A DNA stretch of 64,000 nt from positions 325,470-389,469 of the forward strand of contig AP029158.1 in assembly GCA_037076615.1 (NCBI GenBank), written 5' to 3'. The notes under the pieces are model-generated. The model worked only from the letters and a program-made list of their open reading frames with translations, did not search any database and was not told the origin of the DNA. Positions 1 to 64,000 of this stretch are shown here, piece after piece (the stretch's first letter is position 1; the number at the start of each line of letters is the position of its first letter). The position numbers were made by a program, and so were the translations under genes. Source of the DNA: Candidatus Parcubacteria bacterium (GTDB lineage: Bacteria > Patescibacteriota > Patescibacteriia > Patescibacteriales > UBA12465).

Positions 1-1914
1 TTTATTTATAACCCAACAGGAAAATTAATTTCAAATGGTACCCCAGGTAGTTATAAACCTGGCTGGGATGAGACACTCCATAGCGATGCAATAATAGTTT
101 ATAACTGGTCTACCGGGTACAATGGAGGTGTTGGGTCTCCAGCTATAGGGTATCATGCAAAATGGGTGTATGAAGGAATTGATGGCGCAAACGATCCTTG
201 TATTAAATTTGTTGATAAAAATGACGTGTATGGCTTAGGACATAGGTGGCAGGGAATTTCTCAGTCTTTAGGAACCCCAGCTTCATTAGGATGGGTAGTT
301 GGAGACAAAATTACAATAAGCTGGAAACAGAAAGTTGATGTCTTAAACAGAGGAAGTCAGGTGGGACTATACCACCATCTTATATCAACAGGCTCTTACT
401 CTTTTAATGGTAGTATAGCTACAATTTATGGGAAGAGTGTTAATAATTGGGAGCAAACATCATTCACTATAACAATAGATAATGATTGGGATTTGAATAA
501 AAATTTTATTATATATGTTTATTCGTCCGGCTCTTCTTATGGAACAACTTGGGTAGATAATGTTCAGGTAGAAAAAAAAGACCATTCCACTCCTTTTGTA
601 AGCGGGACAAGAATAGGGCGCTTAACTGACTCATCTGCCTATGAAAATCATGGCACTACTCCCATAAATCAATCTTTTATTCTCAGTGAAGACAGGTTCG
701 GCAGAGAAGGCGGGGCGATGAGTTTTGATGGTTTGAGTAATTATATAGATGCTGGTAGTTCAAATATTTTAAATTCAAACACAAGAACAATATCTGCCTG
801 GATTAAAACAGCTAGCACTGGAACTGTAAATAATTCTGGTACCATTGTTTCAAAAATTGCTAATACGCCACCTCATAATGGTTTTGTATTAAACATAAAT
901 AGGGAGGCTGCTGGAAAAATATATTATTACGCTGGTTCTTGGTATGGAACGAATTCTTCAGATTATAATAACGGTAATTGGCGACATATCGTTGTTGTTC
1001 ATGAGGGCACAAATCTTAGGTTTTATAAAGACGGAGTTTTGGATGGAAGTTATACTGCTTCGAGCCCAACAAATTATGAAGCTAATCTGCTTATTGGCAA
1101 AGAAAGAGATGGTGCTCCAAGATTATTTAATGGTTCAATAGACGACGTCCGCATTTATAACCGAGCCCTATCAGAAGAGGAAATAAAGTCTCTTTATGAT
1201 TCCTACAGTCCAAAAACAACCACTGGCTCCTTAGAACAAGGGCTTATATTAGATATGCCATTAAAGTCTAAATATACAAAAAGTGAGACCGCTGGGTCAC
1301 AAATAATGACCGATAGAACTGCTTATTCTCGCGATGGACAAAATTCTGGAGCAACAATAACAGAAGAAGGAGCTAGTTTTAATGGTTCTAATTATTATCA
1401 CATTAAAACAATAAATAATATTTTATTAGATGATAGTCAGGTGTATTCTGCCTGGGTAAAAGTTCCCGCTATTGATGGCGCTTTAAGAGGGGTATTAACA
1501 ACTCATAATCATGCACAAACATCAAACTTAGGTATAAACATTATAAATGGAAAGTTTTACATTTCAATTGGATATGCGGACGGAACAAGGGAGTATAATT
1601 CTAAGGGGACATCATTTTCTATAACCCCAAATGAATGGGCTCATGTAGTATTAGTTTATAATAAGAGTGAAAATTCCGTCCAGTTTTATGTGAATGGAAA
1701 CCCAGATAACAAATGGATGCTTACAAAAACTGTTAAATTTACTCCTGAAAAAATTTCGGTCGGAATTTGGTCGACTACCTATTCAGGGTATTTATATAAC
1801 GGCCAAATTTCCAATCTCCTCATCTACAACCGGGCTCTTTCTGAAGATGAAGTAAAAACTTTATATAACCGCGGGCGATCGGATGTTGGTATTATGTTTC
1901 AAACTAAAAACTAA
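1..1914 (+). CDS. Exported tandem LamG / concanavalin-A-like lectin domain protein, 5' end outside the window
   Basis: Frame 1 is open from base 1, and the track start at 166 is a GTG, so the gene begins upstream. There are two Laminin_G_3-type modules ending NGSIDDVRIYNRALSEEEIKSLY and NGQISNLLIYNRALSEDEVKTLY. The N-terminal jelly-roll-like part ends TWVDNVQVE. Confidence 0.7.
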   Translation, partial: FIYNPTGKLISNGTPGSYKPGWDETLHSDAIIVYNWSTGYNGGVGSPAIGYHAKWVYEGIDGANDPCIKFVDKNDVYGLGHRWQGISQSLGTPASLGWVVGDKITISWKQKVDVLNRGSQVGLYHHLISTGSYSFNGSIATIYGKSVNNWEQTSFTITIDNDWDLNKNFIIYVYSSGSSYGTTWVDNVQVEKKDHSTPFVSGTRIGRLTDSSAYENHGTTPINQSFILSEDRFGREGGAMSFDGLSNYIDAGSSNILNSNTRTISAWIKTASTGTVNNSGTIVSKIANTPPHNGFVLNINREAAGKIYYYAGSWYGTNSSDYNNGNWRHIVVVHEGTNLRFYKDGVLDGSYTASSPTNYEANLLIGKERDGAPRLFNGSIDDVRIYNRALSEEEIKSLYDSYSPKTTTGSLEQGLILDMPLKSKYTKSETAGSQIMTDRTAYSRDGQNSGATITEEGASFNGSNYYHIKTINNILLDDSQVYSAWVKVPAIDGALRGVLTTHNHAQTSNLGINIINGKFYISIGYADGTREYNSKGTSFSITPNEWAHVVLVYNKSENSVQFYVNGNPDNKWMLTKTVKFTPEKISVGIWSTTYSGYLYNGQISNLLIYNRALSEDEVKTLYNRGRSDVGIMFQTKN

Positions 1915-1936
1915 ACAATTCGCTAGTACTCCACTC

Positions 1937-1959
1937 AAAAAGGGCTTAGCCCTTTTTTT
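1937..1959 (+). terminator. Intrinsic terminator after the LamG gene
   Basis: Stem GGGC-TTA-GCCC (1942-1952) followed by a T7 run. Confidence 0.7.
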
Positions 1960-2033
1960 GTACCCTTGACTTTATTTTAATTTTAGGGTAAAAAATAGGC
2001 AATAATAGTATTTTTAACAATAAAATAATAGTA

Positions 2034-4160
2034 ATGGAAAAATTAAATTTGTTGATTCTGTTCGTCGCTGCACTGACATCTTTGTCCGTGCTGATCATGA
2101 AAAGTCGTTGGCTCCGCCGGCAAGAAGTTACTGAACCGGAACTCTTAAAAATCTCCGCTTACATTAAATCTGGAGTTTTAAGTTTTTTAAAACGTCAGTA
2201 TACCTCTTCAGGGGTTATCATTGGGATCGTGTTTTTAATTCTTTTAGTCTTAGCTTACCTAGACTTCATTAGTTTCTACACCCCCTTTGCGGTCTTAACC
2301 GGCGCTTTTTTCTCTGCGCTTTCCGCTTATTTTGGAATGACCGCGGCCACGCGCGCCAATGCCATTACTGCGCACCAAACAAAAAACGGCTTGAATAAGG
2401 GTTTCAAGGCTGCTTTAAATGGGGGTGCCGTGATGGGCTTTTCGGTCTGTGGTTTTGTCTTGTTAGATCTTGGTCTTTGGTATTCGACAATTTATTTGTT
2501 GAGCCCAAACATGCCGGCTAATGAACTGATGGGTGTAATTACTAGCACTGTTATAACTTTTTCCTTCGGTTCCAGCTTTATGGCCTTTATGGCTCGTGTC
2601 GCTGGTGGCATTTTCACTAAAGCAGCGGATTTTGCCGCTGATGTGGTGGGAAAAGGTGAATACGGACTAGAAGAAGATGATGCCCGTAACCCGGCCACTA
2701 TCGCTGACAATGTCGGTGATAATGCTTCGGACATTGCGGGTATGGGCCAAGATTTGAATGAATCTTATGCGGGGGGTAACGCCGCTTCTATGGAAGCCGG
2801 TTTTGCTGCTCATGGGAACTACTCACTGGTTTACGGAACAGCTATTACGGCTTCAGTGCTAGTGATGCTGCCTTTAGCAATTTCAGCGATTGGCATTTTT
2901 GCTTCTATTATTGGATTAGCAGTTATCAAAGCTGATAGCTACGATGGTTTACTGAAAGGTGTTAGACGGGGGATTTATTTAACCTCCATTTTAATAGCTA
3001 TTGGCGCAGCGATTGTGATTGGTTTGGCAATGCCGAATTTAAATCTCTGGTTCTCAGTCTTGTTTGGTTTAATTACCGGTAATGCTATCTCTTATGTGGC
3101 TGAGTATTATACCAGTGCTGACTTCAAGCCGGTGAAAAAATTAGCCGAAAAAGCTAATGATGGTCACCCGAGTGTGATTGTAGAAGGGATTTCTTTGGGG
3201 ATGCGCAGCGTTTTAGTCACCGCTTTAGTGTTGGTGATAGGTATGTTAGCTGCCTTCTTTATTAGTGGTGGTGGCGATTATCAAATTGGCATTTATGGTG
3301 TGAGTTTGGCAGCAGTGGCAATGTTGTCAACGCTGCCGATTACTTTAACAGTAGATGCTTTTGGTCCGATCGCTGATAACGCTCAGGGGCTTATTGAAAT
3401 GACCCACCTAGGACCGGAACGCGCTAAAATTGGTAATTCCTTAGATTCACTTGGAAATACTACTGCCGCAACGGGAAAAGGTTATGCGATTGGTTCTGCG
3501 GCTTTTGCGGCGATTGCTTTAATTGGTGCTTTATGGAATGTGATTGAAGCGGCCATGACCAAGCAGGGAATTCCATCAGCGATTGTCAATTTGGATGTTC
3601 GTGATATTTGGATAATTTCTGGTTTAATCTTGGGCGTGGCCGTGCCTTGGCTTTTTTCAGCGAAGCTTTTAAAGGCGGTCGGCGATGCTGCCTCGGTTAT
3701 GATTCATGAAGTTAAAAGACAAATTAAAGACTTAAACTTGCTGGCTGGTAAGAATCAGCCTGATTATCAGAAATGTGTGGATATTAGTACGCGGGCGGCA
3801 CAACGCTTTAGTATTGCTCCAGCACTACTGGTAATCTTTATTCCTTTAATAATTGCGATTATCGGTGGACCGGCAATGATTGTTACCTTCTTATTAGCAA
3901 CACTCGCTTCCGGATTTTGTCAGGCTGTTTATATGGCCAATGCCGGCGGCGCTTGGGACAATGCCAAGAAGTATATTGAATCAGGCATGTTTGGCGGTAA
4001 AAACTCGCCGGCGCATAAAGCAGCTATTACTGGGGATATGGTTGGCGATCCTTTTAAAGATACCGCCGGACCTTCTCTTAATATTTTGATTAAACTGATG
4101 GTAACGGTTTCGATTCTGACCGCTCCGGTAACAGTTTATCTCCATTATTTAATATTTTAA
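2034..4160 (+). CDS. hppA: Membrane-bound ion-translocating pyrophosphatase
   Basis: Polytopic membrane protein with the M-PPase motifs [57 protein letters not shown] and [33 protein letters not shown] carries the Ala of the K+-dependent subfamily. Confidence 0.93.
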
Positions 4161-4171
4161 CTAAAAAAATA

Positions 4172-4205
4172 AAACCTGGCTTAAAAAAAGTCAGGTTTTT
4201 TTTTA
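4172..4205. terminator. Bidirectional intrinsic terminator between hppA and the convergent gene
   Basis: ACCTGGC / GTCAGGT stem with one mismatch, an A-run before it and a T-run after it. Confidence 0.6.
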
Positions 4206-4211
4206 TTTTTT

Positions 4212-4766
4212 TTACTCTTCAAATTGAAGAGAAAGTTGCCAGGCTTGCAGCGGTGGTCGCTCTTTTTTTTGGGGCAAGCGCTCATTGACACAAGGTAAAG
4301 GTTCGCCGATAAAGATTTTAAAAATTTCTTCGGCTTTTGGCCTTGTTGGTAACCCTACAACTTTCTTTAAAAGTGTTAAAGCTTTTTTCTTTAAAGTTTT
4401 AGTTTTTAAAGATAGAATCAGGTTTAGTTTTAAAGGTAAGAGATAATCATTGTAGTGGTTAGAGCGCAGTGTTTGCTGACAATCAGGATTCTCGCAACAA
4501 ACTAAGGTCTCCATCACTGTTTCTGAGTTAAGATACAAAAAATACTTTACTCTCTTCTGGCGACAGACAGGGCAGAGAACGATGGTTTCCGGAGTGCCTT
4601 CTAAAAGGGACTTCAGATGATCTTGGAGGTTATTGCATTCTTTTCCGCGCTGGCGATACTTATTTAAAGTCGCCACATATTCTGGGTCCTTAAAGACTAA
4701 TTCTTCAAGATATTCACCGGCATAACGCCCGCTCTGCATTAGATACGGTCCAATAATTTCCTTCAT
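4212..4766 (-). CDS. Hypothetical protein with zinc-ribbon-like cysteines
   Basis: ORF containing LCPVCRQK ... VCCENPDCQ. The start is moved to the ATG at 4766 (MKEIIGPY) because the track start at 4811 lies inside the predicted promoter (-10 at 4800-4805). Confidence 0.45.
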   Translation of the reverse strand: MKEIIGPYLMQSGRYAGEYLEELVFKDPEYVATLNKYRQRGKECNNLQDHLKSLLEGTPETIVLCPVCRQKRVKYFLYLNSETVMETLVCCENPDCQQTLRSNHYNDYLLPLKLNLILSLKTKTLKKKALTLLKKVVGLPTRPKAEEIFKIFIGEPLPCVNERLPQKKERPPLQAWQLSLQFEE

Positions 4767-4799
4767 TTTATTATATTTTTTTGTTAAACAACTGTTTTT

Positions 4800-4828
4800 A
4801 TAATAGAACATTTTGGTGAAAAAGTCAA
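4800..4828 (-). promoter_or_regulatory. Sigma70-type promoter for the Zn-ribbon gene
   Basis: Minus strand reads TTGACT, 17 nt, TATTAT. Confidence 0.55.
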
Positions 4829-4837
4829 ATTAAAGAC

Positions 4838-4866
4838 TTGGCTACGGAAGATAAAACTGGTATAAT
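4838..4866 (+). promoter_or_regulatory. Sigma70-type promoter for the peroxiredoxin gene
   Basis: TTGGCT, 17 nt, TATAAT, 32 nt before the ATG at 4899. It lies back to back with the divergent promoter. Confidence 0.6.
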
Positions 4867-4898
4867 TAACTTTAATTAATAAATAAAAATATAATTTT

Positions 4899-5627
4899 AT
4901 GGAAGAAAATAAAGAAAAATTATTGGAAGCTGTTGGTGTTCCTCGGATTGGTGACAAAGCTCCCGCTTTTAAGGCGGTTACCACTCAAGGAGATATTAAT
5001 TTCCCCGAGCAATACTTGGGAAAGTGGGTTATTCTTTTTAGTCATCCAGCTGATTTTACCCCGGTTTGTACCTCAGAATTTATGACTTTTGCTTCAATGC
5101 AGGAAAAGTTTGCTAACGCTAACTGCCAATTAGTAGGCCTTTCTATTGATGGTCTTTATAGCCACATTGCTTGGCTTCGGACAATTAAAGAGAAAATTGA
5201 GTATAAGGGGATGAAAAATATGGAGGTTAAGTTCCCCTTGATTGAAGATATTACCATGGAAGTCGCTAATAAATACGGCATGGTTCAGCCTGGAGAGAGT
5301 GTTACGAAAGCAGTCCGGGCAGTTTTCTTTATAGATCCCGCGGGCGTTATCAAAGCAGTTATTTATTATCCAGCTAGCCTTGGTCGCAATTTTGATGAAA
5401 TTTACCGCGCTTTAATTGGTTTGCAGGTAGCGGAAAAGTTTAAAGTTGCTTTGCCGGCTGATTGGCGTCCTGGTGACGATGTTATTGTTCCAACCGCTGG
5501 TTCTTGTGGTGTTGCCGAAGATAGGATGACTGATGCTAGTGGTGATTTAACTTGCCATGATTGGTTTTTTTGCACTAAAAAACTCAGCGCCGACGAGATA
5601 AATAAAGAATTAGGATTTGAAGTTTAG
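4899..5627 (+). CDS. Peroxiredoxin, Prx6 / 1-Cys-like with a Cys-containing C-terminal extension
   Basis: Peroxidatic motif FSHPADFTPVCTSEF and AhpC/TSA-fold length. The C-terminal tail reads GSCGVAEDR...LTCHDWFFC. Confidence 0.9.
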   Translation: MEENKEKLLEAVGVPRIGDKAPAFKAVTTQGDINFPEQYLGKWVILFSHPADFTPVCTSEFMTFASMQEKFANANCQLVGLSIDGLYSHIAWLRTIKEKIEYKGMKNMEVKFPLIEDITMEVANKYGMVQPGESVTKAVRAVFFIDPAGVIKAVIYYPASLGRNFDEIYRALIGLQVAEKFKVALPADWRPGDDVIVPTAGSCGVAEDRMTDASGDLTCHDWFFCTKKLSADEINKELGFEV

Positions 5628-5697
5628 TTTAGATAAAAATAAAATAGGTCTCAAAATAGGGGCCTATTTTTTGTTTAAATTTAATTTAGGAAAAACT

Positions 5698-6879
5698 ATG
5701 GCGATTAAAAATCTGATTATTAATTTAGGGAGTGCCTCAAAGAAGTATGCACTCTATCAGGATCTAGATCTTATTTATCAAGCCCACTTTGAACAAGAAG
5801 GGGAAGAGTTAATTGTTAGCGAAACGGTGGGTGATAAAAAAAGTAAGCGCTGCTTAGATGACAATCTTTACGTCGAGTCAGTGGGGGTTGTGTTGGATTC
5901 TTTAATTGAACGCGGCATTATTTCTAAGCGCGAAGACATTGATTTGGTGAGTGTGCGCATTGTGGCGCCAGGAGAATATTTTTTAAAGCATCGTTTGCTT
6001 GATGATGAATATTTAAAGATGGCCGATATTGCTGTTAAAAAAGCGCCTCTACACTTAGCCCCGGCACTGGTGGAAATAAAAAGCGTTAAAAAATTCTTTG
6101 GTACGGAGCAAAAAATTGCGGCTATTTCCGATTCGGCTTTTCATAGCACCTTGCCAGAAAAAGCGCGTTTATTTGCGATTCCAATTGCTGATAGTCGCCG
6201 TTTAGGCTTGTATCGCTTTGGCTATCACGGCATCTCGGTCCAGTCTGTAACTGCTCAGGCCAAAGAAGCTTTAAAAGAAATTCCCGCTAAAACCATTGTT
6301 TGTCACTTAGGTGGTGGTGCTAGTGTTACGGCTCTAGCTAATGGTGAAAGCATTCAAACTTCTTTAGGTTTTACTCCTTTAGATGGTTTAGTGATGGCCA
6401 CTCGTGTTGGCGACATTGACCCTGGGGCCGTCCTTTATTTGATGGAAGAGTTAAAAATGAATAGTGATGAAATTGAAGCTTATTTTAACTCTCAGTGCGG
6501 CCTGCTCGGTTTATCTGGTAAGAGTTCGGATATCCGTCAGCTTTTAGAATTAGAGGCGGCCGGTGATAAAGATGCCACCTTAGCTTTAGAAGTTTATGTT
6601 GATCGGGTTTGTGAGCATATTGCTCGGTCCGCTTCTGCCTTAAATGGCGTAGATTTATTAATCTTGGCCGGTACCGTCAGCGAACGCTCCTTTATTCTAC
6701 GGGAACGCATTTGTCGTCGTCTGGCTTTTTTAGGCGTGAAGATTGATGAGGAGTTAAATAATAACTCCAGCGGTGTGGAGGTCGTTTTAAGCGCTCCAGA
6801 AAGCAAAGTTAGAGTGGTGGTTGCTAAAACCGATGAGATGAAAGAAATGGCTAAAGATGCGCGGGCGCTAATCGCTTAA
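5698..6879 (+). CDS. ackA: Acetate kinase
   Basis: Motifs NLGSASKKYALY, FGYHGIS, CHLGGGASVTA and ATRVGDIDPG. The start is set at ATG 5698 (MAIKNL) because the track extension from 5617 overlaps the prx stop and a terminator-like hairpin at about 5642-5672. Confidence 0.9.
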   Translation: MAIKNLIINLGSASKKYALYQDLDLIYQAHFEQEGEELIVSETVGDKKSKRCLDDNLYVESVGVVLDSLIERGIISKREDIDLVSVRIVAPGEYFLKHRLLDDEYLKMADIAVKKAPLHLAPALVEIKSVKKFFGTEQKIAAISDSAFHSTLPEKARLFAIPIADSRRLGLYRFGYHGISVQSVTAQAKEALKEIPAKTIVCHLGGGASVTALANGESIQTSLGFTPLDGLVMATRVGDIDPGAVLYLMEELKMNSDEIEAYFNSQCGLLGLSGKSSDIRQLLELEAAGDKDATLALEVYVDRVCEHIARSASALNGVDLLILAGTVSERSFILRERICRRLAFLGVKIDEELNNNSSGVEVVLSAPESKVRVVVAKTDEMKEMAKDARALIA

Positions 6880-6884
6880 AAAAT

Positions 6885-6909
6885 AAAGGCCCCTTACGGG
6901 GCCTTTTTT
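6885..6909. terminator. Bidirectional intrinsic terminator (ackA / pilin)
   Basis: GGCCCC-TTAC-GGGGCC stem flanked by an A-run and a T-run. Confidence 0.75.
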
Positions 6910-7369
6910 AATAGATTTCTAATTGATAATGATAGTAGTCGTCGGTGTTCGGTAAAGTAATCGGTTGAGCGTCATCATGGTCGGAATTTTCTCGCTCGAG
7001 AGCAAAGCTTAAGGTCGCCGGGTAAATACCATCCGCTTTGGCGGTCGTGAGTCGTTTATAACAATAAGGAACAACCCCTTTAGGATCTTTGGGCAGTGCT
7101 GCTAGATAAGGCGCAAGCTCTGTTTTTAAACAAGTTTCCCAAGCCGCTTCATTATCACAGGCCGTGCAATCAGGGTATTGGAAGTTATGATCATCGTAGT
7201 AAGCCTCAAGAGCAATCACTAATTGCTTCATATCAATTAAGCGCACCGCATCGCGAGAACTCTGACGATAAATTTGGTAGCCAAAGAGGCCGCCGCTAGT
7301 TAAAACGCCGATAATGCCAACCGTGACTAACAATTCAATTAAAGTGAAAGCCTTTAGTTTTTTCTTCAT
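6908..7369 (-). CDS. Type IV pilin / pseudopilin-like protein with prepilin N-terminal motif
   Basis: N-terminus MKKKLKAFTLIELLVTVGIIGVL, which is the class III signal with the G/A-FTLIE motif and a hydrophobic helix. Confidence 0.8.
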   Translation of the reverse strand: MKKKLKAFTLIELLVTVGIIGVLTSGGLFGYQIYRQSSRDAVRLIDMKQLVIALEAYYDDHNFQYPDCTACDNEAAWETCLKTELAPYLAALPKDPKGVVPYCYKRLTTAKADGIYPATLSFALERENSDHDDAQPITLPNTDDYYHYQLEIY

Positions 7370-7405
7370 TTTCTTATTATAACATCTCTTTAGTCTTCAG
7401 GAAAT

Positions 7406-7636
7406 AAAAAAAGCGACCGTCGTTACGACAGTCGCTCAAGGAAGAGGGGAGGAGGTTGTTTAAGAAAAAATTATTTACGGACTTTTTGTCTCAGCTGTTT
7501 TCTGAGATATTGGCGGACATGGCGTCCAATCAGAAAAGAAATCTTCCCCTGGGGCCTTCGGTTTTGGCGGAGGCGGGACTAAATAAAAATCATACATTTT
7601 GCTGTGTTTTTATGTTGTTAATAAAAAAATTACAAG
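7406..7636 (-). ncRNA. Candidate small RNA or attenuating leader upstream of the pilin gene
   Basis: On the minus strand a promoter (7643-7671) is followed about 200 nt later by a GC-rich hairpin (7413-7435) and a U7 run (complement of A-run 7406-7412). CCUCCUCCCCUCUUCC lies directly 5' of that hairpin. There is no convincing ORF on either strand. Confidence 0.3.
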
Positions 7637-7642
7637 ATTTCT

Positions 7643-7671
7643 ACTCTAGCAAAAAGTATTTAGGCTGTCAA
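7643..7671 (-). promoter_or_regulatory. Extended -10 promoter driving the 7.4-7.6 kb non-coding unit
   Basis: Minus strand reads TTGACA, 17 nt ending in TGc, TAGAGT. Confidence 0.45.
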
Positions 7672-7710
7672 GACACTCTAAATAAAGGAAGGGTTTTTCC
7701 TTAAATTTAA

Positions 7711-7741
7711 TAAAAAAAGACGAGTTTTTTTGAACTCGTCT
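7711..7741 (-). terminator. Intrinsic terminator of phoH2
   Basis: AGACGAGTT / AACTCGTCT stem followed on the minus strand by a T-run. Confidence 0.8.
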
Positions 7742-7750
7742 TAATAAAAT

Positions 7751-9193
7751 TTATAATACCTTTTCCGCGAAGGCGGCAACCTCAGATCTAACTGTATGAG
7801 TTAGGTGGGTCACGCCAATCATCGGATTACCCTCCATTTTTGCCATCGCATAAGCAAGACCGGAGTTGTCGGCATTTAAAAAACGCCGGTCAATTTGGCC
7901 TAAGTCTCCAACTAAGATTACCTTAGAATTACGACCCATGCGGGTAATAATTTGTTTAACCTCAATCGGCGACAAGTCTTGCGCCTCATCAATAATCAAA
8001 CAGGTTTTGTGGTAAGTTCTACCTTTGTAATATTGGATAGAGTTTACCTTAATTCCCAGTTCGGCTAGAAATTCAAACGGCCTTTTTCGCAGCACTCGCA
8101 GCAGCTCTTCGTTGCTTGAAGTCTTCTTTCTGTTTGTAGTGCCGCTGTCGGGAGTAATTAAACCATGCATGAAAAAATCTGGATTTTTTGCATTGGCATC
8201 AATAATTACTTCCAGGTTTTGCAAGAAAGGATCCATGTACTCAGCCATCTTGGCATTCATATCCCCCGGTAAAAAACCGAGCCGGTCAATGTCGCCAATC
8301 AAAATGGTCGGACGGGTCAGAATAATATTTCGGTAATTACTTCTTTGCTCTAAGGCCGAAGCTAGAGCTAGCAAAGTTTTACCGGAACCGGCGCTGCCGG
8401 AAGCCAGAACCACCTGAATTTCCGGGTCCAACAACTGAGCTAAAAGTAATTCTTGTTCCCAATTTCTGGCTCCTTCATTCTGCGACTTAACCGCACAAGC
8501 CGAAATTGATTTAGGAATTCTTTTTAGCTCTGAGCCCTTTCTGTAGGCTAGAGATAAATCTCCCTGTTCATTGATTATTATGCCGCCGTTGGCTTTTAAT
8601 TCGGGGAAGCGTTCCTTGCAAAATTTTATTTTGCAATCGGCCCCCTCGTAATCAGTATCCCGCATTTTAACAGTTTCTAGTTCAGCGCGGGGTTCCAATT
8701 TAACACTCACTCGAATGTTTTTAAAGCGTTCCACTTCCACGAGCTTATTTTTTTCAAAGAAGCTAGAGGCTAGAAGCAACATACTCGTGTCATCGGTTAC
8801 CAATTTTATTTTTTGGTAATCGGGGTAAGAGTTGGTTTTTGATCTCACGACATGATTCAAACAAGCAATGATCCGGTTGTCCGGCATTTCCTTGTCTAAA
8901 CCTAGCTTTGAAAAATTTTCACTCCACAGGATTTGTAGTTTGCCTTCCTGGTGATACTTTAAAATTAGATTAGAAGCCATTCTCGCTTCATGACTAACTT
9001 CTGGTTTCTTCTTCAATCCATCCAATTCCAGAATCACCATTCTTGGAATAATCAAAAGATTATCGCCCTTAATGAATTCTTCAATGGCGGTATAATCATT
9101 AATCAACACGTTAGTGTCAACAATAATTACATTGCCTTTCTTAGTGTTGGCCTTTTCCTCCGGGGTGGCCGAAATTTTTTTCTTTCTTTCCAT
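7751..9193 (-). CDS. PhoH2-type protein (N-terminal PIN domain fused to PhoH-like ATPase)
   Basis: PIN-like N-terminus (IIVDTNVLINDY ... DNRIIA), then Walker A GSAGSGKTLLALA, Walker B LIIDEAQDL and a PhoH C-terminal region. Confidence 0.85.
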   Translation of the reverse strand: MERKKKISATPEEKANTKKGNVIIVDTNVLINDYTAIEEFIKGDNLLIIPRMVILELDGLKKKPEVSHEARMASNLILKYHQEGKLQILWSENFSKLGLDKEMPDNRIIACLNHVVRSKTNSYPDYQKIKLVTDDTSMLLLASSFFEKNKLVEVERFKNIRVSVKLEPRAELETVKMRDTDYEGADCKIKFCKERFPELKANGGIIINEQGDLSLAYRKGSELKRIPKSISACAVKSQNEGARNWEQELLLAQLLDPEIQVVLASGSAGSGKTLLALASALEQRSNYRNIILTRPTILIGDIDRLGFLPGDMNAKMAEYMDPFLQNLEVIIDANAKNPDFFMHGLITPDSGTTNRKKTSSNEELLRVLRKRPFEFLAELGIKVNSIQYYKGRTYHKTCLIIDEAQDLSPIEVKQIITRMGRNSKVILVGDLGQIDRRFLNADNSGLAYAMAKMEGNPMIGVTHLTHTVRSEVAAFAEKVL

Positions 9194-9277
9194 ATTATTT
9201 TTTTAATGAACGGTTATTTGGTTTAAAGTTAACATAAAAAGCTAAAAAAATCAAGCTGCTAAACCCCTTAAAAAGAC

Positions 9278-9306
9278 TTGTCAAAAAAGAACTTTTTGCC
9301 TATAAT
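9278..9306 (+). promoter_or_regulatory. Sigma70-type promoter for the IMPDH-like gene
   Basis: TTGTCA, 17 nt, TATAAT. The track ORF start (TTG at 9278) is the -35 hexamer itself. Confidence 0.6.
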
Positions 9307-9340
9307 GAGTCGGTTGTCTAAAAAATTATTATTTTATTCT

Positions 9341-10387
9341 ATGGCGAGAATTGTTGGCAAAGCTTATTCTTTTGATGATGTTTTAATTGTTCCCAAATAC
9401 AATAAAGTGGCTTCACGTAAGGATGTCAGTTTTAAAACTAAAGTGACTAAGAATTATTCTCTGGATATTCCGCTCGTGGCGGCGAATATGGACACCATTT
9501 GCGAAAGCAAGATGGCGATTGCTTTGGGGCGCTTAGGCGGCTTAGGGGTAATTCATCGTTTCTTAGCCATTGCCGATCAGGCCCGCGAGGTCAAAGCCGT
9601 GCGAGCGGAGGGATTGCTGGCCGCCGCCGCTATCGGTGTTAAAGACTATGAAGAGCGCTCCCAGGCTTTAGTAGAAGCCGGTGTTCAGATTTTAGTTTTG
9701 GATGTTGCCCACGGTCATTCCAAACGGACAGATCTCGCTTTTGATTATTTAAAGAAAACTTATCCAAAAATTGATATAATGGTAGGGAACATTGCCACCA
9801 AAGATGCAGCTGAGCATTTTATCAATAAAGGGGCCGACGCCATCAAAGTTGGTATTGGCCCAGGCTCTATGTGTATCACCAGAGTCATGGCTGGTGCTGG
9901 AGTGCCGCAGATTACAGCGATTATGGAAGCCTATGAGGCGAGCCAGGGGCGAGTACCGGTTTGTGCTGATGGTGGAGTTAAACACCCGGGAGACTTAGCT
10001 AAGGCTATCGGTGCGGGCGCCGATACGGTTATGAGTGGTTCTATCTTTGCGGGCACCAACGAAACTCCGGGAGCGATGATTGAAAAAAATGGCCGAAATT
10101 ATAAAGAGTATCGCGGGATGGCTAGTTATGCGGCGACTTTAAAAAAATTATCATTAGACGGACAAAAAGTTTCAGAGGTTGTTCACGTCGAAGGCGAGAT
10201 GACGCTTTTGCCAACCGCTGGCCCCGTTGAAGATGTGGTCAAGAAATATTTAGGCGGCCTGGCCTCAGGGATGACTTATATGGGCGCCGAGACTATTGAG
10301 GCGATTAAAGGGAAGGCAGACTTTGTGGAGATTACCAGTGCTGGCTTGAAAGAAAGCGTGGCCCACGGTCTCACCGAGATTGTTTAA
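9341..10387 (+). CDS. IMP dehydrogenase / GMP reductase family enzyme lacking the CBS (Bateman) insert
   Basis: Catalytic loop [20 protein letters not shown], a TIM-barrel-length protein (348 aa) and C-terminal [12 protein letters not shown]. The start is set at ATG 9341, downstream of the promoter. Confidence 0.8.
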
Positions 10388-10405
10388 AAAAATAAATTTA
10401 TAAAC

Positions 10406-11860
10406 ATGGCGGAACCAGTAATTTTAAGATTTGATGAGGTGACTTTTGAGTACGTCCTGAAAAAACCGATTCTTGACGAAGCGTCTTTTTCCGTACGCAC
10501 CGGCTCAAAAATAACTTTGATGGGCCAAAATGGCGCCGGCAAGAGTACGATTTTTGGTTTGATTAAAGGCGAACTCCAAGCCAAAAGCGGCAAGATTTCA
10601 ATTACCAATGGCGCCACTATCGGTGCCGCTCCTCAGGTAGTGAATCCGGAAGATTTTTCTTTAAGCGTTGAGGCTTATCTAGCTAAAGGTTTTAAAGTGG
10701 TCCCTAAAAATATCCGCAGTTTAGTGGCTAAATCTTTAGAGGCGGTGAATCTAGTGATTCCTACCGAACGCTTAGTTGGTGATTTATCGGGCGGTCAACA
10801 AGCCCGCTTGCTGCTGGCCAGTGCTTTAATTGGTACTCCTGATATTCTACTCTTAGATGAGCCGACGAATAATTTAGATAAAGAGGGAATTGATCACTTG
10901 TTGGAATTTTTAATCATGTATGACAAAACAGTTTTGGTAATTTCTCATGATGCTGATTTTTTAAACTGTTTTACCGAGGGGGTTATTTATTTAGATGCGC
11001 GCACCAAGAAAACCGAAACCTATGTTGGCGACTACTATTCGGTGGTGGAAGAGATTTCCGATCGCGTTGAAAGAGAGCGCCGCAAAAATGCCCAGCTTCA
11101 TAAAATGATTATTGACCGCAAAGAGAAGGCGAATTTCTTTTCTCATAAAGGCGGCAAGATGCGTAAGTTGGCTAAGAAAATGAAAGAGGAGACCGAAGAA
11201 TTGGAAGAAGATTTAGTTGATGTTCGCCATGAAGATAAAACGATTCGCCCTTTTGAGATTCCGGCCCAAGAAGAATTAAGCGGCGATATTGTCGTGATTG
11301 ATTCTGTTAAAATTATTAAGAATCACGAGCCGGTAATTCTTTCACTAAACAAGCGGATTACCAAAAGAATGCACGTTTTAGTTACTGGCCCGAATGGGGT
11401 TGGTAAAAGCACTTTGCTGCGCTCCTTAATTTCCGGCACCGCCGAAGGCGCCAAGATTGCTTCGGGAGTAAGGGTTGGTTATTACAGTCAGGATTTTGCG
11501 AACCTGGATTTCAACGATACTGTTTTTGAATCTTTGGAAAAAGCAATGCCCGATCGTGATGATGTTCAAGAGTTGCGCTCTACTGCCGCCGGTTTTTTAA
11601 TCACTGGTGATCTGATGGGGCACACCGTTGGCTCTTTATCAGAAGGTCAGAAAGGCTTGCTCACCCTCGCGCGCCTAGTGCTGATGCGACCCGGCCTGCT
11701 GGTTTTAGATGAACCGACCAATCATATAAATTTTCGCCATCTGCCCGTTATGGCGGAGGCTTTCAATAACTTTGCGGGGCCGATGATTATCGTCAGCCAC
11801 ATGGAGGAGTTTGTTCGTAGTCTCAGAATTGATGATTACTTAGAGCTCGGAAAACTTTAA
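10406..11860 (+). CDS. ABC-F family ATPase (two ABC domains, no transmembrane domain)
   Basis: Walker A GQNGAGKST and GPNGVGKST, signatures LSGGQQARL and LSEGQKGLL, and a charged linker between the domains. Confidence 0.85.
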   Translation: MAEPVILRFDEVTFEYVLKKPILDEASFSVRTGSKITLMGQNGAGKSTIFGLIKGELQAKSGKISITNGATIGAAPQVVNPEDFSLSVEAYLAKGFKVVPKNIRSLVAKSLEAVNLVIPTERLVGDLSGGQQARLLLASALIGTPDILLLDEPTNNLDKEGIDHLLEFLIMYDKTVLVISHDADFLNCFTEGVIYLDARTKKTETYVGDYYSVVEEISDRVERERRKNAQLHKMIIDRKEKANFFSHKGGKMRKLAKKMKEETEELEEDLVDVRHEDKTIRPFEIPAQEELSGDIVVIDSVKIIKNHEPVILSLNKRITKRMHVLVTGPNGVGKSTLLRSLISGTAEGAKIASGVRVGYYSQDFANLDFNDTVFESLEKAMPDRDDVQELRSTAAGFLITGDLMGHTVGSLSEGQKGLLTLARLVLMRPGLLVLDEPTNHINFRHLPVMAEAFNNFAGPMIIVSHMEEFVRSLRIDDYLELGKL

Positions 11861-11883
11861 GTTATTCAATAGTAAAAATAAAT

Positions 11884-13785
11884 ATGGACCCGCTTTTTCA
11901 GTTAAAATCAGATTTTGCACCAGCGGGCGACCAGCCGGAAGCGATCGCTAAGTTAAAGTCGGGCTTAAAGGCCGGTTTAAGGGCGCAAACCCTTCTAGGT
12001 GTCACTGGCTCGGGGAAAACTTTTACCATCGCTAATGTCGTGGCCGAATTAAACCAGCCGATTTTGGTGATTGCGCCCAATAAGGCGTTGGCGGCCCAAC
12101 TTTATCGCGAATACAAAAACTTTTTTCCGGATAACGCCGTTCACTATTTTGTTTCCTATTACGACTACTATCAGCCGGAAGCTTATTTGCCGGTCACTGA
12201 TACTTATATTGATAAGGAGGCGATGATTAATGATGAACTTGATCGTCTGCGCCATGGCACCACTGCCGCACTTTTGTCGCGACGTGATGTGATTGTGGTC
12301 GCTTCCGTTTCCTGTATTTATAACTTAGGTGTGCCCGATAACTACCTAGAGGCGCGGCTCCATCTTAGTGTTGGTCAAGCGTTGGTGCGCTCTGATTTAA
12401 TCAAACAATTAGTGCGCCTACAATTTAAAAGAGTGGCTGGTAATATTGATTCCGGCCAGTTTCGGGTGCGCGGTGATATTATTGAGATTCGGCCGATGGC
12501 CGAAAAGGTGCTTTATCGAATCGAGCTCACCCGTCAAGAGATTCATCGTTTAGAAATTCTTGATGAGGAGACGAGGCAAATTAAAGAAGAACTTAAGGAA
12601 ATTGTTTTATTCCCGCCGAAACACTTTATCTCCACCCAACCACAAATTGATAGCGCCTTGACCGATATTAAAGAAGAACTTTTAGAGCGCGAGCAATATT
12701 TTAAAGACGAAGGTTTGTTTTTAGAAGCGGAAAGAATTGGTCGGCGCACCCGTTATGATTTAGAGATGATTAAAACTATCGGCTATTGCCATGGCATTGA
12801 AAATTATTCCCGGCACTTGTCGGGGAAGCGCCCGGGTGAGGCACCGGATTCGCTGTTGGCTTATTTCCCAAAAGATAAAGATGGTCAGCCCGATTTTTTA
12901 ACAATTATTGATGAATCGCATATTACCATTCCGCAAATTCGAGGGATGTATAATGGTGATCAGGCGCGTAAAAAGAACCTGGTTCAATATGGTTGGCGTT
13001 TACCCTCAGCTTTAGATAATCGTCCTTTAAAGTTTAAAGAATTTGAAGAGCGGGTTGGACAGATAGTTTTTACGACCGCTACTCCCGGTGAGTATGAGAA
13101 GATTCACTCTCAGAAAATAGTTGAACAGGTGATTCGGCCGACCGGTTTAGTTGATCCGGAGATTGAAATTAGACCGGTTTTTGATCGGGAAAAAAATCGT
13201 ACTCAGATTAATGATTTAGAAGAGGAGATTGCAACGATTACTGCGGCCGGCGGTCGAGTGCTAGTTAATACGCTAACTAAAAAACAGGCGGAAGATTTAC
13301 ATGCCTATCTGACTAAAAAAGGTGTACAGAGTAATTATCTCCATTCGGATGTAAAAACTTTTGCCCGCACCGAAGTTTTAAAAGATTTTCGGCAAGGCGT
13401 TTTCGATGTTTTAATTGGCGTTAACTTATTGCGCGAGGGCTTGGATTTGCCGGAGGTGGTCTTAGTGGCGATTTTAGATGCCGATCGTGAAGGTTTCCTG
13501 CGCAGCGAAACCTCACTTATGCAAACAATGGGCCGCGCCGCCCGTAATGTTTCTGGGCGCATTATTTTATACGCTGATCAGCTTACCGACTCAATTAAGA
13601 AGGCGACCGCCACCGTGACTAGGCGTCGCGAAAAACAATTGGCTTATAATAAAAAATACCAAATTAATCCCAAAACTATCCAGAAGCCGGTTGAAGATTT
13701 TTTGGATTTTGTACCGACCGCTGATGCTAAACCAGTAAAAAAGGGCGGTCGCGCACCTAAAAAAACTAAAAAACATGGAAGATAA
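11884..13785 (+). CDS. uvrB: Excinuclease ABC subunit B, without the C-terminal UVR domain
   Basis: Motifs GVTGSGKTFT, YYDYYQPEAY, DESH and GVNLLREGLDLPEV. It ends in a Lys-rich tail instead of the LEFEEAAxxRD coiled coil. Confidence 0.95.
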   Translation: MDPLFQLKSDFAPAGDQPEAIAKLKSGLKAGLRAQTLLGVTGSGKTFTIANVVAELNQPILVIAPNKALAAQLYREYKNFFPDNAVHYFVSYYDYYQPEAYLPVTDTYIDKEAMINDELDRLRHGTTAALLSRRDVIVVASVSCIYNLGVPDNYLEARLHLSVGQALVRSDLIKQLVRLQFKRVAGNIDSGQFRVRGDIIEIRPMAEKVLYRIELTRQEIHRLEILDEETRQIKEELKEIVLFPPKHFISTQPQIDSALTDIKEELLEREQYFKDEGLFLEAERIGRRTRYDLEMIKTIGYCHGIENYSRHLSGKRPGEAPDSLLAYFPKDKDGQPDFLTIIDESHITIPQIRGMYNGDQARKKNLVQYGWRLPSALDNRPLKFKEFEERVGQIVFTTATPGEYEKIHSQKIVEQVIRPTGLVDPEIEIRPVFDREKNRTQINDLEEEIATITAAGGRVLVNTLTKKQAEDLHAYLTKKGVQSNYLHSDVKTFARTEVLKDFRQGVFDVLIGVNLLREGLDLPEVVLVAILDADREGFLRSETSLMQTMGRAARNVSGRIILYADQLTDSIKKATATVTRRREKQLAYNKKYQINPKTIQKPVEDFLDFVPTADAKPVKKGGRAPKKTKKHGR

Positions 13786-16273
13786 AATTATCATCAAAGG
13801 GGCGAAGATGCATAATCTAAAAAATATTAACCTAAACATCCCCCATAATACACTAACAGTTATCACTGGCGTTTCCGGTTCCGGAAAATCCAGTCTGGCT
13901 TTTGATACTATTTTTGCTGAAGGGCAAAGGCAGTATGTTGAATCCTTAGCGCCGTTTGTACGCCAGTTTTTAGGACAGAAAAAACCCGCCGCCGTTGATG
14001 AGATTATCGGTTTGGCGCCGGCGATTTCCATTGATCAAAAAGCACTTTCTCATAACCCGCGTTCGACGGTCGGCACGCTCACCGAAATTCATGATTATTT
14101 ACGCCTGCTTTATGCGCGTGTCGGTGAAGTTTTTTGTCCGCAGTGTGGCCGCAAAATTGAAAAGTTAACTCTCGAAGAAATGGTGGATATTGTTTTAACT
14201 AAAATGAAAAGTCAGTCTTTAGAGACGGCCGAAGTTCTTAGTCCGGTCATTCGGGATCGCCGCGGTGAGTATTATCAACTGCTCTATAATTACTTAAACC
14301 GGGGTTATGACAAAGCACGTATTGATGGCGAGTATCATTCTTTACGTGAGCCGATTAAATTAGCGGCGCGAAAAAAACATAGCATTGAGATCGTGATTGA
14401 TGATGTTTGGGTGGAGGATGAAACACGTTTATTTGAAGCGCTGGAAAGTGCTTTAGATTATTCTAACGGTTTAGTGATTGTAAAATTTAAAGATGAGGAG
14501 CTCCTTTTATCCGCTAATTGGACCTGTCCGCATGATAACTTTGCTTTTCCGGAAGTTGAGCCGCGCCTTTTTTCTTTCAATTCGCCGCATGGCGCCTGTC
14601 CAGATTGTACTGGTTTAGGGCGGGCTAATTTTTATTCCAAAGAACCTTGTCTTGCTTGTGGAGGTAAGCGTTTACGGGCGGAGGCGCTCTCGGTCCAGGT
14701 TGGCGGCTTGAATTTAGCCGAAGTCAATGAGTTGTCCTTAGTGGAACTTCAAGATTTCTTTTGGAGTTATTATCAAAAAATGGCCCCGCGCCAATTAACA
14801 ATTGCCGAGAATGTTGTTGTTCAAATTTTAAATCGCCTCGAGTTTTTAAATAAAGTCGGGCTAAACTATTTATCTTTAGGCCGGGAGGCGGAAACCTTGT
14901 CCGGCGGGGAAGCGCAGCGCATCCGCTTATCATCGCAAATTGGTTCGCAATTATCGCGCACCCTCTATGTTTTAGACGAACCGACGATTGGTCTGCACGA
15001 GCGCGATACTGATCGTTTACTCGAAACACTCAAAACTTTGCGTGATAAAAATAACACCGTAATTATGGTGGAGCATGACGAGCGCAGTATTTTAGCCTCT
15101 GACTATCTAGTTGATATTGGTCCTCTAGCTGGCGTTTCCGGCGGTGAAGTGATGGTTGCTGATTATTTAGATAAACTTTTAGCTAATCCGAAAGCGATTG
15201 AAAAATCTTTAACTTTAAAATATTTAAGTGGCGCCACTCAGATTGCGGTGCCAGAAAAACGTCGTAGTCAAAATCACGGCTCAATTAAACTGGTCGGTGC
15301 GAATAAATATAATCTCAAGAATTTAAAGGTTGAAATTCCTTTAGGGCGATTAGTGGGCATCAGTGGCGTTTCCGGTTCAGGAAAATCAACCTTGATGCAC
15401 GATATTTTATATCAGAATTTACGCCGCCTTAAAGCGCATCGTGGCAAAATCCAGTTGACGGATTTAGCTGAGTTTAAGGGGGCGGAATACGTTAATAAGG
15501 CTGTAGTTATTAATCAGTCGCCGATTGGGCGCTCGCCACGTTCTAATCCCGCTACTTACACTGGCTTTTTTACGGCAGTGCGTAATTTTTTTGCCGAGTT
15601 GCCGGAGGCTAAAGAACGCGGCTATACACCTTCTCGTTTCTCTTTTAATGTTCCCGGTGGTCGTTGTGAGGCTTGCCAAGGGGCGGGAGAAACGCAAATT
15701 CAAATGCATTTTCTGCCGGCGATTAATGTGGAGTGCGATGTCTGCCAAGGCAAACGTTTTAACCGCGAGACTCTTCAGGTTAAATATAAAGGCAAAAGCA
15801 TTGCTGATGTTTTGGATTTAACGATTGATGAGGCGATTACTTTTTTTGGCGATAATCATTATGTCACTGATAAGATGAAAGTTTTAGTGGCCGTTGGTTT
15901 GGGCTATTTAAAGTTAGGGCAATCCGCGACAACTTTATCAGGCGGGGAAGCGCAGCGCATAAAAATTGCCAAGGAGTTAAGTTTAACTACCAGCCAGCGC
16001 ACCCTTTATTTATTAGACGAGCCCACCACCGGTCTTCATTATCGGGATATTGAAATGTTGCTTCAGGTTTTAAATCAATTAGTGGAGCGCGGTAATTCAG
16101 TGATCGTGATTGAACATAATTTGCACATGTTAAAATCGATGGATTATTTGATTGATATTGGTCCTGAAGGCGGACAGCGGGGCGGAAAGATTATGGCCGT
16201 TGGTACTCCAGAAAAGGTGGCGGAATCTAAAAAGAGCCTAACCGCTTCATATCTTAAAGAAGTTCTCAAGTAA
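13775..16273 (+). CDS. uvrA: Excinuclease ABC subunit A, short form lacking the insertion domain
   Basis: Two ABC modules (GVSGSGKSSLAFDT / LSGGEAQRIRL and GVSGSGKSTL / LSGGEAQRIKIA). Only about 10 aa separate CPDCTGLG from CLACGGKRL. The start overlaps the uvrB stop by 11 nt. Confidence 0.95.
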   Translation: MEDKIIIKGAKMHNLKNINLNIPHNTLTVITGVSGSGKSSLAFDTIFAEGQRQYVESLAPFVRQFLGQKKPAAVDEIIGLAPAISIDQKALSHNPRSTVGTLTEIHDYLRLLYARVGEVFCPQCGRKIEKLTLEEMVDIVLTKMKSQSLETAEVLSPVIRDRRGEYYQLLYNYLNRGYDKARIDGEYHSLREPIKLAARKKHSIEIVIDDVWVEDETRLFEALESALDYSNGLVIVKFKDEELLLSANWTCPHDNFAFPEVEPRLFSFNSPHGACPDCTGLGRANFYSKEPCLACGGKRLRAEALSVQVGGLNLAEVNELSLVELQDFFWSYYQKMAPRQLTIAENVVVQILNRLEFLNKVGLNYLSLGREAETLSGGEAQRIRLSSQIGSQLSRTLYVLDEPTIGLHERDTDRLLETLKTLRDKNNTVIMVEHDERSILASDYLVDIGPLAGVSGGEVMVADYLDKLLANPKAIEKSLTLKYLSGATQIAVPEKRRSQNHGSIKLVGANKYNLKNLKVEIPLGRLVGISGVSGSGKSTLMHDILYQNLRRLKAHRGKIQLTDLAEFKGAEYVNKAVVINQSPIGRSPRSNPATYTGFFTAVRNFFAELPEAKERGYTPSRFSFNVPGGRCEACQGAGETQIQMHFLPAINVECDVCQGKRFNRETLQVKYKGKSIADVLDLTIDEAITFFGDNHYVTDKMKVLVAVGLGYLKLGQSATTLSGGEAQRIKIAKELSLTTSQRTLYLLDEPTTGLHYRDIEMLLQVLNQLVERGNSVIVIEHNLHMLKSMDYLIDIGPEGGQRGGKIMAVGTPEKVAESKKSLTASYLKEVLK

Positions 16274-16284
16274 AAATCTTTATC

Positions 16285-17454
16285 ATGTCTGCTGATCATC
16301 AAGCGAACTTAAAAAAAATTATTGAGAAATCTCCAGAACGCCCGGGAGTTTATTTTTGGCGACGTGCCGATGGTGAAGTTCTTTATGTTGGCCGGGCGGT
16401 TAATTTAAGAAATCGCTTGAAACAATATTTACAGAAAAAACTTGATCCGCGGATTGCCGAGATGGTTTCTTTGGCGGCGACGGTAGACTGGTTGGAGGCC
16501 GACTCATTGCTGGAGGCCATTATCTGGGAAGCGAAATATATTAAAGATTATTGGCCGAAATATAATATTGTTGATCGCGATGGTCGCTCTTTCTCTTATT
16601 TAGTAATTCCCAGCGGTGACTACGCCAAACCATTAATTGCTCGTGGTCGTGATTTAGAAAAATGGCCGCCAAAAAAAGCTAAGGTTTTTGGTCCTTACCA
16701 ATCGCGACGCTTACTGACTACCGCTTTGCGCTTAATTCGTCCGATTTTCCCTTGGAGCACTTGCCAAACTTTAAGCGGTAAGCCCTGTTTCGATTATCAA
16801 ATCGGTCTGTGCCCAGGTGCTTGTTTGGGTGAAATCAGTGTCGCCGACTATCGACGCAATTTAGATAATTTAAGTCTGCTTTTGAGTGGCCAGAAAAAAA
16901 GACTTCTAAAAAAATTAAGTCAAGAAAGCCCGGAACAGGAGCGAGCTTTAAAACAGCTTCAGGATGTTGCCTTACTAGAAAGAGAGTCTGATTTGCGACA
17001 GTCGCGACCAATTCGTGTTGAAGGTTATGATATTTCTCATTTTGGTGGCCACGAAACCTATGCGGCGATGGTAGTATTTGAAGAAGGGGTAGTGGCTAAA
17101 GATGAATATCGGTTATTTAAAATAAAAGAAGCACCGGCCGGTGATGATGAAAGGGCTTTGTTAGAAACTTTAGAGCGCCGCTTTAAACATTTAGAGTGGC
17201 CCGCACCCAGTTTAATTTTAATTGACGGCGGCCGGCCGCAGATTAGTTTTTTAACCCGCCACCTAAAAAAACTTCATCAAGAAATACCGGTTGTTGGCAT
17301 CTCTAAACTTAATGGTGATCGTTTAGTCTTTCCGTTTGGCAGCAGTCCTAGTTTTAAAGAGTACGCCAAAGAGCTAAAACCCTTGTTGCTACAGGTTCGC
17401 AATGAAGCTCACCGGTTTGCTAATTATGGACGAAAACGGGGCTTTCGGCTATAA
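16285..17454 (+). CDS. uvrC: Excinuclease ABC subunit C, minimised (389 aa)
   Basis: GIY-YIG N-terminus PGVYFWRRADGEVLYVGRAVNLRNRLKQY and an RNase H-like endonuclease region VEGYDISHFGG ... LIDGGRPQ ... RNEAHRFA. There is no (HhH)2 tail. Confidence 0.85.
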   Translation: MSADHQANLKKIIEKSPERPGVYFWRRADGEVLYVGRAVNLRNRLKQYLQKKLDPRIAEMVSLAATVDWLEADSLLEAIIWEAKYIKDYWPKYNIVDRDGRSFSYLVIPSGDYAKPLIARGRDLEKWPPKKAKVFGPYQSRRLLTTALRLIRPIFPWSTCQTLSGKPCFDYQIGLCPGACLGEISVADYRRNLDNLSLLLSGQKKRLLKKLSQESPEQERALKQLQDVALLERESDLRQSRPIRVEGYDISHFGGHETYAAMVVFEEGVVAKDEYRLFKIKEAPAGDDERALLETLERRFKHLEWPAPSLILIDGGRPQISFLTRHLKKLHQEIPVVGISKLNGDRLVFPFGSSPSFKEYAKELKPLLLQVRNEAHRFANYGRKRGFRL

Positions 17455-17481
17455 TGTAAGTAATTATAAAATAAAAAAACT

Positions 17482-18210
17482 ATGAAAAAAATCACAGCTT
17501 TAATTTTAGGGGTGGCAATTTTGACTCTAGGAGCGGTCGCCATTGTCTCCCTAACAAATCAAGACAAGACCGATGACTATTTTACCGTTAGCGCCGAAGA
17601 AACCATTTACGCTCCCGCCGATATTGCTAATTTAGAGGTCGGGGTGCGCAGTGGCATTAAGCCTTCACCACAAGCCGCCACCACCGAAAGCAATGATAAA
17701 ACCAACGACATTATTGCCGAACTGGGTAATTTAGGTATTGAGCAAAAAGATATTAAGACCACTAATTATCGCCTTAGCCCCGAATATAATTGGACTCAGG
17801 ATCGCGGCCAAGAATTAATTGGCTATGAAGTCAGTCAAACCTTAACCATTAAGGTTAGAGATTTAGAAAAAATTGGCACCATAATTTCGCAAACAACCGA
17901 AAAAGGTGCTAATCAAATTGGCAATATTTCCTTTACGATTGATGATGACGAGTCTTTAAAATCTCAAGCGCGCGCTGGGGCAATTACTAAAGCCCAAAAT
18001 AAAGCTAAAGAAATTGCGGCCCAATCCGGTTTGAAGCTGGGGGGCTTAGTGAATGTCGAAGAAGGCGGTTATTCAGAAATTATTACCCCTTCTTTTGCTA
18101 TGATGGATAGCGCGAAGACCATGAATGAGGCGGCAGTTAGCACTCCTAATATCCAAACTGGCGAAAATGAAGTAACCGTGTCAGTGACTTTAACCTATAA
18201 AGTAAAATAA
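17482..18210 (+). CDS. SIMPL / DUF541 family exported protein
   Basis: Signal anchor followed by a typical DUF541 pattern (IGYEVSQTLTIKVRDLEKIGTIISQ ... QNKAKEIA ... TVSVTLTYKV). Confidence 0.75.
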   Translation: MKKITALILGVAILTLGAVAIVSLTNQDKTDDYFTVSAEETIYAPADIANLEVGVRSGIKPSPQAATTESNDKTNDIIAELGNLGIEQKDIKTTNYRLSPEYNWTQDRGQELIGYEVSQTLTIKVRDLEKIGTIISQTTEKGANQIGNISFTIDDDESLKSQARAGAITKAQNKAKEIAAQSGLKLGGLVNVEEGGYSEIITPSFAMMDSAKTMNEAAVSTPNIQTGENEVTVSVTLTYKVK

Positions 18211-18243
18211 ATTTTTAATCAAGGGGAGGGCTTTTGCCCCCCC

Positions 18244-18272
18244 TTGACACTTTCTTTAACTTAATTTAAGAT
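18244..18272 (+). promoter_or_regulatory. Sigma70-type promoter of the rplJ-rplL operon
   Basis: TTGACA, 17 nt, TAAGAT, immediately after the SIMPL gene terminator hairpin. Confidence 0.6.
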
Positions 18273-18278
18273 AAGAGC

Positions 18279-18393
18279 AATTAAATCAGCCCGAGACCGT
18301 CAGCAACCATAAGTCTTACGGTAGGCAGCAAATATCGATTTTTTCGTATTGTGCCGCGGCTGAGAAGTCGCGTTTTTTATTTAAATTTATTAT
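18279..18393 (+). promoter_or_regulatory. Ribosomal protein L10 leader (attenuator type)
   Basis: About 115 nt of untranslated leader. A terminator-like hairpin CGCGGC-TGAGAA-GTCGCG plus T6 (18355-18378) sits only 16 nt before the rplJ ATG. This position and architecture match the known L10 autoregulatory leaders. Confidence 0.5.
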
Positions 18394-18921
18394 ATGCCTA
18401 AAAGCAAGATTCAAAAACAAGAGATTCTGCGCACTTTAGACGAGCAAATGAAGCGATCAAAATCGGTGATTTTTACCGGCTTTAACGCTTTGGGCGTAGC
18501 GGATAACGAAGCCTTAAGAGCCCAGCTGCGCGCCGTCGGTGGAGAATACTACGTACCTAAAAAGACTCTATTAAAAAGAGTTCTTAAAGATAACGGTTTG
18601 ACCGAGCCTCAAGAAGAGGTTTTAACCGGTAAAGTCGCGGCCGTTTTTTCTTACGACGATGAAGTGGCGGCTGCTAAAACGGTTAAAGCTTTTAGTAAAG
18701 ATAAGGCGGATGAGATTTTTTTCTTAGGCGGAGTCATGGACGGGCGCCTATTGTCTAAAGAAGAAGCAATTTCTTTAGCTAACGTTCCCGGCAAGCAAGA
18801 GCTCTATGCCAAATTGGTTGGCTCAATTAATGCTCCGGTTTCCGGCTTCGTCAATGTCTTAGCGGGCAACCTCCGTGGCTTAGTTAATGTCTTAAAAGCC
18901 TTGAGTGAAAAAACCGCTTAA
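18394..18921 (+). CDS. rplJ: 50S ribosomal protein L10
   Basis: Length, position before rplL, and L10-like sequence (KSVIFTGFNALGVADNEALRAQLR ...). Confidence 0.93.
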   Translation: MPKSKIQKQEILRTLDEQMKRSKSVIFTGFNALGVADNEALRAQLRAVGGEYYVPKKTLLKRVLKDNGLTEPQEEVLTGKVAAVFSYDDEVAAAKTVKAFSKDKADEIFFLGGVMDGRLLSKEEAISLANVPGKQELYAKLVGSINAPVSGFVNVLAGNLRGLVNVLKALSEKTA

Positions 18922-18965
18922 ACTTATTATTAATTTAATTTAAAATAAAACTAAATTATAAAACT

Positions 18966-19370
18966 ATGGAAGACGAAAAAAAAGAGGTTGTGGTTCCTGA
19001 AAAATTTCAGGACTTAGTCAGCCAAATTGAAAAATTAAGCGTTCTTGACCTCGCTGAATTGGTCAAAGTGTTAGAAGAGAAGTTTGGTGTTTCTGCTGCT
19101 GCTCCAGCAATGATGATGGCCGCTGGGCCAGCCGCTGGTGCTGCTGAGGCCGAAGTAAAAGACAGTTTTGACATCGAATTAACCGATGGCGGCGCTAATA
19201 AAATCGCTGTTATTAAGGCGGTACGCACAATTACTGAATTAGGCTTAAAAGAAGCTAAAGATTTAGTTGATGGCGCTCCGAAAGTTGTTAAAGAAGGCGT
19301 CAAGAAAGAAGAAGCCGAAAAAATTAAGAAAGAATTAGAAGAAGCTGGTGCGAAGGTAACTTTAAAATAA
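18966..19370 (+). CDS. rplL: 50S ribosomal protein L7/L12
   Basis: Ala-rich hinge followed by the C-terminal domain [56 protein letters not shown]. Confidence 0.95.
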
Positions 19371-19387
19371 GTTTCTTCTCAGCCTAT

Positions 19388-19420
19388 AAAAAAAACCCGC
19401 CTCCCGGCGGGCTTTTTTTT
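19388..19420. terminator. Bidirectional intrinsic terminator
   Basis: CCCGCC-TCCC-GGCGGG stem with an A-run before and a T8 run after. It lies between convergent genes. Confidence 0.85.
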
Positions 19421-19432
19421 GTAGGTTGGTGC

Positions 19433-21742
19433 TTACTTTGAAAATTTAAACACCTTGTTGCCGGAAAGAATAAAAATCGTTTGTCCATCTTCGCCAAGAG
19501 TGAAGTCGCTTACCGGTCGGTCAAAGAGGTATTGTTTTTCCAGCCCGCCGCCCTTATTCAAAACGACTAAGCGTTGATGGCGGCTATCTAGTAAATAATT
19601 ATTATTATCCGTGACAATCAGACGATCGGCGCGAATCGCGGGATCAAGAGCTGTGCTTTTATAATCAGTCTGTCTTTCATTTAAGCGATAACGCATTAGG
19701 TCGCCATTTTCTTGGGCTACATAAATGTCGCCATCAATCCCGATATCGCTAGCATCGCTAAAATCATTGTCACCTCTGGCCCAATTGGTGCGTGAGCCAA
19801 AACTGTTGCCACTGCGGTTATAGCGGAAAATTTGATTAGCATCTTTATCTAAGACGTATAGGCGATTATTGTAAAAGCCGATGGAGCTTCCGGGGGCGAC
19901 CTCCTGGTTAATATTAATAATTTCTGCTTCACCATCGTTAATTGCCACCAACTCTTCGCTGCTGGCTAAGTAATAGGCAACGCCTTCGTAAATCACCGGC
20001 CGGGAAAGGGCAGCGCTGGTCGGTAGCGATAAAGAGTCAATCTGACGATTTTCAAGATTAAGAGTGTAGAGAGTCGCTTGATTTTTATCAGCCACAAAAA
20101 TTTGTCCATCAACAGTGGTGAGGCTATAAGCATCAGCTTGGGCCTCCACGCTAATCACATTAAATATTTCTTCGGGCTCATTAATGCGGACAATTTTTTG
20201 AATCCGATCGTTTTCGGCGAGCAGCTCTTGTTTCAGCGCCTCTTTTTCGGCAATTTTTTCCTCAGAATAAGGAGCGGTTTGCTCCAGGTCGATTAAGGCT
20301 TGGCCTAAAACTCCGAGGGCGGCATTAATATTATCAACGGCGGCATAACGGAAAATATCACCCTGTTTTTCTCGAATTGAGGTCGCCGCCGCCAAAAATT
20401 GATTGTCTTGCTCCTCGCGTTCGTTATTACGGCTTCTGATGGCCAGCGAAAAACTTAAGGTGATGACCAAAATTAAACCGGCCAGCATCATTAGTTTATG
20501 TTGGCGATTTACAGAGCGGAGCCAAGCGGAGAGAGCGCCAAAAAGATTGGTCCAAAAACTGGGTGTAAAAATAATCAATAAGCGTTTGAAGAAGCTTTTA
20601 ACTTTCTTTTTATCTACTTGGGGTGATTTTTTGAAATAAACTTTAGTTTTTATTAAGAAGGAATCACGTCGGGGTAAGTTTAAGCGATTTTTTTCTTTCG
20701 GGATTGGGGTAACGGCGGTACCATCTTCTTGATAAGTGAGAATGGCCTTTTTTTCTTTAATCGGGGCCTTGAGTCGGCCCAGTAAATTTTTTACCCCGCG
20801 AATTAAGCCTTTGATACTAATCGCGCCGGCCGAAGACAACATTTTTTCCGTTTTTTGTTCGGTGTAATTAAGGTGCGAAATGGACGATTGCGCCTTACGG
20901 GTCGGTGCTTGGCGAGTCGGATAATTATCCGCCAATTGTCGGGGCGCCGCTTGATCCTCAGTGCGGTCATAGTTTTCAGCCACGATTCCGCCAATATTGC
21001 TTTTAATAATAATCCCTAAGAAGGGGGCAAAAGAATTGACACTTTTTAAAAAGTTTTTTATCTGTTCGGCGGCCACCATTGGCGGTAGCTTCGTGATAAT
21101 ATTGGCCATCTCACCGTGAGAGAGATATTCGGGCAAGGCTTCGTTAGTAAATAAGAAATAAGAGTAGGGAGGAATCTCGCCATTGACAACCGAAGAGAAA
21201 ATTTTGGTAACGGGCGGATCTAAGGGGGCGCCGTCTTCATCAAGTTCTGGTTGCGCGGTCACGGAACCGCCGTCTTTAGCGACCATTTCCACGTTGATAA
21301 TCTCGTAATCACCCTGGCGACGATAAATTAAAAAAGCCTTGTTGCGGCCGTAGGTGGAAAAATATAGTTTATTATTATGGATTACCCCTAAAGTAAGATT
21401 GGTGGTTTCCGGATTAAGGCGGAGTCGTTCTTCTTCTAAAAAATCAACCAAGGCTTGGTTCACTTTAGCTAAAACACTTTCAAAAATGTCTTCAACCTCT
21501 AGATCATCAAGTTTTTCTCGCAGCGAAATTTTTTCGTCGCCGTAATAATTGTATTCAAAAACATTGGCTAAAAAGCTGATGATTTTTTGGGCTTCACTTT
21601 TTTTGGCGCTCATCTCGGCCAGTACAAAAATTTTACCGGCGAGCCGTTCTTTGTGGGTTTCTGGCTGGGAAACATAAGCTTCTCCGGCATAGTCTTCACT
21701 GCGCCCGGAGTTTAAGATGATCGAAGCGATTTTATTAGACAT
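19433..21742 (-). CDS. Large membrane protein: N-terminal cytoplasmic domain (possibly degenerate PP2C-like), transmembrane segment, C-terminal beta-propeller-like repeats
   Basis: 769-aa ORF with a central hydrophobic helix (LMMLAGLILVITLSFSLAI). The C-terminal repeats are of the type DGQIFVADKN, NNRLYVLDKDANQIFRY and DGDIYVAQENGDLMRY. Confidence 0.55.
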   Translation of the reverse strand: MSNKIASIILNSGRSEDYAGEAYVSQPETHKERLAGKIFVLAEMSAKKSEAQKIISFLANVFEYNYYGDEKISLREKLDDLEVEDIFESVLAKVNQALVDFLEEERLRLNPETTNLTLGVIHNNKLYFSTYGRNKAFLIYRRQGDYEIINVEMVAKDGGSVTAQPELDEDGAPLDPPVTKIFSSVVNGEIPPYSYFLFTNEALPEYLSHGEMANIITKLPPMVAAEQIKNFLKSVNSFAPFLGIIIKSNIGGIVAENYDRTEDQAAPRQLADNYPTRQAPTRKAQSSISHLNYTEQKTEKMLSSAGAISIKGLIRGVKNLLGRLKAPIKEKKAILTYQEDGTAVTPIPKEKNRLNLPRRDSFLIKTKVYFKKSPQVDKKKVKSFFKRLLIIFTPSFWTNLFGALSAWLRSVNRQHKLMMLAGLILVITLSFSLAIRSRNNEREEQDNQFLAAATSIREKQGDIFRYAAVDNINAALGVLGQALIDLEQTAPYSEEKIAEKEALKQELLAENDRIQKIVRINEPEEIFNVISVEAQADAYSLTTVDGQIFVADKNQATLYTLNLENRQIDSLSLPTSAALSRPVIYEGVAYYLASSEELVAINDGEAEIININQEVAPGSSIGFYNNRLYVLDKDANQIFRYNRSGNSFGSRTNWARGDNDFSDASDIGIDGDIYVAQENGDLMRYRLNERQTDYKSTALDPAIRADRLIVTDNNNYLLDSRHQRLVVLNKGGGLEKQYLFDRPVSDFTLGEDGQTIFILSGNKVFKFSK

Positions 21743-21851
21743 AAGTTCAAAAATCGAGGCCCTGCACTTGGCTTTTCCGGCGAATTTAATCGCTTTTCGT
21801 TTGACTCCTCGTTGCTGATATTATACTATAAAATTATAAATAGATAAAGTT

Positions 21852-22436
21852 ATGTTAAATAAAATAGTCGGTTCAGAGGCCCGGGTAAAAATATTGAACG
21901 CTTTTTTAATTGAGCCCGAGAAGCATCACTATTTGCGGCAACTCGCTCGTGATCTTGATCTCCAAGTAAACTCTGTCCGTCGTGAGCTTAATAATTTGGA
22001 AGAATTAGGTTTAATTGTTGTAATTGATAAAGACCTTGTTAGTAGTAAGGAAAAAAAATATTACGGCGTTAATTCCAGTTTTTTGCTTTTTAATGAGTTG
22101 CGAGCTCTATTTTTAAAAGCGCAATTAAGTGGGATCAGTGAATTTATTGCTGACGTGCAAAAAATTTGTACGCCCCGACTTTTTATTTTAAGTGGTTTTT
22201 TTGTCAATCAGGCTAACGCCACTACTGATTTACTGCTGGTCGGTGATTTTAAAAAAGGCCCCTTTTTAAAACGCTTAACGGCTTTTGAGCAAGAGTTAGG
22301 CCGAGAGATAAATTATACTTTAATGACGGAGGCGGAATACTCTTATCGTTTAGAGGTCGGTGATATTTTTCTTAATGAAATTTGGGATTCGGAAAAAACT
22401 GTGGTGTGCGATCATTTAGGCAAGTCGCCAAAATAA
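21852..22436 (+). CDS. Winged-helix (ArsR-like) transcriptional regulator with a C-terminal domain
   Basis: N-terminus SEARVKILNAFLIEPEKHHYLRQLARDLDLQVNSVRRELNNLEELGLI fits a wHTH. Confidence 0.6.
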   Translation: MLNKIVGSEARVKILNAFLIEPEKHHYLRQLARDLDLQVNSVRRELNNLEELGLIVVIDKDLVSSKEKKYYGVNSSFLLFNELRALFLKAQLSGISEFIADVQKICTPRLFILSGFFVNQANATTDLLLVGDFKKGPFLKRLTAFEQELGREINYTLMTEAEYSYRLEVGDIFLNEIWDSEKTVVCDHLGKSPK

Positions 22437-22445
22437 TTATTTTTT

Positions 22446-24269
22446 ATGAAAAAAGGCCTGAAAAAAACTGGTAAAATCATTCTCATTTTACTCTTGTCAG
22501 TTTTAGCTATTTTTATTTTTTTAGCACTTTCTTTGGTTAACAAAGTGAGTGTCTCTCAAGATTATTATAATAATCTTACTAAAGGGAAAAATAATTTAGA
22601 GCTGGCTTTTTCTTTGGTTAAGCAAGGGGATTACCCTCAAGCGCGTCTTGAGTCGGACTCGGCTACTCTGGCCTTTGCCGAGGCCTTGGCCAACTTGGAG
22701 GAGATCAGGGAAAATCCCGTCGCCGCTAATTTTTCTCCGTTGAGCGCGTCTTTAGAAGACTTAGAGGCCGTAACTAAAACCGCGGAAATGCTCAGTCGTT
22801 CTTTTAGTCAGGCCAGTGCTCTTTTAGAAAATTTGGGCCCTGTCACTTGGGGAGCTGAGAACTTCGGTGATTTAGCGGAAAGCGAAAAACAAGCAGCACT
22901 GGCACTTTTGCATCAAGCGGCGCCCGAGCTCAACGGTTTGAAGGCGAATTTAGATTTGGCGCTGTTAAATTTGAACAAGATCCATCGCGTTGGGATCTTG
23001 CTTCCGTTTGAAGCCCAGATTAGCGATTTAAAAGAAAAGTTAACTGCCGCCGATAATATTTTAGATACGCTTTTGCCGGTCGCTCGACTCTTGCCGGGTT
23101 TAGCTGGTTATCCGGAAGAAAGTAATTTTCTCTTGATTTTACAAAATAACGATGAGCTCCGTCCCAGTGGCGGCTTTATCGGTACTTTTGGTTTAGTGAA
23201 AATAAAAAATGGTTCCTTAGGGGAAATTATTACTAAAGATGTTTACCATCTTGATATGCCCTGTATTGATAAGCTTTTTGAGACGCCGCCGACGCCAGTG
23301 GCAAAATACATGAAAGTAAAATATTGGTGGTTGCGTGATGCCAACTGGTCACCGGATTGGCCGACCGCCGCTTTACAAGTACAGAAAATGTATTTAGCGG
23401 AAAGTGCTTGTACGGGGCCAATGCCTCAAACACCCACCGCCGTTTTAGCGATTAATCCGGGCTTGATTTCACAATTACTAGATTTTGTTGGTCCGATTAC
23501 CGTGAATGGAGATGTTTATACTAGTGGAAATTTTCAGCCGCTGCTTCAGTATAATGTGGAGGTCGCCTACGTTGAAGAGGAGATTAGCTCCTGGGACCGT
23601 AAAGAAATTATCAACGCCATTGCCGACGAATTAAGAGCGCGCTTATTTAAAGTTTCTTTAGATCGTTTACCGGAGCTCTTAGAAATTATGGAGACTACTA
23701 AAGCGCGCCGGGATTTACAAATCTATTTTAATGATCCAGTTTATCAAGACTTAATTAGCGATTTAGGTTGGGGCGGAGAAGTAAAGACCGCGACCGGCGA
23801 TTATTTAATGGTTGTTGATGCCAACTTAGCGGCTTACAAAACTGATGCCGTCATGCGGAAAAATATTGATTATCAGATAACAAAAGACGGCGGCCTGGTA
23901 GCGACTCTTAAATTAACTTATTATCATGAAGGCGATTTTGATTGGCGCACTACCCGTTACCGCAGCTATACGCGAGTTTTAGTCCCTCGCGGCAGCGAAT
24001 TAATTAATCAAAACGGATTAACCGACTTTTCTACTGCTGTTGATGAAATTTTAGATAAAACCATTTTCGGTTTTTTCTGGAGTATTGAACCGGGACAAAA
24101 TAAGGAAGTCACTTTAAGTTATCGCTTGCCGGCCAATATCAACTCCGATAATTATCAACTTTATTTCCAGAAACAGTCGGGTAGTCGTTTAAATAGTCTT
24201 TCTTACCGCAATGAGGTCTTAAAAGATTATTGGTCGGGAACCTTGGATCGCGATAAAATCTTTAAATAA
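22446..24269 (+). CDS. DUF4012 domain membrane-anchored protein
   Basis: N-terminal transmembrane helix and the family-typical core LILQNNDELRPSGGFIGTFG. Confidence 0.8.
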   Translation: MKKGLKKTGKIILILLLSVLAIFIFLALSLVNKVSVSQDYYNNLTKGKNNLELAFSLVKQGDYPQARLESDSATLAFAEALANLEEIRENPVAANFSPLSASLEDLEAVTKTAEMLSRSFSQASALLENLGPVTWGAENFGDLAESEKQAALALLHQAAPELNGLKANLDLALLNLNKIHRVGILLPFEAQISDLKEKLTAADNILDTLLPVARLLPGLAGYPEESNFLLILQNNDELRPSGGFIGTFGLVKIKNGSLGEIITKDVYHLDMPCIDKLFETPPTPVAKYMKVKYWWLRDANWSPDWPTAALQVQKMYLAESACTGPMPQTPTAVLAINPGLISQLLDFVGPITVNGDVYTSGNFQPLLQYNVEVAYVEEEISSWDRKEIINAIADELRARLFKVSLDRLPELLEIMETTKARRDLQIYFNDPVYQDLISDLGWGGEVKTATGDYLMVVDANLAAYKTDAVMRKNIDYQITKDGGLVATLKLTYYHEGDFDWRTTRYRSYTRVLVPRGSELINQNGLTDFSTAVDEILDKTIFGFFWSIEPGQNKEVTLSYRLPANINSDNYQLYFQKQSGSRLNSLSYRNEVLKDYWSGTLDRDKIFK

Positions 24270-24300
24270 AAAAGCGCGCCGATTGGCGCGCTTTTTTTTA
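24268..24300. terminator. Bidirectional intrinsic terminator
   Basis: AGCGCGCC-GATT-GGCGCGCT stem flanked by an A-run and a T8 run. Confidence 0.85.
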
Positions 24301-24312
24301 TTGAATAAAACT

Positions 24313-25608
24313 TTATTTAATTTCAAAACTGGTGCTGTAAGTTAAATTAGAAGTACTGCCGGTAACTTTAATATCGGTTCGGCGAGCGCTCAGGCTTGGG
24401 ACAGTTAAGTTGGTCTGAAAACGCCCGTTTCCGTCAGCTTTAATAGTTTTAGTATCCGCAGCAAATTTTATTACCAACTCTTCATTAGGGAAGAAACCTG
24501 TACCTCGTAAATTAAACTGGGCGCCGGGGGTGGCTACGTAAGCTTCGGCATTTAAAGACAGGGGTTCTTTAGCTTTTGGATTTTCCGCAATTTCGGTTGC
24601 ATTAATGGAAGCAATTTTTTCTAAAGAAGAGTTCAAGACAGTTATACCGCCGCCATTGAAAACGACTAAACTTTCCTGGCCGGAAACATTAATATATTTT
24701 AAGCCCATGGCCCAGCCGTTACGATTCAGGTTGGTGGCGTTGATCTTTAAGCCGTCTCTAAAATTTTTCTTGGACAAACGCATTACGTTTTCGCCGTTAG
24801 CGGCATAAACATAATTTGGATCACCGGTGGCCTCCACGCTATAACCATTGTAAGCACTGTTAGGGTGATAGGTTAATAAATCACCGTCTAAAGAAAAACG
24901 CTTGAGGAAAAAATCATCAAAAATCAAGATCTCATTATTTAAAGAATCAAATTGCAGTCTTTTTTGATCGCTGCTCTGGCGGTAGTTAACCGGGAAGCGG
25001 GTAATTTCTTTTCGCTCAGTAGCATCATAGACCCGAACGAGGTTATCTTCGCCCATGCTAACGATATAGCGTCCGGCGGCATCAAAGCGTAGGCTTAAGC
25101 CGTTACTAACAGTAACCGGGTAAGAGTCAACAACGTCAAAGAGTTCGCCATCGCTTCGCCAGACTTTAACCCCCTTGTCGCTGGCGGTGACCAGGTGGTT
25201 GCCAAATTTATCAACTTTTTGATACCACTCAAAGTAAGTATTAGTTTTTTTCTGTAAAAGTTTTGGTTGTTCGAGATTGCTAAGATCGTATTGATAGAGA
25301 GAAAAGCCGGCAGTGGCGTAAGCCAGCAGGCGGTTATCTTCTGAATCAAGTTTTACGGAGCTAAAGTCATTACCCCAGGCGCCGGCGTCCGCTTTTAAAC
25401 GAGCGGTTCGCTCAATATTTTTACCGTCTTGGCGGAAGATTTCTAAAGCGCCACTGTCAGTTGTCGCGATGATTATTTGGTTTTTGTAAGCAATAGCATC
25501 GCCGGAATAATAGGCAACATAATTAGTCTTAGCGCTGGACGCTAAAATCAGCCCTAGAGCTAACCCCAAGCCGAGTAGAGGTAGGCCGTATTTAAAAGCT
25601 TTTTTCAT
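24313..25608 (-). CDS. Secreted beta-propeller-like protein with a C-terminal Ig-like domain
   Basis: Signal peptide, then WD/YVTN-like blade patterns (HLVTASDKGVKVWRSDG, RYIVSMGEDNLVRVYDAT) and a beta-rich tail. Confidence 0.55.
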   Translation of the reverse strand: MKKAFKYGLPLLGLGLALGLILASSAKTNYVAYYSGDAIAYKNQIIIATTDSGALEIFRQDGKNIERTARLKADAGAWGNDFSSVKLDSEDNRLLAYATAGFSLYQYDLSNLEQPKLLQKKTNTYFEWYQKVDKFGNHLVTASDKGVKVWRSDGELFDVVDSYPVTVSNGLSLRFDAAGRYIVSMGEDNLVRVYDATERKEITRFPVNYRQSSDQKRLQFDSLNNEILIFDDFFLKRFSLDGDLLTYHPNSAYNGYSVEATGDPNYVYAANGENVMRLSKKNFRDGLKINATNLNRNGWAMGLKYINVSGQESLVVFNGGGITVLNSSLEKIASINATEIAENPKAKEPLSLNAEAYVATPGAQFNLRGTGFFPNEELVIKFAADTKTIKADGNGRFQTNLTVPSLSARRTDIKVTGSTSNLTYSTSFEIK

Positions 25609-25634
25609 AGATTTGTTTTTAAAAAGTATCCTTT

Positions 25635-25662
25635 ATCTTACATTTTTTTAGGAAAATGTCAA
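25635..25662 (-). promoter_or_regulatory. Sigma70-type promoter for gene 24313-25608
   Basis: Minus strand reads TTGACA, 16 nt, TAAGAT. Confidence 0.5.
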
Positions 25663-25678
25663 TGAAAAAAGGCCTATA

Positions 25679-25707
25679 TTGACAAAAAATATAAAAACTG
25701 TTAAAAT
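25679..25707 (+). promoter_or_regulatory. Extended -10 promoter for gene 25747-26778
   Basis: TTGACA, 17 nt ending in TGt, TAAAAT. Confidence 0.6.
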
Positions 25708-25746
25708 GAGGCCAGAAAATAGAACATTAACAAAAAAATATAAAAC

Positions 25747-26778
25747 ATGAGAAAAATAGTATTATTAATTATACTGGCCTTGTTTAACCTGGCTGTTTTT
25801 GCTCAGAAAACTTACGTAATGCATTATTTGCCAAACTTAAGTATTTCTCAAGCTGAAGCTTATCAAGGGTATGACATGATAATTGTTGATCATGAAGTGA
25901 TTAACACTTCAGCCGCCAGTCTGCGTTATTTAAGACAATTAAAACCGGGGATTAAAATTCTGGTTTATGTAGAAAAGATGCAGTGGCACGACCCGATGTT
26001 TCCGGATAAGCCCTGGAGCTTGGATATCGTTGCTTACTTAAAGAATTTTCCTTATTGGTATCTTCACGATCCAGCGGGAAAAAATCTCACTTTTTGGCCG
26101 GGGACCGTGATGATGAATATTCGTCTTGATGGTTGGCGTTATAAAATTGCCGATAAAAGCTACTCTTATATTGAATGGTTTACCGAGCGATATCTGGAGG
26201 ATATTATCGGCGAATACAGACGACAGGGAATTAAGCTTGATGGAATTTTAGATGATGACCTTTTCCGCGATATTTCTTTTTTGGAAGGAGGAGTTGATTC
26301 CGATTTTAACGGTCGTCCCGATGATTATCCGGAGCTTGATCGTCAGTGGCGTTTAGGGAATGAATACTTATTAAAAGAAGTTCGTAAAGTGATGGGTCAG
26401 GATTTTCTGGTTATCGGCAATGGTGGTCATGGCTATTATATGAACATTTGTAACGGTAAGCAGTTTGAAAATTTTCCGGAACATTATATCGGTAGCTGGT
26501 TTGATAATTTAAACAATGCCGCCGGTATGGAAATTGCTCTCTTTAATGCTCGGACCGATAATTTGGATAACTGGATGTTTACCATTTGCTCCGCCATGTT
26601 GCTTGATAATACTTGGTTTTCTCAAGGGCAAAATTTTCCTTATGATACCAAATTTAATCTTGATCTTGGTCGACCGCTTGGATTCTTTTATGAAGAGCCC
26701 GGTGGCTTTGCGAGAAGATATGAGCGGGGAATTGTCCATGTTCAACCGGAACAAGATAAAGGTTGGATAGAAAAATAA
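25747..26778 (+). CDS. Secreted putative TIM-barrel glycoside-hydrolase-like protein (GHL-type), paralogous to the N-terminal domain of 48375-50378
   Basis: Signal peptide. It shares an ordered pattern with the 667-aa protein (YDMIIVDHEV..LRYLRQLKPGIKILVYV versus WDFLILDMEV..LRLIRRLNPDIVILAYV, and later LDGILDDDLF versus WDGVFFDNVW). Confidence 0.5.
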   Translation: MRKIVLLIILALFNLAVFAQKTYVMHYLPNLSISQAEAYQGYDMIIVDHEVINTSAASLRYLRQLKPGIKILVYVEKMQWHDPMFPDKPWSLDIVAYLKNFPYWYLHDPAGKNLTFWPGTVMMNIRLDGWRYKIADKSYSYIEWFTERYLEDIIGEYRRQGIKLDGILDDDLFRDISFLEGGVDSDFNGRPDDYPELDRQWRLGNEYLLKEVRKVMGQDFLVIGNGGHGYYMNICNGKQFENFPEHYIGSWFDNLNNAAGMEIALFNARTDNLDNWMFTICSAMLLDNTWFSQGQNFPYDTKFNLDLGRPLGFFYEEPGGFARRYERGIVHVQPEQDKGWIEK

Positions 26779-26850
26779 AAAATAAAAATAATCGTCTTAG
26801 CAATTAAGGCGATTTTTTTTGTTAAATTAAAAATTATCCCCACCCTATTG

Positions 26851-26879
26851 TTGACAAAATTACACTTTCTTGATACACT
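26851..26879 (+). promoter_or_regulatory. Extended -10 promoter for the FISUMP lipoprotein gene
   Basis: TTGACA, 17 nt ending in TGa, TACACT. Confidence 0.5.
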
Positions 26880-26923
26880 AGAAATATAAAAACTTGTAAA
26901 TTAACAACAAAATAATAGAAATA

Positions 26924-28201
26924 ATGGAAGCAAAGACTTTTAAAGGTATGTGGAAGGCGATAGTCTTTCTGACCACCGTCGCCACGGTACTTTTTTCTTG
27001 CTCCGCCTGTGAGCCCGAAGAAGTCCCCGTGGTTTATGAACCGAGCATAAAAGTTTCGGTAGAAAATGTTCGAGGGACAAGTGCGACCCTCGTTGCTGAA
27101 GTGTGTGCCGCCGGACAAAATCTGGAAGTACAACTTGAATACTTTACCGACAATAGTTGGCAAAAAATTGACGCCGGTCGCATTAACGGCCAAGAAAAAC
27201 AAATCATCAAAAAAGAATTGACCGGTTTGTCTCCGGAAAAAAGTTATCAACTGCGAGGCTCTTTAATTTTACGTATTGACGGCGCTTGGAACTATGCCGC
27301 CATCGGGAACACTGTAGATTTTAAAACTCTCAAACAATCAAAGTTTAGGGTTGTAAAAACAGTGAGTGATTATGACTTCATTGAAGTGGAGTTTGAACTC
27401 ATCCCTCGTTGGCCAAATACCAAAGTTGAATTGGAATACCAAGGTATCGTCAAAGGTTCAAATGTCTACAGCGGTGATCAGGCCGTTACTTTCACTATCA
27501 AAATGGATAAACTGGCAAAAAATACCATTTATCCGGTGAAAATGAAAGTAAATAATGAAGGGGGTTTCACTGTTGACACTACTTTTCAAACGGCCGCGGT
27601 TGAAGACTACGATGGTAACAAGTATTGCGTAGTTACTATCGGCACCCAGACTTTTATCAAAGAAAACCTGAAGACGACCCATTTTCTAAATGGTGATCCG
27701 ATTCCGAACATTACCAATGATGACCAATGGATTACCCTAACCACTCCCGCTTATTGTTATTACAACAATGATCCGGAAATGGGTAAGAAGTATGGCGCTC
27801 TCTACAATTGGTATGTCGCTTCTGATCCTCGAGGGTTGATTGAAGGGTTTCATGTTCCTACAGAAGAAGAGTATTCTTTTCTTGTTAATTATCTGGGAGG
27901 AGAATCTTGTGGCGGCGCAATGAAAACGACCACTCTCGATTGGAAACAGCCTAATGTAGGGGCCACTAACACTTCCGGCTTTAGCGCTTTACCGGCTGGG
28001 ATAAGAAGAGATTGGAAGGAAGTAGACCCGAAGCCATTTTCTTATTTAGGTGAGGGTACTACATTTTGGACAGGAAAAGATGAGCCAAGATTACCAGGAC
28101 TCACTTACAGCCCAACCTTGAGTTTTAAAAACAGTGGGTTTATGATGGGCGGTTTGAATTTTTTTAACAGCGGATTTAGTATCCGTTTAATAAAAAACTA
28201 A
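26924..28201 (+). CDS. Lipoprotein with a C-terminal FISUMP (Fibrobacter succinogenes major paralogous, TIGR02145-type) domain
   Basis: Lipobox-like LFSC. The C-terminal region DYDGNKYCVVTIGTQTFIKENLKTTHFLNGDPI ... YGALYNWY ... GFHVPTEEEYSFLVNYLGG ... NTSGFSALPAG matches the FISUMP pattern. Confidence 0.75.
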   Translation: MEAKTFKGMWKAIVFLTTVATVLFSCSACEPEEVPVVYEPSIKVSVENVRGTSATLVAEVCAAGQNLEVQLEYFTDNSWQKIDAGRINGQEKQIIKKELTGLSPEKSYQLRGSLILRIDGAWNYAAIGNTVDFKTLKQSKFRVVKTVSDYDFIEVEFELIPRWPNTKVELEYQGIVKGSNVYSGDQAVTFTIKMDKLAKNTIYPVKMKVNNEGGFTVDTTFQTAAVEDYDGNKYCVVTIGTQTFIKENLKTTHFLNGDPIPNITNDDQWITLTTPAYCYYNNDPEMGKKYGALYNWYVASDPRGLIEGFHVPTEEEYSFLVNYLGGESCGGAMKTTTLDWKQPNVGATNTSGFSALPAGIRRDWKEVDPKPFSYLGEGTTFWTGKDEPRLPGLTYSPTLSFKNSGFMMGGLNFFNSGFSIRLIKN

Positions 28202-28207
28202 AAATCT

Positions 28208-28238
28208 AAAGAGGTGTTTTTAATAAACACCTCTTTTT
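28208..28238 (+). terminator. Intrinsic terminator after the FISUMP gene
   Basis: 12-bp stem AAAGAGGTGTTT / AAACACCTCTTT followed by a T-run. Confidence 0.8.
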
Positions 28239-28239
28239 C

Positions 28240-28268
28240 TTAACAAAAATTAAAAAAAATGCTAAAAT
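28240..28268 (+). promoter_or_regulatory. Extended -10 promoter, copy 1 (inside repeat unit 1)
   Basis: TTAACA, 17 nt ending in TGc, TAAAAT. Confidence 0.5.
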
Positions 28269-28295
28269 ACAAACATATATATATATTTCAAATTC

Positions 28296-28324
28296 TTAAC
28301 AAAAATTAAAAAAAATGCTAAAAT
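28296..28324 (+). promoter_or_regulatory. Extended -10 promoter, copy 2 (inside repeat unit 2)
   Basis: Identical to copy 1. It lies 43 nt before the ATG at 28367. Confidence 0.5.
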
Positions 28325-28366
28325 ACAAACATATATATATATTTCAAAAAATAACTAAAAAATATT

Positions 28367-30372
28367 ATGAAGAAAGTTTTTTGGGCTAAGTTTTTAAAAC
28401 TAATATTATTGGCTCTTTTTTTATTTTTACCAGCAGCTAGTAGAGCTAGCAATCCTTTTTTTACAATTACAAAAGGTTGGAGACAAGACTTTAATCGCTT
28501 GTTAACAGGAATAGGCGAAAAAGCTACTTCAAAAACCAATACCGAAGGCATCTATTCTTTTATTAATCGCTGTTCTGGTGATATTTTGTCGGTAATAATT
28601 CAGCAACTGAGTTTCAATCCTTTTTAAATAATCCTCCCGCTTGTGTTGAAAAAAATGAATGTGGTGATGGTGTTTGTCAGTCGTCAACAGAAAATCCGAC
28701 TAACTGCCCTGATGATTGTTATCGCCCGAGCGGTTATTGTGGTGATGGCATTTGTCAAACAAATAGCGGGGTTCAAGTCTGGGTCTCTTATAACCCCCCT
28801 AAAGAAAGTACTTATTGGGAAAAAACTTGCCGAGAGAAGACTAATCGCTGGATTTGGGTACCAATCGTAAATACTATTTTAGTTTGGACAGGAAACACTA
28901 GCCATATGGTTTGTGATGATGTTAAAAAGACCGTTAAAATTTATGGCGGTTATGTTGACGGCGGTGAAGCTTATACAGTAAGCGATAGCAGCAAACAAAC
29001 TGAGTGCAAACAAGATTGTGCTCCTCCTCCAACCCTTGGTTGTGGGACTTGCGGTTATAATGCAGAAGGGGAACTCTGTCCTAATAATTGTGGCGACAAA
29101 GGATATAACTTAGTTAATTGCTCTTTTAAGGCAGCGGTAAGCGTTACTGAATGCAAAAACGTAAACCCACTAATCCCTTTGGTTAAAAATAATAATAATT
29201 CGTTTTTAAAAAAATATTTTAGTGTTGCTTCCGCTTTAGCGTATATTGAACCAACTGGTGCTGGCACCATAGAAGATTGCATCACTTATCATACCGATGC
29301 TTACTGGACCTGCGATAATAGTGATGATTCTTCTTTGTGTGCCGCTGGGTATTATTGTACTAATGCTGGAGGTTTAAATACATCTTTTTGCCCCTCTGGT
29401 AAAACTTGTCAAATGATTACTTGTCCGGCAGGTAGTTTTTGTCCTAAAGGATCTTCTTATCCCCGATATTGTCCCTATAATTACTATAGCGATTCTGGTG
29501 CTTCAAGTTGTACACAATGTCCGACCGGAACTGGGACGATGACGGGTGGAGCGGCTGGTGTTGCCTCTTGTGAGCCACTTAATATTGCAAACGATGGCGT
29601 CTGTAATACCCTTGAAGATCCAACAAACTCTCCTCAAGATTGCCCAGATAACTTATCTGACTCTCGTCAAGCTGGATGGATTGGTGATGGGTTATGCACT
29701 GGTATTGAAACGATTGCGAATTCTTTGGATTGTTCTTGTGGTAACGGCGTCTGCGATGCTAACGAGAGTGACTTACTTTGTATAGCTGATTGTACTTGTC
29801 TGGATAATATTTGTGACACTGGGGAAACAAATAAATGTGCGGTTGGTGGCGTGACTCAAACTAATCCTGGTTGCTCAACGCTAGCAAACATCGATCGTTG
29901 TGGTGATGGTGTTTGTTCTACGGGTGAGAGCTATAATGAGACTTTAAAAAAGATTGTTTGTCAGGCTGATTGTTTTTGTGGTAACCGTGTTTGTGAGCCA
30001 GCAATTGGAGAAACCATGTCAACATGTTTTCGTGACTGTTCTTGTGGCAATGGTATTTGTGATGGGGTTGATACCAGATATAATTGCCTTCAAGATTGCT
30101 CCTGCGGTAACGGTACTTGCGAGCCTCAATATGGAGAAAATTGGAGAACTTGTCTTACCGACTGTCGTTGCGGCAATGGTATTTGTGACAGCTCTTACGG
30201 AGAAACTCCTTCTAATTGCTATATAGATTGCAGTGTTTGTGGTAATGGTGTTTGTGAATTTAGAGAGACTGCTACAAAACCAGTTCCACTAGGCTTCGTA
30301 TATTGTTACAATGATTGTAGTGATAATGAGTGTTTACCAGGGGAGCCGTGCCATATCATAAAAGAACAATAA
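28367..30372 (+). pseudogene. Secreted cysteine-rich repeat protein, reading frame interrupted by a 1-nt frame change near T5 tract 28621-28625 (pseudogene, phase variant, assembly error or -1 frameshift)
   Basis: The signal-peptide ORF (28367-28627) stops at TAA. The downstream frame is open from 28582 and encodes CGDGVCQ / CGDGICQ family motifs well before its first ATG at 28906. One extra T at 28621-28625 fuses the two into a protein of about 668 aa. Confidence 0.6.
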
Positions 30373-30381
30373 AACGTCAAT

Positions 30382-30819
30382 ATGAATAAAAAACAAAAAA
30401 TTATTTTTTTTGCAATTATCTTCTTCCTACTGCTTGGTTTAAGTTTTATTTTTTATAAAAATAAACAAAAACTCCCCGATGTAGAAAACGAAGCTAATGC
30501 AGAACAGCAAAATCTGGATCAGTCACCCGCTTACACTCCCACTGCTCGCGAAGCCAGTAACTGGAACGCTCCTTTTACTAAACAGATTCAAGTGGTTTTT
30601 GCTACTGAAGAAGAACGAGAACAAATGGGAATAAATGTTAGCCCTTTATTTGATCCGGCGCGTATTCAGGTTTTAGAGCGAGATGAGAATGGTCGGGTAA
30701 TTACCTATAAAAAGATTTATAACGATAATGAAATTATCCACGAATTATATCTCCCCACTGGAAGTTTAAGTGAAGGAGGAATTGTCCCAATAATTGAAGA
30801 GAGTGAAGAAAATATATAA
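30382..30819 (+). CDS. Membrane-anchored hypothetical protein
   Basis: 145-aa ORF 9 nt after the Cys-rich gene, with an N-terminal transmembrane helix (IIFFAIIFFLLLGLSFIFY). Confidence 0.5.
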   Translation: MNKKQKIIFFAIIFFLLLGLSFIFYKNKQKLPDVENEANAEQQNLDQSPAYTPTAREASNWNAPFTKQIQVVFATEEEREQMGINVSPLFDPARIQVLERDENGRVITYKKIYNDNEIIHELYLPTGSLSEGGIVPIIEESEENI

Positions 30820-30823
30820 CAGC

Positions 30824-30853
30824 TAAAAAAGCTCCCAGTCGGGAGCTTTTTTT
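30824..30853. terminator. Bidirectional intrinsic terminator
   Basis: AGCTCCC-AGTC-GGGAGCT stem flanked by an A-run and a T-run. Confidence 0.85.
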
Positions 30854-32219
30854 AAGCCTGTTTTTTAGGGTTAAAGCCTAAAACAGCCAGGAGCGACCCG
30901 GCAAGAATCCAGAAATTCCACTGCATAACCGCATCTTTAATCACATTATCGGTTAAACTGGCACCGAGAATTCCTAAAATAAAAATAGCAATAAAGAAGA
31001 TTAGCATTCTTAGGCGGGGGCGCTTTTCACACTTAAAGGCTAAAAAGAAGCGTCGCAGTAAGTCGGCATAAATTGCCAAATAACTTACCAAAAGAACAAC
31101 GCCACCCTCCAGCCAAACTCGCAGGTAATCATTATGCGGCTCGGTATCCATCATCAAACGAGGAATATTTTTTCCCAAAAAAACTGAAGCCGTCCCCGGA
31201 CCGTAACCAAGCCACGGGCTTTTTTTGATGTAACCGACAATGTCTCGCCACAAATCTAAGCGCCAGGAGGCGGATCCGGTAATCCCAATGCTGGATAAAG
31301 AATTTATGCGTTCTTGAAAGAAGGGCACAAAGGCATATATCAAAAGAAAGGTAAGAATACCGACGAGCAAGAGCTTTTTAAAATAAACAACACCGACTAC
31401 TATCAAAATACCGGCGAGAGCCAGCCAGGCAATGCGGGTGTAGGTGAAAATTAAAGGTACGAGAAAAAATAAACTTAAAAGTAGATAAGGCCAACGTTGA
31501 ACCGATTGTTTACGTAAATTTAAAACTAAAAACAGAGTTAAAGAAATTATTAAAACCAAATAAAGAGCGAGCATGTTTGGGTGAGTAAAAGTTCCGACCG
31601 CTCGCCATTGTTCGCCATCATAAAATCCGCCCCGATTAATTATTTGCTGCCAAGCCACGGCCGCCGGGACGATCGCCGTAAAAATCAAAGCTCGAATTAA
31701 ATTGGTTAATTTTTGAGGGGTGTTAAAAATAAGGTAACTGTAAATAAAGATGGAGACAAAGCTTAAGAGGCGGAAAAGATTAACCAAACTGGCGCCGCGA
31801 TCAAAGGAAATAAATATCGAAAGGATAATAGTTAAGCTTAAAAAAATTAGCCACGGATAAAAAATTTTCTGCTGCTGCGGCTTTAAAGGGTGGCGGTAAA
31901 GCTGATAAAAAGCCAAGACAATCGGCATCAAGCCTAAAATAAAAGTCAAAGTAATCTCTAGGGAACCTAAATTAAACAAGGCTAATTTACTACCAAAAGA
32001 ATCAAAAACGGTTCGTAAAAAAATCAAGGCAAAAAAGCCGGCTTGAGGATTAAAAAAGGACCAAACAAAAATAGCGATGGACGCTAATAAAAAAATTAGA
32101 CTTAAAGAATCGCCGGTCCAAAAGAGAGTTAGAAGCGTACCGCCGATTGCCAATAAACCCAAAGTAACTACCGCCGTTTGCGATAAGTCCGCTTTAGTCG
32201 CTTTATTCCTTTCAGTCAT
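30852..32219 (-). CDS. O-antigen ligase / polymerase family (Wzy_C-like) polytopic membrane protein
   Basis: At least 10 predicted transmembrane helices and a loop with TEPHNDYLRVWLEGG typical of the family. The start is set at ATG 32219 (MTERNK). Confidence 0.7.
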   Translation of the reverse strand: MTERNKATKADLSQTAVVTLGLLAIGGTLLTLFWTGDSLSLIFLLASIAIFVWSFFNPQAGFFALIFLRTVFDSFGSKLALFNLGSLEITLTFILGLMPIVLAFYQLYRHPLKPQQQKIFYPWLIFLSLTIILSIFISFDRGASLVNLFRLLSFVSIFIYSYLIFNTPQKLTNLIRALIFTAIVPAAVAWQQIINRGGFYDGEQWRAVGTFTHPNMLALYLVLIISLTLFLVLNLRKQSVQRWPYLLLSLFFLVPLIFTYTRIAWLALAGILIVVGVVYFKKLLLVGILTFLLIYAFVPFFQERINSLSSIGITGSASWRLDLWRDIVGYIKKSPWLGYGPGTASVFLGKNIPRLMMDTEPHNDYLRVWLEGGVVLLVSYLAIYADLLRRFFLAFKCEKRPRLRMLIFFIAIFILGILGASLTDNVIKDAVMQWNFWILAGSLLAVLGFNPKKQA

Positions 32220-32277
32220 AAAAAATGCTATGCTTAATGTATTAATCTTAAGGAAAAAGCGGCTTAAAGTCAAAAAT

Positions 32278-33483
32278 ATGACCATTGTCCAGGCTAATAA
32301 ATTTCTTTATCCTAAGGGCGGGGCTGATCGCTACTGCTTAACTTTAATAAAAGAGTTGGAAGCTAGCGGCTATAAAGTGGTTCCGTTTGGGATGGTTGAT
32401 TCGCGTAACTTGGAATCCCCTTGGGAAAAATATTTTACCGCACCGGTTGATTATTATGGTTCCGGAAATAAATTTAAAATGGCTAAAAATATAATTTGGA
32501 ACCGATCGGCCGCCCGGCAGTTTGGCGAGCTTTTAGATAAGGCCAAGCCGGATTTAGTTCATGCTCATAATATTTATCACCAATTATCGCCAGCAATTTT
32601 GCCGGAAGCGAAACGACGAGGAGTAAAAATGGTGATGACTCTGCATGATTACAAGCTCGTTTGTCCTAATTACCGCCTATTTACCAAAGGGCACCATTGT
32701 GAAGCTTGTCTGAATGGAAGCTATTTTAATTGTTTAAAAAATAATTGTTACGAATCTTATCCTCGGAGTGCAGTCGCGGCCTTAGAAAGTTTTTTGCATA
32801 ACAAAGAGTGGGGCACTTATTATAAGAATGTTGATCTCTTGATTTCTCCTAGTGAATATTTAAAGAGTAAAATGGTCCAAGTCGGTTGGCCCGCCTCGAG
32901 AATAAAAGTTTTACTTAACCCGGCGCCGCCTTATGATCCGCAAGCGGATGGGGAAAGATTACTTTATTTAGGCCGACTGACAAAAGAGAAGGGGGTACAT
33001 ATTTTATTGCAGGCTTTAGAGGGTACTGACGAATATTTGGATATTGCCGGCACCGGCCCGGAAGAAGAAAATTTAAAGGCTCTAGTCAAAGAGCTTGGTT
33101 TAACAGAAAGAGTGACTTTTCATGGCCACCTTGACGGCGAAACTTTGGAAAAGTTAAAAAAAGAGGCTAAAGCCGTAATCTTACCTTCGGTTTGGGCAGA
33201 GAATATGTCTTTAGTTTTATTGGAATCATTAGCTTACGGGAAACTGATTATCGCCTCTAAGACGGGCGGCACCCCGGAAATTATTAGGGACGGTGAAACC
33301 GGCTGGTTATTTCCCGCTGGTGATATAGCGGCCTTAAGAGGGTGTTTGGGTGAGATAAATGAGTTAACTCCACCTGAACGAGAACACCGAAAGCATAAAA
33401 TTAAAGATTTAATAGAGCCCTTATCTTTAGAAAACCACTTGGAAAAACTAACGGAATACTACCGAGAAGTCTTAGAATCTTAA
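32278..33483 (+). CDS. Glycosyltransferase family 4
   Basis: GT-B pattern with C-terminal LPSVWAENMSLVLLESLAYGKLIIASKTGGTPEIIRDGETGWLF (E-x7-E region). The start is set at ATG 32278 (MTIVQANKF), because the track extension is antisense to the neighbouring gene. Confidence 0.85.
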   Translation: MTIVQANKFLYPKGGADRYCLTLIKELEASGYKVVPFGMVDSRNLESPWEKYFTAPVDYYGSGNKFKMAKNIIWNRSAARQFGELLDKAKPDLVHAHNIYHQLSPAILPEAKRRGVKMVMTLHDYKLVCPNYRLFTKGHHCEACLNGSYFNCLKNNCYESYPRSAVAALESFLHNKEWGTYYKNVDLLISPSEYLKSKMVQVGWPASRIKVLLNPAPPYDPQADGERLLYLGRLTKEKGVHILLQALEGTDEYLDIAGTGPEEENLKALVKELGLTERVTFHGHLDGETLEKLKKEAKAVILPSVWAENMSLVLLESLAYGKLIIASKTGGTPEIIRDGETGWLFPAGDIAALRGCLGEINELTPPEREHRKHKIKDLIEPLSLENHLEKLTEYYREVLES

Positions 33484-33503
33484 GTTTTTAAAGATATTTT
33501 ATC

Positions 33504-33531
33504 AAAGCCTCCTCCTAAAGGGGGCTTTTTC
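33504..33531 (+). terminator. Intrinsic terminator after the GT4 gene
   Basis: GCCTCC / GGGGGC stem (one G-U pair) followed by T5. Confidence 0.55.
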
Positions 33532-33534
33532 CTA

Positions 33535-33695
33535 TTGACAAAATAATAAATATATGATACTATATCCAGGTTAGTATTGACAAATAGTTATAAAGTAATT
33601 AAAAGCTTATTTCTCTAAAGTATTGACAAAATCTAAAATATATACTATAATAGAATCATAAAAATATTGACAAAAAACCATTTTAATTCTAGAAT
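33535..33695 (+). promoter_or_regulatory. Array of four tandem TATTGACAAA promoters spaced 42-46 bp apart
   Basis: There are four TTGACA hexamers, each with a 17-nt spacer. 33535: TGaTACTAT. 33577: TAAAAG (weak). 33623: TATAAT (perfect). 33667: TAGAAT. The ATG is at 33714. Confidence 0.6.
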
Positions 33696-33713
33696 AGTTA
33701 GTCGTTAAAAAAT

Positions 33714-34619
33714 ATGGATATTAAAGATTTTCAAAAATTACTAAAACAGGGGCGGGGAATTATGGTCGCTTTTATCTTGACTTTTCTCATTGTCGGCTTG
33801 ATTATTACTTTAGCCCAACCCTTAAAGTATCGTTCTCGTTCTCGTCTGTTAATTTTACAGCCGAATGCCAGCGATGCTTATACCGTGGCTCGCACTAATG
33901 AGTACATCGGGAATTTGACTGCCCGTGTGATTACCTCGGGCTCTTTCTTAAATACTTTAAAAAATTCCGACGCGGTTTTTGATCGTAATTATTTTGCCGG
34001 AAATTATAAAGATAGTGTAAAGAAGTGGAATAAGACAGTTTTTGCTCGCAGCGGCGGTGATACCGGAATTATTGATATTGAAATCTATCACACGAACCCT
34101 AAAGAGGCCGAACGTTTATCTTTAGCGGCTAACAGCATTATTACTTCTGGCAACGGTCCTTATCGTTTTAAATCCGATCAGAATTTAATTACAGTTATTG
34201 ACCAGCCGGTCGTCTCGAGTTTTCCAGTCAAACCCAATCTTCCCTTGAATTTAACTTTAAGTTTAGTCTTTGGTTTCTTGGCGGGCGCTTCCTATATTTA
34301 TTTATTCCCGGAGCGAATAAGGTCTCAGGCCAAGGCGAAAAAAAGAAAAAAAATAATGGCCAGTGCGCCGGTTTATCAAAATCCTTACGCTTATCAGCCC
34401 GCCGCGCCAACACCAACTGCGGATCCTAACAATAATAATTACGGTGGCTATTTCACTTATCCGGAATATACCGAGCCTTATCAAGAACCGCCTCTTGCGG
34501 AGCGCCCCACACCACCAGTTAATTTGCCCTTTTCTCCGGAAACTAATTTTGGCGGCTACGAACCGCAAGAACTAGGGCCAGAATTTAGGGGTAATATTAA
34601 TAACGTCATTGGAGAATAA
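33714..34619 (+). CDS. Polysaccharide co-polymerase (Wzz / CapA-like, PCP2b-type) with a Pro/Tyr-rich C-terminal tail
   Basis: Wzz-type N-terminus (KLLKQGRGIMVAFILTFLIVGLIITLAQPLKY) and a second transmembrane helix (LTLSLVFGFLAGASYIYLF). These are followed by KAKKRKK and an 87-aa Pro/Tyr-rich tail. Confidence 0.65.
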   Translation: MDIKDFQKLLKQGRGIMVAFILTFLIVGLIITLAQPLKYRSRSRLLILQPNASDAYTVARTNEYIGNLTARVITSGSFLNTLKNSDAVFDRNYFAGNYKDSVKKWNKTVFARSGGDTGIIDIEIYHTNPKEAERLSLAANSIITSGNGPYRFKSDQNLITVIDQPVVSSFPVKPNLPLNLTLSLVFGFLAGASYIYLFPERIRSQAKAKKRKKIMASAPVYQNPYAYQPAAPTPTADPNNNNYGGYFTYPEYTEPYQEPPLAERPTPPVNLPFSPETNFGGYEPQELGPEFRGNINNVIGE

Positions 34620-34629
34620 ATTATTCTCC

Positions 34630-34672
34630 TAAGACTTGAGTGCCGGACTGACGGTGCGGCCCTCAAGACTTA
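34630..34672 (+). other. Perfect 11-bp-stem hairpin with a GC-rich loop and no U-tail
   Basis: TAAGACTTGAG (34630-34640) pairs with CTCAAGACTTA (34662-34672). The loop is TGCCGGACTGACGGTGCGGCC. Confidence 0.6.
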
Positions 34673-34704
34673 AAATGAACATTAACAACTAAAAATAAGA
34701 AAAG

Positions 34705-35556
34705 ATGAAAAGAACAGCTTTTTTATGTTTGCTGGTGGGAGGACTTTTCTTCCTTTGGCAACCGGCTCAGGCCCAGGAATTGATTGGCGTCGGCGGTTAT
34801 GGTTATAACCAGACTGCCAAAAACTTTAATGAAACCGGAAATTATTTCTTCGGTGAAGCACGATTAATGTTTCCCGTAAATCAAGAAAAAAACTTTCGGG
34901 TAGGCCCTTATCTCGGATATGTCGCCTATGGTAACAAAACTTCCATTTCGGATTTTTCCGGTCGAGAGTTTAAGTATGGAATATCTGTTGATGTTTATGG
35001 TCCGACAAAGAATTCCAATCAATATTATTTTTGGAACACTATCGGCGGTAAGAGGTCAAATGACGATTATTCAGAGAATCTCTTTGATTCGGAGACTAAA
35101 ACAAACTTAATTTTTTTAGAAGGTGGAATTAGTTTCGCCAGAAAAAACTATGGTTGGTTTAGTCACCATCAGGGAACTTGGTCTTACCAACATCCTGTTG
35201 GCAAAGAAAAAGTAAGTGCCCAGTGGAATGGAAAAACAGTCAGTACTGAGCCTTGGAACAAACAATCACTTAGATTGACTTGGGAAAGTGGCGTTATTAA
35301 TTTCGGCGGCCGCGTTTTGCGCGCTGAACCACTTTTAAAAGTCGGTTACGGCCACGAATTCGGACGGGAAATCAGTTATTATGAATACGGCGGCGGTTTC
35401 GCTTTCGGTATTTATAAAAACTGGTATCGGGAAATTTTAAAGGTTACTGTCTTTAACAGACAAGACTTTAAAAGAGTTGAAGGCACTCCCTCGGGACGGC
35501 TAAATGCAGAAGTGGTGTTAAATGTCACTGCTCTCGCTGGATTAATTTATAAGTAA
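34705..35556 (+). CDS. Exported protein with an outer-membrane beta-barrel-like sequence pattern
   Basis: Signal peptide ending AQA-QE. There are repeated amphipathic beta-strand-like segments rich in Gly and aromatic residues (FRVGPYLGYVAYG, KYGISVDVYG, LIFLEGGISFAR, LLKVGYGHEFG, YGGGFAFGIYK). Confidence 0.45.
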   Translation: MKRTAFLCLLVGGLFFLWQPAQAQELIGVGGYGYNQTAKNFNETGNYFFGEARLMFPVNQEKNFRVGPYLGYVAYGNKTSISDFSGREFKYGISVDVYGPTKNSNQYYFWNTIGGKRSNDDYSENLFDSETKTNLIFLEGGISFARKNYGWFSHHQGTWSYQHPVGKEKVSAQWNGKTVSTEPWNKQSLRLTWESGVINFGGRVLRAEPLLKVGYGHEFGREISYYEYGGGFAFGIYKNWYREILKVTVFNRQDFKRVEGTPSGRLNAEVVLNVTALAGLIYK

Positions 35557-35581
35557 AACAACAACAAAAAACTGATAAAAG

Positions 35582-36505
35582 ATGAAAAAGAATGTAATTT
35601 TTGGCATTGTTATCGCCGTTCTATTGATAGCCTTAGCTATCTGCGGATTGGGTTACTGTAACCGACAATCAACCAGTGATGAAGCTCAGCAAGAGCAATT
35701 GGCACAACTTCAAGCACAAAAAAGTGCCGCCGCTTTAAGAGCTGATAGCTTGCAAAAAGCCTTGAATGAATGTTTAGGAATTTTAAGTCCTGAAGATTCA
35801 TTGAAGCTTCAGATTAAGAACTTGGAAAAAGAGGTCGCTAGCCTGAAAAAGAGACCGGCGCCTGCTCCTAAAAAGCAAGATGTGGTTGTTGCTACTTTTG
35901 ATGAAACATTCAAAAGGAGCCAACCGACAGTTCAACAGAGAAGCGTTGAGCAATTTTCTCCGGCTGACACTCGCTTACCAATTACTGATTTTGAAGGTGA
36001 CTTAAGTGGTCAATTTGGGACCACCGTGAATGAAAAAGGCAATCTCGTGTATTACATTAGCCAGGCCTTGATTGATCGTTACAGTGGTAACGGCGCCCCG
36101 CGACTAAATGGTCAAAGTGGGCCGCAATTCTCCTATAACGAAGGTAGTGGTTATTGGGTCTTGGTGGATAATCGCTTGATTGCTCCCGAGCAAATCAGCT
36201 CCGATGCTCATTTGATTAGATGGAATGTCTATATTGGACAAATTAATCACAATTTGGGCTCTTACCCCGCCTTCTTGCCACATGAAAGCTTAAAAGCTTT
36301 GATTGTTAAAGCAAGAGGACAAGAGTATGGAGAAATTACTGCCGAGGACTTGAAATTAATGGCTCAAGAAAATGACATGATTGCTCAAGGCTTAATAAAG
36401 CCACTGAGAATTAATTCTAATCCTGGACGCAACAATGAGAATTTCTGGCACGGCTGGGATTTTGTAACCCAAATCTTTGCCAGAACAAAGACCATGATTA
36501 ACTAA
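35582..36505 (+). CDS. Membrane-anchored coiled-coil hypothetical protein
   Basis: N-terminal transmembrane helix, a Gln/Ala-rich coiled-coil segment, then a globular C-terminal domain. No motif was recognised. Confidence 0.55.
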   Translation: MKKNVIFGIVIAVLLIALAICGLGYCNRQSTSDEAQQEQLAQLQAQKSAAALRADSLQKALNECLGILSPEDSLKLQIKNLEKEVASLKKRPAPAPKKQDVVVATFDETFKRSQPTVQQRSVEQFSPADTRLPITDFEGDLSGQFGTTVNEKGNLVYYISQALIDRYSGNGAPRLNGQSGPQFSYNEGSGYWVLVDNRLIAPEQISSDAHLIRWNVYIGQINHNLGSYPAFLPHESLKALIVKARGQEYGEITAEDLKLMAQENDMIAQGLIKPLRINSNPGRNNENFWHGWDFVTQIFARTKTMIN

Positions 36506-36532
36506 TTGGAAACTTGGTAACTAATACCAAAT

Positions 36533-36561
36533 AAAGGGCTTCGCAACGAAGTCCTTTTTTC
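36533..36561 (+). terminator. Intrinsic terminator
   Basis: GGGCTTCG-CAA-CGAAGTCC stem followed by T6. Confidence 0.75.
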
Positions 36562-36585
36562 TTTGGTCTTAAATTTTTTAATAAG

Positions 36586-36618
36586 AAAAAAACCTCAGCC
36601 ATTGTGACTGAGGTTTTT
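36586..36618. terminator. Bidirectional intrinsic terminator
   Basis: ACCTCAG / CTGAGGT stem flanked by A7 and T5 runs. Confidence 0.75.
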
Positions 36619-36625
36619 AGTTTGT

Positions 36626-37594
36626 TTAATAATTTTTAATTACCGCTTTGCCATTCTCAATTCTAATATAGAAGACAAATAGGTAGTCGGTAGTCCAGTA
36701 GGGAGAAGTTGGATCCCAGGCCCAATTACAATCATCATAATTGAATTTAGTGTAACCATCTTTTAACTGAGTCCAAGAAAGTCGAAATTTTCCGGGCAGA
36801 GAAGAGAACTTAAATTTAAAATAAGCCGTTTCATTGATAGTTTCTCTTTCGGTTATTTCGTAATCTTTCCAATAAGCGCCGGGGATTTCACCGCTCACAT
36901 AGGTTTTTTTGTCCGGCGTCCAATTGGGAAGGACAGATGCTTTAAAGCCTAAGGTTCCATAGATGAAGCCGTTATCAACGCGAGACTCAAGCAAAATGAT
37001 TGCTGGTTCAGACACCTTAACAACTTTTACGACCGTGCTTAGTTGGCGGTTTTTAAACTTTGCCTTTATGGTATAAGAACCATAATCATTGTAACTGGCT
37101 TTTGGTTGATAACCTTGGATTTGACGATCATCACCCAGGTTAAAGGAGCTATAAATATCTCCTCCTAAAGAGCTAGAAACTTTAAATTTTAATTCTTCTC
37201 CTTTGGCAACTTGGATCAAGTCAGCGCTTTGATCGTTAACTTTGAGCTTATATTCATCGGCCACGAAGACGTTTAAAAAATAATTCTTCTCTGCAACTGT
37301 CGCTGTTAATTTGAATTTTCCTTGTTGGTTAAAGGTTAGGCCTAATAGTGAATTTTCTTTCTGGGGTTCGCTAAAGTGCCAAGTCGCTGACATTTTCTTT
37401 CCGCCAATTAAAAGCTCAAAGGTAGCGGTTTCTTTGGTTTGGGAATATACCGTATCACTAGGGGCAAAAACTTCGCCATTAACCCTAAAACTCACCTCGC
37501 CGGTAACCGGGAGTCCAGTCCCCTCAGGGATGTCGTCTTTTGAACAAGCGGCCATAAATAATGCAGCCAACAAAAAAACAGAAAACTTTTTCAT
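36626..37594 (-). CDS. Lipoprotein with repeated Ig/PKD-like beta domains
   Basis: Signal plus lipobox LFMAAC, followed by SKDD. It is beta-rich with repeated GxxxxF/K.K.S-type segments. Confidence 0.55.
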   Translation of the reverse strand: MKKFSVFLLAALFMAACSKDDIPEGTGLPVTGEVSFRVNGEVFAPSDTVYSQTKETATFELLIGGKKMSATWHFSEPQKENSLLGLTFNQQGKFKLTATVAEKNYFLNVFVADEYKLKVNDQSADLIQVAKGEELKFKVSSSLGGDIYSSFNLGDDRQIQGYQPKASYNDYGSYTIKAKFKNRQLSTVVKVVKVSEPAIILLESRVDNGFIYGTLGFKASVLPNWTPDKKTYVSGEIPGAYWKDYEITERETINETAYFKFKFSSLPGKFRLSWTQLKDGYTKFNYDDCNWAWDPTSPYWTTDYLFVFYIRIENGKAVIKNY

Positions 37595-37630
37595 CTCTTT
37601 ATCTCCTCTATTTAGTGTTATTAAATTTTT

Positions 37631-37673
37631 AAAAAACTAGAGCTCAGGAGCCGACTAATCAGCCACTGAGCTC
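37631..37673 (-). terminator. Intrinsic terminator of the GT4 gene 37707-38864
   Basis: 8-bp stem GAGCTCAG / CTGAGCTC, followed on the minus strand by TAG and T6. Confidence 0.6.
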
Positions 37674-37706
37674 CAAGAAAAACTAAAGGTTTTTCAAGGA
37701 TTAATA

Positions 37707-38864
37707 TTATTTTGGTAAAGCGGGAGAAGGAGTAACCGAGGCTCTTACTTTATTTTTAGTTAAGACCTCTGTATAGGCGATAATCATATCTTGAGCAATT
37801 TTTCCGGCTTCATATTCTTTTTTAACACGCTCCAGGGCGGCATTCCCGAAAGCCGCTAATTGTTCTGGCTGGTCTAAGAGTGCTTGTAATTTATTGCGTA
37901 AATCTTCATAATTGCGATCTTCAAAATAAACACCGGCGTCAGCTAAACCTTCGGCATTAGAGTCAATATTGGAGACGACACAAGGCCGAGCGTAAGACAT
38001 CGCCTCAATTAAAGCGAAAGAAAGTCCTTCCGACTCTGAAGGTTGAACGAAAATAGCAGCGTTAGAATAAAGCTCTTTTAAGGTTTGTCCGGTTTGATTG
38101 CCAGTAAAGATAATACTGGGATTGCCAGCGGCTAATTCTTTTAATTCCGTAACATAATCATCAGTGAAAGAACCATCGCCAACGATGACTAATTTTTTGT
38201 CAGTTTTTAATTCTTGGTAGGCCTTAATCAAATAATGAATACCTTTGTGGCGCACTAAGCGGCCGATAGAAACCAAGTAGCTATCTTTAGTTAAGCCCCA
38301 TTGTTTGGTAATTTCATCAGCCGGCGCTAAAGAACTAACTTGTGCCGAGGACGGAATGCAGAGCGCTTCGGCTCCATAATGGTCCTTGGCATACTGAGCT
38401 AAAGATTTGGAGACGGTAAAAACTTTGTCGGCTAAACGATTGCCGACCACTTCACCAAATTTTAAATACCACTTCGCAAAATGCCCCCATTTCTTATGAT
38501 AATAATCCTGGCAGTGAAAAGTAAAAACAACTTTCGTGCGCGGTTTTAAAAGTTTCGCCAGCCAGAGCAGGGAACCAGGACCAATTGATTGAATGTGAAT
38601 AATATCGTAACGACGGCGAACCAAATCTAAACAAGCAAAAAAGGTTGAAGTAATCGCATCAAGATTTTTTGAAGCGATTGCCGGCGTGGTAATAATTCTA
38701 ATTCCATTCCACTCTTTCAACTTTTCCGTATTATAAGAGGACCGGGAATAAACCGTTACATCGTGGCCCGCCTTAACCATGTTCGTCGCTAAATTTTCTA
38801 CATAACGTTCGACGCCACCGGTTTTAGTAGGAATCCCTTTTTGTCCGATAAAGGCAATTTTCAT
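37707..38864 (-). CDS. Glycosyltransferase family 4 (DUF1972-type N-terminus)
   Basis: MKIAFIGQKGIPTKTGGVERYVENLA N-terminus and a C-terminal FVQPSESEGLSFALIEAMSYARPCVVS E-x7-E region. Confidence 0.85.
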   Translation of the reverse strand: MKIAFIGQKGIPTKTGGVERYVENLATNMVKAGHDVTVYSRSSYNTEKLKEWNGIRIITTPAIASKNLDAITSTFFACLDLVRRRYDIIHIQSIGPGSLLWLAKLLKPRTKVVFTFHCQDYYHKKWGHFAKWYLKFGEVVGNRLADKVFTVSKSLAQYAKDHYGAEALCIPSSAQVSSLAPADEITKQWGLTKDSYLVSIGRLVRHKGIHYLIKAYQELKTDKKLVIVGDGSFTDDYVTELKELAAGNPSIIFTGNQTGQTLKELYSNAAIFVQPSESEGLSFALIEAMSYARPCVVSNIDSNAEGLADAGVYFEDRNYEDLRNKLQALLDQPEQLAAFGNAALERVKKEYEAGKIAQDMIIAYTEVLTKNKVRASVTPSPALPK

Positions 38865-38880
38865 ATGTTTGTCTATTTAA

Positions 38881-38942
38881 AAGATAGAATTTATTGCTTA
38901 ATTTGTCAATACTATTATATAATAATTCTCTAATTTTGTCAA
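38881..38942 (-). promoter_or_regulatory. Two tandem consensus promoters for the GT4 gene
   Basis: On the minus strand the distal promoter is TTGACA (38937-38942), 17 nt, TATAAT (38914-38919). The proximal promoter is TTGACA (38904-38909), 17 nt, TATCTT (38881-38886). Confidence 0.6.
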
Positions 38943-38962
38943 GAGCAGGGGGCGCTGACATC

Positions 38963-38993
38963 AAAAAAAGACCATCGGCCTTAGATGGTCTTT
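38963..38993 (-). terminator. Intrinsic terminator of corA
   Basis: GACCATC / GATGGTC stem followed on the minus strand by T7. Confidence 0.8.
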
Positions 38994-39015
38994 AAGAAAT
39001 CTTTATTTTATTTAA

Positions 39016-39981
39016 TTATAGCCACTTATTTCGCTTAAAGAGCGATAAAAGGCCCAGTAGAGAGGCGAGCATAATACCGGTAATAATCCAAAAACCATTG
39101 GAGTGGTTGACGATTGGCATATCTTTGGCGTTCATTCCAAAGATTCCGGTGATTAAGGTTAAAGGTAACATCAAGACGGAGAAGATGGTAAGCATCATCA
39201 TAATATCGTTTGTCTTGTTGTTAAGCAGTGATTCATTGGTGTCATGTAGAGCTTCTACTAACTCACGTTGCATATCTAAAATATCCCAGATCTGCCGGGA
39301 GTGCTCCTCTAAATCTTCGTAGTGTCTTTGAATGGACTCACGTGGCACTAGATTACTTTTCATCTCCTGGAGAGATTGCATGATCGTGGCGTGGTTCTTG
39401 GTAATTTTGCGGACATTGATGATGTTGCGCCGGAGGGTTAATATTTTTCCGGCTGCTGCCTTGGGCTTACCATCAAAAATAATTTCTTCGGTCTCAGTAA
39501 TGTTAACACTGTTGTGATCGAGAATGTTATAGGTATCCCTGATTAGACGGCTAAGAAGTTCGTAAAGAAGCGTGCTGGAGCTTTCGGTTTGAAAAGCTAA
39601 TAATTCTTGAGGATGTTCCTGACAGTAAGTAAAAAATTTATTAAGCGGTTTTAAATTATTATTATGCAAAGTAATGAGATAACCGTGGCCAATAAAAAAT
39701 TCAATTTCTCCAGCCACAACTTTTTCGCCTTGGAAGGTAGGGAAGTGGAGAATGATAAAAATATAACCATCTTTTACCTCCACCATCGGCCGTTGGGCGA
39801 TATTGGTAGAAATAGAGGCTTGTAAATGGTCATCAGCAAAACCAAATTTTTTCTTAAAATAGTTTATTTCGTGGCGGCCGGCGTCAACAATATTTATCCA
39901 GCGTAACGCATAGCCGGGACTACTGGGGTTGTCAATTCGAACCTCTTGAATTCGTTTGGGAACCCGCTCTTTTTTGGTCAT
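39016..39981 (-). CDS. corA: CorA-family magnesium/cobalt transporter
   Basis: Two C-terminal transmembrane helices with the signature GIFGMN loop, and a typical length (321 aa). Confidence 0.9.
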   Translation of the reverse strand: MTKKERVPKRIQEVRIDNPSSPGYALRWINIVDAGRHEINYFKKKFGFADDHLQASISTNIAQRPMVEVKDGYIFIILHFPTFQGEKVVAGEIEFFIGHGYLITLHNNNLKPLNKFFTYCQEHPQELLAFQTESSSTLLYELLSRLIRDTYNILDHNSVNITETEEIIFDGKPKAAAGKILTLRRNIINVRKITKNHATIMQSLQEMKSNLVPRESIQRHYEDLEEHSRQIWDILDMQRELVEALHDTNESLLNNKTNDIMMMLTIFSVLMLPLTLITGIFGMNAKDMPIVNHSNGFWIITGIMLASLLGLLSLFKRNKWL

Positions 39982-40052
39982 ATTTCTTTACGAAAGTGAG
40001 TATTTATAATAAAATAAAGCCATTGACGCGATTATTTCTTAAAGTATATCAT

Positions 40053-41231
40053 ATGGCCAGAATTTTGGGAATAAAAATTAGCATTCTAAATAGACAAGAA
40101 ATCAGTGAACGCTGGGATCTTTTTTTAACATCGGACCGGCCACACTTAGTTACCACTCCTAATCCAGAAATTATTTTGGCGGCCAGAAAAGATGAGGAGT
40201 ATTTTTATATTTTAAATCAAGCCGATTTGGCAATAGCTGACGGGTTTGGTTTAGTTTTGGCAGGTCATTTAGGTGGAAAAAAATTTACTCGGCTAACCGG
40301 TTCGGATATTACTCCGGAATTATTAACTAAGGCGGAGAAAGAAGCTTATCCGGTAGCAGTTTTAAATTGGAATGCCGGCCTTTCCTCGGCTGTAGAAATT
40401 GATAATGCTCTTAAGTTAAAATGGCCGCAATTAAATTCTAAAGTTTTAGATATCCCCCGTGAAGTTCGCTTAACAGAATCAGAATTAAAAGTTTTAGAAA
40501 ATTTTGCGCCAAAAATAGTTTTTTGTACTTTAGGGGCCCCTTGGCAAGAAAAACTTTTGTGGCGCAGCTTACCACAACTAAAAAGCACGCGAATTGCCAT
40601 CGGGATTGGCGGTTCCTTTGATTTTATAACCAGAAAAGCGATTCGGGCGCCACAGTTTTGGCGGCAACTTGGTTTAGAATGGCTCTGGCGTTTAATTAAG
40701 CAACCGCGCCGCTTTAAGAGAATCTGGCGAGCAACGGTTGTCTTTGGTCTAAAGGTTTTGAAGGAAACTTTAATCAATCCTTTAGTTTATCGGCACAATG
40801 TGGTAATTTTAATTTACTCGATTATCGGTAAGCAGCCGCGAATTTTAATTGTTAAGCGCCAGGATGAGCCGGGACATTGGCAACTGCCCCAAGGCGGTAC
40901 CGATGGCCAGGGCCTTAAAAAAGGGGGCTTGCGCGAAGCCCGCGAAGAATTAGGGCTAAGCAATTTACAAGTTAAAGGTGTTTATCCGCATCTACATTCT
41001 TATCGTTTTAAAAGTGGGCGCAATAAAAAAACTAATTACAAAGGTCAACGTCAAGGACTTTTAATCGCTGAGTTTCTAGGTAGTGATGATGAAGTAGCTA
41101 TCAATTATTGGGATCACAGCGCTTGGCGCTGGGTCAAGCCCGAAGATTTAGTGGCCTCGGTCCATCCGCATCGTCAAGCGGGCGCCCAAAAATTTCTTAA
41201 TAAATTTTTAGAAACTATAAAATATGAATAA
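40053..41231 (+). CDS. WecG/TagA/CpsF-family (GT26) glycosyltransferase fused to a C-terminal NUDIX-like domain
   Basis: The N-terminal about 250 aa match GT26 (TPNPEIILAARKDEEY..ADLAIADGFGLV ... EWLWRLIKQPRRFKR). The C-terminal about 140 aa carry GGTDGQGLKKGGLREAREELGL, a NUDIX-box variant. The start was chosen at ATG 40053 (MARILGIK). Confidence 0.72.
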   Translation: MARILGIKISILNRQEISERWDLFLTSDRPHLVTTPNPEIILAARKDEEYFYILNQADLAIADGFGLVLAGHLGGKKFTRLTGSDITPELLTKAEKEAYPVAVLNWNAGLSSAVEIDNALKLKWPQLNSKVLDIPREVRLTESELKVLENFAPKIVFCTLGAPWQEKLLWRSLPQLKSTRIAIGIGGSFDFITRKAIRAPQFWRQLGLEWLWRLIKQPRRFKRIWRATVVFGLKVLKETLINPLVYRHNVVILIYSIIGKQPRILIVKRQDEPGHWQLPQGGTDGQGLKKGGLREAREELGLSNLQVKGVYPHLHSYRFKSGRNKKTNYKGQRQGLLIAEFLGSDDEVAINYWDHSAWRWVKPEDLVASVHPHRQAGAQKFLNKFLETIKYE

Positions 41232-42714
41232 TCATCAGCCTCCCGTGCGAATTCGTTTTGCCCCGTCACCAACAGGCTTTTTACACATCGGCAACTTTCG
41301 CGTCGCTCTTTTTGATTATCTAATCGCCAAAAACTTAGGCGGTGATTTTATCTTGCGCATTGAGGATACTGATCAAAAAAGAGAAGTTCCGGGAGCGGCC
41401 GAAAAATTAATTAAGGTTTTAAAAAGTTTTTCTTTGAGTTTTGATGAGGGGCCGCATGTCGGCGGCGATTTTGGTCCCTATATTCAAAGCCAACGCTTAG
41501 AAATCTATCAAGAAGAAGTCAAGAAATTATTAACAAGTGGTAAAGCTTATCGCTGTTTTTGTTCGGAGGAACGTCTGGTCGCTAGACGAGCGGAACAGGA
41601 GGCGAACAAAGAGGCGCCGCGTTATGATCGCCACTGTCGCGACTTAACCCCAGCCGAAAGCGAGGCGCGGGCCGCCGCCGGTGAGCCCTTCGTCATTCGT
41701 CAGAAAATGCCGCTCTCCGGAAAAACTACCGTTTTTGATGAACTTCGGGGCGAAATTACTTTTAACAACGCTGATTTAGATGACCAAGTCTTAATTAAGT
41801 CTAACGGGGTACCGACTTATCAATTCGCAAATGTTGTTGATGACCATTTAATGGGAATTACTCATGTTACCCGTGGCGATGAGTGGCTATCTTCCTTCCC
41901 GAAAAATATTTTACTATACCAAGATTTTGGTTGGACGCCGCCGCGCTTTATCCATTTTCCTTTAATTTTAAATAAAGAAGGCGGGGGTAAATTAAGTAAG
42001 CGCAAAGGCGATGTTTTTGTGGAAGATTATTTAGCGAAAGGCTACTTGCCGGAAGCCTTGATAAATTTTTGCGCTCTTTTAGGCTGGCATCCTAAGGACG
42101 ACCAAGAAATTCTTAGTCTAAAGGAGTTAGTGGGGTGTTTTAATTATCGCGACATTGGTGTTTCGCCGGCGGTCTTTGATTTAGAAAAATTGAATTATTA
42201 TAACGGTTATTATATCCGCCAACGTGATTTGGCTGAGTTGGTGGAACTTTGTCGTCCTTATTTAGAAACGGCGGGTTATGATTTGGCGGCCGCCGATTTA
42301 AAGGCAGTTATTGCTGTTAGCCGCGATCGTCTCAAAGTTTTAAATGAAATTGCGCCGCTCACTCATTATTTTTTCAAGGAGCCGGAATATGATGTTAGTC
42401 TTCTGATTTGGAAGAACTTAAGCCCCACTCAAGTTCAAGAAAATCTCAAAGAATTATTAATTGTTTTAAAAGAAGTTCCCGAGACGGAGTGGAATAAGGA
42501 AAATCTTGAAGAAGTTATTTTGTCTTATCTTAAAGAAAAAAACCATAAAAATGGTGATTTTCTTTGGCCTTGGCGCGTCGCTCTAACAGGTGAGAAAGCG
42601 AGCCCGAGTCCTTTTGAGGTGGCCGCGGTACTCGGAAAAAGGCAGGCCGAGGCTCGTCTTAAGAGCGCCATCAACCGCCTGTCTAAAGGTGGCCACAATA
42701 GTTATACAGCTTAA
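41224..42714 (+). CDS. gltX: Glutamyl-tRNA synthetase
   Basis: RFAPSPTGFLHIGNFR (HIGH) and KLSKR (KMSKS). The start overlaps the previous gene by 8 nt. Confidence 0.93.
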   Translation: MNNHQPPVRIRFAPSPTGFLHIGNFRVALFDYLIAKNLGGDFILRIEDTDQKREVPGAAEKLIKVLKSFSLSFDEGPHVGGDFGPYIQSQRLEIYQEEVKKLLTSGKAYRCFCSEERLVARRAEQEANKEAPRYDRHCRDLTPAESEARAAAGEPFVIRQKMPLSGKTTVFDELRGEITFNNADLDDQVLIKSNGVPTYQFANVVDDHLMGITHVTRGDEWLSSFPKNILLYQDFGWTPPRFIHFPLILNKEGGGKLSKRKGDVFVEDYLAKGYLPEALINFCALLGWHPKDDQEILSLKELVGCFNYRDIGVSPAVFDLEKLNYYNGYYIRQRDLAELVELCRPYLETAGYDLAAADLKAVIAVSRDRLKVLNEIAPLTHYFFKEPEYDVSLLIWKNLSPTQVQENLKELLIVLKEVPETEWNKENLEEVILSYLKEKNHKNGDFLWPWRVALTGEKASPSPFEVAAVLGKRQAEARLKSAINRLSKGGHNSYTA

Positions 42715-42755
42715 GGATTTTACATAATATCCCAAAAATGTTAAAATCTGAGTAT

Positions 42756-43985
42756 ATGAAGAAAAAATTAGGTTTACTTATATTCACGCTTTTGTTGATA
42801 TGTTTTTTTGCGTACGCTATCCCCTCAGCTTTTTCGCAACCAGCTACTATTGATGACGAAATTACCGAGTTAAATAACCAAATTCAGCAACAGAAGAAGC
42901 AAATGGAAGAAATTAGTAGTCGCCAAAAAGAGTATCAACAAGCAATTAGTGCTAAAAAACGTGATCAGGCCAGTTTAAAAAACCAGCTATCTATTTTAGA
43001 GGATCGGGAAGCGCAAACGCAGCTTGATATAGAAAAAACCAACTTGAATATTGATAAAACTTCTTTAGAGATTAAGAAGTTGGAGTTAGATATGCTGGGG
43101 GTGGACCGAGAAATTGAAAATGATAAGGATAAAATTGGCAACCTGTTGCGTTTGGTCTACAAACAAGATCAAATATCTTCACTAGAAGCCTTATTGCTAA
43201 ATGGGTCCTTGGCGGAATTTTTAAATCAAGCGAAATACTTAGAAAATACCAATGAAAAGATTAGAGAAAGTTTGCAAGAATTGCAGCGCAAAAAAAGTGA
43301 TCTAGACCAGAGTCAGATTTCTTTAGGTGAAAAAAATAAGGAGCTTTTAGCTTTGAAAAAAGAATTAGAAAAGAAAAAAGAAAGCTTAGCTTACGAACAG
43401 GAAAGTAAAGTTATTATTTTGGAAGAAACAAAATCTTCAGAAGAGGAATATCAACGTTTATTAGCGCAAGCAAAAAGAGAACAACAGCAAGCCGAAGCGG
43501 AGATTTCTAGTTTAGAGAAATCCGTCCGGCGCAAAATGTCGGAAAAAGAAAAAAATCAATTAGAGGGAGGATCAACGGATATTGCTTGGCCAACCTCTGG
43601 CCGCTATATCACGACCGGTTTTCATGACCAGGAGTATCCTTACCGAAAAATTATTGGCGAGCACCCGGCCATTGATATTCGCGCCCCCCAAGGAACAACT
43701 TTACGCGCGGCCGGCGATGGTTATGTTGCCCGAGTTAAATATGATGGCACGAATGCTTACGCCTACATCATGATTATTCATAGTAACGGCTTATCGACTG
43801 TTTATGGCCACGTCTCAGCGGTGTCGGTGGAGCAGGATCAATATGTCTTACAGGGCGACAAGATTGGTTTAACCGGTGGAGCGCCGCGCAGTATTGGGGC
43901 GGGTGCTTTTACTACCGGACCGCACTTACATTTTGAAGTTAGAAAAAATGGTATTCCCGTTAACCCTTTAGATTATCTTCCTTAA
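42756..43985 (+). CDS. M23 family peptidase with a long N-terminal coiled coil (EnvC-like)
   Basis: Signal/transmembrane segment, about 250 aa of coiled coil, then HPAIDI ... GPHLHFEV metallopeptidase motifs. The start is at the second ATG (MKKKLGLL). The first ATG, at 42738, is also possible. Confidence 0.85.
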   Translation: MKKKLGLLIFTLLLICFFAYAIPSAFSQPATIDDEITELNNQIQQQKKQMEEISSRQKEYQQAISAKKRDQASLKNQLSILEDREAQTQLDIEKTNLNIDKTSLEIKKLELDMLGVDREIENDKDKIGNLLRLVYKQDQISSLEALLLNGSLAEFLNQAKYLENTNEKIRESLQELQRKKSDLDQSQISLGEKNKELLALKKELEKKKESLAYEQESKVIILEETKSSEEEYQRLLAQAKREQQQAEAEISSLEKSVRRKMSEKEKNQLEGGSTDIAWPTSGRYITTGFHDQEYPYRKIIGEHPAIDIRAPQGTTLRAAGDGYVARVKYDGTNAYAYIMIIHSNGLSTVYGHVSAVSVEQDQYVLQGDKIGLTGGAPRSIGAGAFTTGPHLHFEVRKNGIPVNPLDYLP

Positions 43986-44004
43986 ATGAAAAATAAAGAC
44001 TTTT

Positions 44005-44037
44005 AAAAAACTATCTCCAGAAGAGATAGTTTTTTTT
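44005..44037. terminator. Bidirectional intrinsic terminator at the convergence point of the plus and minus gene blocks
   Basis: CTATCTC-CAGAA-GAGATAG stem flanked by A6 and T8 runs. Confidence 0.85.
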
Positions 44038-44038
44038 A

Positions 44039-44977
44039 TTAATCCTTTAAAGGGTGGAACTTTTTTTGAGCTTGCCGGGCATAATTATCGGAAGCATGGA
44101 CATAACGAGTAGTGGTTTCCAGCGATTCATGGCCCAACAAGACTTGAATTGCCGCCGGATTGGCGCCCGCTTCGGCCAGATAAGTGGCAAAGCCATGGCG
44201 TAAGGAGTGCGGAGAAATAGGGAAGTTGATATTAAGAAGTTCTCTATAAGTCTTGATCATTTCTTGAACATAAACAGCCGAGAGCTTTTTTTGGCGGTCG
44301 GCCGCGTTTTGGCCCCGGTAGGGAATAAAGGCATAGTCGGAATCGTCAGTTCTCGTGCTTAAATAGGCCTCTAGATGTTCTTGAGCGCGCGAGGTGAGAT
44401 AAACAAAGCGCTCCTTCTTGCCTTTGCCTAAAACGAAAATACGGCCCTCTTTATCAATATCTTTTATCTTTAAATTAATGAGTTCAGAAATACGCAAACC
44501 GGTAGAGAAGAGTACTTCTAGAATAGCTCGATTGCGCTTCCCGATAGTTTGGTTTTTTTCGTGACTGGACGGGAATTCCAATAATTTAACCAATTCGTCA
44601 AGTCCGGCTACGGCCGCATTTTTCTTGGTTGTTTTGACCATTTTAATCATATCGGGAGCTATGGTAACCGGGTAATCCATTTCAATTAGATAACGGACGT
44701 AAGAGCGGAGAACTGAAAGCATGCGGTTGATAGAGTAAGCATTCAGTCTTTTTTTAGTTTCTTGAGCTAAAGGGGTCTTGCGATCACGAGAAGTTAAAAA
44801 TGCTTTATAGTTTAGTAAATCTTTTTTATTAATTTTCTTAAAGTCAACTTGATTTTCAAATAAAAAATCTTCAAAGACTTTAAGGTCTCGCTCATAATTG
44901 TAAATAGTTTCCAGCGAGTAGTTGTTGACCCTTAAATTGAGTAAAAAGTCGTCAAAGTGGGGTAGTTTCGCAGACAT
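44039..44977 (-). CDS. Tyrosine recombinase, Xer-like
   Basis: N-terminal SAM-like core-binding domain and C-terminal catalytic motifs GLRISEL, HSLRHGFATYL and LGHESLETTTRYVH. Confidence 0.85.
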   Translation of the reverse strand: MSAKLPHFDDFLLNLRVNNYSLETIYNYERDLKVFEDFLFENQVDFKKINKKDLLNYKAFLTSRDRKTPLAQETKKRLNAYSINRMLSVLRSYVRYLIEMDYPVTIAPDMIKMVKTTKKNAAVAGLDELVKLLEFPSSHEKNQTIGKRNRAILEVLFSTGLRISELINLKIKDIDKEGRIFVLGKGKKERFVYLTSRAQEHLEAYLSTRTDDSDYAFIPYRGQNAADRQKKLSAVYVQEMIKTYRELLNINFPISPHSLRHGFATYLAEAGANPAAIQVLLGHESLETTTRYVHASDNYARQAQKKFHPLKD

Positions 44978-44990
44978 AGTTTCATGATAG

Positions 44991-45024
44991 ATAACTGAGT
45001 ATAATATCTCTTACACTTAGTTAT
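44991..45024. other. Imperfect inverted repeat, 13-8-13 (candidate recombinase core site, operator or 5' UTR hairpin)
   Basis: ATAACTGAGTATA, then atatctct, then TACACTTAGTTAT. The arms are complementary at 11 of 13 positions. The element lies between the xer -10 element and the start codon. Confidence 0.35.
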
Positions 45025-45030
45025 ACTTCT

Positions 45031-45059
45031 AGTATAAGGCAAGCCGCCCATCGGGTCAA
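45031..45059 (-). promoter_or_regulatory. Sigma70-type promoter of the xer gene
   Basis: Minus strand reads TTGACC, 17 nt, TATACT. Confidence 0.55.
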
Positions 45060-45109
45060 GTTTGCCTTTATTCCGGTCATTATTAAGGTTTTGCAGTTCT
45101 TTAACACTT

Positions 45110-45250
45110 TTAACGGATTATTAAACCTAAAATATTTATTGGTGACTGAAACATTAAAACAATTTTAATAATTAAGAGAAAAATGCCGATGTAGATTAGA
45201 CCATAGACAAAGACAGCTAAGCCAAACAAAAATTTAAAAAACTGTTCCAT
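45110..45250 (-). CDS. Possible 46-aa hydrophobic peptide
   Basis: Own translation: MEQFFKFLFGLAVFVYGLIYIGIFLLIIKIVLMFQSPINILGLIIR. It starts 5 nt after the ftsQ-like stop. It is below the track length cutoff. Confidence 0.3.
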   Translation of the reverse strand: MEQFFKFLFGLAVFVYGLIYIGIFLLIIKIVLMFQSPINILGLIIR

Positions 45251-45255
45251 ATAAT

Positions 45256-46131
45256 TTATTTATTACCAATAAAGATTTTATCACCGTAACGTAAATCAAG
45301 ATAACTGATGCTACTTAGATTATCCTTGATTTTCTCTTTTTTGACAACTTCCAAGGCTAAAAGCTTGTCCTTAATATCACTGTCAATGGAAAAATAGGCT
45401 AATAAACCATCAGTAAATAAGACGCGCAGGCTCTTAAGTTTGACATCTTGTTGAGGAACAATAAATTTAGAAATTGTCAAGTCAGGGTAAAGTTCGGTGG
45501 CTTCTTTAAAATTAAAAATATATTCTAAATACTCCGCTGGTAAATCTAAGACACCGCCTTTAACCAGTTTCTTTTGGGACTGATTCTCAATTACCGGGAG
45601 GCGCAGCAGATCTTCAGCGCTCACTTCCTGATCATTAATGATAAACCCGCCCGAATCGCTATAATAGGTCTTCCCTTCCTCAATCCAGATAAAAGCATAA
45701 GGACGCTCTTCAATTTTAATTATGAGTTCATTGGGAAAATAACTCTTACTAATTTTAATTTGTGAAAAATTAAACTCTTCTAATAGAGCGGCCGCCGCAT
45801 CGCTAGTGTTAAAAAGAAGAATATTCTCTTTCTTGAAGAATTTACCCGCTGGTTCAGACATCTCTTGGCTGACATTTTTTAAAATCGCACTCTCTGGTAA
45901 ACGTCCTAAACCGTTAACAGTCACTTGCGAAATCTTAAGCCAAGGGGCGTTAAGGAGATAACAAATTAGAAATGCTAATACTGGCAACAGCAATAACCAT
46001 CGCCACCATGGCCGCCTTTTTTTATTTTTCCCTTTTTTGTTAAAAAAGGGATTATTAAAATTCTTCTTTTGATAATCACGTCTGATCGAAGAACTTTTTT
46101 TCTTAGATTTTTTGGAGCGGAAAGGAAACAT
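45256..46131 (-). CDS. ftsQ: FtsQ-like cell division protein (POTRA domain)
   Basis: Basic N-terminus, a transmembrane helix, then POTRA-like LKISQVTVNGLGRLPESAILKNV. Confidence 0.7.
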   Translation of the reverse strand: MFPFRSKKSKKKSSSIRRDYQKKNFNNPFFNKKGKNKKRRPWWRWLLLLPVLAFLICYLLNAPWLKISQVTVNGLGRLPESAILKNVSQEMSEPAGKFFKKENILLFNTSDAAAALLEEFNFSQIKISKSYFPNELIIKIEERPYAFIWIEEGKTYYSDSGGFIINDQEVSAEDLLRLPVIENQSQKKLVKGGVLDLPAEYLEYIFNFKEATELYPDLTISKFIVPQQDVKLKSLRVLFTDGLLAYFSIDSDIKDKLLALEVVKKEKIKDNLSSISYLDLRYGDKIFIGNK

Positions 46132-46133
46132 AA

Positions 46134-47261
46134 TTAAATAATAATGCGACGAATATTAGCTTTTAGACCGCAGAGCAGCTCGTATTCTATCATCTCAGCC
46201 TGAGCCGCTAAGTTACTTAAACTATTACTTTGTTTCGGGTTGGCACTGATTAGCTGAATCTCGGTTCCGAGCGGTAAACTTCTGGAGCCGCTCCGTAAAC
46301 AGGTGGAATTCATACAAATATTACCGGCGATCACTAATTTTTCTTCTTCGCAGTAGAAGACCGCTTGGCTGGAGAGGCGACGTGGCAGCCCTTCATAGTA
46401 ACCAAATGGAATCACGGCAATATTTTCTTCACCTTGAGCCTGGTAGGAACCGCCGTAGGAAACCTTTTCTCCAGCCGAGACAGCTTGTCTAGCCACCACC
46501 CGCGAATAAAGCTCTAGCGCTGGTTGTAAACTCTCATCTACGTCATTAAAGCGAGGATGGTCAGGGCTTAAAGGGTTGTAGCCATAAAGAGCAAGGCCAC
46601 TTCTAAATGCCGTTAATTTATCATTTTTTAAAGTAAAAACTCCGGCCGAATTACCTAAGTGTACCCAGCGCGGACGCTGGCCGGTACGTTCTAAATATTT
46701 TAAAGCGGCTAAAAATTTTTCTAGCTGCGCTTCGTTTTCCGGAGCAATGGTATCGGCATGAGCCAAGTGCGAACAAAGGCCGACAATTTTTAATTGGCTT
46801 AACTTTTTACTATTCTTTTCTAAAAAAACGGGTAAATCTTTAATGCCTTCGCGATTCATGCCGGTGTTTAAGAATAAATGAATTTTCGCGCCGCGCGGCA
46901 AGGCGGCTAAAACTTCTTCATCAGCGACCGCGAATTGGTAACGTTTAGAAGTCGCGTAAGTATAAACTTTGCGCGGCATGCGACTTAAAATTAAAATATC
47001 GCGCTTAAAGTATTTCTTAAGAATCTGGGCTTCCGGAAAAGAATCAACGGCCACTAAGGGGGCATCGGTTTCGTTTAAAATTTGTGCTAACTCTTTTAAA
47101 CCGTGACCATAGGCATTAGATTTTAAAACCGGAAAAATAGCGGCCGCGGGCTGTTCTTTTTTTAGGGCCTCGTAGTTAGCTAAAATCGCCGCTCGTTTAA
47201 TTTCTAAGCGGTTGAGCGTTTCATACTTAAGTTTAAAAGCTTGGCGAATTTTACTAAACAT
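46134..47261 (-). CDS. alr: Alanine racemase
   Basis: PLP-lysine motif VLKSNAYGHGL, the length and the C-terminal beta domain. Confidence 0.9.
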   Translation of the reverse strand: MFSKIRQAFKLKYETLNRLEIKRAAILANYEALKKEQPAAAIFPVLKSNAYGHGLKELAQILNETDAPLVAVDSFPEAQILKKYFKRDILILSRMPRKVYTYATSKRYQFAVADEEVLAALPRGAKIHLFLNTGMNREGIKDLPVFLEKNSKKLSQLKIVGLCSHLAHADTIAPENEAQLEKFLAALKYLERTGQRPRWVHLGNSAGVFTLKNDKLTAFRSGLALYGYNPLSPDHPRFNDVDESLQPALELYSRVVARQAVSAGEKVSYGGSYQAQGEENIAVIPFGYYEGLPRRLSSQAVFYCEEEKLVIAGNICMNSTCLRSGSRSLPLGTEIQLISANPKQSNSLSNLAAQAEMIEYELLCGLKANIRRIII

Positions 47262-47270
47262 GAGTTTGTT

Positions 47271-48368
47271 TTACGGGGCGACCGTTCCCTGCCCCTCATT
47301 TAATTTATCAGCTTTAAGATCGGTACTAATCTCGGCTAGGTTACCTGATAATTGTTCGCCGGTAAAAGAATCAGTAGCGATATAGGAAATATTACTTAAT
47401 AAGATTGGTGTCTGGCCCACTTGCTCGGCCGTAGGAATTATTTGAACATCTAAACCGGCGCGATTATCAGTGGTGGTTGCTGGTAATTCCGGAATAATCC
47501 AGGTTAAGCGTCGCGTGCTTTCGTCGTAAATTAAATCACCACTACTAACCGTTCGGCCGCTTCCTAAAGTGACGCCTGCGGCTAAACGAGCGGTTAAGGT
47601 AAAGTTTTTGACGACATTGCCGTCGTTATTAACCTGGAAGAATATCCAATAATTAGTGGGTAGACCGACCAGTGGCGGCAAAGGGCCAATGCCTAATTGA
47701 TCGCCATGCTCACTATGATAATAGGCGGCGGCACTAGCGCTGAGTTCACTAATTAATCTTAAAGGCTTAAGTTCATAGACAACACTTTTTTCTTGTTCGC
47801 CTTGCTTATAAGTAGAAACTAATCCCCAGCTCAGTGTTCGCTCGGAAGTGATGGGGGTGGCCGTTAACTGAGCTTGAATCTTAACTTTTTGTCCGGGCTC
47901 TAAAAGACTTAAACTGAGATGATCACCGCGAGATTTAAGATTAGTTGTAGTCGTCGCCGACGGTTCCTCTTCTTTAACCACCGTTATCATTTCCGTCGCT
48001 TGCGCCGAGACAATTCTAAATTTAGCGCTCGGGCTTAAAAATTGAATATCAATTTCAGTCATATCCTTTAAGTCCGGATTTTCAAGTTCTACTTCAAAAT
48101 TAAAAACTTGACGTGGCGAAACATTGCCGGAAAAAAGCGGTTCCGTGAGGCTGATTGCCTCTTCACTTTCGGCTGGGACTTGAACAATATGCGGAATCGG
48201 CGTTGTTTCCACGACCGGCGGTTCTTGTCGACTGATGATAAATAAACCCACCGCTAAAGCGATAATCAATAATAATAGAAAAATATCGATCACCAAATGC
48301 CAGCGGTGTTTTTTGAGATAGTGACGTTGACTCCTCTTCCGCCACCAATTTTTTAAAAAGTTTGCCAT
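47271..48368 (-). CDS. Membrane-anchored hypothetical protein with beta-sandwich-like extracellular repeats
   Basis: 365-aa ORF with an N-terminal basic region plus a transmembrane helix. No motif was recognised. Confidence 0.5.
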   Translation of the reverse strand: MANFLKNWWRKRSQRHYLKKHRWHLVIDIFLLLLIIALAVGLFIISRQEPPVVETTPIPHIVQVPAESEEAISLTEPLFSGNVSPRQVFNFEVELENPDLKDMTEIDIQFLSPSAKFRIVSAQATEMITVVKEEEPSATTTTNLKSRGDHLSLSLLEPGQKVKIQAQLTATPITSERTLSWGLVSTYKQGEQEKSVVYELKPLRLISELSASAAAYYHSEHGDQLGIGPLPPLVGLPTNYWIFFQVNNDGNVVKNFTLTARLAAGVTLGSGRTVSSGDLIYDESTRRLTWIIPELPATTTDNRAGLDVQIIPTAEQVGQTPILLSNISYIATDSFTGEQLSGNLAEISTDLKADKLNEGQGTVAP

Positions 48369-48374
48369 AGATTT

Positions 48375-48896
48375 TTACTCTAAAAGACTAGCTAAAATAT
48401 CTAAACGGCCGTCTTGATTTAAGTCGTCAAGAGCCACCGACAAGCCATTTTTTAAGTTACGATCGTAAGCCATAAATTGCGCTTTTAGCCTCCCCGTCTG
48501 ATCAAAAACACGTACCTGAGGATCAGCGCCGGGCCCGGGACCGGTAATAATTTCGGCCTGGCCATCGCCGTCAATATCGCCGACGGCAACATTAACACCG
48601 CCGCGAAAATCTTTATCATAGGCCATAAACTGGAGTTTCACTCGGCTTTGACTATCAAAAACGCGCACATGCGGACCACCGCCCAGACCAGCACCGGTCA
48701 CAATTTCGGCTTGACCGTCACCATCAATATCACCAACGGCCACGTTAACGCCGCCGCGAAAACGACTGTCATAGGCCATAAAAGCGCCTTTAACCTGGCC
48801 AGAATTATTAAAGATCCTCACTTGCGGACCACCGCCGCGACCAGCGCCAGTGACAATCTCTTTTTGACCATCACCATTTAAATCACCAAAACCCAT
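48375..48896. repeat. Intragenic 153-nt (51-aa) tandem repeats encoding FG-GAP-like blades
   Basis: The period was confirmed at DNA level: TCAATATCGCCGACGGCAAC at 48571 and TCAATATCACCAACGGCCAC at 48724. There are three full units plus a partial one. Confidence 0.85.
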
Positions 48897-50378
48897 TGTA
48901 AAATCACCATTCCAAGGACCAAAGGGGCGGAATTTTAAAGTTTCGCGGCCCTTAGTACTAATTTTCATCTCACCATTTTCCGCCACCGCCACTTGTTCAG
49001 CGCCCGTTCCAGAAAAATCTACTTTTAACAACTGCCGGCGACCGGAATAATTATCTAAGTACGCAAAGAAGCCATTGACTATCTGCGTGCCGGTGGTATC
49101 AAAAACGCGATAAAAATTGCCGTTGATAAAGTTAGAACCCTGGATTAGGTTTGGCCGCTTCAAAAGAATAATTCCGTCTTTAGGCGCTAAACTAATCCAG
49201 TTAACCCGTTGACCGTTATTGGTCAGCGGGTCTTGAGTGCCCCGCAAACGTTCAAATTCCTCTTTAGTAAAAACATAACGCTGCGTTTTATCAGTGGAGT
49301 TTAAAATCGCCACCCCGGCCGAAAAATCACGACGCCAAAGCCCGGGTTTTAAATTTTTATTTTGGCGATCCAATAAATTATAAGGAGCGGTTTGGGCTGA
49401 GCCTAAATCAATATTATATTCATCGTACCACCAGAGCCGACCATGATCTAAAGGTCCATAATCAAAGCTGTAATAAGCATTGCCCAATAAAGCATTAGTT
49501 AGGCCGTAGCGAAACTTTTTATAATCATCGGCGTTGTTAGCGGCCGCATTTAACACATTATGTTCTTGGCCGTTGTTAGAAAAAATTTGATAATTTTTTA
49601 AGACCGCCGTCCAGTCGCCGCCACTTACCCAAGGAGTGGGAAAATCTTCAATCATCCAGCCGTCTAAAAGAGTTTGGTATTGAGTGTGCCAACTACCATT
49701 GCCTAAAATAATTGCTTCCGGCCAGGCTTTTTCCGTCTTCGTAAAAATTTGGCGCATTCCATTGACCCAGGCGGTATTTAATTCGTAAGCGCTACTCTTA
49801 TAACCATTATTGCGCAAGGAGACATTGCCACCATTAAACCAAGCGGCGCCATCCCAGACATTGTCAAAAAAAACGCCATCCCAGAAGCCAGAACTTTTTA
49901 AATTATCAACTACAAATTTCGGCAAGTAATCATTATAGCGTTGACCATTTACTAAGGGGGCGTAGTTAGTAACATTTAAAACATAAGCATTGGGCCAATC
50001 CGATAAGCGCTGGCCACCACTATCACGTAACCACCAAGAATTCGAAATTCCGGCGTTTAATTTTTTCCGCAAGACCGACTCATTAGAATTTACCCACGGC
50101 TCAAAGAGATTTTGAGAAGTGACGTAAGCTAAGATAACAATATCGGGATTGAGCCGACGAATTAAACGTAATTGTTCCGGGCTGTTTTCTTGCACCTCCA
50201 TATCCAAAATCAAAAAGTCCCACTTCGCTAATTCGCGGGCTTTATCATCATTTAAAGACCAGTGCAAAAAATAATTAGCAATCTTCGGATTTTTTTCAGC
50301 GGCGAAAGTGGCCCCGGGAGTAAACGCCAAGGCTAAACAGAAAATAGTGATAGTCAGAAAATATTTTTTCATCAACAA
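48375..50378 (-). CDS. Secreted GHL-type TIM-barrel-like domain fused to FG-GAP/VCBS-like repeats
   Basis: Signal peptide, an N-terminal domain paralogous to 25747-26778, and a C-terminal repeat GDIDGDGQAEI[VI]TG.G.GG.P.VRVF in 3 to 4 copies. Confidence 0.6.
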   Translation of the reverse strand: MLMKKYFLTITIFCLALAFTPGATFAAEKNPKIANYFLHWSLNDDKARELAKWDFLILDMEVQENSPEQLRLIRRLNPDIVILAYVTSQNLFEPWVNSNESVLRKKLNAGISNSWWLRDSGGQRLSDWPNAYVLNVTNYAPLVNGQRYNDYLPKFVVDNLKSSGFWDGVFFDNVWDGAAWFNGGNVSLRNNGYKSSAYELNTAWVNGMRQIFTKTEKAWPEAIILGNGSWHTQYQTLLDGWMIEDFPTPWVSGGDWTAVLKNYQIFSNNGQEHNVLNAAANNADDYKKFRYGLTNALLGNAYYSFDYGPLDHGRLWWYDEYNIDLGSAQTAPYNLLDRQNKNLKPGLWRRDFSAGVAILNSTDKTQRYVFTKEEFERLRGTQDPLTNNGQRVNWISLAPKDGIILLKRPNLIQGSNFINGNFYRVFDTTGTQIVNGFFAYLDNYSGRRQLLKVDFSGTGAEQVAVAENGEMKISTKGRETLKFRPFGPWNGDFTMGFGDLNGDGQKEIVTGAGRGGGPQVRIFNNSGQVKGAFMAYDSRFRGGVNVAVGDIDGDGQAEIVTGAGLGGGPHVRVFDSQSRVKLQFMAYDKDFRGGVNVAVGDIDGDGQAEIITGPGPGADPQVRVFDQTGRLKAQFMAYDRNLKNGLSVALDDLNQDGRLDILASLLE

Positions 50379-50399
50379 AAATTAAGCCGTCACCGACAC

Positions 50400-51653
50400 C
50401 TAAGCGCGGGGGCGCAAACGTTCTTCTTTAAAGGGGAGATAAGGACGTAAAACTTCCGGAATAATTACCGAGCCATCCGCTTGTTGATTTTGTTCTAAAA
50501 TCGCTGGCAATAAACGACTGGTCGCTAGACCGGAAGCATTTAAAGTGTGAGCGAATTCCGTATTTTGGCCGGCATCTTTAAAACGGATACTACCGCGGCG
50601 CGCTTGATAGTCTAAAGCGTTGCTAATCGAAGAAACTTCTTTATAAATTTCCATGCTCGGCAACCAAACCTCGGCGTCATAAGTTTTCGCCATCGCCGCA
50701 CTGCAATCTTCGGCAGCTAATTTAGAAACTTGATAGTGCAAACCCAAGCCTTCAATAAGTTTTTTGGCATTGTCCACCAACTCATCAAAATACTGCCACG
50801 ACTCTTCGGGGCGACAAAAAACAAACATCTCAATTTTATTAAATTGATGGCCGCGCACCATGCCCCGCTCTTCCTGACGGTAAGATCCCGCTTCGCGGCG
50901 GAAACAAGCGGAGTAAGCGCAATATTTTTTTGGTAAGTCCTCGCCAGCTAAAATTTCTTCGCGATGATAATTACCTAACATCATTTCCGAGGTCGCATTT
51001 AGACACAAACCATCTTGATTCCAATAAAGATCATCCCGGAACTTAGGTAAATGCCCGGAAATATAAGCCGAATGCTCGGTTAACATAAACGGCGGAATCA
51101 TGAAGGTGTAGCCATTTTTGGTATGGAAATCAATAAAATAAGACAGTAAGGCCCATTCTAGTAGCGCTCCCATGCCGGTGTAGCACCAGAAACCGGAGCC
51201 AGACATTTTGGCCGCGCGCTCATAATCAATCAACCCTAAAGAGGTGGCGAGTTCCACATGATCTTTAGGTTCAAAATCAAATTCCGGTTTTTTACCAAAA
51301 GTATAGATCGCTTCATTATTTTCTTTACCGCCAGCCACCACATCGTCAGCCGGAAGGTTGGGCAAAGCGGCTAATTTTTCTTGTAGCTCTGCCTCCACTT
51401 TTTCCAAAGCTTCTTTCTTGGTAGCAATTTCATCGCCAAAGGAGCGGAGCTCGGCAATAATTTCTGGCGTCGGTTTAGTTTTTGATAAGCGGTTGCGCCG
51501 CGCTTGCATTTCTTCAAAAGCCGTCGTCAGTTCGCGCCGCCGTTCGTCAAGAGCGATCACCGCCTCTAAATCTAAATCTTCCGGGCGCATTCTTTTCAGA
51601 AGCGCTGCTTTAACTGTTGGTAATTCTTCTCTGATTTTTTTGATATCTAACAT
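50400..51653 (-). CDS. serS: Seryl-tRNA synthetase
   Basis: N-terminal coiled-coil arm and a class II core (FRREAGS, RGHQFNKIE, GLATSRLL). Confidence 0.93.
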   Translation of the reverse strand: MLDIKKIREELPTVKAALLKRMRPEDLDLEAVIALDERRRELTTAFEEMQARRNRLSKTKPTPEIIAELRSFGDEIATKKEALEKVEAELQEKLAALPNLPADDVVAGGKENNEAIYTFGKKPEFDFEPKDHVELATSLGLIDYERAAKMSGSGFWCYTGMGALLEWALLSYFIDFHTKNGYTFMIPPFMLTEHSAYISGHLPKFRDDLYWNQDGLCLNATSEMMLGNYHREEILAGEDLPKKYCAYSACFRREAGSYRQEERGMVRGHQFNKIEMFVFCRPEESWQYFDELVDNAKKLIEGLGLHYQVSKLAAEDCSAAMAKTYDAEVWLPSMEIYKEVSSISNALDYQARRGSIRFKDAGQNTEFAHTLNASGLATSRLLPAILEQNQQADGSVIIPEVLRPYLPFKEERLRPRA

Positions 51654-51663
51654 AGAAAAATGG

Positions 51664-53286
51664 TTAACTAATTACTTCGCCGCCAAAAGTTTGAAGTAAG
51701 TTGTCTAATAAATTATCATTAGTTGAATTAAGGGCTTCTTTTTTTTCTGGAGCCACTGGTTTGTCAGCCGTCTTTTCTGTTTCCGTCTTCGCTTTTAAAA
51801 CTAAATTTTCATCAACACTTAAAACCGTTCGGACTCGGCCGCCATAAACTTCGGCTAAAATATTTTCCACTTCCGGTTTGATTTGGGGGTCGCCGATGCG
51901 CTCTTTGTGAAACTTATATTTAAAAGTTAAAGGAAGCTCGCCTTTTTCTAGAGCGCCCGCAACACAATTTTGCAAAACAAAAGATAAGGAGTGATTATGG
52001 CTTTTTACGCGCGCTAAAAACTCTGACCAGCGGGCCCTTATCTCATCAACTTTAAGATCGGCAGCCAGGGGCCCCGAAGGCGTTTCCGGATTAGGAGCGG
52101 CTGGTTTTTTATTAGCGGCAATAAAACGATTTGGTGCAGCCGGCGGCGTGGTCGTCGTTGGTTTAACGGTTGGAGCGGCCTTCGGCGCCTCCGCGCAAAG
52201 AGCAATAATTTTAATTTCTAATGGCAGTTGCGCGACCGTATAGGTTAATTTGTCATTAAAGAGCTCTAAAAAGCCCTCTAAATAGGTGGCAATTTGAATT
52301 GGGGTGGCTTCTGAGGCAATCTCACTAACAGCAATCTCTGCTTCCCCATCTAAGGCGATGGTGTAATTGTCGGCTAACTTAGGACTGGCTTGGTAAAGTA
52401 AAATTTTGCGCAAGACTTCCAAGATCTCACCAGTTAAATTTTTTAAGTTCAACCCGGAGTCGGCGGCTTGATTAACTAACTTAATGGCGCCCGCCACGTC
52501 TTTCTTTAATAAATATTTAATTAACTCAATCGCTTCGTCGTGATGATGACGGGGAACGATTAATTCCGCTTGCTCCCAAGTGATTTCTTGACCGGCTTCC
52601 CCTAAAGATAAAACTTGACCCAGTAAACTTTCGGCATCACGCAAATGGCCGCCCGCCTGACGGGCAATCGCCTCTAAAACCTCATCAGCCATTTCCGCTC
52701 TTTCCTGACTGACAATGCGACGGAGCTTGCCAATGACCTCGGTTAAAGGGATTCTTTTAAAATCAAAACGTTCACAGCGAGAAATAATCGTCTCCGGGAC
52801 TTTATGAACTTCGGTGGTGCACAAAACAAAAATCACTCGCGCCGGCGGTTCTTCTAAAGTTTTTAGGAGTGCATTCCAGGAGCTAACACTCAACATGTGG
52901 ACTTCATCAATGATAAAAATACGGTAGCGATTTTTAGTAGCGGCGACTCGGGCAAAGGTAATAATATTATCGCGGACATTATCAACGCCAGTATTAGAAG
53001 CGGCATCAATTTCCACCACATCTAAATCATTGCTGCGGGCGATATTTTGACAGCTAGTACAAGTATCACAAGGTTCGGCGCTGTCACTTTGGCGATTCTC
53101 GCAATTTAAAGACTTAGCCAAAATTCTCGCCACCGTCGTTTTGCCAACGGCGCGCGGTCCACAAAATAAATAGGCGTTGGCCGGAGCGCCAGCGATAATT
53201 TCATTTTGCAAAGCAATTTTGATATGGTTTTGTCCGAGCACTTCGGAGAAATTTTTGGGGCGATAATCGCGATATAAAGTGGACAT
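51664..53286 (-). CDS. dnaX: DNA polymerase III subunit gamma/tau
   Basis: Walker A GPRAVGKTT, a Zn module CENRQSDSAEPCDTCTSC, DEVHMLS and SRC. Confidence 0.9.
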   Translation of the reverse strand: MSTLYRDYRPKNFSEVLGQNHIKIALQNEIIAGAPANAYLFCGPRAVGKTTVARILAKSLNCENRQSDSAEPCDTCTSCQNIARSNDLDVVEIDAASNTGVDNVRDNIITFARVAATKNRYRIFIIDEVHMLSVSSWNALLKTLEEPPARVIFVLCTTEVHKVPETIISRCERFDFKRIPLTEVIGKLRRIVSQERAEMADEVLEAIARQAGGHLRDAESLLGQVLSLGEAGQEITWEQAELIVPRHHHDEAIELIKYLLKKDVAGAIKLVNQAADSGLNLKNLTGEILEVLRKILLYQASPKLADNYTIALDGEAEIAVSEIASEATPIQIATYLEGFLELFNDKLTYTVAQLPLEIKIIALCAEAPKAAPTVKPTTTTPPAAPNRFIAANKKPAAPNPETPSGPLAADLKVDEIRARWSEFLARVKSHNHSLSFVLQNCVAGALEKGELPLTFKYKFHKERIGDPQIKPEVENILAEVYGGRVRTVLSVDENLVLKAKTETEKTADKPVAPEKKEALNSTNDNLLDNLLQTFGGEVIS

Positions 53287-53299
53287 AATTAAGGTTTTC

Positions 53300-55828
53300 T
53301 TATAAATCTAAAGGATTAGTGGGGCTTTGTAAAGCTTGGCTGCGCGCTTGGCGTTGACGAATGATGGTTTCTATCAGTTGCCGGTCCTGGCCATATTTAA
53401 GGCGTGACAGGGCGCGAATTTTAGTGGTCATCTCCTGTCGCGGTTGACCAACAATCGGCCAAATAGTTTTTAAAGAGAACGGCCTTAAGGCAGTGTTATC
53501 CACCAATAATTTTAAACAAGCAATTCCCTTGTCGGTATTGATTAAATCAAACTCATTGAAGACCGGTGAAAATTCTTTCACTAAATAATTGGCGTCATCG
53601 CTGCCGACCCGAAAAGCAATCATCGTGCCGACGTTTCCAAAAACGGCATCTTTAATAGTGGTGTTATTATTTTTTACCAACTGTCCAACATATTGGTGCG
53701 CAATCACCAAGCCTAAACCATATTTTCTCGCCTCGGATAAAATTTGTGCAATGGAGTCGGTGGTAAAATTCTGGAACTCATCAATATATAAATAAAAATC
53801 TTTACGCTGCGCCGCCGGCATATCGCCACGGGAAAGAGACGCCATTAAGAATTTGCCGACAATAATCATTCCCAGCAAATAAGCATTCATCTCGCCGACA
53901 ATCCCTTTTGATAGATCCACTAAAATAATTTTTTGATTATCCATGATGTCACGGAAATTGAAAGAACTTTTTTGCTGGCCGATAATCGGGCGCATCATGT
54001 CGTTGGAAATAAAGGAGGTGAGTTTGGAGGTGATATAAGGAGCGATGTTGGCTAAGGCCGCTTCCCCGCCCGCTTTCTCCGCTTCCTCGCGCCAAAAATC
54101 AATAACGGTTTGGTTTTGGCAGCGTTTTAATTTTAAACGGCGAAAATCTTCATCTACTAAAACTTTAGGGATCTCCATTAAAGTTGAGCCACTCTCGGGA
54201 TCATCCATCACGAGCAACATCGCATTGCGCATGTATTGCTCAAACATCGGCCCGCCAGTCGCCTTAAGGTCGTAGAGTTTGTCAAAGATGCCAATCATTT
54301 CGTTAATGACAAAACTCTTCTGTTCCGGATAACGAGGATCAAATTCCAATAAGTTAAGACCAAGTGGTCGCTCGGTATCGGCCGGAGAAAAAACAATTAC
54401 ATCTTCCGCTCGCTGCGGGGGCACGCGCTCTAAAATATCATTAACTAAATCACCGTGAGGATCTAAAACGCAAACCCCCTCGCCGTTTAAAATATCTTGG
54501 ACGGCCATGTTCGCCAGTAAAACTGATTTACCCACCCCCGATTTACCAATGATGTAAGTGTGGCGACGACGATCTTCGGCCTTAATGCGCACTTCTTTAG
54601 AAACGCCGCGATAAACATTGTAACCTAAAAGTAAGCCTTCATTAGGTAATTCCGCACTGGCCGGCGCTGATTTAGCCGCCAACCATAAGATGTTCGGCGT
54701 TTCGGTCGAGCGCAGCGGAAAATGATAAAGACTAGCCAACTCTTCCGTGTTTAGTAAAAAACTTAACTTCTCCTGAAAGCGGCGATAAATAAAATCAGTC
54801 ACCATCCGGTCATTGCCGCGACTGATCCGCGAAAAATTATTACCGTAAGCGTAATTATTGTACTCGCTAAAAGCGTTAGAAATGTTATCTAAATAGATTT
54901 TGGCCTGCGCTTCCGTAGCGGCCGCCACCACCACGCGGATATTAACATCCAAACCGGACTTACTATTTTTTTCCTCCATCGCCTTCACTAAGGCCCGCTC
55001 CACTTCAGTTAAAGTGGCGGGTGGGGTGTCAGCTTTTTCGGTGGTCTTGGAATTACTTTTGATGCCGGTGAGCTCTAAAAAATTGTCTAACTTATGGCCG
55101 TTATCTTTTTTTAGCCCCGCACTAATGGAATTAGTCTTAATAATTTTAGAAACAATGGCTTTGCTTTCGCCGTGCCACTTGGCCTTAGCGCTACGCACGA
55201 CATATTGAACAACAGCACTCTCGTCTTTAGCCAGTTTAGACATCACATTGATTAAAGAGTTTAGAGGATCAACATCCATTTGCCGATAATTTTTAATCGG
55301 AAAAACAAAACTCTTTTTTGTTTTTAGTGATCCGGCCACAATTTTGGATTGCGGTGAGAAAGAATTATAATCCTCCACTTCTTCTAAAGAGGCTTCCGGA
55401 TAATGAGCATGAATTTGCTGCTCTAAATAGCGAGCCCGACTTACCGGAGCGACGACGTAAAAAGCAATTTTACCTTTATTAGCGACAATCTCCAGAGAAA
55501 AATGATCATGGCGACCAAAAAGCCAAGCCTTAAAACCACGCTGCGCCGACAAGCCGCCAATGCTAGCAAAAAGGGTTTCCCCTTTAGCAATCTCTTCATG
55601 CATTTGCGCCGCCGTATAAGCACTCTCACCATCTTTAGGTTTTTCTTTCGGCAGCTTTACTAAGAAAATCTTTTGCTCGCAATAAGCGTTCGCAGCGGCA
55701 CGGCGGCGAATTAGAGTCAGGACCACATAGGCCAAAACGGCTCCCAAAAATAAAATTAGCAGCCCCACTAAAATGGGGACGGCAAAATCAAACAATGAAC
55801 TATTTAGGGGGGCGTAACCACCAGTCAT
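53300..55828 (-). CDS. TraD/VirD4 (type IV coupling protein)-like P-loop ATPase with an N-terminal transmembrane anchor and a domain of about 400 aa of unknown function
   Basis: Walker A IGKSGVGKSVLL with VLDPHGDL, Walker B LYIDEFQNF, and RKYGLGLVIAHQYVGQL. This pattern is typical of the FtsK/HerA/TrwB superfamily. Confidence 0.65.
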   Translation of the reverse strand: MTGGYAPLNSSLFDFAVPILVGLLILFLGAVLAYVVLTLIRRRAAANAYCEQKIFLVKLPKEKPKDGESAYTAAQMHEEIAKGETLFASIGGLSAQRGFKAWLFGRHDHFSLEIVANKGKIAFYVVAPVSRARYLEQQIHAHYPEASLEEVEDYNSFSPQSKIVAGSLKTKKSFVFPIKNYRQMDVDPLNSLINVMSKLAKDESAVVQYVVRSAKAKWHGESKAIVSKIIKTNSISAGLKKDNGHKLDNFLELTGIKSNSKTTEKADTPPATLTEVERALVKAMEEKNSKSGLDVNIRVVVAAATEAQAKIYLDNISNAFSEYNNYAYGNNFSRISRGNDRMVTDFIYRRFQEKLSFLLNTEELASLYHFPLRSTETPNILWLAAKSAPASAELPNEGLLLGYNVYRGVSKEVRIKAEDRRRHTYIIGKSGVGKSVLLANMAVQDILNGEGVCVLDPHGDLVNDILERVPPQRAEDVIVFSPADTERPLGLNLLEFDPRYPEQKSFVINEMIGIFDKLYDLKATGGPMFEQYMRNAMLLVMDDPESGSTLMEIPKVLVDEDFRRLKLKRCQNQTVIDFWREEAEKAGGEAALANIAPYITSKLTSFISNDMMRPIIGQQKSSFNFRDIMDNQKIILVDLSKGIVGEMNAYLLGMIIVGKFLMASLSRGDMPAAQRKDFYLYIDEFQNFTTDSIAQILSEARKYGLGLVIAHQYVGQLVKNNNTTIKDAVFGNVGTMIAFRVGSDDANYLVKEFSPVFNEFDLINTDKGIACLKLLVDNTALRPFSLKTIWPIVGQPRQEMTTKIRALSRLKYGQDRQLIETIIRQRQARSQALQSPTNPLDL

Positions 55829-55831
55829 AAA

Positions 55832-56296
55832 TTAAAGTTTATCTTTTAAATTAAGAATTTTATCGGCCTTAATTTTAGCTTCTTGATCAAGATAAAATTT
55901 GTTAACACCAACAATTAGGCTTAGCCATTTTTTAATTAAGCTCACAATTTTATTGATTTTAACTTTAGTTTCATCTAAGAGATTATTGATTTTGGCGACC
56001 GTTTCCTCGCCCTTGACCTTAAAAACCTTTTGCCGTTCCGGCGACATCGCTAAGTAGGTGTTGCCCAAACCTTCAGATAGGGTTTCATCAATCAATTTTG
56101 CCCGCCGCTCTTTATAAGTGGGTGGCTCTTTAGCCACCGGGGCGACCGGAGTAACCATGGGCACCGTGACCGGAGCCGTTTCCCCTTTTTCCGCCCCGCG
56201 CTCGGGGGCTTGTTCACTTTTCCTTTCCGGACCAGTTAAAACCTCCGGACTACTAGGAACGGGGGCTTGTTCAATTTTTCTTCCTAATAAGTCCAT
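55832..56296 (-). CDS. Hypothetical protein (Pro-rich N-terminus, helical C-terminus)
   Basis: 154-aa ORF translationally packed between the ferredoxin and the ATPase, with 3-nt gaps on both sides. Confidence 0.5.
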   Translation of the reverse strand: MDLLGRKIEQAPVPSSPEVLTGPERKSEQAPERGAEKGETAPVTVPMVTPVAPVAKEPPTYKERRAKLIDETLSEGLGNTYLAMSPERQKVFKVKGEETVAKINNLLDETKVKINKIVSLIKKWLSLIVGVNKFYLDQEAKIKADKILNLKDKL

Positions 56297-56299
56297 AAA

Positions 56300-56476
56300 T
56301 TATTCAACAGTGATCGCGCCGACTGGACAAGCCGCCGCCGCCTCTTCCCCTTCACTCTGATCACCATCAGGATTAATTACCTCCGCTTTACCGTCGGCAT
56401 CCATAGCAAAAATTTCTGGATGCAGGCTAGCGCAAAGACCGCAGCCAATACAGGCTTCTTTATCAACTTTGATCAT
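56300..56476 (-). CDS. Small single-cluster ferredoxin (58 aa)
   Basis: Own translation: MIKVDKEACIGCGLCASLHPEIFAMDADGKAEVINPDGDQSEGEEAAAACPVGAITVE. It has CxxCxxC ... CP. It is below the track length cutoff. Confidence 0.75.
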   Translation of the reverse strand: MIKVDKEACIGCGLCASLHPEIFAMDADGKAEVINPDGDQSEGEEAAAACPVGAITVE

Positions 56477-56517
56477 AAAATTAAGTTATTATTATTATTT
56501 TATTTTTTACTAGGGTA

Positions 56518-56526
56518 ATTATAACA
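56518..56526 (-). promoter_or_regulatory. Extended -10 element (TGtTATAAT) heading the fdx-to-ftsQ minus-strand operon
   Basis: Minus strand reads TGTTATAAT about 40 nt upstream of the ferredoxin ATG. The -35 is poor. Confidence 0.45.
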
Positions 56527-56626
56527 ATTTTTCAATAAATAATCTAGACAAAAAAATAGACTTTTTTAGTAAAAATCTGCCCAAAAACCATTTTTTTGCT
56601 TTTTACGGGGCCGGGCTTTTAATTTA

Positions 56627-56655
56627 TTGACAATCTTTTGCTCTTTTGTTATCAT
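56627..56655 (+). promoter_or_regulatory. Sigma70-type promoter of rpmA
   Basis: TTGACA, 17 nt, TATCAT. Confidence 0.6.
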
Positions 56656-56728
56656 TGGACAGTAAATTTAGAAAAAAGCGAGCACTTAGGCGAAAGCCTT
56701 TTTTTATCGCGCTCCTTACTTAATTAAT

Positions 56729-57007
56729 ATGGCAACAAAGAAAGCTGCGGGGTCTACCTCGCTCGGCCGTGACTCCGCTGGAAGACGCTTAGGTGTTAAA
56801 CTGGCTGATGGCCAAATCGCTAAAGCTGGCAATATCATTATTCGTCAGCGCGGCAGCAAATACTTCCCGGGATCTAATGTGATGCGGGGTAACGATGACA
56901 CGCTCTTCGCAGTTTCCGATGGCGTTGTGAAGTTTAGTTCCCGCAAGTTAAAAAAATTTAACGGCAAGTTAAAATTGGCGAAAATTGTGAGTATTGTCAC
57001 TGACTAG
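56729..57007 (+). CDS. rpmA: 50S ribosomal protein L27
   Basis: [24 protein letters not shown] ... [13 protein letters not shown]. There is no N-terminal propeptide. Confidence 0.93.
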
Positions 57008-57033
57008 TTTATTGTTCTTTAGCAGATAAAAAG

Positions 57034-57066
57034 AAAAAGCTCGATTGTAAAATCGAGCTTTTTTTA
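57034..57066. terminator. Bidirectional intrinsic terminator
   Basis: AAGCTCGATT-GTAA-AATCGAGCTT stem flanked by A and T runs. Confidence 0.85.
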
Positions 57067-57075
57067 TAACTATCT

Positions 57076-58287
57076 TTATTTGGTCTTGAGAATTTCTACG
57101 GCTCGATCAAGCTGCGGATCACGCTCGGCCTCAAAATCTTCATTAGTGAGTTCAACTACTTCATCCGGTTCCAAGCCCTTGTCATTAATATAATCGCCAT
57201 CAGGGGTCATCCACGTAGCCACGGTAACTTTTAAAGAAGAGCCATCACTTAAATCAATCACTTGCTGGACTGAGCCCTTGCCAAAGGTTTTTTCACCAAC
57301 TAGGGTCGCCCGGTGATAATCACGTAAAGCGCCGGCCACAATTTCGGAAGCGGAAGCACTGCCGCCATTGATCAAAACGACTGTGGGGAGACCACCCAGG
57401 CGCGCCCAGCCCTCAGCATTATACTCTCGGCTCCGGCCAGCGGCATTTTGTTCTAACAGTACCGGCCCATCTTCAATCCATTCACTGGCCATTAAAATAG
57501 CTGTATCTAAATAGCCCCCGGGGTTGTTGCGTAAGTCTAGAATTACCCCTTTGGCTTTTTTATTAAGCGTATCAGCGACGGCTTTTTTAAATAATAATTC
57601 TGTATCATCGTTAAAATTGCTAACAGTAATCACCATGATGCCGTCCGCACGTAATTCTGTTTTGATGCTCTCAATAACAATTAAGCCTCTTTCAATAGTG
57701 ATTTCTCGGGTTTTGGTTTCGTTGTCGCGAATAATGGTTAAGGTAACACTTGTTCCTTTGGGACCACGAATTTTTTTGACCGCTTCATCAACGGTTAAAC
57801 CAAGAGCACTTTCACCATCAATCGCATAAACTTTATCACCGGCTTTTAGACCGGCTTTTTCGGCGGGCATCCCGGCTAAAGGCGCTACAATCGTGACCAC
57901 CTCATCGCGCATACCTACTTCCGCGCCAATACCTTCAAAGCTACCGGACATATCTTCATTGAATTCATCAGTTTCTTGGGGCGTCATAAAAACCGTGTAA
58001 GGATCTTTGGTGGAAGCGGCTAAACCTTTCAGCGAGCCATAAAATATATCACGGTTGCTTAATTTATTTTTATCAAAATAATTTTCTTTTAAAGTCGCCC
58101 AGGTTTCCCAATAAACGTTAAAGTCAAAAGTTTCGCTTTCATCAACTTCCGCTTCTTGAGTATTTTGGGCGAGTGGTCTCGCCTGAGCGTCCCCCTGCCC
58201 TAAGTAAAAGCCGCCACCAAAAGCGACCACGATAAAAAAGAGGCCGAAGATAAGCGAATACCAAGGCGAGCGGTAATTTTTATTCAT
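57076..58287 (-). CDS. S41 family C-terminal processing peptidase with a PDZ domain
   Basis: Transmembrane anchor, a PDZ domain (GLKAGDKVYAIDG), the catalytic region NGGSASASEIVAGAL and KTFGKGSVQ. Confidence 0.88.
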   Translation of the reverse strand: MNKNYRSPWYSLIFGLFFIVVAFGGGFYLGQGDAQARPLAQNTQEAEVDESETFDFNVYWETWATLKENYFDKNKLSNRDIFYGSLKGLAASTKDPYTVFMTPQETDEFNEDMSGSFEGIGAEVGMRDEVVTIVAPLAGMPAEKAGLKAGDKVYAIDGESALGLTVDEAVKKIRGPKGTSVTLTIIRDNETKTREITIERGLIVIESIKTELRADGIMVITVSNFNDDTELLFKKAVADTLNKKAKGVILDLRNNPGGYLDTAILMASEWIEDGPVLLEQNAAGRSREYNAEGWARLGGLPTVVLINGGSASASEIVAGALRDYHRATLVGEKTFGKGSVQQVIDLSDGSSLKVTVATWMTPDGDYINDKGLEPDEVVELTNEDFEAERDPQLDRAVEILKTK

Positions 58288-58308
58288 ATAATTATTCTTT
58301 ATCTTTTC

Positions 58309-58890
58309 TTAAGGGCGGATAACTTCTTCTTCTGCTCCGCTTAAATCAATTAAGCGTGAAGGTTGACCATCTAAAACACCACCGTCAACTAATAAATCAG
58401 GAGCATTTTCGGTGGTATTTAGCGAAGAAAATCCCGCTAAGCTTTTAAGTGGCGGTTGTCCCGTCTTATTTAAGCTCGTGGAGACTAAAGGCACTCCTAA
58501 AGCCTTTATTATTTTAAGTAAAAACGGGCTTTTAGGCAAACGCCAGGCTAAAGCGACTTGACTGGGCATTAAAGTCGGTGCTGGTACCTGATTTTGCCCA
58601 AGAATTAAAGAGGTGGGACGGTCCTGCGCCCACAATTCTTGAGCCCGTGATTTTTGAGTCGGCGTTAAAAGGCTGTATTTTTCCACCATTTCCCAATCGG
58701 CCGCTAAAAGAATTAAGGGTTTTTGTGGATCCGAACCCTTAAAACGATGGATTTTTAAAATGGCCTCAGGGTCGTCAGCGCGACAGCTTAAGCCATAAAT
58801 AGTATCAGTGGGACAAACAATAACGCCACCCGACCTCAACGTTTCTACAATTAAAGCTTCCGAGGCGGCCGTTTCCGGAATAGTTTTCAT
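58309..58890 (-). CDS. tsaC: L-threonylcarbamoyladenylate synthase (TsaC/YrdC family)
   Basis: YrdC-fold motifs VVCPTDTIYGLS, PLILL and STSLN. Confidence 0.8.
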   Translation of the reverse strand: MKTIPETAASEALIVETLRSGGVIVCPTDTIYGLSCRADDPEAILKIHRFKGSDPQKPLILLAADWEMVEKYSLLTPTQKSRAQELWAQDRPTSLILGQNQVPAPTLMPSQVALAWRLPKSPFLLKIIKALGVPLVSTSLNKTGQPPLKSLAGFSSLNTTENAPDLLVDGGVLDGQPSRLIDLSGAEEEVIRP

Positions 58891-58893
58891 AGT

Positions 58894-59418
58894 TTAAATA
58901 CCGGTAATGGATTGTAGCGCTTTTAAGGCTTCCGGAATGTAAGGCATAACTACGGTCGCCAGTTGAACTAGCGGCGGCGTTAAAACAGAATTAGTCAGCT
59001 GGACACCAGCCAAGCCGGCAGCCCAAGAATAACGGGAGAGTAAAAATAGCAACAAGCCGAGAAGCAGCATGGAACCGAATAAAGATAAAACGGCACCCAG
59101 GACACGGTTTAAAAGATTTCCTAAAGGAATAATGGAGACGAACTTAAAGACTTTTTCAATTAAGAAAAAGGCTAAACCGACTAAGGATGAGACGAGAAAG
59201 AATAGAATTAAAAAAGCGATAATTTTTTCTGTGGTCTCGTTGATGTTAAACCAATTCTGCGTCCAGTTGTAAAAATCCAGATACCGCTGCGAGGCAATAA
59301 ACACGGCTAGAAACAAGCCGATGATTTGCCCCACCATCCGCCAGAGGCCACGCCGTAAACCATTAATCACGGCTAAGCCGAGGAGCACTATTAAAATGAT
59401 GTCTAAGTAGGTAAGCAT
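58894..59418 (-). CDS. cvpA: CvpA family membrane protein
   Basis: Four transmembrane helices. The N-terminus LDIILIVLLGLAVINGLRRGLWR is typical of the family. Confidence 0.7.
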   Translation of the reverse strand: MLTYLDIILIVLLGLAVINGLRRGLWRMVGQIIGLFLAVFIASQRYLDFYNWTQNWFNINETTEKIIAFLILFFLVSSLVGLAFFLIEKVFKFVSIIPLGNLLNRVLGAVLSLFGSMLLLGLLLFLLSRYSWAAGLAGVQLTNSVLTPPLVQLATVVMPYIPEALKALQSITGI

Positions 59419-59428
59419 ATCTTTATTT

Positions 59429-60856
59429 TTAAGCTAAGCGCGGAAAAAGACTATCGCCTTTTTTTATTTGCGCCGCGCCGTATTGCGTTAACAGTTTTTC
59501 CGCCGCTATCGGTAAAAAAACCTGTAAATACCAAGCGGTATTTAAAATTGTTTGTGCTAAAGGAGTTAGGATCGGGCGGATTTCTTCAGGGTCACTTAAT
59601 TTCCAGGGGGCGGCGGCAGTTAATTTTTCATTGGCGCTTCTAACCTCCCGATTAAGAATTTCCCAGGCCTCATTAAACTTAAAATTATCTAAAGATTTCT
59701 TAAAGTGCTCATGCCAAGGTGCCGGAATTTGCGGACTTAAATTGGTAGCGAGTTCATTTTTTTCCAATAACGTGGCTACGCGGGCACTTAAGTTCCCTAA
59801 ACCATTAGCTAAATCAGAATTATAGCGGCGGACTAAATTATCTTCATTATAATCACCATCTTCAAAAGGAGGAATTTCCCCAGTCAGATAAAGACGAACG
59901 GCGGCGCTGTTATATTTTTCCACTTGCGCAAAAGGATCAATGGCGGTGCCGGCCGACTTAGAAATTTTTTCACCATTAGTCGTTAAAAAACCAAAGACTG
60001 CTACCTGTTTGGTATTAGGTAAACCTAAAGCCAGGAGCATCGCCTGCCACATCGCGCTCTGTTGACGAAGATTATCTTTACCGCAAACCTGAAGACCAGG
60101 CCAAAAATCTTGATAGCGACCACCCTCCTGCGGCCAACCCAGAACCGAAATATAATTAACTAAAGCATCAAACCAGACATAAATTACTTGTTCGGGATCA
60201 CCGGGAACCGGTACGCCGTTAGGCATCTTGGCCGCTAAGCGCGAGATACTAAAATCTTTAAGTCCGCTTGAGACAAAATTGAAAATTTCTTTTTGACGAT
60301 GAGCTGGTAAAACAAAATTCGGCTGGGCGGTATAAAGGTCTAGTAAAGGTTGTTGATATTTAGAAAAACGAAAAAAATAATTTTCCTCATCTACGATTTC
60401 TAATTCGCGGTTCGGGTGCAAAGGACAACGACCATCAACTAATTCGGAATCCGTTTTTTCCAGTTCGCAGCCGACACAATATTTTACTTGATACCGTTTT
60501 TTATAAATATCACCATTGGCTTCTGCGCGGCGCCAAAACTCTTGGACGGCCGCCACATGATTATCATCAGAAGTGCGAATAAAATCGGTGACACTAATTT
60601 CTAAAACTTGATGTAATTCTTTAAACCGCTCGGCATAAGGCGTGCAGTAAGCGCGCGGGCTAAGGCCGGCGGCTTCGGCTTGCTGATAGATTTTTAAGCC
60701 GTGCTCATCGGTGCCGGTGCTAAAAACAACCTCCTCACCCAAAAGGCGATGCCAACGGGCTAAAACATCAGCTTTAATTATCTCGGCGGCAAAGCCAATG
60801 TGGGGGTCGGAATTGGTATAGGGTAAAGTGGTGGTGATGTAAAATTTTTCGGACAT
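59429..60856 (-). CDS. metG: Methionyl-tRNA synthetase (short form)
   Basis: TTTLPYTNSDPHIGF (HIGH region), a CxxC ... C..H knuckle and KISKS. The start is set at ATG 60856 (MSEKFY), 1 nt after the rsmI stop. Confidence 0.92.
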   Translation of the reverse strand: MSEKFYITTTLPYTNSDPHIGFAAEIIKADVLARWHRLLGEEVVFSTGTDEHGLKIYQQAEAAGLSPRAYCTPYAERFKELHQVLEISVTDFIRTSDDNHVAAVQEFWRRAEANGDIYKKRYQVKYCVGCELEKTDSELVDGRCPLHPNRELEIVDEENYFFRFSKYQQPLLDLYTAQPNFVLPAHRQKEIFNFVSSGLKDFSISRLAAKMPNGVPVPGDPEQVIYVWFDALVNYISVLGWPQEGGRYQDFWPGLQVCGKDNLRQQSAMWQAMLLALGLPNTKQVAVFGFLTTNGEKISKSAGTAIDPFAQVEKYNSAAVRLYLTGEIPPFEDGDYNEDNLVRRYNSDLANGLGNLSARVATLLEKNELATNLSPQIPAPWHEHFKKSLDNFKFNEAWEILNREVRSANEKLTAAAPWKLSDPEEIRPILTPLAQTILNTAWYLQVFLPIAAEKLLTQYGAAQIKKGDSLFPRLA

Positions 60857-60857
60857 A

Positions 60858-61577
60858 TCAATTATCGTCTTTATTAGAATGTTTAACTTGGCGAAACAGG
60901 ACAACAAATTCACCTTTGGCCATATCGAGATCGTTATTTAACTGCGCTGCTAGTTCTGCGGGACGACCGAAATAGGTCTGTTCAAACATTTTAGTCAACT
61001 CGCGGCCAATCATCAATTCTAGTTCGGCTTGATGCTCTTTTTCTAAAATTTGGAGCTCGCTTAATAGTTTGGCCAAGCGATGTTTGGACTCATAGATAAC
61101 GACCGGATAACGCTGTTCTAATAATTCTTTTAATCGGGTTTGTCGCCCTTTTTTATGAGGTAAAAAGCCGAAAAAAGAGAAACGATCAACCGGCCAACCC
61201 GATAAGGGCAAGGCGCAAATAACCGCGCTGGCACCCGGCAAACTAAAGATCTTCGCCTCCTCGCCAAACTCCGCGCGCACGGCGGCGACCAAAGCAGCGC
61301 CGGGGTCAGAAATTCCGGGTGTGCCAGCATCAGAAACAAGAGCCAAATCCTTCCCCGCCCGCAAAGCGTCTAAAATCTCGTGAAAGCGGCGCGCTTCAGA
61401 GTGCTGATGAAAAGATTTAGTCGGTGTTTTTATTTGATAATGGTCTAAAAGTTTTTTAGTGTTTCTGGTGTCTTCGCACAACACCAAATCGACCTCACCG
61501 AGAATACGGTGAGCGCGATAAGTTAAATCTTCTAAATTGCCAATTGGCGTGGCCACCAAATATAGAGTTCCGGGCAT
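60858..61577 (-). CDS. rsmI: 16S rRNA (cytidine1402-2'-O)-methyltransferase
   Basis: GTLYLVATPIGNLEDLT N-terminus and a tetrapyrrole-methylase fold pattern. The start is set at ATG 61577. It ends in TGA. Confidence 0.88.
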   Translation of the reverse strand: MPGTLYLVATPIGNLEDLTYRAHRILGEVDLVLCEDTRNTKKLLDHYQIKTPTKSFHQHSEARRFHEILDALRAGKDLALVSDAGTPGISDPGAALVAAVRAEFGEEAKIFSLPGASAVICALPLSGWPVDRFSFFGFLPHKKGRQTRLKELLEQRYPVVIYESKHRLAKLLSELQILEKEHQAELELMIGRELTKMFEQTYFGRPAELAAQLNNDLDMAKGEFVVLFRQVKHSNKDDN

Positions 61578-61581
61578 ATTT

Positions 61582-63294
61582 TTAATCCATGGTATCGCGG
61601 CGTTCGCGCGTATAACGAGTCCAATCTTCCAAAACTTCAATAATTACTTTAAAGGGTGCCTCAATAATAAAGTCAAAGAAGAAGACAAAAACATTAAGTT
61701 TGGAGGCTTGTCCGGAAAGCCAGCGACCGACTAAAACAATCGGGGTATAAAATAAATCTAAAATAAAAGTAAAGAAGTTTTCTTTGCGCGGCACGACAAT
61801 TAAGTCCTTGACTCCCCGAGTAGTCACCAAACTAAAGAAGCTCACAAAGGCTAAGAAGAATAAGAAAATGATAATACTGACCCAGTTAAACTGAATAAAC
61901 TCCAGCGCTCTAACAATTAAATAAACGCTAAAAACTAAAGCGGCACTATAAATCAGATTGAAAATAAAGCTGACAATTTTCTTCCTTTGCGCACGTGGGC
62001 GAATTTCCAGGGGCGCTTTACGCTCATAACCTTTAATAAACAACTCTTTAATCCCTTCAATAATTTTATTAGTATTGGCGTCGCCGGGAGTACGGGTAAA
62101 TAAAACGATCACAAACAGCAGTAAGGCCGGAAAAATGATATTAATAAGTAAGGAGATGGGGTTAATGGGCTCACTAAATAACTTGGTGGCGGGCACCTCT
62201 AGTAAGACGACAAAAACTGATTTAGTGATAAAGATATAAATAATGCTGCGCACGGCCGCCCGCCAGAGTCTTTTTTTGGCGGTGGTATATTTAGCGGTAC
62301 AAACTTTACGCACCCGGCCCCAAAACTTTTGTTCGTCGTAATAGATTTCGTTATAAAGCTTAACCGGATCCTCCTCAATGGTTTCGGCCATCACTTTGGA
62401 GTAGAGCGCATATTTCTTCGTCACCCGATCCAGTTGCCTAACTAAAGGATGATTGATTTGGCGCTTTATTTCTAAGCGCAGGGTACGGGCCCCGGCAATC
62501 GCTTTCCCTAAAACCTCCTCATTATATTCACCAGTCGCCCAGTTGTCGTTGTAATACTTAAATAAAACATAGGCGAGCATATCTTCATCAAAACGCGCAT
62601 AGGTGCGACAAATACTTAAGTAAATCTGAATTTCCCGCTCCGCTTCATATTTTTTATAGGCGGGGCTAAGAGCAATATTTTCGCTTAAAAAATCATAAAG
62701 GTTACTCATCATTGCCTGTCGAAAACGGTTAGGAGTCAAATTCTCTTCCACTTCACAAGCGGCAATCCCCATTAACCAATCAGTAATCTTACTTTTCTCA
62801 CTAAAGAGATCTTTAACTTTGCGAACATCGGCCTTGATATTCATCTCGGCGTTAACCTGCTCTAAACAGGTATCGTGGAGTAAAAGATATTTTTTTAAAA
62901 TGACGGCCACTTCCCCGATTTTACTCTCCGGCAACTCGCCATTAGCCAAATAACCGGCTCGGATCAGTTCCGTCAGTAAATGTTGACTGATTGCTTCCGG
63001 GTTACGACGGGAGCGAGTGGTTTCAATCACCACCTTGCGCTTCAAAATTCTAAAAATGGCACTTTTTCTAATCAAACTCTCCTCGCCGTATTGAACGGCG
63101 TTCCGGATTTTTTCGTAAATAAAAGCCACCCGAGAAATGACGGTAGAAACAGTAATTCGCGGCGCATCAACATCATTAATCCCTGGAGTTGGCTGCTGGC
63201 GCGTATAAAGCACCTGAAATAGGCGTTTAGCGCTCTCATTAATCTCGGCCCCGCGACTTAAAGAAGCCTGTTTGATCAAGTTTGGACTAACCAT
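61582..63294 (-). CDS. Hypothetical polytopic membrane protein with an N-terminal cytoplasmic domain of about 340 aa
   Basis: 570-aa ORF with at least four C-terminal transmembrane helices. It is the first gene of a tightly packed 6-gene minus-strand operon. No motif was recognised. Confidence 0.5.
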   Translation of the reverse strand: MVSPNLIKQASLSRGAEINESAKRLFQVLYTRQQPTPGINDVDAPRITVSTVISRVAFIYEKIRNAVQYGEESLIRKSAIFRILKRKVVIETTRSRRNPEAISQHLLTELIRAGYLANGELPESKIGEVAVILKKYLLLHDTCLEQVNAEMNIKADVRKVKDLFSEKSKITDWLMGIAACEVEENLTPNRFRQAMMSNLYDFLSENIALSPAYKKYEAEREIQIYLSICRTYARFDEDMLAYVLFKYYNDNWATGEYNEEVLGKAIAGARTLRLEIKRQINHPLVRQLDRVTKKYALYSKVMAETIEEDPVKLYNEIYYDEQKFWGRVRKVCTAKYTTAKKRLWRAAVRSIIYIFITKSVFVVLLEVPATKLFSEPINPISLLINIIFPALLLFVIVLFTRTPGDANTNKIIEGIKELFIKGYERKAPLEIRPRAQRKKIVSFIFNLIYSAALVFSVYLIVRALEFIQFNWVSIIIFLFFLAFVSFFSLVTTRGVKDLIVVPRKENFFTFILDLFYTPIVLVGRWLSGQASKLNVFVFFFDFIIEAPFKVIIEVLEDWTRYTRERRDTMD

Positions 63295-63343
63295 AATTTA
63301 GCTAAAACTCGCTTTTTATTATCTTGAAAAGCTTGATGTTTTT

Positions 63344-63372
63344 ATTCTACCGTCTTTAAAGTTAAAAAGCAA
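63344..63372 (-). promoter_or_regulatory. Sigma70-type promoter of the 63294-to-57076 operon
   Basis: Minus strand reads TTGCTT, 17 nt, TAGAAT. Confidence 0.45.
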
Positions 63373-63381
63373 TGAGAATAA

Positions 63382-63410
63382 TTGACAGTTTTCGTGACAT
63401 TGTGTATTAT
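63382..63410 (+). promoter_or_regulatory. Sigma70-type promoter of secE-nusG
   Basis: TTGACA, 17 nt, TATTAT. Confidence 0.6.
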
Positions 63411-63488
63411 TTAGTTAGAAAAAAAGTGGCCCAGAGAGGCTATTTTTAAATTGACGCGGCGATTATTTTTAAGCCGCTTTAAAAGGCT

Positions 63489-63677
63489 ATGAACAAAATT
63501 ATCAATTACATTAAAGCGTCCATTGAGGAGCTAAAAAAAGTTAGCTGGCCAACAAAAAAAGAAACTTACCGCTATACCGTTTTGGTGGTGGTGGTTAGTT
63601 TAGCCGTCGCCGCTTATTTAGGCGGTCTAGACTATCTCTTTACTCTCGGCTTGAGAGATTTTCTCTTTAGACTTTAA
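63489..63677 (+). CDS. secE: Preprotein translocase subunit SecE
   Basis: 62 aa with a single transmembrane helix. It contains ELKKVSWPTKKET and sits directly before nusG. Confidence 0.8.
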   Translation: MNKIINYIKASIEELKKVSWPTKKETYRYTVLVVVVSLAVAAYLGGLDYLFTLGLRDFLFRL

Positions 63678-63734
63678 AAAACAAGTACTTTCGTTTCTGT
63701 CGCCAAGCGCGCCAGAAGCAGGAACAAGAACATT

Positions 63735-64000
63735 ATGGCAAAGCAATTACTTAATCAAGGACGGCGTTGGTATGTCCTCCACACCTATTCTGGCTACGAA
63801 GAGAATGTCGCCGAAAACTTGAAACAGCGCATTGAATCGCTGGATATGGAAGACAAGATTTTTGATATCTTGATTCCGACCGAAAAAAAGGTCAAAATAA
63901 AAAACGGTAAACGCAAGGTGGCTGAGGAAAAAATCTTCCCCGGCTATATTTTAGTGGAAATGGTTGTTACCGATGAGTCTTGGTATATCGTGCGCAACAC
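63735..64000 (+). CDS. nusG: Transcription termination/antitermination factor NusG, 3' end outside the window
   Basis: Own translation from ATG 63735: MAKQLLNQGRRWYVLHTYSGYEENVAENLKQRIE ... FPGYILVEM, which is an NGN domain. It runs to the window edge. Confidence 0.9.
   Translation, partial: MAKQLLNQGRRWYVLHTYSGYEENVAENLKQRIESLDMEDKIFDILIPTEKKVKIKNGKRKVAEEKIFPGYILVEMVVTDESWYIVRN

What the first reader, a model, noticed from the sequence alone, without database searches (positions are those of the whole stretch)
28237..28348. Exact 56-bp tandem duplication carrying a complete extended -10 promoter and an (AT)6 tract, upstream of a secreted Cys-rich protein gene
Units 28237-28292 and 28293-28348 are identical base for base. 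Each contains TTAACA, a 17-nt spacer and TGcTAAAAT. Each then has an (AT)6 tract (28275-28286 and 28331-28342). The pair sits between the terminator of the preceding gene (28208-28238) and the ATG at 28367. A perfect head-to-tail duplication of a whole promoter is unstable to slipped-strand or homologous exchange. Unit number could therefore tune or switch expression, and the dinucleotide tract is a second slippage substrate. I saw no comparable structure in any other intergenic region of the window.
Basis: partly seen in the sequence, partly recalled or inferred. Interest (0 to 1): 0.6.

Follow-up and report, generated by a model that had tools for sequence, protein, structure and literature searches.

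The report
Recent tandem duplication of a promoter
A 56-base stretch carrying the whole promoter of a surface-protein operon has been copied head to tail in this tiny uncultivated (Parcubacteria) bacterium. Close relatives carry one copy, so this is a real strain-to-strain promoter copy-number difference of a kind already known from other bacteria, not a new mechanism.

Summary
Bases 28237-28292 and 28293-28348 are identical (56 bp x 2.0), and chance expects no such pair. Each unit carries TTAACA-17 nt-TGcTAAAAT and an (AT)6 tract. The pair lies between a terminator hairpin and the ATG at 28367.

The duplication is real and derived. Seven k=31 contigs from six sequencing runs end or start exactly where a de Bruijn graph of an allele with two or more copies must break. 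Three assemblies of a sister strain carry one copy, one of them an unbroken k=31 contig. Three more distant relatives have terminator, a single promoter, then the gene.

The proximal copy keeps the native distance to the ATG (43 nt). The distal copy adds a second identical promoter 56 bp upstream.

- (AT)6 is invariant in every sequence that covers the whole tract, so it shows no sign of slippage.
- In this genome the target gene is frameshifted (T5 to T4 at 28584-28587). Only the co-oriented 145-aa gene can still benefit.
- The gene body is a 2.3-kb patch that matches another species.

The closest known case is promoter tandem-repeat copy-number variation in M. tuberculosis (57-58-bp units). 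High-frequency switching is untested. This is a new member of a known kind, of modest interest.

The parts
28208..28241 (+). Intrinsic terminator of the upstream 425-aa Fib_succ_major-domain gene (26924-28201). It is a hairpin at 28208-28236 followed by a T-rich tail. The duplication starts at 28237, directly after the stem.
   Evidence: Searches give a 12-bp inverted repeat with a 5-nt loop. A hairpin with a different sequence sits at the same place in L003/L012/L030, L037 and L038.
28237..28292 (+). Unit 1 of the 56-bp duplication, the distal promoter copy P1. -35 TTAACA is at 28240-45, TG at 28260-61, -10 TAAAAT at 28263-68. The predicted start is near 28275 and (AT)6 is at 28275-86. The -10 hexamer ends 99 nt before the ATG.
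   Evidence: The transcription start is inferred, not measured.
28293..28348 (+). Unit 2, the proximal promoter copy P2. -35 is at 28296-301, TG at 28316-17, -10 at 28319-24. The predicted start is near 28331 and (AT)6 is at 28331-42. The -10 hexamer ends 43 nt before the ATG, which is the same geometry as in the single-copy allele.
   Evidence: Single-copy alleles are L001, L016, L028 and L029.
28367..30372 (+). Cys-rich secreted-protein gene with an N-terminal signal-peptide-like segment and no Pfam match. It is frameshifted in this window. Relatives encode intact proteins of 667-673 aa. Here it splits into an 86-aa ORF (28367-28627), and the Cys-rich body continues in another frame. Within that frame the 488-aa ORF 28906-30372 is the one annotated as BFD25011.1.
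28584..28587 (+). T4 run that causes the frameshift. It is T5 in L001, L004, L006, L008 and L011. It is T4 also in the Logan contig of run DRR520374.
30382..30819 (+). 145-aa gene with an N-terminal hydrophobic segment. It starts 9 nt after the Cys-rich gene and is co-oriented, so it is probably co-transcribed from the duplicated promoter.
   Evidence: A small gene follows the Cys-rich gene in all relatives. The operon is inferred from spacing.
28636..30912 (.). Recombinant patch. Outside it the window is 97-100% identical to strain L028. Inside it the window is 92-100% identical to a different species (L003), and the 145-aa gene matches at 438 of 438 bases. The crossovers lie at 28636-28646 and 30912-30926.

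Best explanation
**What it is.** A genuine, evolutionarily recent tandem duplication of the native promoter of a two-gene cell-surface operon. The operon is a Cys-rich secreted protein gene followed by a 145-aa membrane-anchored protein gene. The host is a Candidatus Parcubacteria (Patescibacteria) bacterium.

**Ancestral state.** Terminator hairpin, one sigma-70-type promoter with an extended -10, a leader of about 36 nt without a Shine-Dalgarno motif, then the ATG.

**The event.** 56 bp running from the first base after the terminator stem to 18 nt before the ATG were copied head to tail, with no microhomology at the junction.

**The result.** Two identical promoters with start sites 56 bp apart. 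The proximal one keeps the native geometry. The distal one adds a second entry point for RNA polymerase and gives a 92-nt leader.

**Likely effect (inferred).** In the E. coli tandem-promoter model, start sites more than 35 bp apart do not occlude each other. The expected effect is therefore a modest rise in transcription, less than twofold, limited by collisions with polymerase sitting on the proximal promoter.

**Reversibility (inferred).** The two perfect 56-bp repeats are a substrate for recombination or replication slippage. Copy number can therefore fall back to one or rise further, as in promoter tandem-repeat copy-number variation in Mycobacterium tuberculosis.

**Shown versus inferred.**
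- Shown: the duplication, that it is derived, and that copy number differs between natural populations.
- Inferred: promoter activity of both copies, the direction and size of the expression change, and reversibility.

**In this genome.** The first gene is broken by a frameshift. Any effect here can act only on the 145-aa gene.
For: - **Exact duplication.**
- **Independent support from other data sets.** The k=31 contig L002 ends 30 nt into the unit. L004, L005, L006, L011, L033 and L035 start 30 nt before its end. A k=31 de Bruijn simulation of an allele with two or more copies reproduces exactly these ends. A one-copy allele gives one unbroken unitig.
- **Single copy in the sister strain.** Seen in L016 (JGI), L028 (megahit k141) and L029 (an unbroken k=31 contig). 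Their intergenic region is 125/126 to 126/126 identical to the one-copy form.
- **Single promoter, no repeat, in more distant relatives.** L003/L012/L030/L036, L037 and L038-41.
- **Promoter model is predictive in this genome.** All 9 matches with at least 10 of 12 positions plus TG are intergenic, against 7.2% intergenic DNA. The usual -10-to-ATG distance is 33-45 nt, and P2 sits at 43 nt.
- **Literature.** Start-site spacing above 35 bp avoids occlusion (PMC8830795). Promoter repeats of 57-58 bp vary in copy number, and a second lpdA copy raises the phenotype (PMC12817950).
Against: - No transcription data exist. Promoter-like matches are as common in shuffled sequence of this AT-rich region as in the real one (14 found, 13.5 expected). 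The promoter call therefore rests on context.
- The target gene is frameshifted in this genome. That fits a decaying locus as well as a tuned one.
- The graph signature cannot tell two copies from three, or from a mixture of one and two.
- One MAG contig of the same lineage (L001) shows a single copy. This could be a real allele or a collapsed assembly.
- The lack of microhomology means the origin is not simple slippage.
Confidence: 0.6

Rival explanations
1. Neutral or slightly harmful recent mutation. The duplication is real but has no regulatory meaning. It is tolerated, and perhaps hitch-hiked, at a locus that is decaying or under relaxed selection in this strain.
For: - The first gene of the operon is frameshifted in the same genome.
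- The junction has no microhomology, as expected of a one-off illegitimate event.
- No expression data exist.
- Four related lineages do well with a single promoter.
Against: - The signature of two or more copies is present in six runs from four accession series (DRR, ERR and two SRR). In all but DRR520374 the assembled gene is intact. Three gene haplotypes are involved: L004, L006 and L011. The duplication is therefore not confined to the pseudogene strain and has persisted and spread.
- This genome also maintains diverged multi-promoter arrays in front of other envelope genes.
Confidence: 0.25
2. High-frequency, reversible contingency locus. Unit number, and the (AT)n length, change often within a population and switch or tune expression of the surface protein.
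For: - Perfect 56-bp repeats are a known substrate for RecA-dependent and RecA-independent gain and loss.
- In M. tuberculosis, 57-58-bp promoter repeats vary at 10^-2 to 10^-3 per chromosome (PMC12817950).
- Both one-copy (L001) and two-copy (window) forms are assembled for the same lineage.
- The locus encodes a fast-evolving surface cassette that matches another species.
Against: - No read-level data exist.
- (AT)6 is invariant in the window and in 12 other sequences, and it lies outside the spacer.
- Both alleles keep a complete promoter at the native position, so there is no OFF state.
- No contig with three or more copies was seen.
- L001 may be a collapsed assembly.
Confidence: 0.12
3. 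Assembly artefact. The second copy was created by the assembler or polisher of the 717-kb contig.
For: The window is the only assembled sequence that shows both copies. Two contigs of close relatives show one copy.
Against: - Seven k=31 contigs from six runs break at exactly the two positions predicted for a junction-containing graph. One of them is from DRR520374, whose contig otherwise matches the window base for base.
- Assemblers tend to collapse such repeats rather than expand them.
Confidence: 0.03

Closest known systems
Promoter tandem repeat (PTR) copy-number variation in Mycobacterium tuberculosis: dop 57-bp, lpdA-glpD2 58-bp and cysG-efpA repeats, which are MIRU-VNTR loci (Modlin et al. 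2025, PMC12817950)
   Same: - Head-to-tail repeats of about 56-58 bp lie immediately upstream of a gene and contain promoter sequence.
- Copy number differs between strains.
- The proposed effect is a graded change in transcription.
- In the Erdman strain the first gene (lpdA) is frameshifted, so the repeat can act only on the co-operonic gene. This window shows the same combination.
   Different: - Only one versus two copies is documented here.
- No within-population heterogeneity and no expression effect has been measured.
- The organism is an uncultivated Patescibacteria bacterium.
- The repeat is a single perfect duplication unique to one lineage, not a long-established VNTR family.
Native and synthetic tandem promoters in E. 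coli (Chauhan et al. 2022, PMC8830795; from my own knowledge, rrn P1-P2 and tandem core-tac promoter clusters)
   Same: Two co-oriented promoters drive one gene. The start-site spacing of 56 bp falls in the 'more than 35 bp, no occlusion, collision-type interference' regime.
   Different: Native tandem promoters are usually non-identical and differently regulated. Here the two are identical copies, so no regulatory diversification is possible yet.
Simple-sequence-repeat contingency loci in promoters, from my own knowledge: the TA repeats between -35 and -10 of Haemophilus influenzae hifA/hifB, and the poly-G tract of Neisseria porA
   Same: A dinucleotide (AT)6 tract lies within a promoter region.
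   Different: The tract is downstream of the -10 hexamer, not in the spacer. It has only 6 units. It is invariant in all sequences compared. The resemblance is superficial.
TR34/TR46 tandem repeats in the Aspergillus fumigatus cyp51A promoter (my own knowledge)
   Same: A short tandem duplication of 34-46 bp in a promoter segment is polymorphic among natural isolates and raises expression.
   Different: That is a eukaryotic promoter in which transcription-factor binding sites are duplicated, with a selected drug-resistance phenotype. No phenotype is known here.

Membership tests
Sigma-70-type promoter with extended -10 | -35-like hexamer, 17±1-nt spacer, -10 hexamer with A2 and T6, and TGn directly upstream of the -10 | tested here: met
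   TTAACA-17-TGcTAAAAT in both units, 10 of 12 positions plus TG.
Sigma-70-type promoter with extended -10 | Placed upstream of a gene at the distance usual for this genome, and positionally conserved in relatives | tested here: met
   All 9 matches of this quality in the window are intergenic. The usual -10-to-ATG distance is 33-45 nt, and P2 is at 43 nt. Four related lineages have one promoter-like site between the same terminator and the same gene.
Sigma-70-type promoter with extended -10 | Transcripts start 6-8 nt downstream of the -10 | not testable with these tools
   No RNA data. Starts near 28275 and 28331 are predictions.
Promoter tandem-repeat copy-number variation (PTR-CNV) | At least two head-to-tail copies of a unit that contains promoter elements, directly upstream of a gene | tested here: met
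Promoter tandem-repeat copy-number variation (PTR-CNV) | Copy number differs among strains or populations | tested here: met
   One copy in L016, L028 and L029, and in L001 as assembled. Two copies in the window. Graph signature of two or more copies in six runs.
Promoter tandem-repeat copy-number variation (PTR-CNV) | Minority copy-number variants within a clonal population at a frequency far above the mutation rate | not testable with these tools
   This needs reads. The k-mer signature cannot separate a pure two-copy population from a mixture.
Promoter tandem-repeat copy-number variation (PTR-CNV) | Expression changes with copy number | not testable with these tools
   No expression data.
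Simple-sequence-repeat (dinucleotide) contingency locus | Tract length varies among strains | tested here: not met
   (AT)6 in both window copies and in L001, L004, L005, L006, L011, L016, L028, L029, L033, L034 and L035.
Simple-sequence-repeat (dinucleotide) contingency locus | Tract lies where a length change alters expression, that is in the -35/-10 spacer or in a reading frame | tested here: not met
   The tract is at 28275-86 and 28331-42. That is 6 nt downstream of the -10 hexamer and upstream of the ATG.
Intrinsic (Rho-independent) terminator | G+C-containing hairpin followed by a T run, directly after a stop codon | tested here: met
   Hairpin 28208-28236 followed by TTTTTCTT. The scan reports the minus-strand reading, and the plus-strand tail is read directly from the sequence. 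Hairpins of different sequence lie at the same place in relatives.

The most novel reading that the evidence does not exclude
Promoter-unit number at this locus is a fast, reversible copy-number dial (1, 2, 3 ...). It would create subpopulations with different levels of a surface-protein cassette that was exchanged between species, in an episymbiotic candidate-phyla-radiation bacterium. This would be the first contingency-type regulatory locus described in that group. The older 44-46-bp promoter array at 33529-33697 would be the fixed, diverged end state of the same process.
Probability: 0.15. Interest if true: 0.5.

Novelty: new member of a known kind. Interest (0 to 1): 0.3.

Why it matters
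Gene regulation in Patescibacteria (the candidate phyla radiation) is almost unstudied, because very few of these bacteria are cultivated.

- **A natural experiment.** The locus gives a clean one-promoter versus two-promoter contrast in otherwise nearly identical backgrounds. It can be tested in existing metagenomes and metatranscriptomes.
- **Origin of multi-promoter regions.** It suggests how the multi-promoter regions seen in front of other envelope genes of the same genome may arise.
- **Surface variation.** The locus combines a promoter duplication, a homopolymer frameshift and a gene cassette that matches another species. It is therefore a candidate hot spot of surface variation, which is plausible for an organism that lives attached to host cells.

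The mechanism itself is already known from Mycobacterium tuberculosis and other bacteria. The gain is incremental.

Tried and rejected
- **Genome-contig scan with the 425-aa upstream protein.** It returned only distant Fib_succ_major-domain hits in Bacteroidota.
- **Metagenome-contig scan with a 25-nt core of the unit.** One hit only (L016).
- **Exact look-ups of the 343-aa and 425-aa upstream proteins.** Nearly all contigs break inside the 425-aa gene and never reach the intergenic region.
- **Look-up of the 86-aa and 488-aa fragments.** Both returned only the DRR520374 contig. The 717-kb NCBI contig is not in the position index.
- **Rfam and tRNA scans of the window.** Nothing found.
- **Leader RNA structure.** The two (AU)6 tracts pair in the minimum-energy fold of the long leader, but the z-score is -0.5. 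I dropped the idea of a regulatory leader structure.
- **L008 start inside the AT tract.** It does not match the k-mer pattern expected of an (AT)5/(AT)6 mixture. I treated it as a coverage gap.
- **L034, a SPAdes contig at 1.4x coverage.** It starts at unit position 1 with one mismatch. That suggests a graph break but does not match the k=55 prediction exactly, so I did not count it.
- **Microhomology at the duplication junction.** None found.
- **Accession searches in the literature.** They showed only that two JGI samples come from a municipal landfill.

Full report
**1. The observation**

The sequence at 28237-28348 consists of two identical 56-bp units. TRF gives period 56, 2.0 copies, 100% matches, and a direct comparison agrees. 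A search for the unit with up to three mismatches finds only these two copies in the 64-kb window, and none of 100 shuffles gave any.

The flanking bases differ on both sides (28236 T against 28292 A; 28349 A against 28293 T). The array is therefore exactly two copies, with unique boundaries and no microhomology at the junction.

Each unit has TTAACA, a 17-nt spacer, TGcTAAAAT and an (AT)6 tract. The 165-bp intergenic region is 14.5% G+C. It starts with a hairpin (28208-28236) plus a T-rich tail directly after the stop codon of a 425-aa Fib_succ_major-domain gene. It ends at the ATG at 28367.

**2. Source and setting**

The 488-aa ORF at 28906-30372 is identical to NCBI protein BFD25011.1, named 'MAG: hypothetical protein JST_000330 [Candidatus Parcubacteria bacterium]'. 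It sits on a 717,294-bp contig. Relatives are labelled Patescibacteria group bacterium. Two JGI samples that hold relatives come from a municipal landfill.

The window is chromosomal. It carries UvrABC, an H+-pyrophosphatase, GltX, MetG and DnaX. The finding lies in a cell-envelope region that encodes:
- a GHL15 protein and a Fib_succ_major protein;
- a Wzy_C-type protein;
- GT4 glycosyltransferases;
- a Wzz-like protein.

**3. Is the unit a promoter?**

There are no RNA data, so this is inference from context. Start codons in this genome are preceded by A/T-rich leaders without Shine-Dalgarno motifs, and clear TTGACA-17-TAnAAT sites precede many genes.

The generic scan finds as many promoter-like sites in shuffled sequence as in the real one (14 against 13.5). 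Stricter matches behave differently:
- With at least 10 of 12 hexamer positions plus TG, there are 9 matches in the window.
- All 9 are intergenic, although intergenic DNA is only 7.2% of the window.
- Where a co-oriented gene follows closely, the -10 hexamer ends 33-45 nt before the start codon.

The proximal copy (P2) sits at 43 nt, the same as the only promoter of the single-copy allele. The distal copy (P1) sits at 99 nt.

Relatives keep the same order, which is stop codon, hairpin, one promoter-like site, an A/T-rich leader, then the ATG. This holds in three other lineages whose sequences are otherwise unalignable:
- L003/L012/L030/L036: TTGCAA-17-TATAAT.
- L037: TTTTCA-17-TGtTATAAT.
- L038-41.

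None of them has a tandem repeat there.

**4. Is the duplication real, and is it variable?**

Exact-protein look-ups returned contigs from many public assemblies. Seven Logan (k=31) contigs from six runs stop at the repeat.
- L002 ends 30 nt into the unit.
- L004, L005, L006, L011, L033 and L035 begin 30 nt before its end.

I simulated a k=31 de Bruijn graph on the window sequence. An allele with two copies, three copies, or a one-plus-two mixture gives unitig ends identical to those observed. A one-copy allele gives one unbroken unitig.

The runs are DRR520374, ERR13731099, SRR24962750, SRR36594267, SRR36594270 and SRR36594271. The DRR520374 contig is otherwise identical to the window. All six therefore contain the TTTCAAA|TTCTTAAC junction. 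This excludes an artefact of the 717-kb assembly.

A sister strain carries a single unit in three independent assemblies:
- L016 (JGI);
- L028 (megahit, k141);
- L029 (Logan k=31, uninterrupted).

Its intergenic region is 125/126 to 126/126 identical to the one-copy form of the window. One copy is therefore ancestral and really exists.

L001, from MAG GCA_964593015.1, belongs to the window's own lineage and shows one copy. That could be a real allele or a collapsed assembly.

Nothing here measures variation within a population, and no allele with three or more copies was seen.

**5. The (AT)6 tract**

It is (AT)6 in both window copies and in 12 other sequences that cover the whole tract. One of these is a strain whose neighbouring gene is only 78% identical. 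It lies at about +1 to +12 of the predicted transcripts, not in the spacer.

I find no support for it as a slippage substrate. The two tracts can pair in the long leader RNA, but that fold is no better than shuffled sequence (z = -0.5).

**6. The downstream gene**

Relatives encode an intact protein of 667-673 aa. It has a signal-peptide-like N-terminus, many CGNGxC-type repeats and no Pfam match.

In the window a T5 run is T4 (28584-28587). The signal-peptide ORF therefore stops after 86 aa, and the Cys-rich body continues in another frame. The next start codon in that frame is only at 28906. The same T4 is in the DRR520374 contig. L004 is otherwise identical but has T5.

In this genome, then, the promoter pair drives a broken first gene. 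It probably also drives the co-oriented 145-aa gene that starts 9 nt after it.

The duplication signature also occurs in five runs whose assembled gene is intact, and with three gene haplotypes. It is therefore not tied to the frameshift.

**7. The locus is a mosaic**

Identity of the window to strain L028, by segment:
- GHL15 gene: 99.6%.
- Fib_succ_major gene: 97.7%.
- Intergenic region: 99%.
- Wzy_C gene: 98%.
- Cys-rich gene: 78%.
- 145-aa gene: 75%.

Against L003 the pattern is reversed. The flanks are 70-80% identical, the Cys-rich gene is 94% identical from nt 142 on, and the 145-aa gene matches at 438 of 438 bases.

Sliding identity and the alignments place sharp crossovers at 28636-28646 and 30912-30926. 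So a 2.3-kb patch matches a different species. The direction of exchange between the two species is unknown. All sequences with the duplication or its signature carry this patch. The sister strain without the patch has one promoter copy.

**8. How it most likely works**

The duplication created two identical promoters with start sites 56 bp apart. In the E. coli tandem-promoter model, start sites more than 35 bp apart do not occlude each other. Interference comes only from collisions with polymerase on the downstream promoter, and such pairs give higher mean expression (PMC8830795).

I therefore expect a modest rise in operon transcription, below twofold. This is inferred.

Perfect 56-bp repeats can be lost or expanded by recombination or slippage. 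In M. tuberculosis, promoter repeats of 57-58 bp vary at 10^-2 to 10^-3 per chromosome, and an engineered second lpdA copy increases the phenotype (PMC12817950).

That paper even describes the same combination as here. The first gene (lpdA) is frameshifted, and the repeat can act only through the co-operonic gene.

Either allele leaves a complete promoter in place. This is a dial at most, not an on/off switch.

**9. Other promoter arrays in the window**

At 33529-33697, upstream of a Wzz-like gene, AGTATTGACAAA recurs four times with a 44-46-bp period, and three of the copies have a recognisable -10 hexamer. The 37-nt units are 68-70% identical.

A pair of TTGACA-17 sites lies 33 bp apart at 38942-38881 on the minus strand, upstream of a GT4 gene. 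These may be old, diverged products of the same kind of event. That is speculation.

**10. Verdict**

It differs between natural populations.

The promoter reading is well supported by context but unmeasured. The (AT)6 idea is not supported, and high-frequency switching is untested.

This is a new member of a known kind (promoter tandem-repeat copy-number variation), found in a little-studied phylum. Interest is modest.

Noticed in passing
window 28584-28587: A one-base deletion in a T5 run (T4 here) frameshifts the Cys-rich gene. Relatives encode an intact 667-673-aa protein. The same T4 is in the Logan contig of DRR520374, and L004 is otherwise identical but has T5.
   Followed up: yes
window 28636-30912: A 2.3-kb patch is 92-100% identical to a different species (L003, GCA_028681575.1). 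It covers most of the Cys-rich gene, the 145-aa gene and the 3' end of the Wzy_C gene. The flanks are 97-100% identical to strain L028. The crossovers are sharp, at 28636-28646 and 30912-30926. It looks like a recent exchange of a surface-protein cassette between species.
   Followed up: yes
window 33529-33697 (+) and 38881-38942 (-): Diverged multi-promoter arrays. Four AGTATTGACAAA motifs with a 44-46-bp period lie upstream of a Wzz-like gene (33714), and three of them have -10 hexamers. Two TTGACA-17 sites lie 33 bp apart upstream of a GT4 glycosyltransferase gene. They may be old promoter duplications.
   Followed up: partly
whole window: Start codons are preceded by A/T-rich leaders with no Shine-Dalgarno motif, while -35/-10 promoters are close to the E. 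coli consensus.
   Followed up: partly
L037 87-3966; L038 380-3939; window 26924-30819: A three-gene module is conserved in relatives that share only 40-42% identity in the Cys-rich protein. It consists of a Fib_succ_major-domain protein, a Cys-rich protein of about 670 aa and a small protein of 130-145 aa. The Cys-rich family is small (8 clusters of similar length) and has no Pfam domain.
   Followed up: partly
window 26924-28201 (near codon 303): Seven of the ten contigs returned for the 343-aa upstream protein, nearly all of them Logan k=31 contigs, break inside the 425-aa gene at the same place. This suggests strain-level variation or a repeat there.
   Followed up: no
window 48501-48889 (inside the minus-strand ORF 48375-50378): A 153-bp-period tandem repeat with 2.5 copies and 74-78% identity lies in a coding region. 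It is probably a repeated protein domain.
   Followed up: no
window 56297-57075 and 7370-7750: Two unusually long intergenic regions (779 and 381 nt) each hold a strong promoter-like site, at 56627 (+) and 7671 (-), with no ORF of 120 aa or more just downstream and no Rfam match. They may hold small genes or non-coding RNAs.
   Followed up: no
window 30852-32285 (-) and 32077-33483 (+): The longest ORFs overlap by about 200 nt. Relatives call the Wzy_C gene at 455 aa, not 477 aa, so its real start is probably further downstream.
   Followed up: no

Follow-up and report, generated by a model that had tools for sequence, protein, structure and literature searches.

The question raised by this locus is whether two neighbouring open reading frames (ORFs) on the plus strand of a 64-kb stretch of DNA, referred to below as the window, are separate genes or the pieces of one gene that has lost its frame. 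The upstream ORF (28367-28627) runs from an ATG at 28367 to a TAA at 28625-28627, encodes 86 aa and has a typical Sec signal peptide (MKKVFWAKFLKLILLALFLFLPAASRA|S) at its N-terminus. The frame of the downstream ORF (28906-30372) is open back to 28582, directly 3' of the TGA at 28579-28581, with no ATG, GTG or TTG in that frame between 28582 and 28906, and the leader upstream of the ATG at 28906 encodes ...NNPPACVEKNECGDGVCQ... Of the 52 ORFs with 120 aa or more in the 64-kb window, none has a longer start-less open leader than these 324 nt, the median being 12 nt; by our own rough estimate, a run of 108 codons free of stops would have a chance of ~6e-4 at 38% GC, and the length of the leader exceeds chance. 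The original prediction held that a 1-nt frame change divides one gene into the two ORFs, with the signal-peptide ORF ending at a TAA that is overlapped by a T5 run (28621-28625), and that a -1 change would restore a preprotein of about 668 aa. The open frame without a start codon and the overlap of the T5 run with the stop were both confirmed in the sequence, and the arithmetic is correct, a -1 change anywhere in 28582-28624 giving 668 codons. Elsewhere in the 64-kb window, no start-less open leader was found to belong to a split gene. The second and third longest leaders are those of 165 nt (1-165, before a GTG at 166) and 138 nt (39858-39995, before a GTG at 39996); the former lies at the window edge and may belong to a gene starting outside the window, and the latter overlaps a divergent gene (39016-39981) and is probably due to chance. 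The overlapping ORFs at 59429-63294 are distinct genes, encoding MetRS, a TP_methylase-family methyltransferase and one protein of unknown identity.

A search with the fused protein returned eight full-length single-ORF homologues of 664-690 aa (88-33% identity, 85-100% query coverage), all colinear with the query across the junction in the alignment. Altogether, more than 20 homologues, close ones as well as distant ones, consist of one ORF of 664-690 aa and share the gene neighbourhood, which upholds the view of one gene split by a 1-nt frame change, and the stretch upstream of the ATG at 28906, which had been said to encode the family motif, proved to be conserved at the protein level in all homologues once they were aligned. 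The two 90%-identity clusters that hold the fragments from the window contain 17 further full-length members (667-673 aa), and the shorter members of these clusters are only contig-edge partials and the 86-aa and 488-aa pieces of this genome. When one genome per GTDB species was scanned, two Patescibacteria MAGs were found to carry the intact gene, as a 672-aa ORF in JAQUHX010000002 (locus L008) and a 673-aa ORF in JARRBY010000003 (locus L009), both in the same synteny, between an upstream gene with a Fib_succ_major domain and a downstream 145-aa gene. In JGI metagenomes, the exact junction pattern with a variable T run had no match, and a protein-guided scan found three loci, of which two that span the tract (L090 and L091) are both in frame and the third (L092) covers the 3' end only. 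Judged by these alignments, 28367-30372 is a single 668-codon gene and not two ORFs. Two observations concern the taxonomic labels of relatives. A 2.6-kb contig (L010, JBAZCK010000114.1) binned as 'Acholeplasmataceae' is probably a binning contaminant, because it is 93-96% identical to the Patescibacteria locus. Full-length homologues with 33-39% identity (L011-L013) come from MAGs labelled 'uncultured Gammaproteobacteria', a label that looks doubtful.

The position of the frame break differs from that originally proposed. The frame change had been placed at the T5 run next to the stop codon, and this join was used for the first search query; it was abandoned after protein and DNA alignments, which moved the junction to 28584-28587. 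In the protein alignment, the frame-0 tail LSVIIQQLSFNPF has no counterpart in any homologue, and the stretch FVGNNSATEFQSF read in the -1 frame does have a counterpart in them; the -1 frame peptide FVGNNSATEFQSFLNNPPAC is identical to the corresponding stretch of the homologue P0002 and bears the family-invariant residues N82, E87, F91 and P96 (P0001 numbering). This puts the break before 28594, and its exact position came from the DNA alignment: the window reads TGATA-TTTTGTCGG and the intact alleles L003 and L004 read TGATATTTTTGTCGG, the single gap falling in the T run at 28584-28587 (plus strand). The lesion thus changes GAT ATT TTT GTC to GATATTTTGTC, an ancestral T5 (ATT TTT, Ile-Phe) having become T4, and it lies ~38 nt upstream of the site first proposed, at the 5' edge of the 28582-28624 overlap. 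The T5 tract at 28621-28625 (CCTTTTTAAAT) that adjoins the premature TAA is unaltered wild-type sequence on the same strand; L003, L004, L088 and L089, all of them intact, have an identical tract and read it as TCC TTT TTA AAT, encoding S-F-L-N. With the lesion at 28584-28587, it follows that the proposed junction peptide ...SFNPF-LNNPPAC... is not part of the ancestral protein, which reads ...CSGDI-F-VGNNSATEFQSFLNNPPAC... instead.

Three segments of the plus strand can thereby be told apart. The 5' part of the gene in its original frame (28367-28585) comprises codons 1-73, that is, the signal peptide and the sequence leading to ...FINRCSGDI, and these 73 residues are identical to those of the homologues P0041 and P0023. 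It is followed by the out-of-frame tail LSVIIQQLSFNPF (28586-28627), a product of the deletion, which ends at the TAA. The remainder of the gene (28588-30372) lies in the -1 frame and holds 594 codons, from VGNNSATEFQSFLNNPPAC... to the stop at 30370-30372, including those for the invariant N82, E87, F91 and P96; no second lesion was found in these 594 codons, and their product is 100% identical to P0041. When one T is added at 28584-28587, the translation matches P0041 at 668 of 668 positions. The gene for P0041 lies on an independent contig from Logan, ERR13731099_56290 (locus L088), and over the 3.5 kb from 28319 to 31820 the missing T is the only difference between this contig and the window. 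T5 is also present at locus L089 from sample SRR24962750. Among 11 DNA-level alleles of close relatives, all have T5 except L005, which has T7, and in every one of them reading continues for 590-601 codons to the stop. T4 was seen only in the window and in its twin Logan contig from DRR520374, and distant homologues read TATTTC at this position, so that the T tract is not conserved.

With the gene identified, its lesion placed to one T and an otherwise identical intact allele observed, the single-T deletion is probably a real and very recent loss-of-function allele of one 668-codon gene, a nascent pseudogene. A recent pseudogene was among the alternatives of the original prediction, and it has become the best reading. 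Replication slippage in a short homopolymer would have lost one T from the T5 of Ile73-Phe74. Because of the change from T5 to T4 at 28584-28587, translation from the ATG at 28367 would leave the frame of the gene after codon 73, read 13 unrelated codons and stop at the TAA at 28625-28627, yielding the 86-aa product, and the remaining 594 codons would be left intact without a start codon or signal peptide. The deletion would in this way abolish the secreted protein and give a strain-level loss-of-function allele of a variable surface or secreted protein. The lack of a second lesion in the gene fits a very recent event, and would equally fit an artefact or a reversible switch. The gene family is under purifying selection (dN/dS 0.05-0.34). 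Relaxed selection in the lineage of the window was considered and rejected, its lineage-specific codon changes being 12 synonymous and 12 non-synonymous with no decay, in a test of little power in which many sites are recombinant.

The repaired product is predicted to be a Sec-secreted Cys-rich repeat protein of 668 aa, with an N-terminal signal peptide, 68 Cys (10.2%) and at least eight repeats of the form C-G-[DN]-G-x-C-x(3-16)-C-x(2,3)-D-C, most of them in the C-terminal third. Its predicted location and its composition suggest a disulfide-rich extracellular or surface protein. The product falls into no known family: it has no match in Pfam, even at E up to 5, or in NCBIfam, the best hit of a PDB profile search is not significant (E = 0.75), and an AlphaFold2 model of P0001 built from an eight-sequence alignment is unusable (mean pLDDT 37, pTM 0.18). 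In Myxococcota, DPANN archaea and other MAGs there are proteins with similarity confined to the repeats. Ephrin-receptor-like Cys repeats were matched at E = 0.93, which is no more than a lead.

The locus itself is variable. Its neighbours are genes for GHL15 and Fib_succ_major proteins, a Wzy_C O-antigen-ligase-like gene, GT4 glycosyltransferase genes and a DUF4012 gene, and they fit a cell-envelope locus of a CPR (Patescibacteria/Parcubacteria) genome. Always 3' of the Cys-rich gene on the plus strand lies the 145-aa gene (30382-30819), which has an N-terminal transmembrane segment and belongs to no family. The window is 97-100% identical to L003 on both flanks of the locus. Between two crossovers, a 2.27-kb block is 95-100% identical to L008, the backbone of which is only ~75% identical to the window. 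The 5' crossover lies at 28636-28646, where the two types share CCCGCTTGTGT between the last L003-type site at 28635 and the first L008-type site at 28647, and the 3' crossover lies at 30909-30911, between the last L008-type site at 30908 and the first L003-type site at 30912. The block runs from about codon 91 of the gene through the whole 145-aa gene into the last codons of Wzy_C, and it looks like a homologous exchange with sharp ends. A chimeric join of two strains in the assembly was considered and rejected: the parental types share only 11 nt at the junction, and the hybrid occurs intact in three other samples (L088, L089 and P0040). Since the hybrid is intact in these three, the exchange is older than the frameshift and unrelated to it.

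Upstream of the gene on the plus strand, a perfect 56-nt tandem duplication (28237-28348) consists of copies at 28237-28292 and 28293-28348, each with a predicted strong sigma-70-like promoter (TTAACA-17-TAAAAT) with an upstream TG (28240-28268 and 28296-28324). The closest backbone relatives, L003 and L004, have a single copy of the unit. The Logan contigs L001, L088 and L089 all stop at the same base in copy 2, 48 nt upstream of the ATG, as expected of a repeat longer than the k-mer of the assembler, so that the duplication is probably also present in samples carrying the intact allele. Further upstream, a 12-bp perfect hairpin (AAAGAGGTGTTT / AAACACCTCTTT) flanked by A and T runs (28208-28236) is kept with compensatory changes in an alignment with L008, L009 and L005; it follows the Fib_succ_major gene and probably acts as an intrinsic terminator in both directions.

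The first alternative to a real loss-of-function allele is that the organism truly has T5 and an intact gene, one T having dropped out through a homopolymer miscall in the consensus or an error of assembly or polishing. In favour of this, the lesion alters the length of a homopolymer by a single base, the remaining gene is 100% identical to the intact allele, and the 717,294-bp single contig suggests the use of long reads, of which homopolymer indels are the typical error. However, a Logan k-mer-based assembly of DRR520374, made with a different assembler, matches the window exactly over 7 kb and also has T4; an exact match of this length implies accurate reads, although the Logan contig may share reads with the deposited genome and is to that extent not fully independent. 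The sole contig found that encodes P0041 comes from ERR13731099 and not from DRR520374. Moreover, longer tracts in the same gene (T7 twice and A7 twice) are intact, and no other frame-breaking indel was found in the ~9.7 kb of near-identical backbone shared with L003, where all other coding indels are multiples of 3, nor were other genes broken at homopolymers elsewhere in the window. This indel pattern argues against systematic homopolymer error, and an error at this one homopolymer is on balance rather unlikely; a mixed T4/T5 population also keeps some probability. Two other 1-nt indels relative to L003, at 25665 and 33660, are both intergenic, as is a 1-nt homopolymer length difference relative to L088 at 33519; in this lineage, therefore, natural polymorphism through short-homopolymer indels is common.

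Alternatively, the T tract might act as a reversible switch (T5 ON, T4 OFF) of a variable surface protein, the switch having been OFF when this genome was sampled. Different samples carry a T4 and a T5 allele with no other difference over 3.5 kb, and because of this identity a phase-variable or contingency locus keeps some probability; the tract is also close to the 5' end of the coding sequence, in a gene for a secreted protein, and the 2.27-kb recombination block and the promoter duplication make the locus highly variable. On the other hand, appreciable slippage at contingency loci usually needs tracts of roughly 7-8 nt, and a tract of 5 nt is well below this length; the lengths found are T5 and T4, with T7 in L005 only. 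Only one of ~12 DNA-level alleles, and one of ~20 at the protein level, is OFF, and the only length difference among otherwise identical alleles is this one T4 against T5. The tract arises simply from Leu/Ile-Phe codons in an AT-rich genome, distant homologues having TATTTC, and the longer T7 and A7 tracts of the gene show no variation. A reversible switch is accordingly unlikely. A broader version, in which a low-frequency reversible switch at the Ile-Phe T tract, body-swapping recombination, promoter duplication and perhaps rescue at a shifty stop together would make a contingency or antigenic-variation-like locus of an episymbiotic CPR bacterium, is decidedly unlikely.

The least probable alternative, that a -1 ribosomal slip of tRNA-Phe on U UUU UAA (28621-28627) or of tRNA-Leu on U UUG (28585-28588) rescues some full-length protein, is very improbable, since all 11 DNA-level alleles and the more than 20 protein homologues stay in frame, so that none of them needs a frameshift and nothing here has evolved for recoding. 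In its favour, any -1 shift in 28582-28624 gives the full-length protein, and at CCU UUU UAA the P-site tRNA-Phe re-pairs perfectly in the -1 frame with a slowly decoded stop in the A site; such 'shifty stops' reportedly gave low-level frameshifting in E. coli (Weiss et al. 1987), so that background -1 slippage at U UUU UAA is plausible on mechanistic grounds. However, this context is unchanged wild-type sequence that is read in frame in the relatives, and it is the sole slippery context in 28582-28627, a single-tRNA site, the X XXY YYZ heptamer being absent from both sites in frame 0 of that interval. Downstream RNA folding is ordinary (z-scores -1.3, -1.1 and -0.1), no Rfam frameshift element around the overlap matched at the family threshold, and a slip at the stop would replace 13 residues, among them the family-invariant N82, E87 and F91. 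Programmed -1 frameshifting at a shifty stop, which the original prediction had also put forward, thus finds neither a homologue that needs it nor a stimulatory element. If rescue by recoding were true, a peptide GDI[L/F]VGNNSATEF or SFNPFLNNPPAC would be expected.

Taken as a loss-of-function allele, the locus is an ordinary single-base frameshift allele of mainly annotation value, with no new mechanism. In the deposited annotation the two pieces stand as unrelated hypothetical proteins, BFD25010.1 (86 aa) and BFD25011.1 (488 aa), which should be merged and flagged as one frameshifted gene. The locus would also illustrate cleanly a loss-of-function allele that is very fresh and has an intact twin in other samples, and a variable, recombining, Patescibacteria-specific family fits strain-level turnover of surface or host-interaction proteins. 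No mention of the run and isolate identifiers was found in the literature.

Among known systems, programmed -1 frameshifting, as at the A AAA AAG of dnaX and in the transposases of IS elements, resembles this locus in that the 0 and -1 frames overlap and a U-run stands directly before the stop. However, there is no heptamer, stimulatory structure or upstream Shine-Dalgarno-like stimulator here, the true break lies 38 nt upstream of the U-run, and conservation of the frameshift is lacking, since every relative is in frame. Contingency genes based on simple sequence repeats, such as the poly-G or poly-C tracts in surface genes of Neisseria, Haemophilus and Campylobacter, share with it a homopolymer near the 5' end of a coding sequence for a secreted or surface protein, otherwise identical alleles of ON and OFF length and a hypervariable recombining locus, but the tract here is 5 nt long, is OFF once in ~12-20 alleles and is absent from distant homologues. 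Single-base indels in short homopolymers are the commonest class of gene-disrupting mutation in bacterial genomes, and frameshift pseudogenes of this kind offer the closest likeness: two adjacent same-strand ORFs, both colinear with one intact homologue, are separated by a 1-nt homopolymer change that could be pinpointed against an intact allele, the remaining gene is intact and an intact twin allele exists in the population. The locus differs from them in belonging to an uncharacterised CPR family and in that the event appears unusually fresh, with zero other differences in 3.5 kb.
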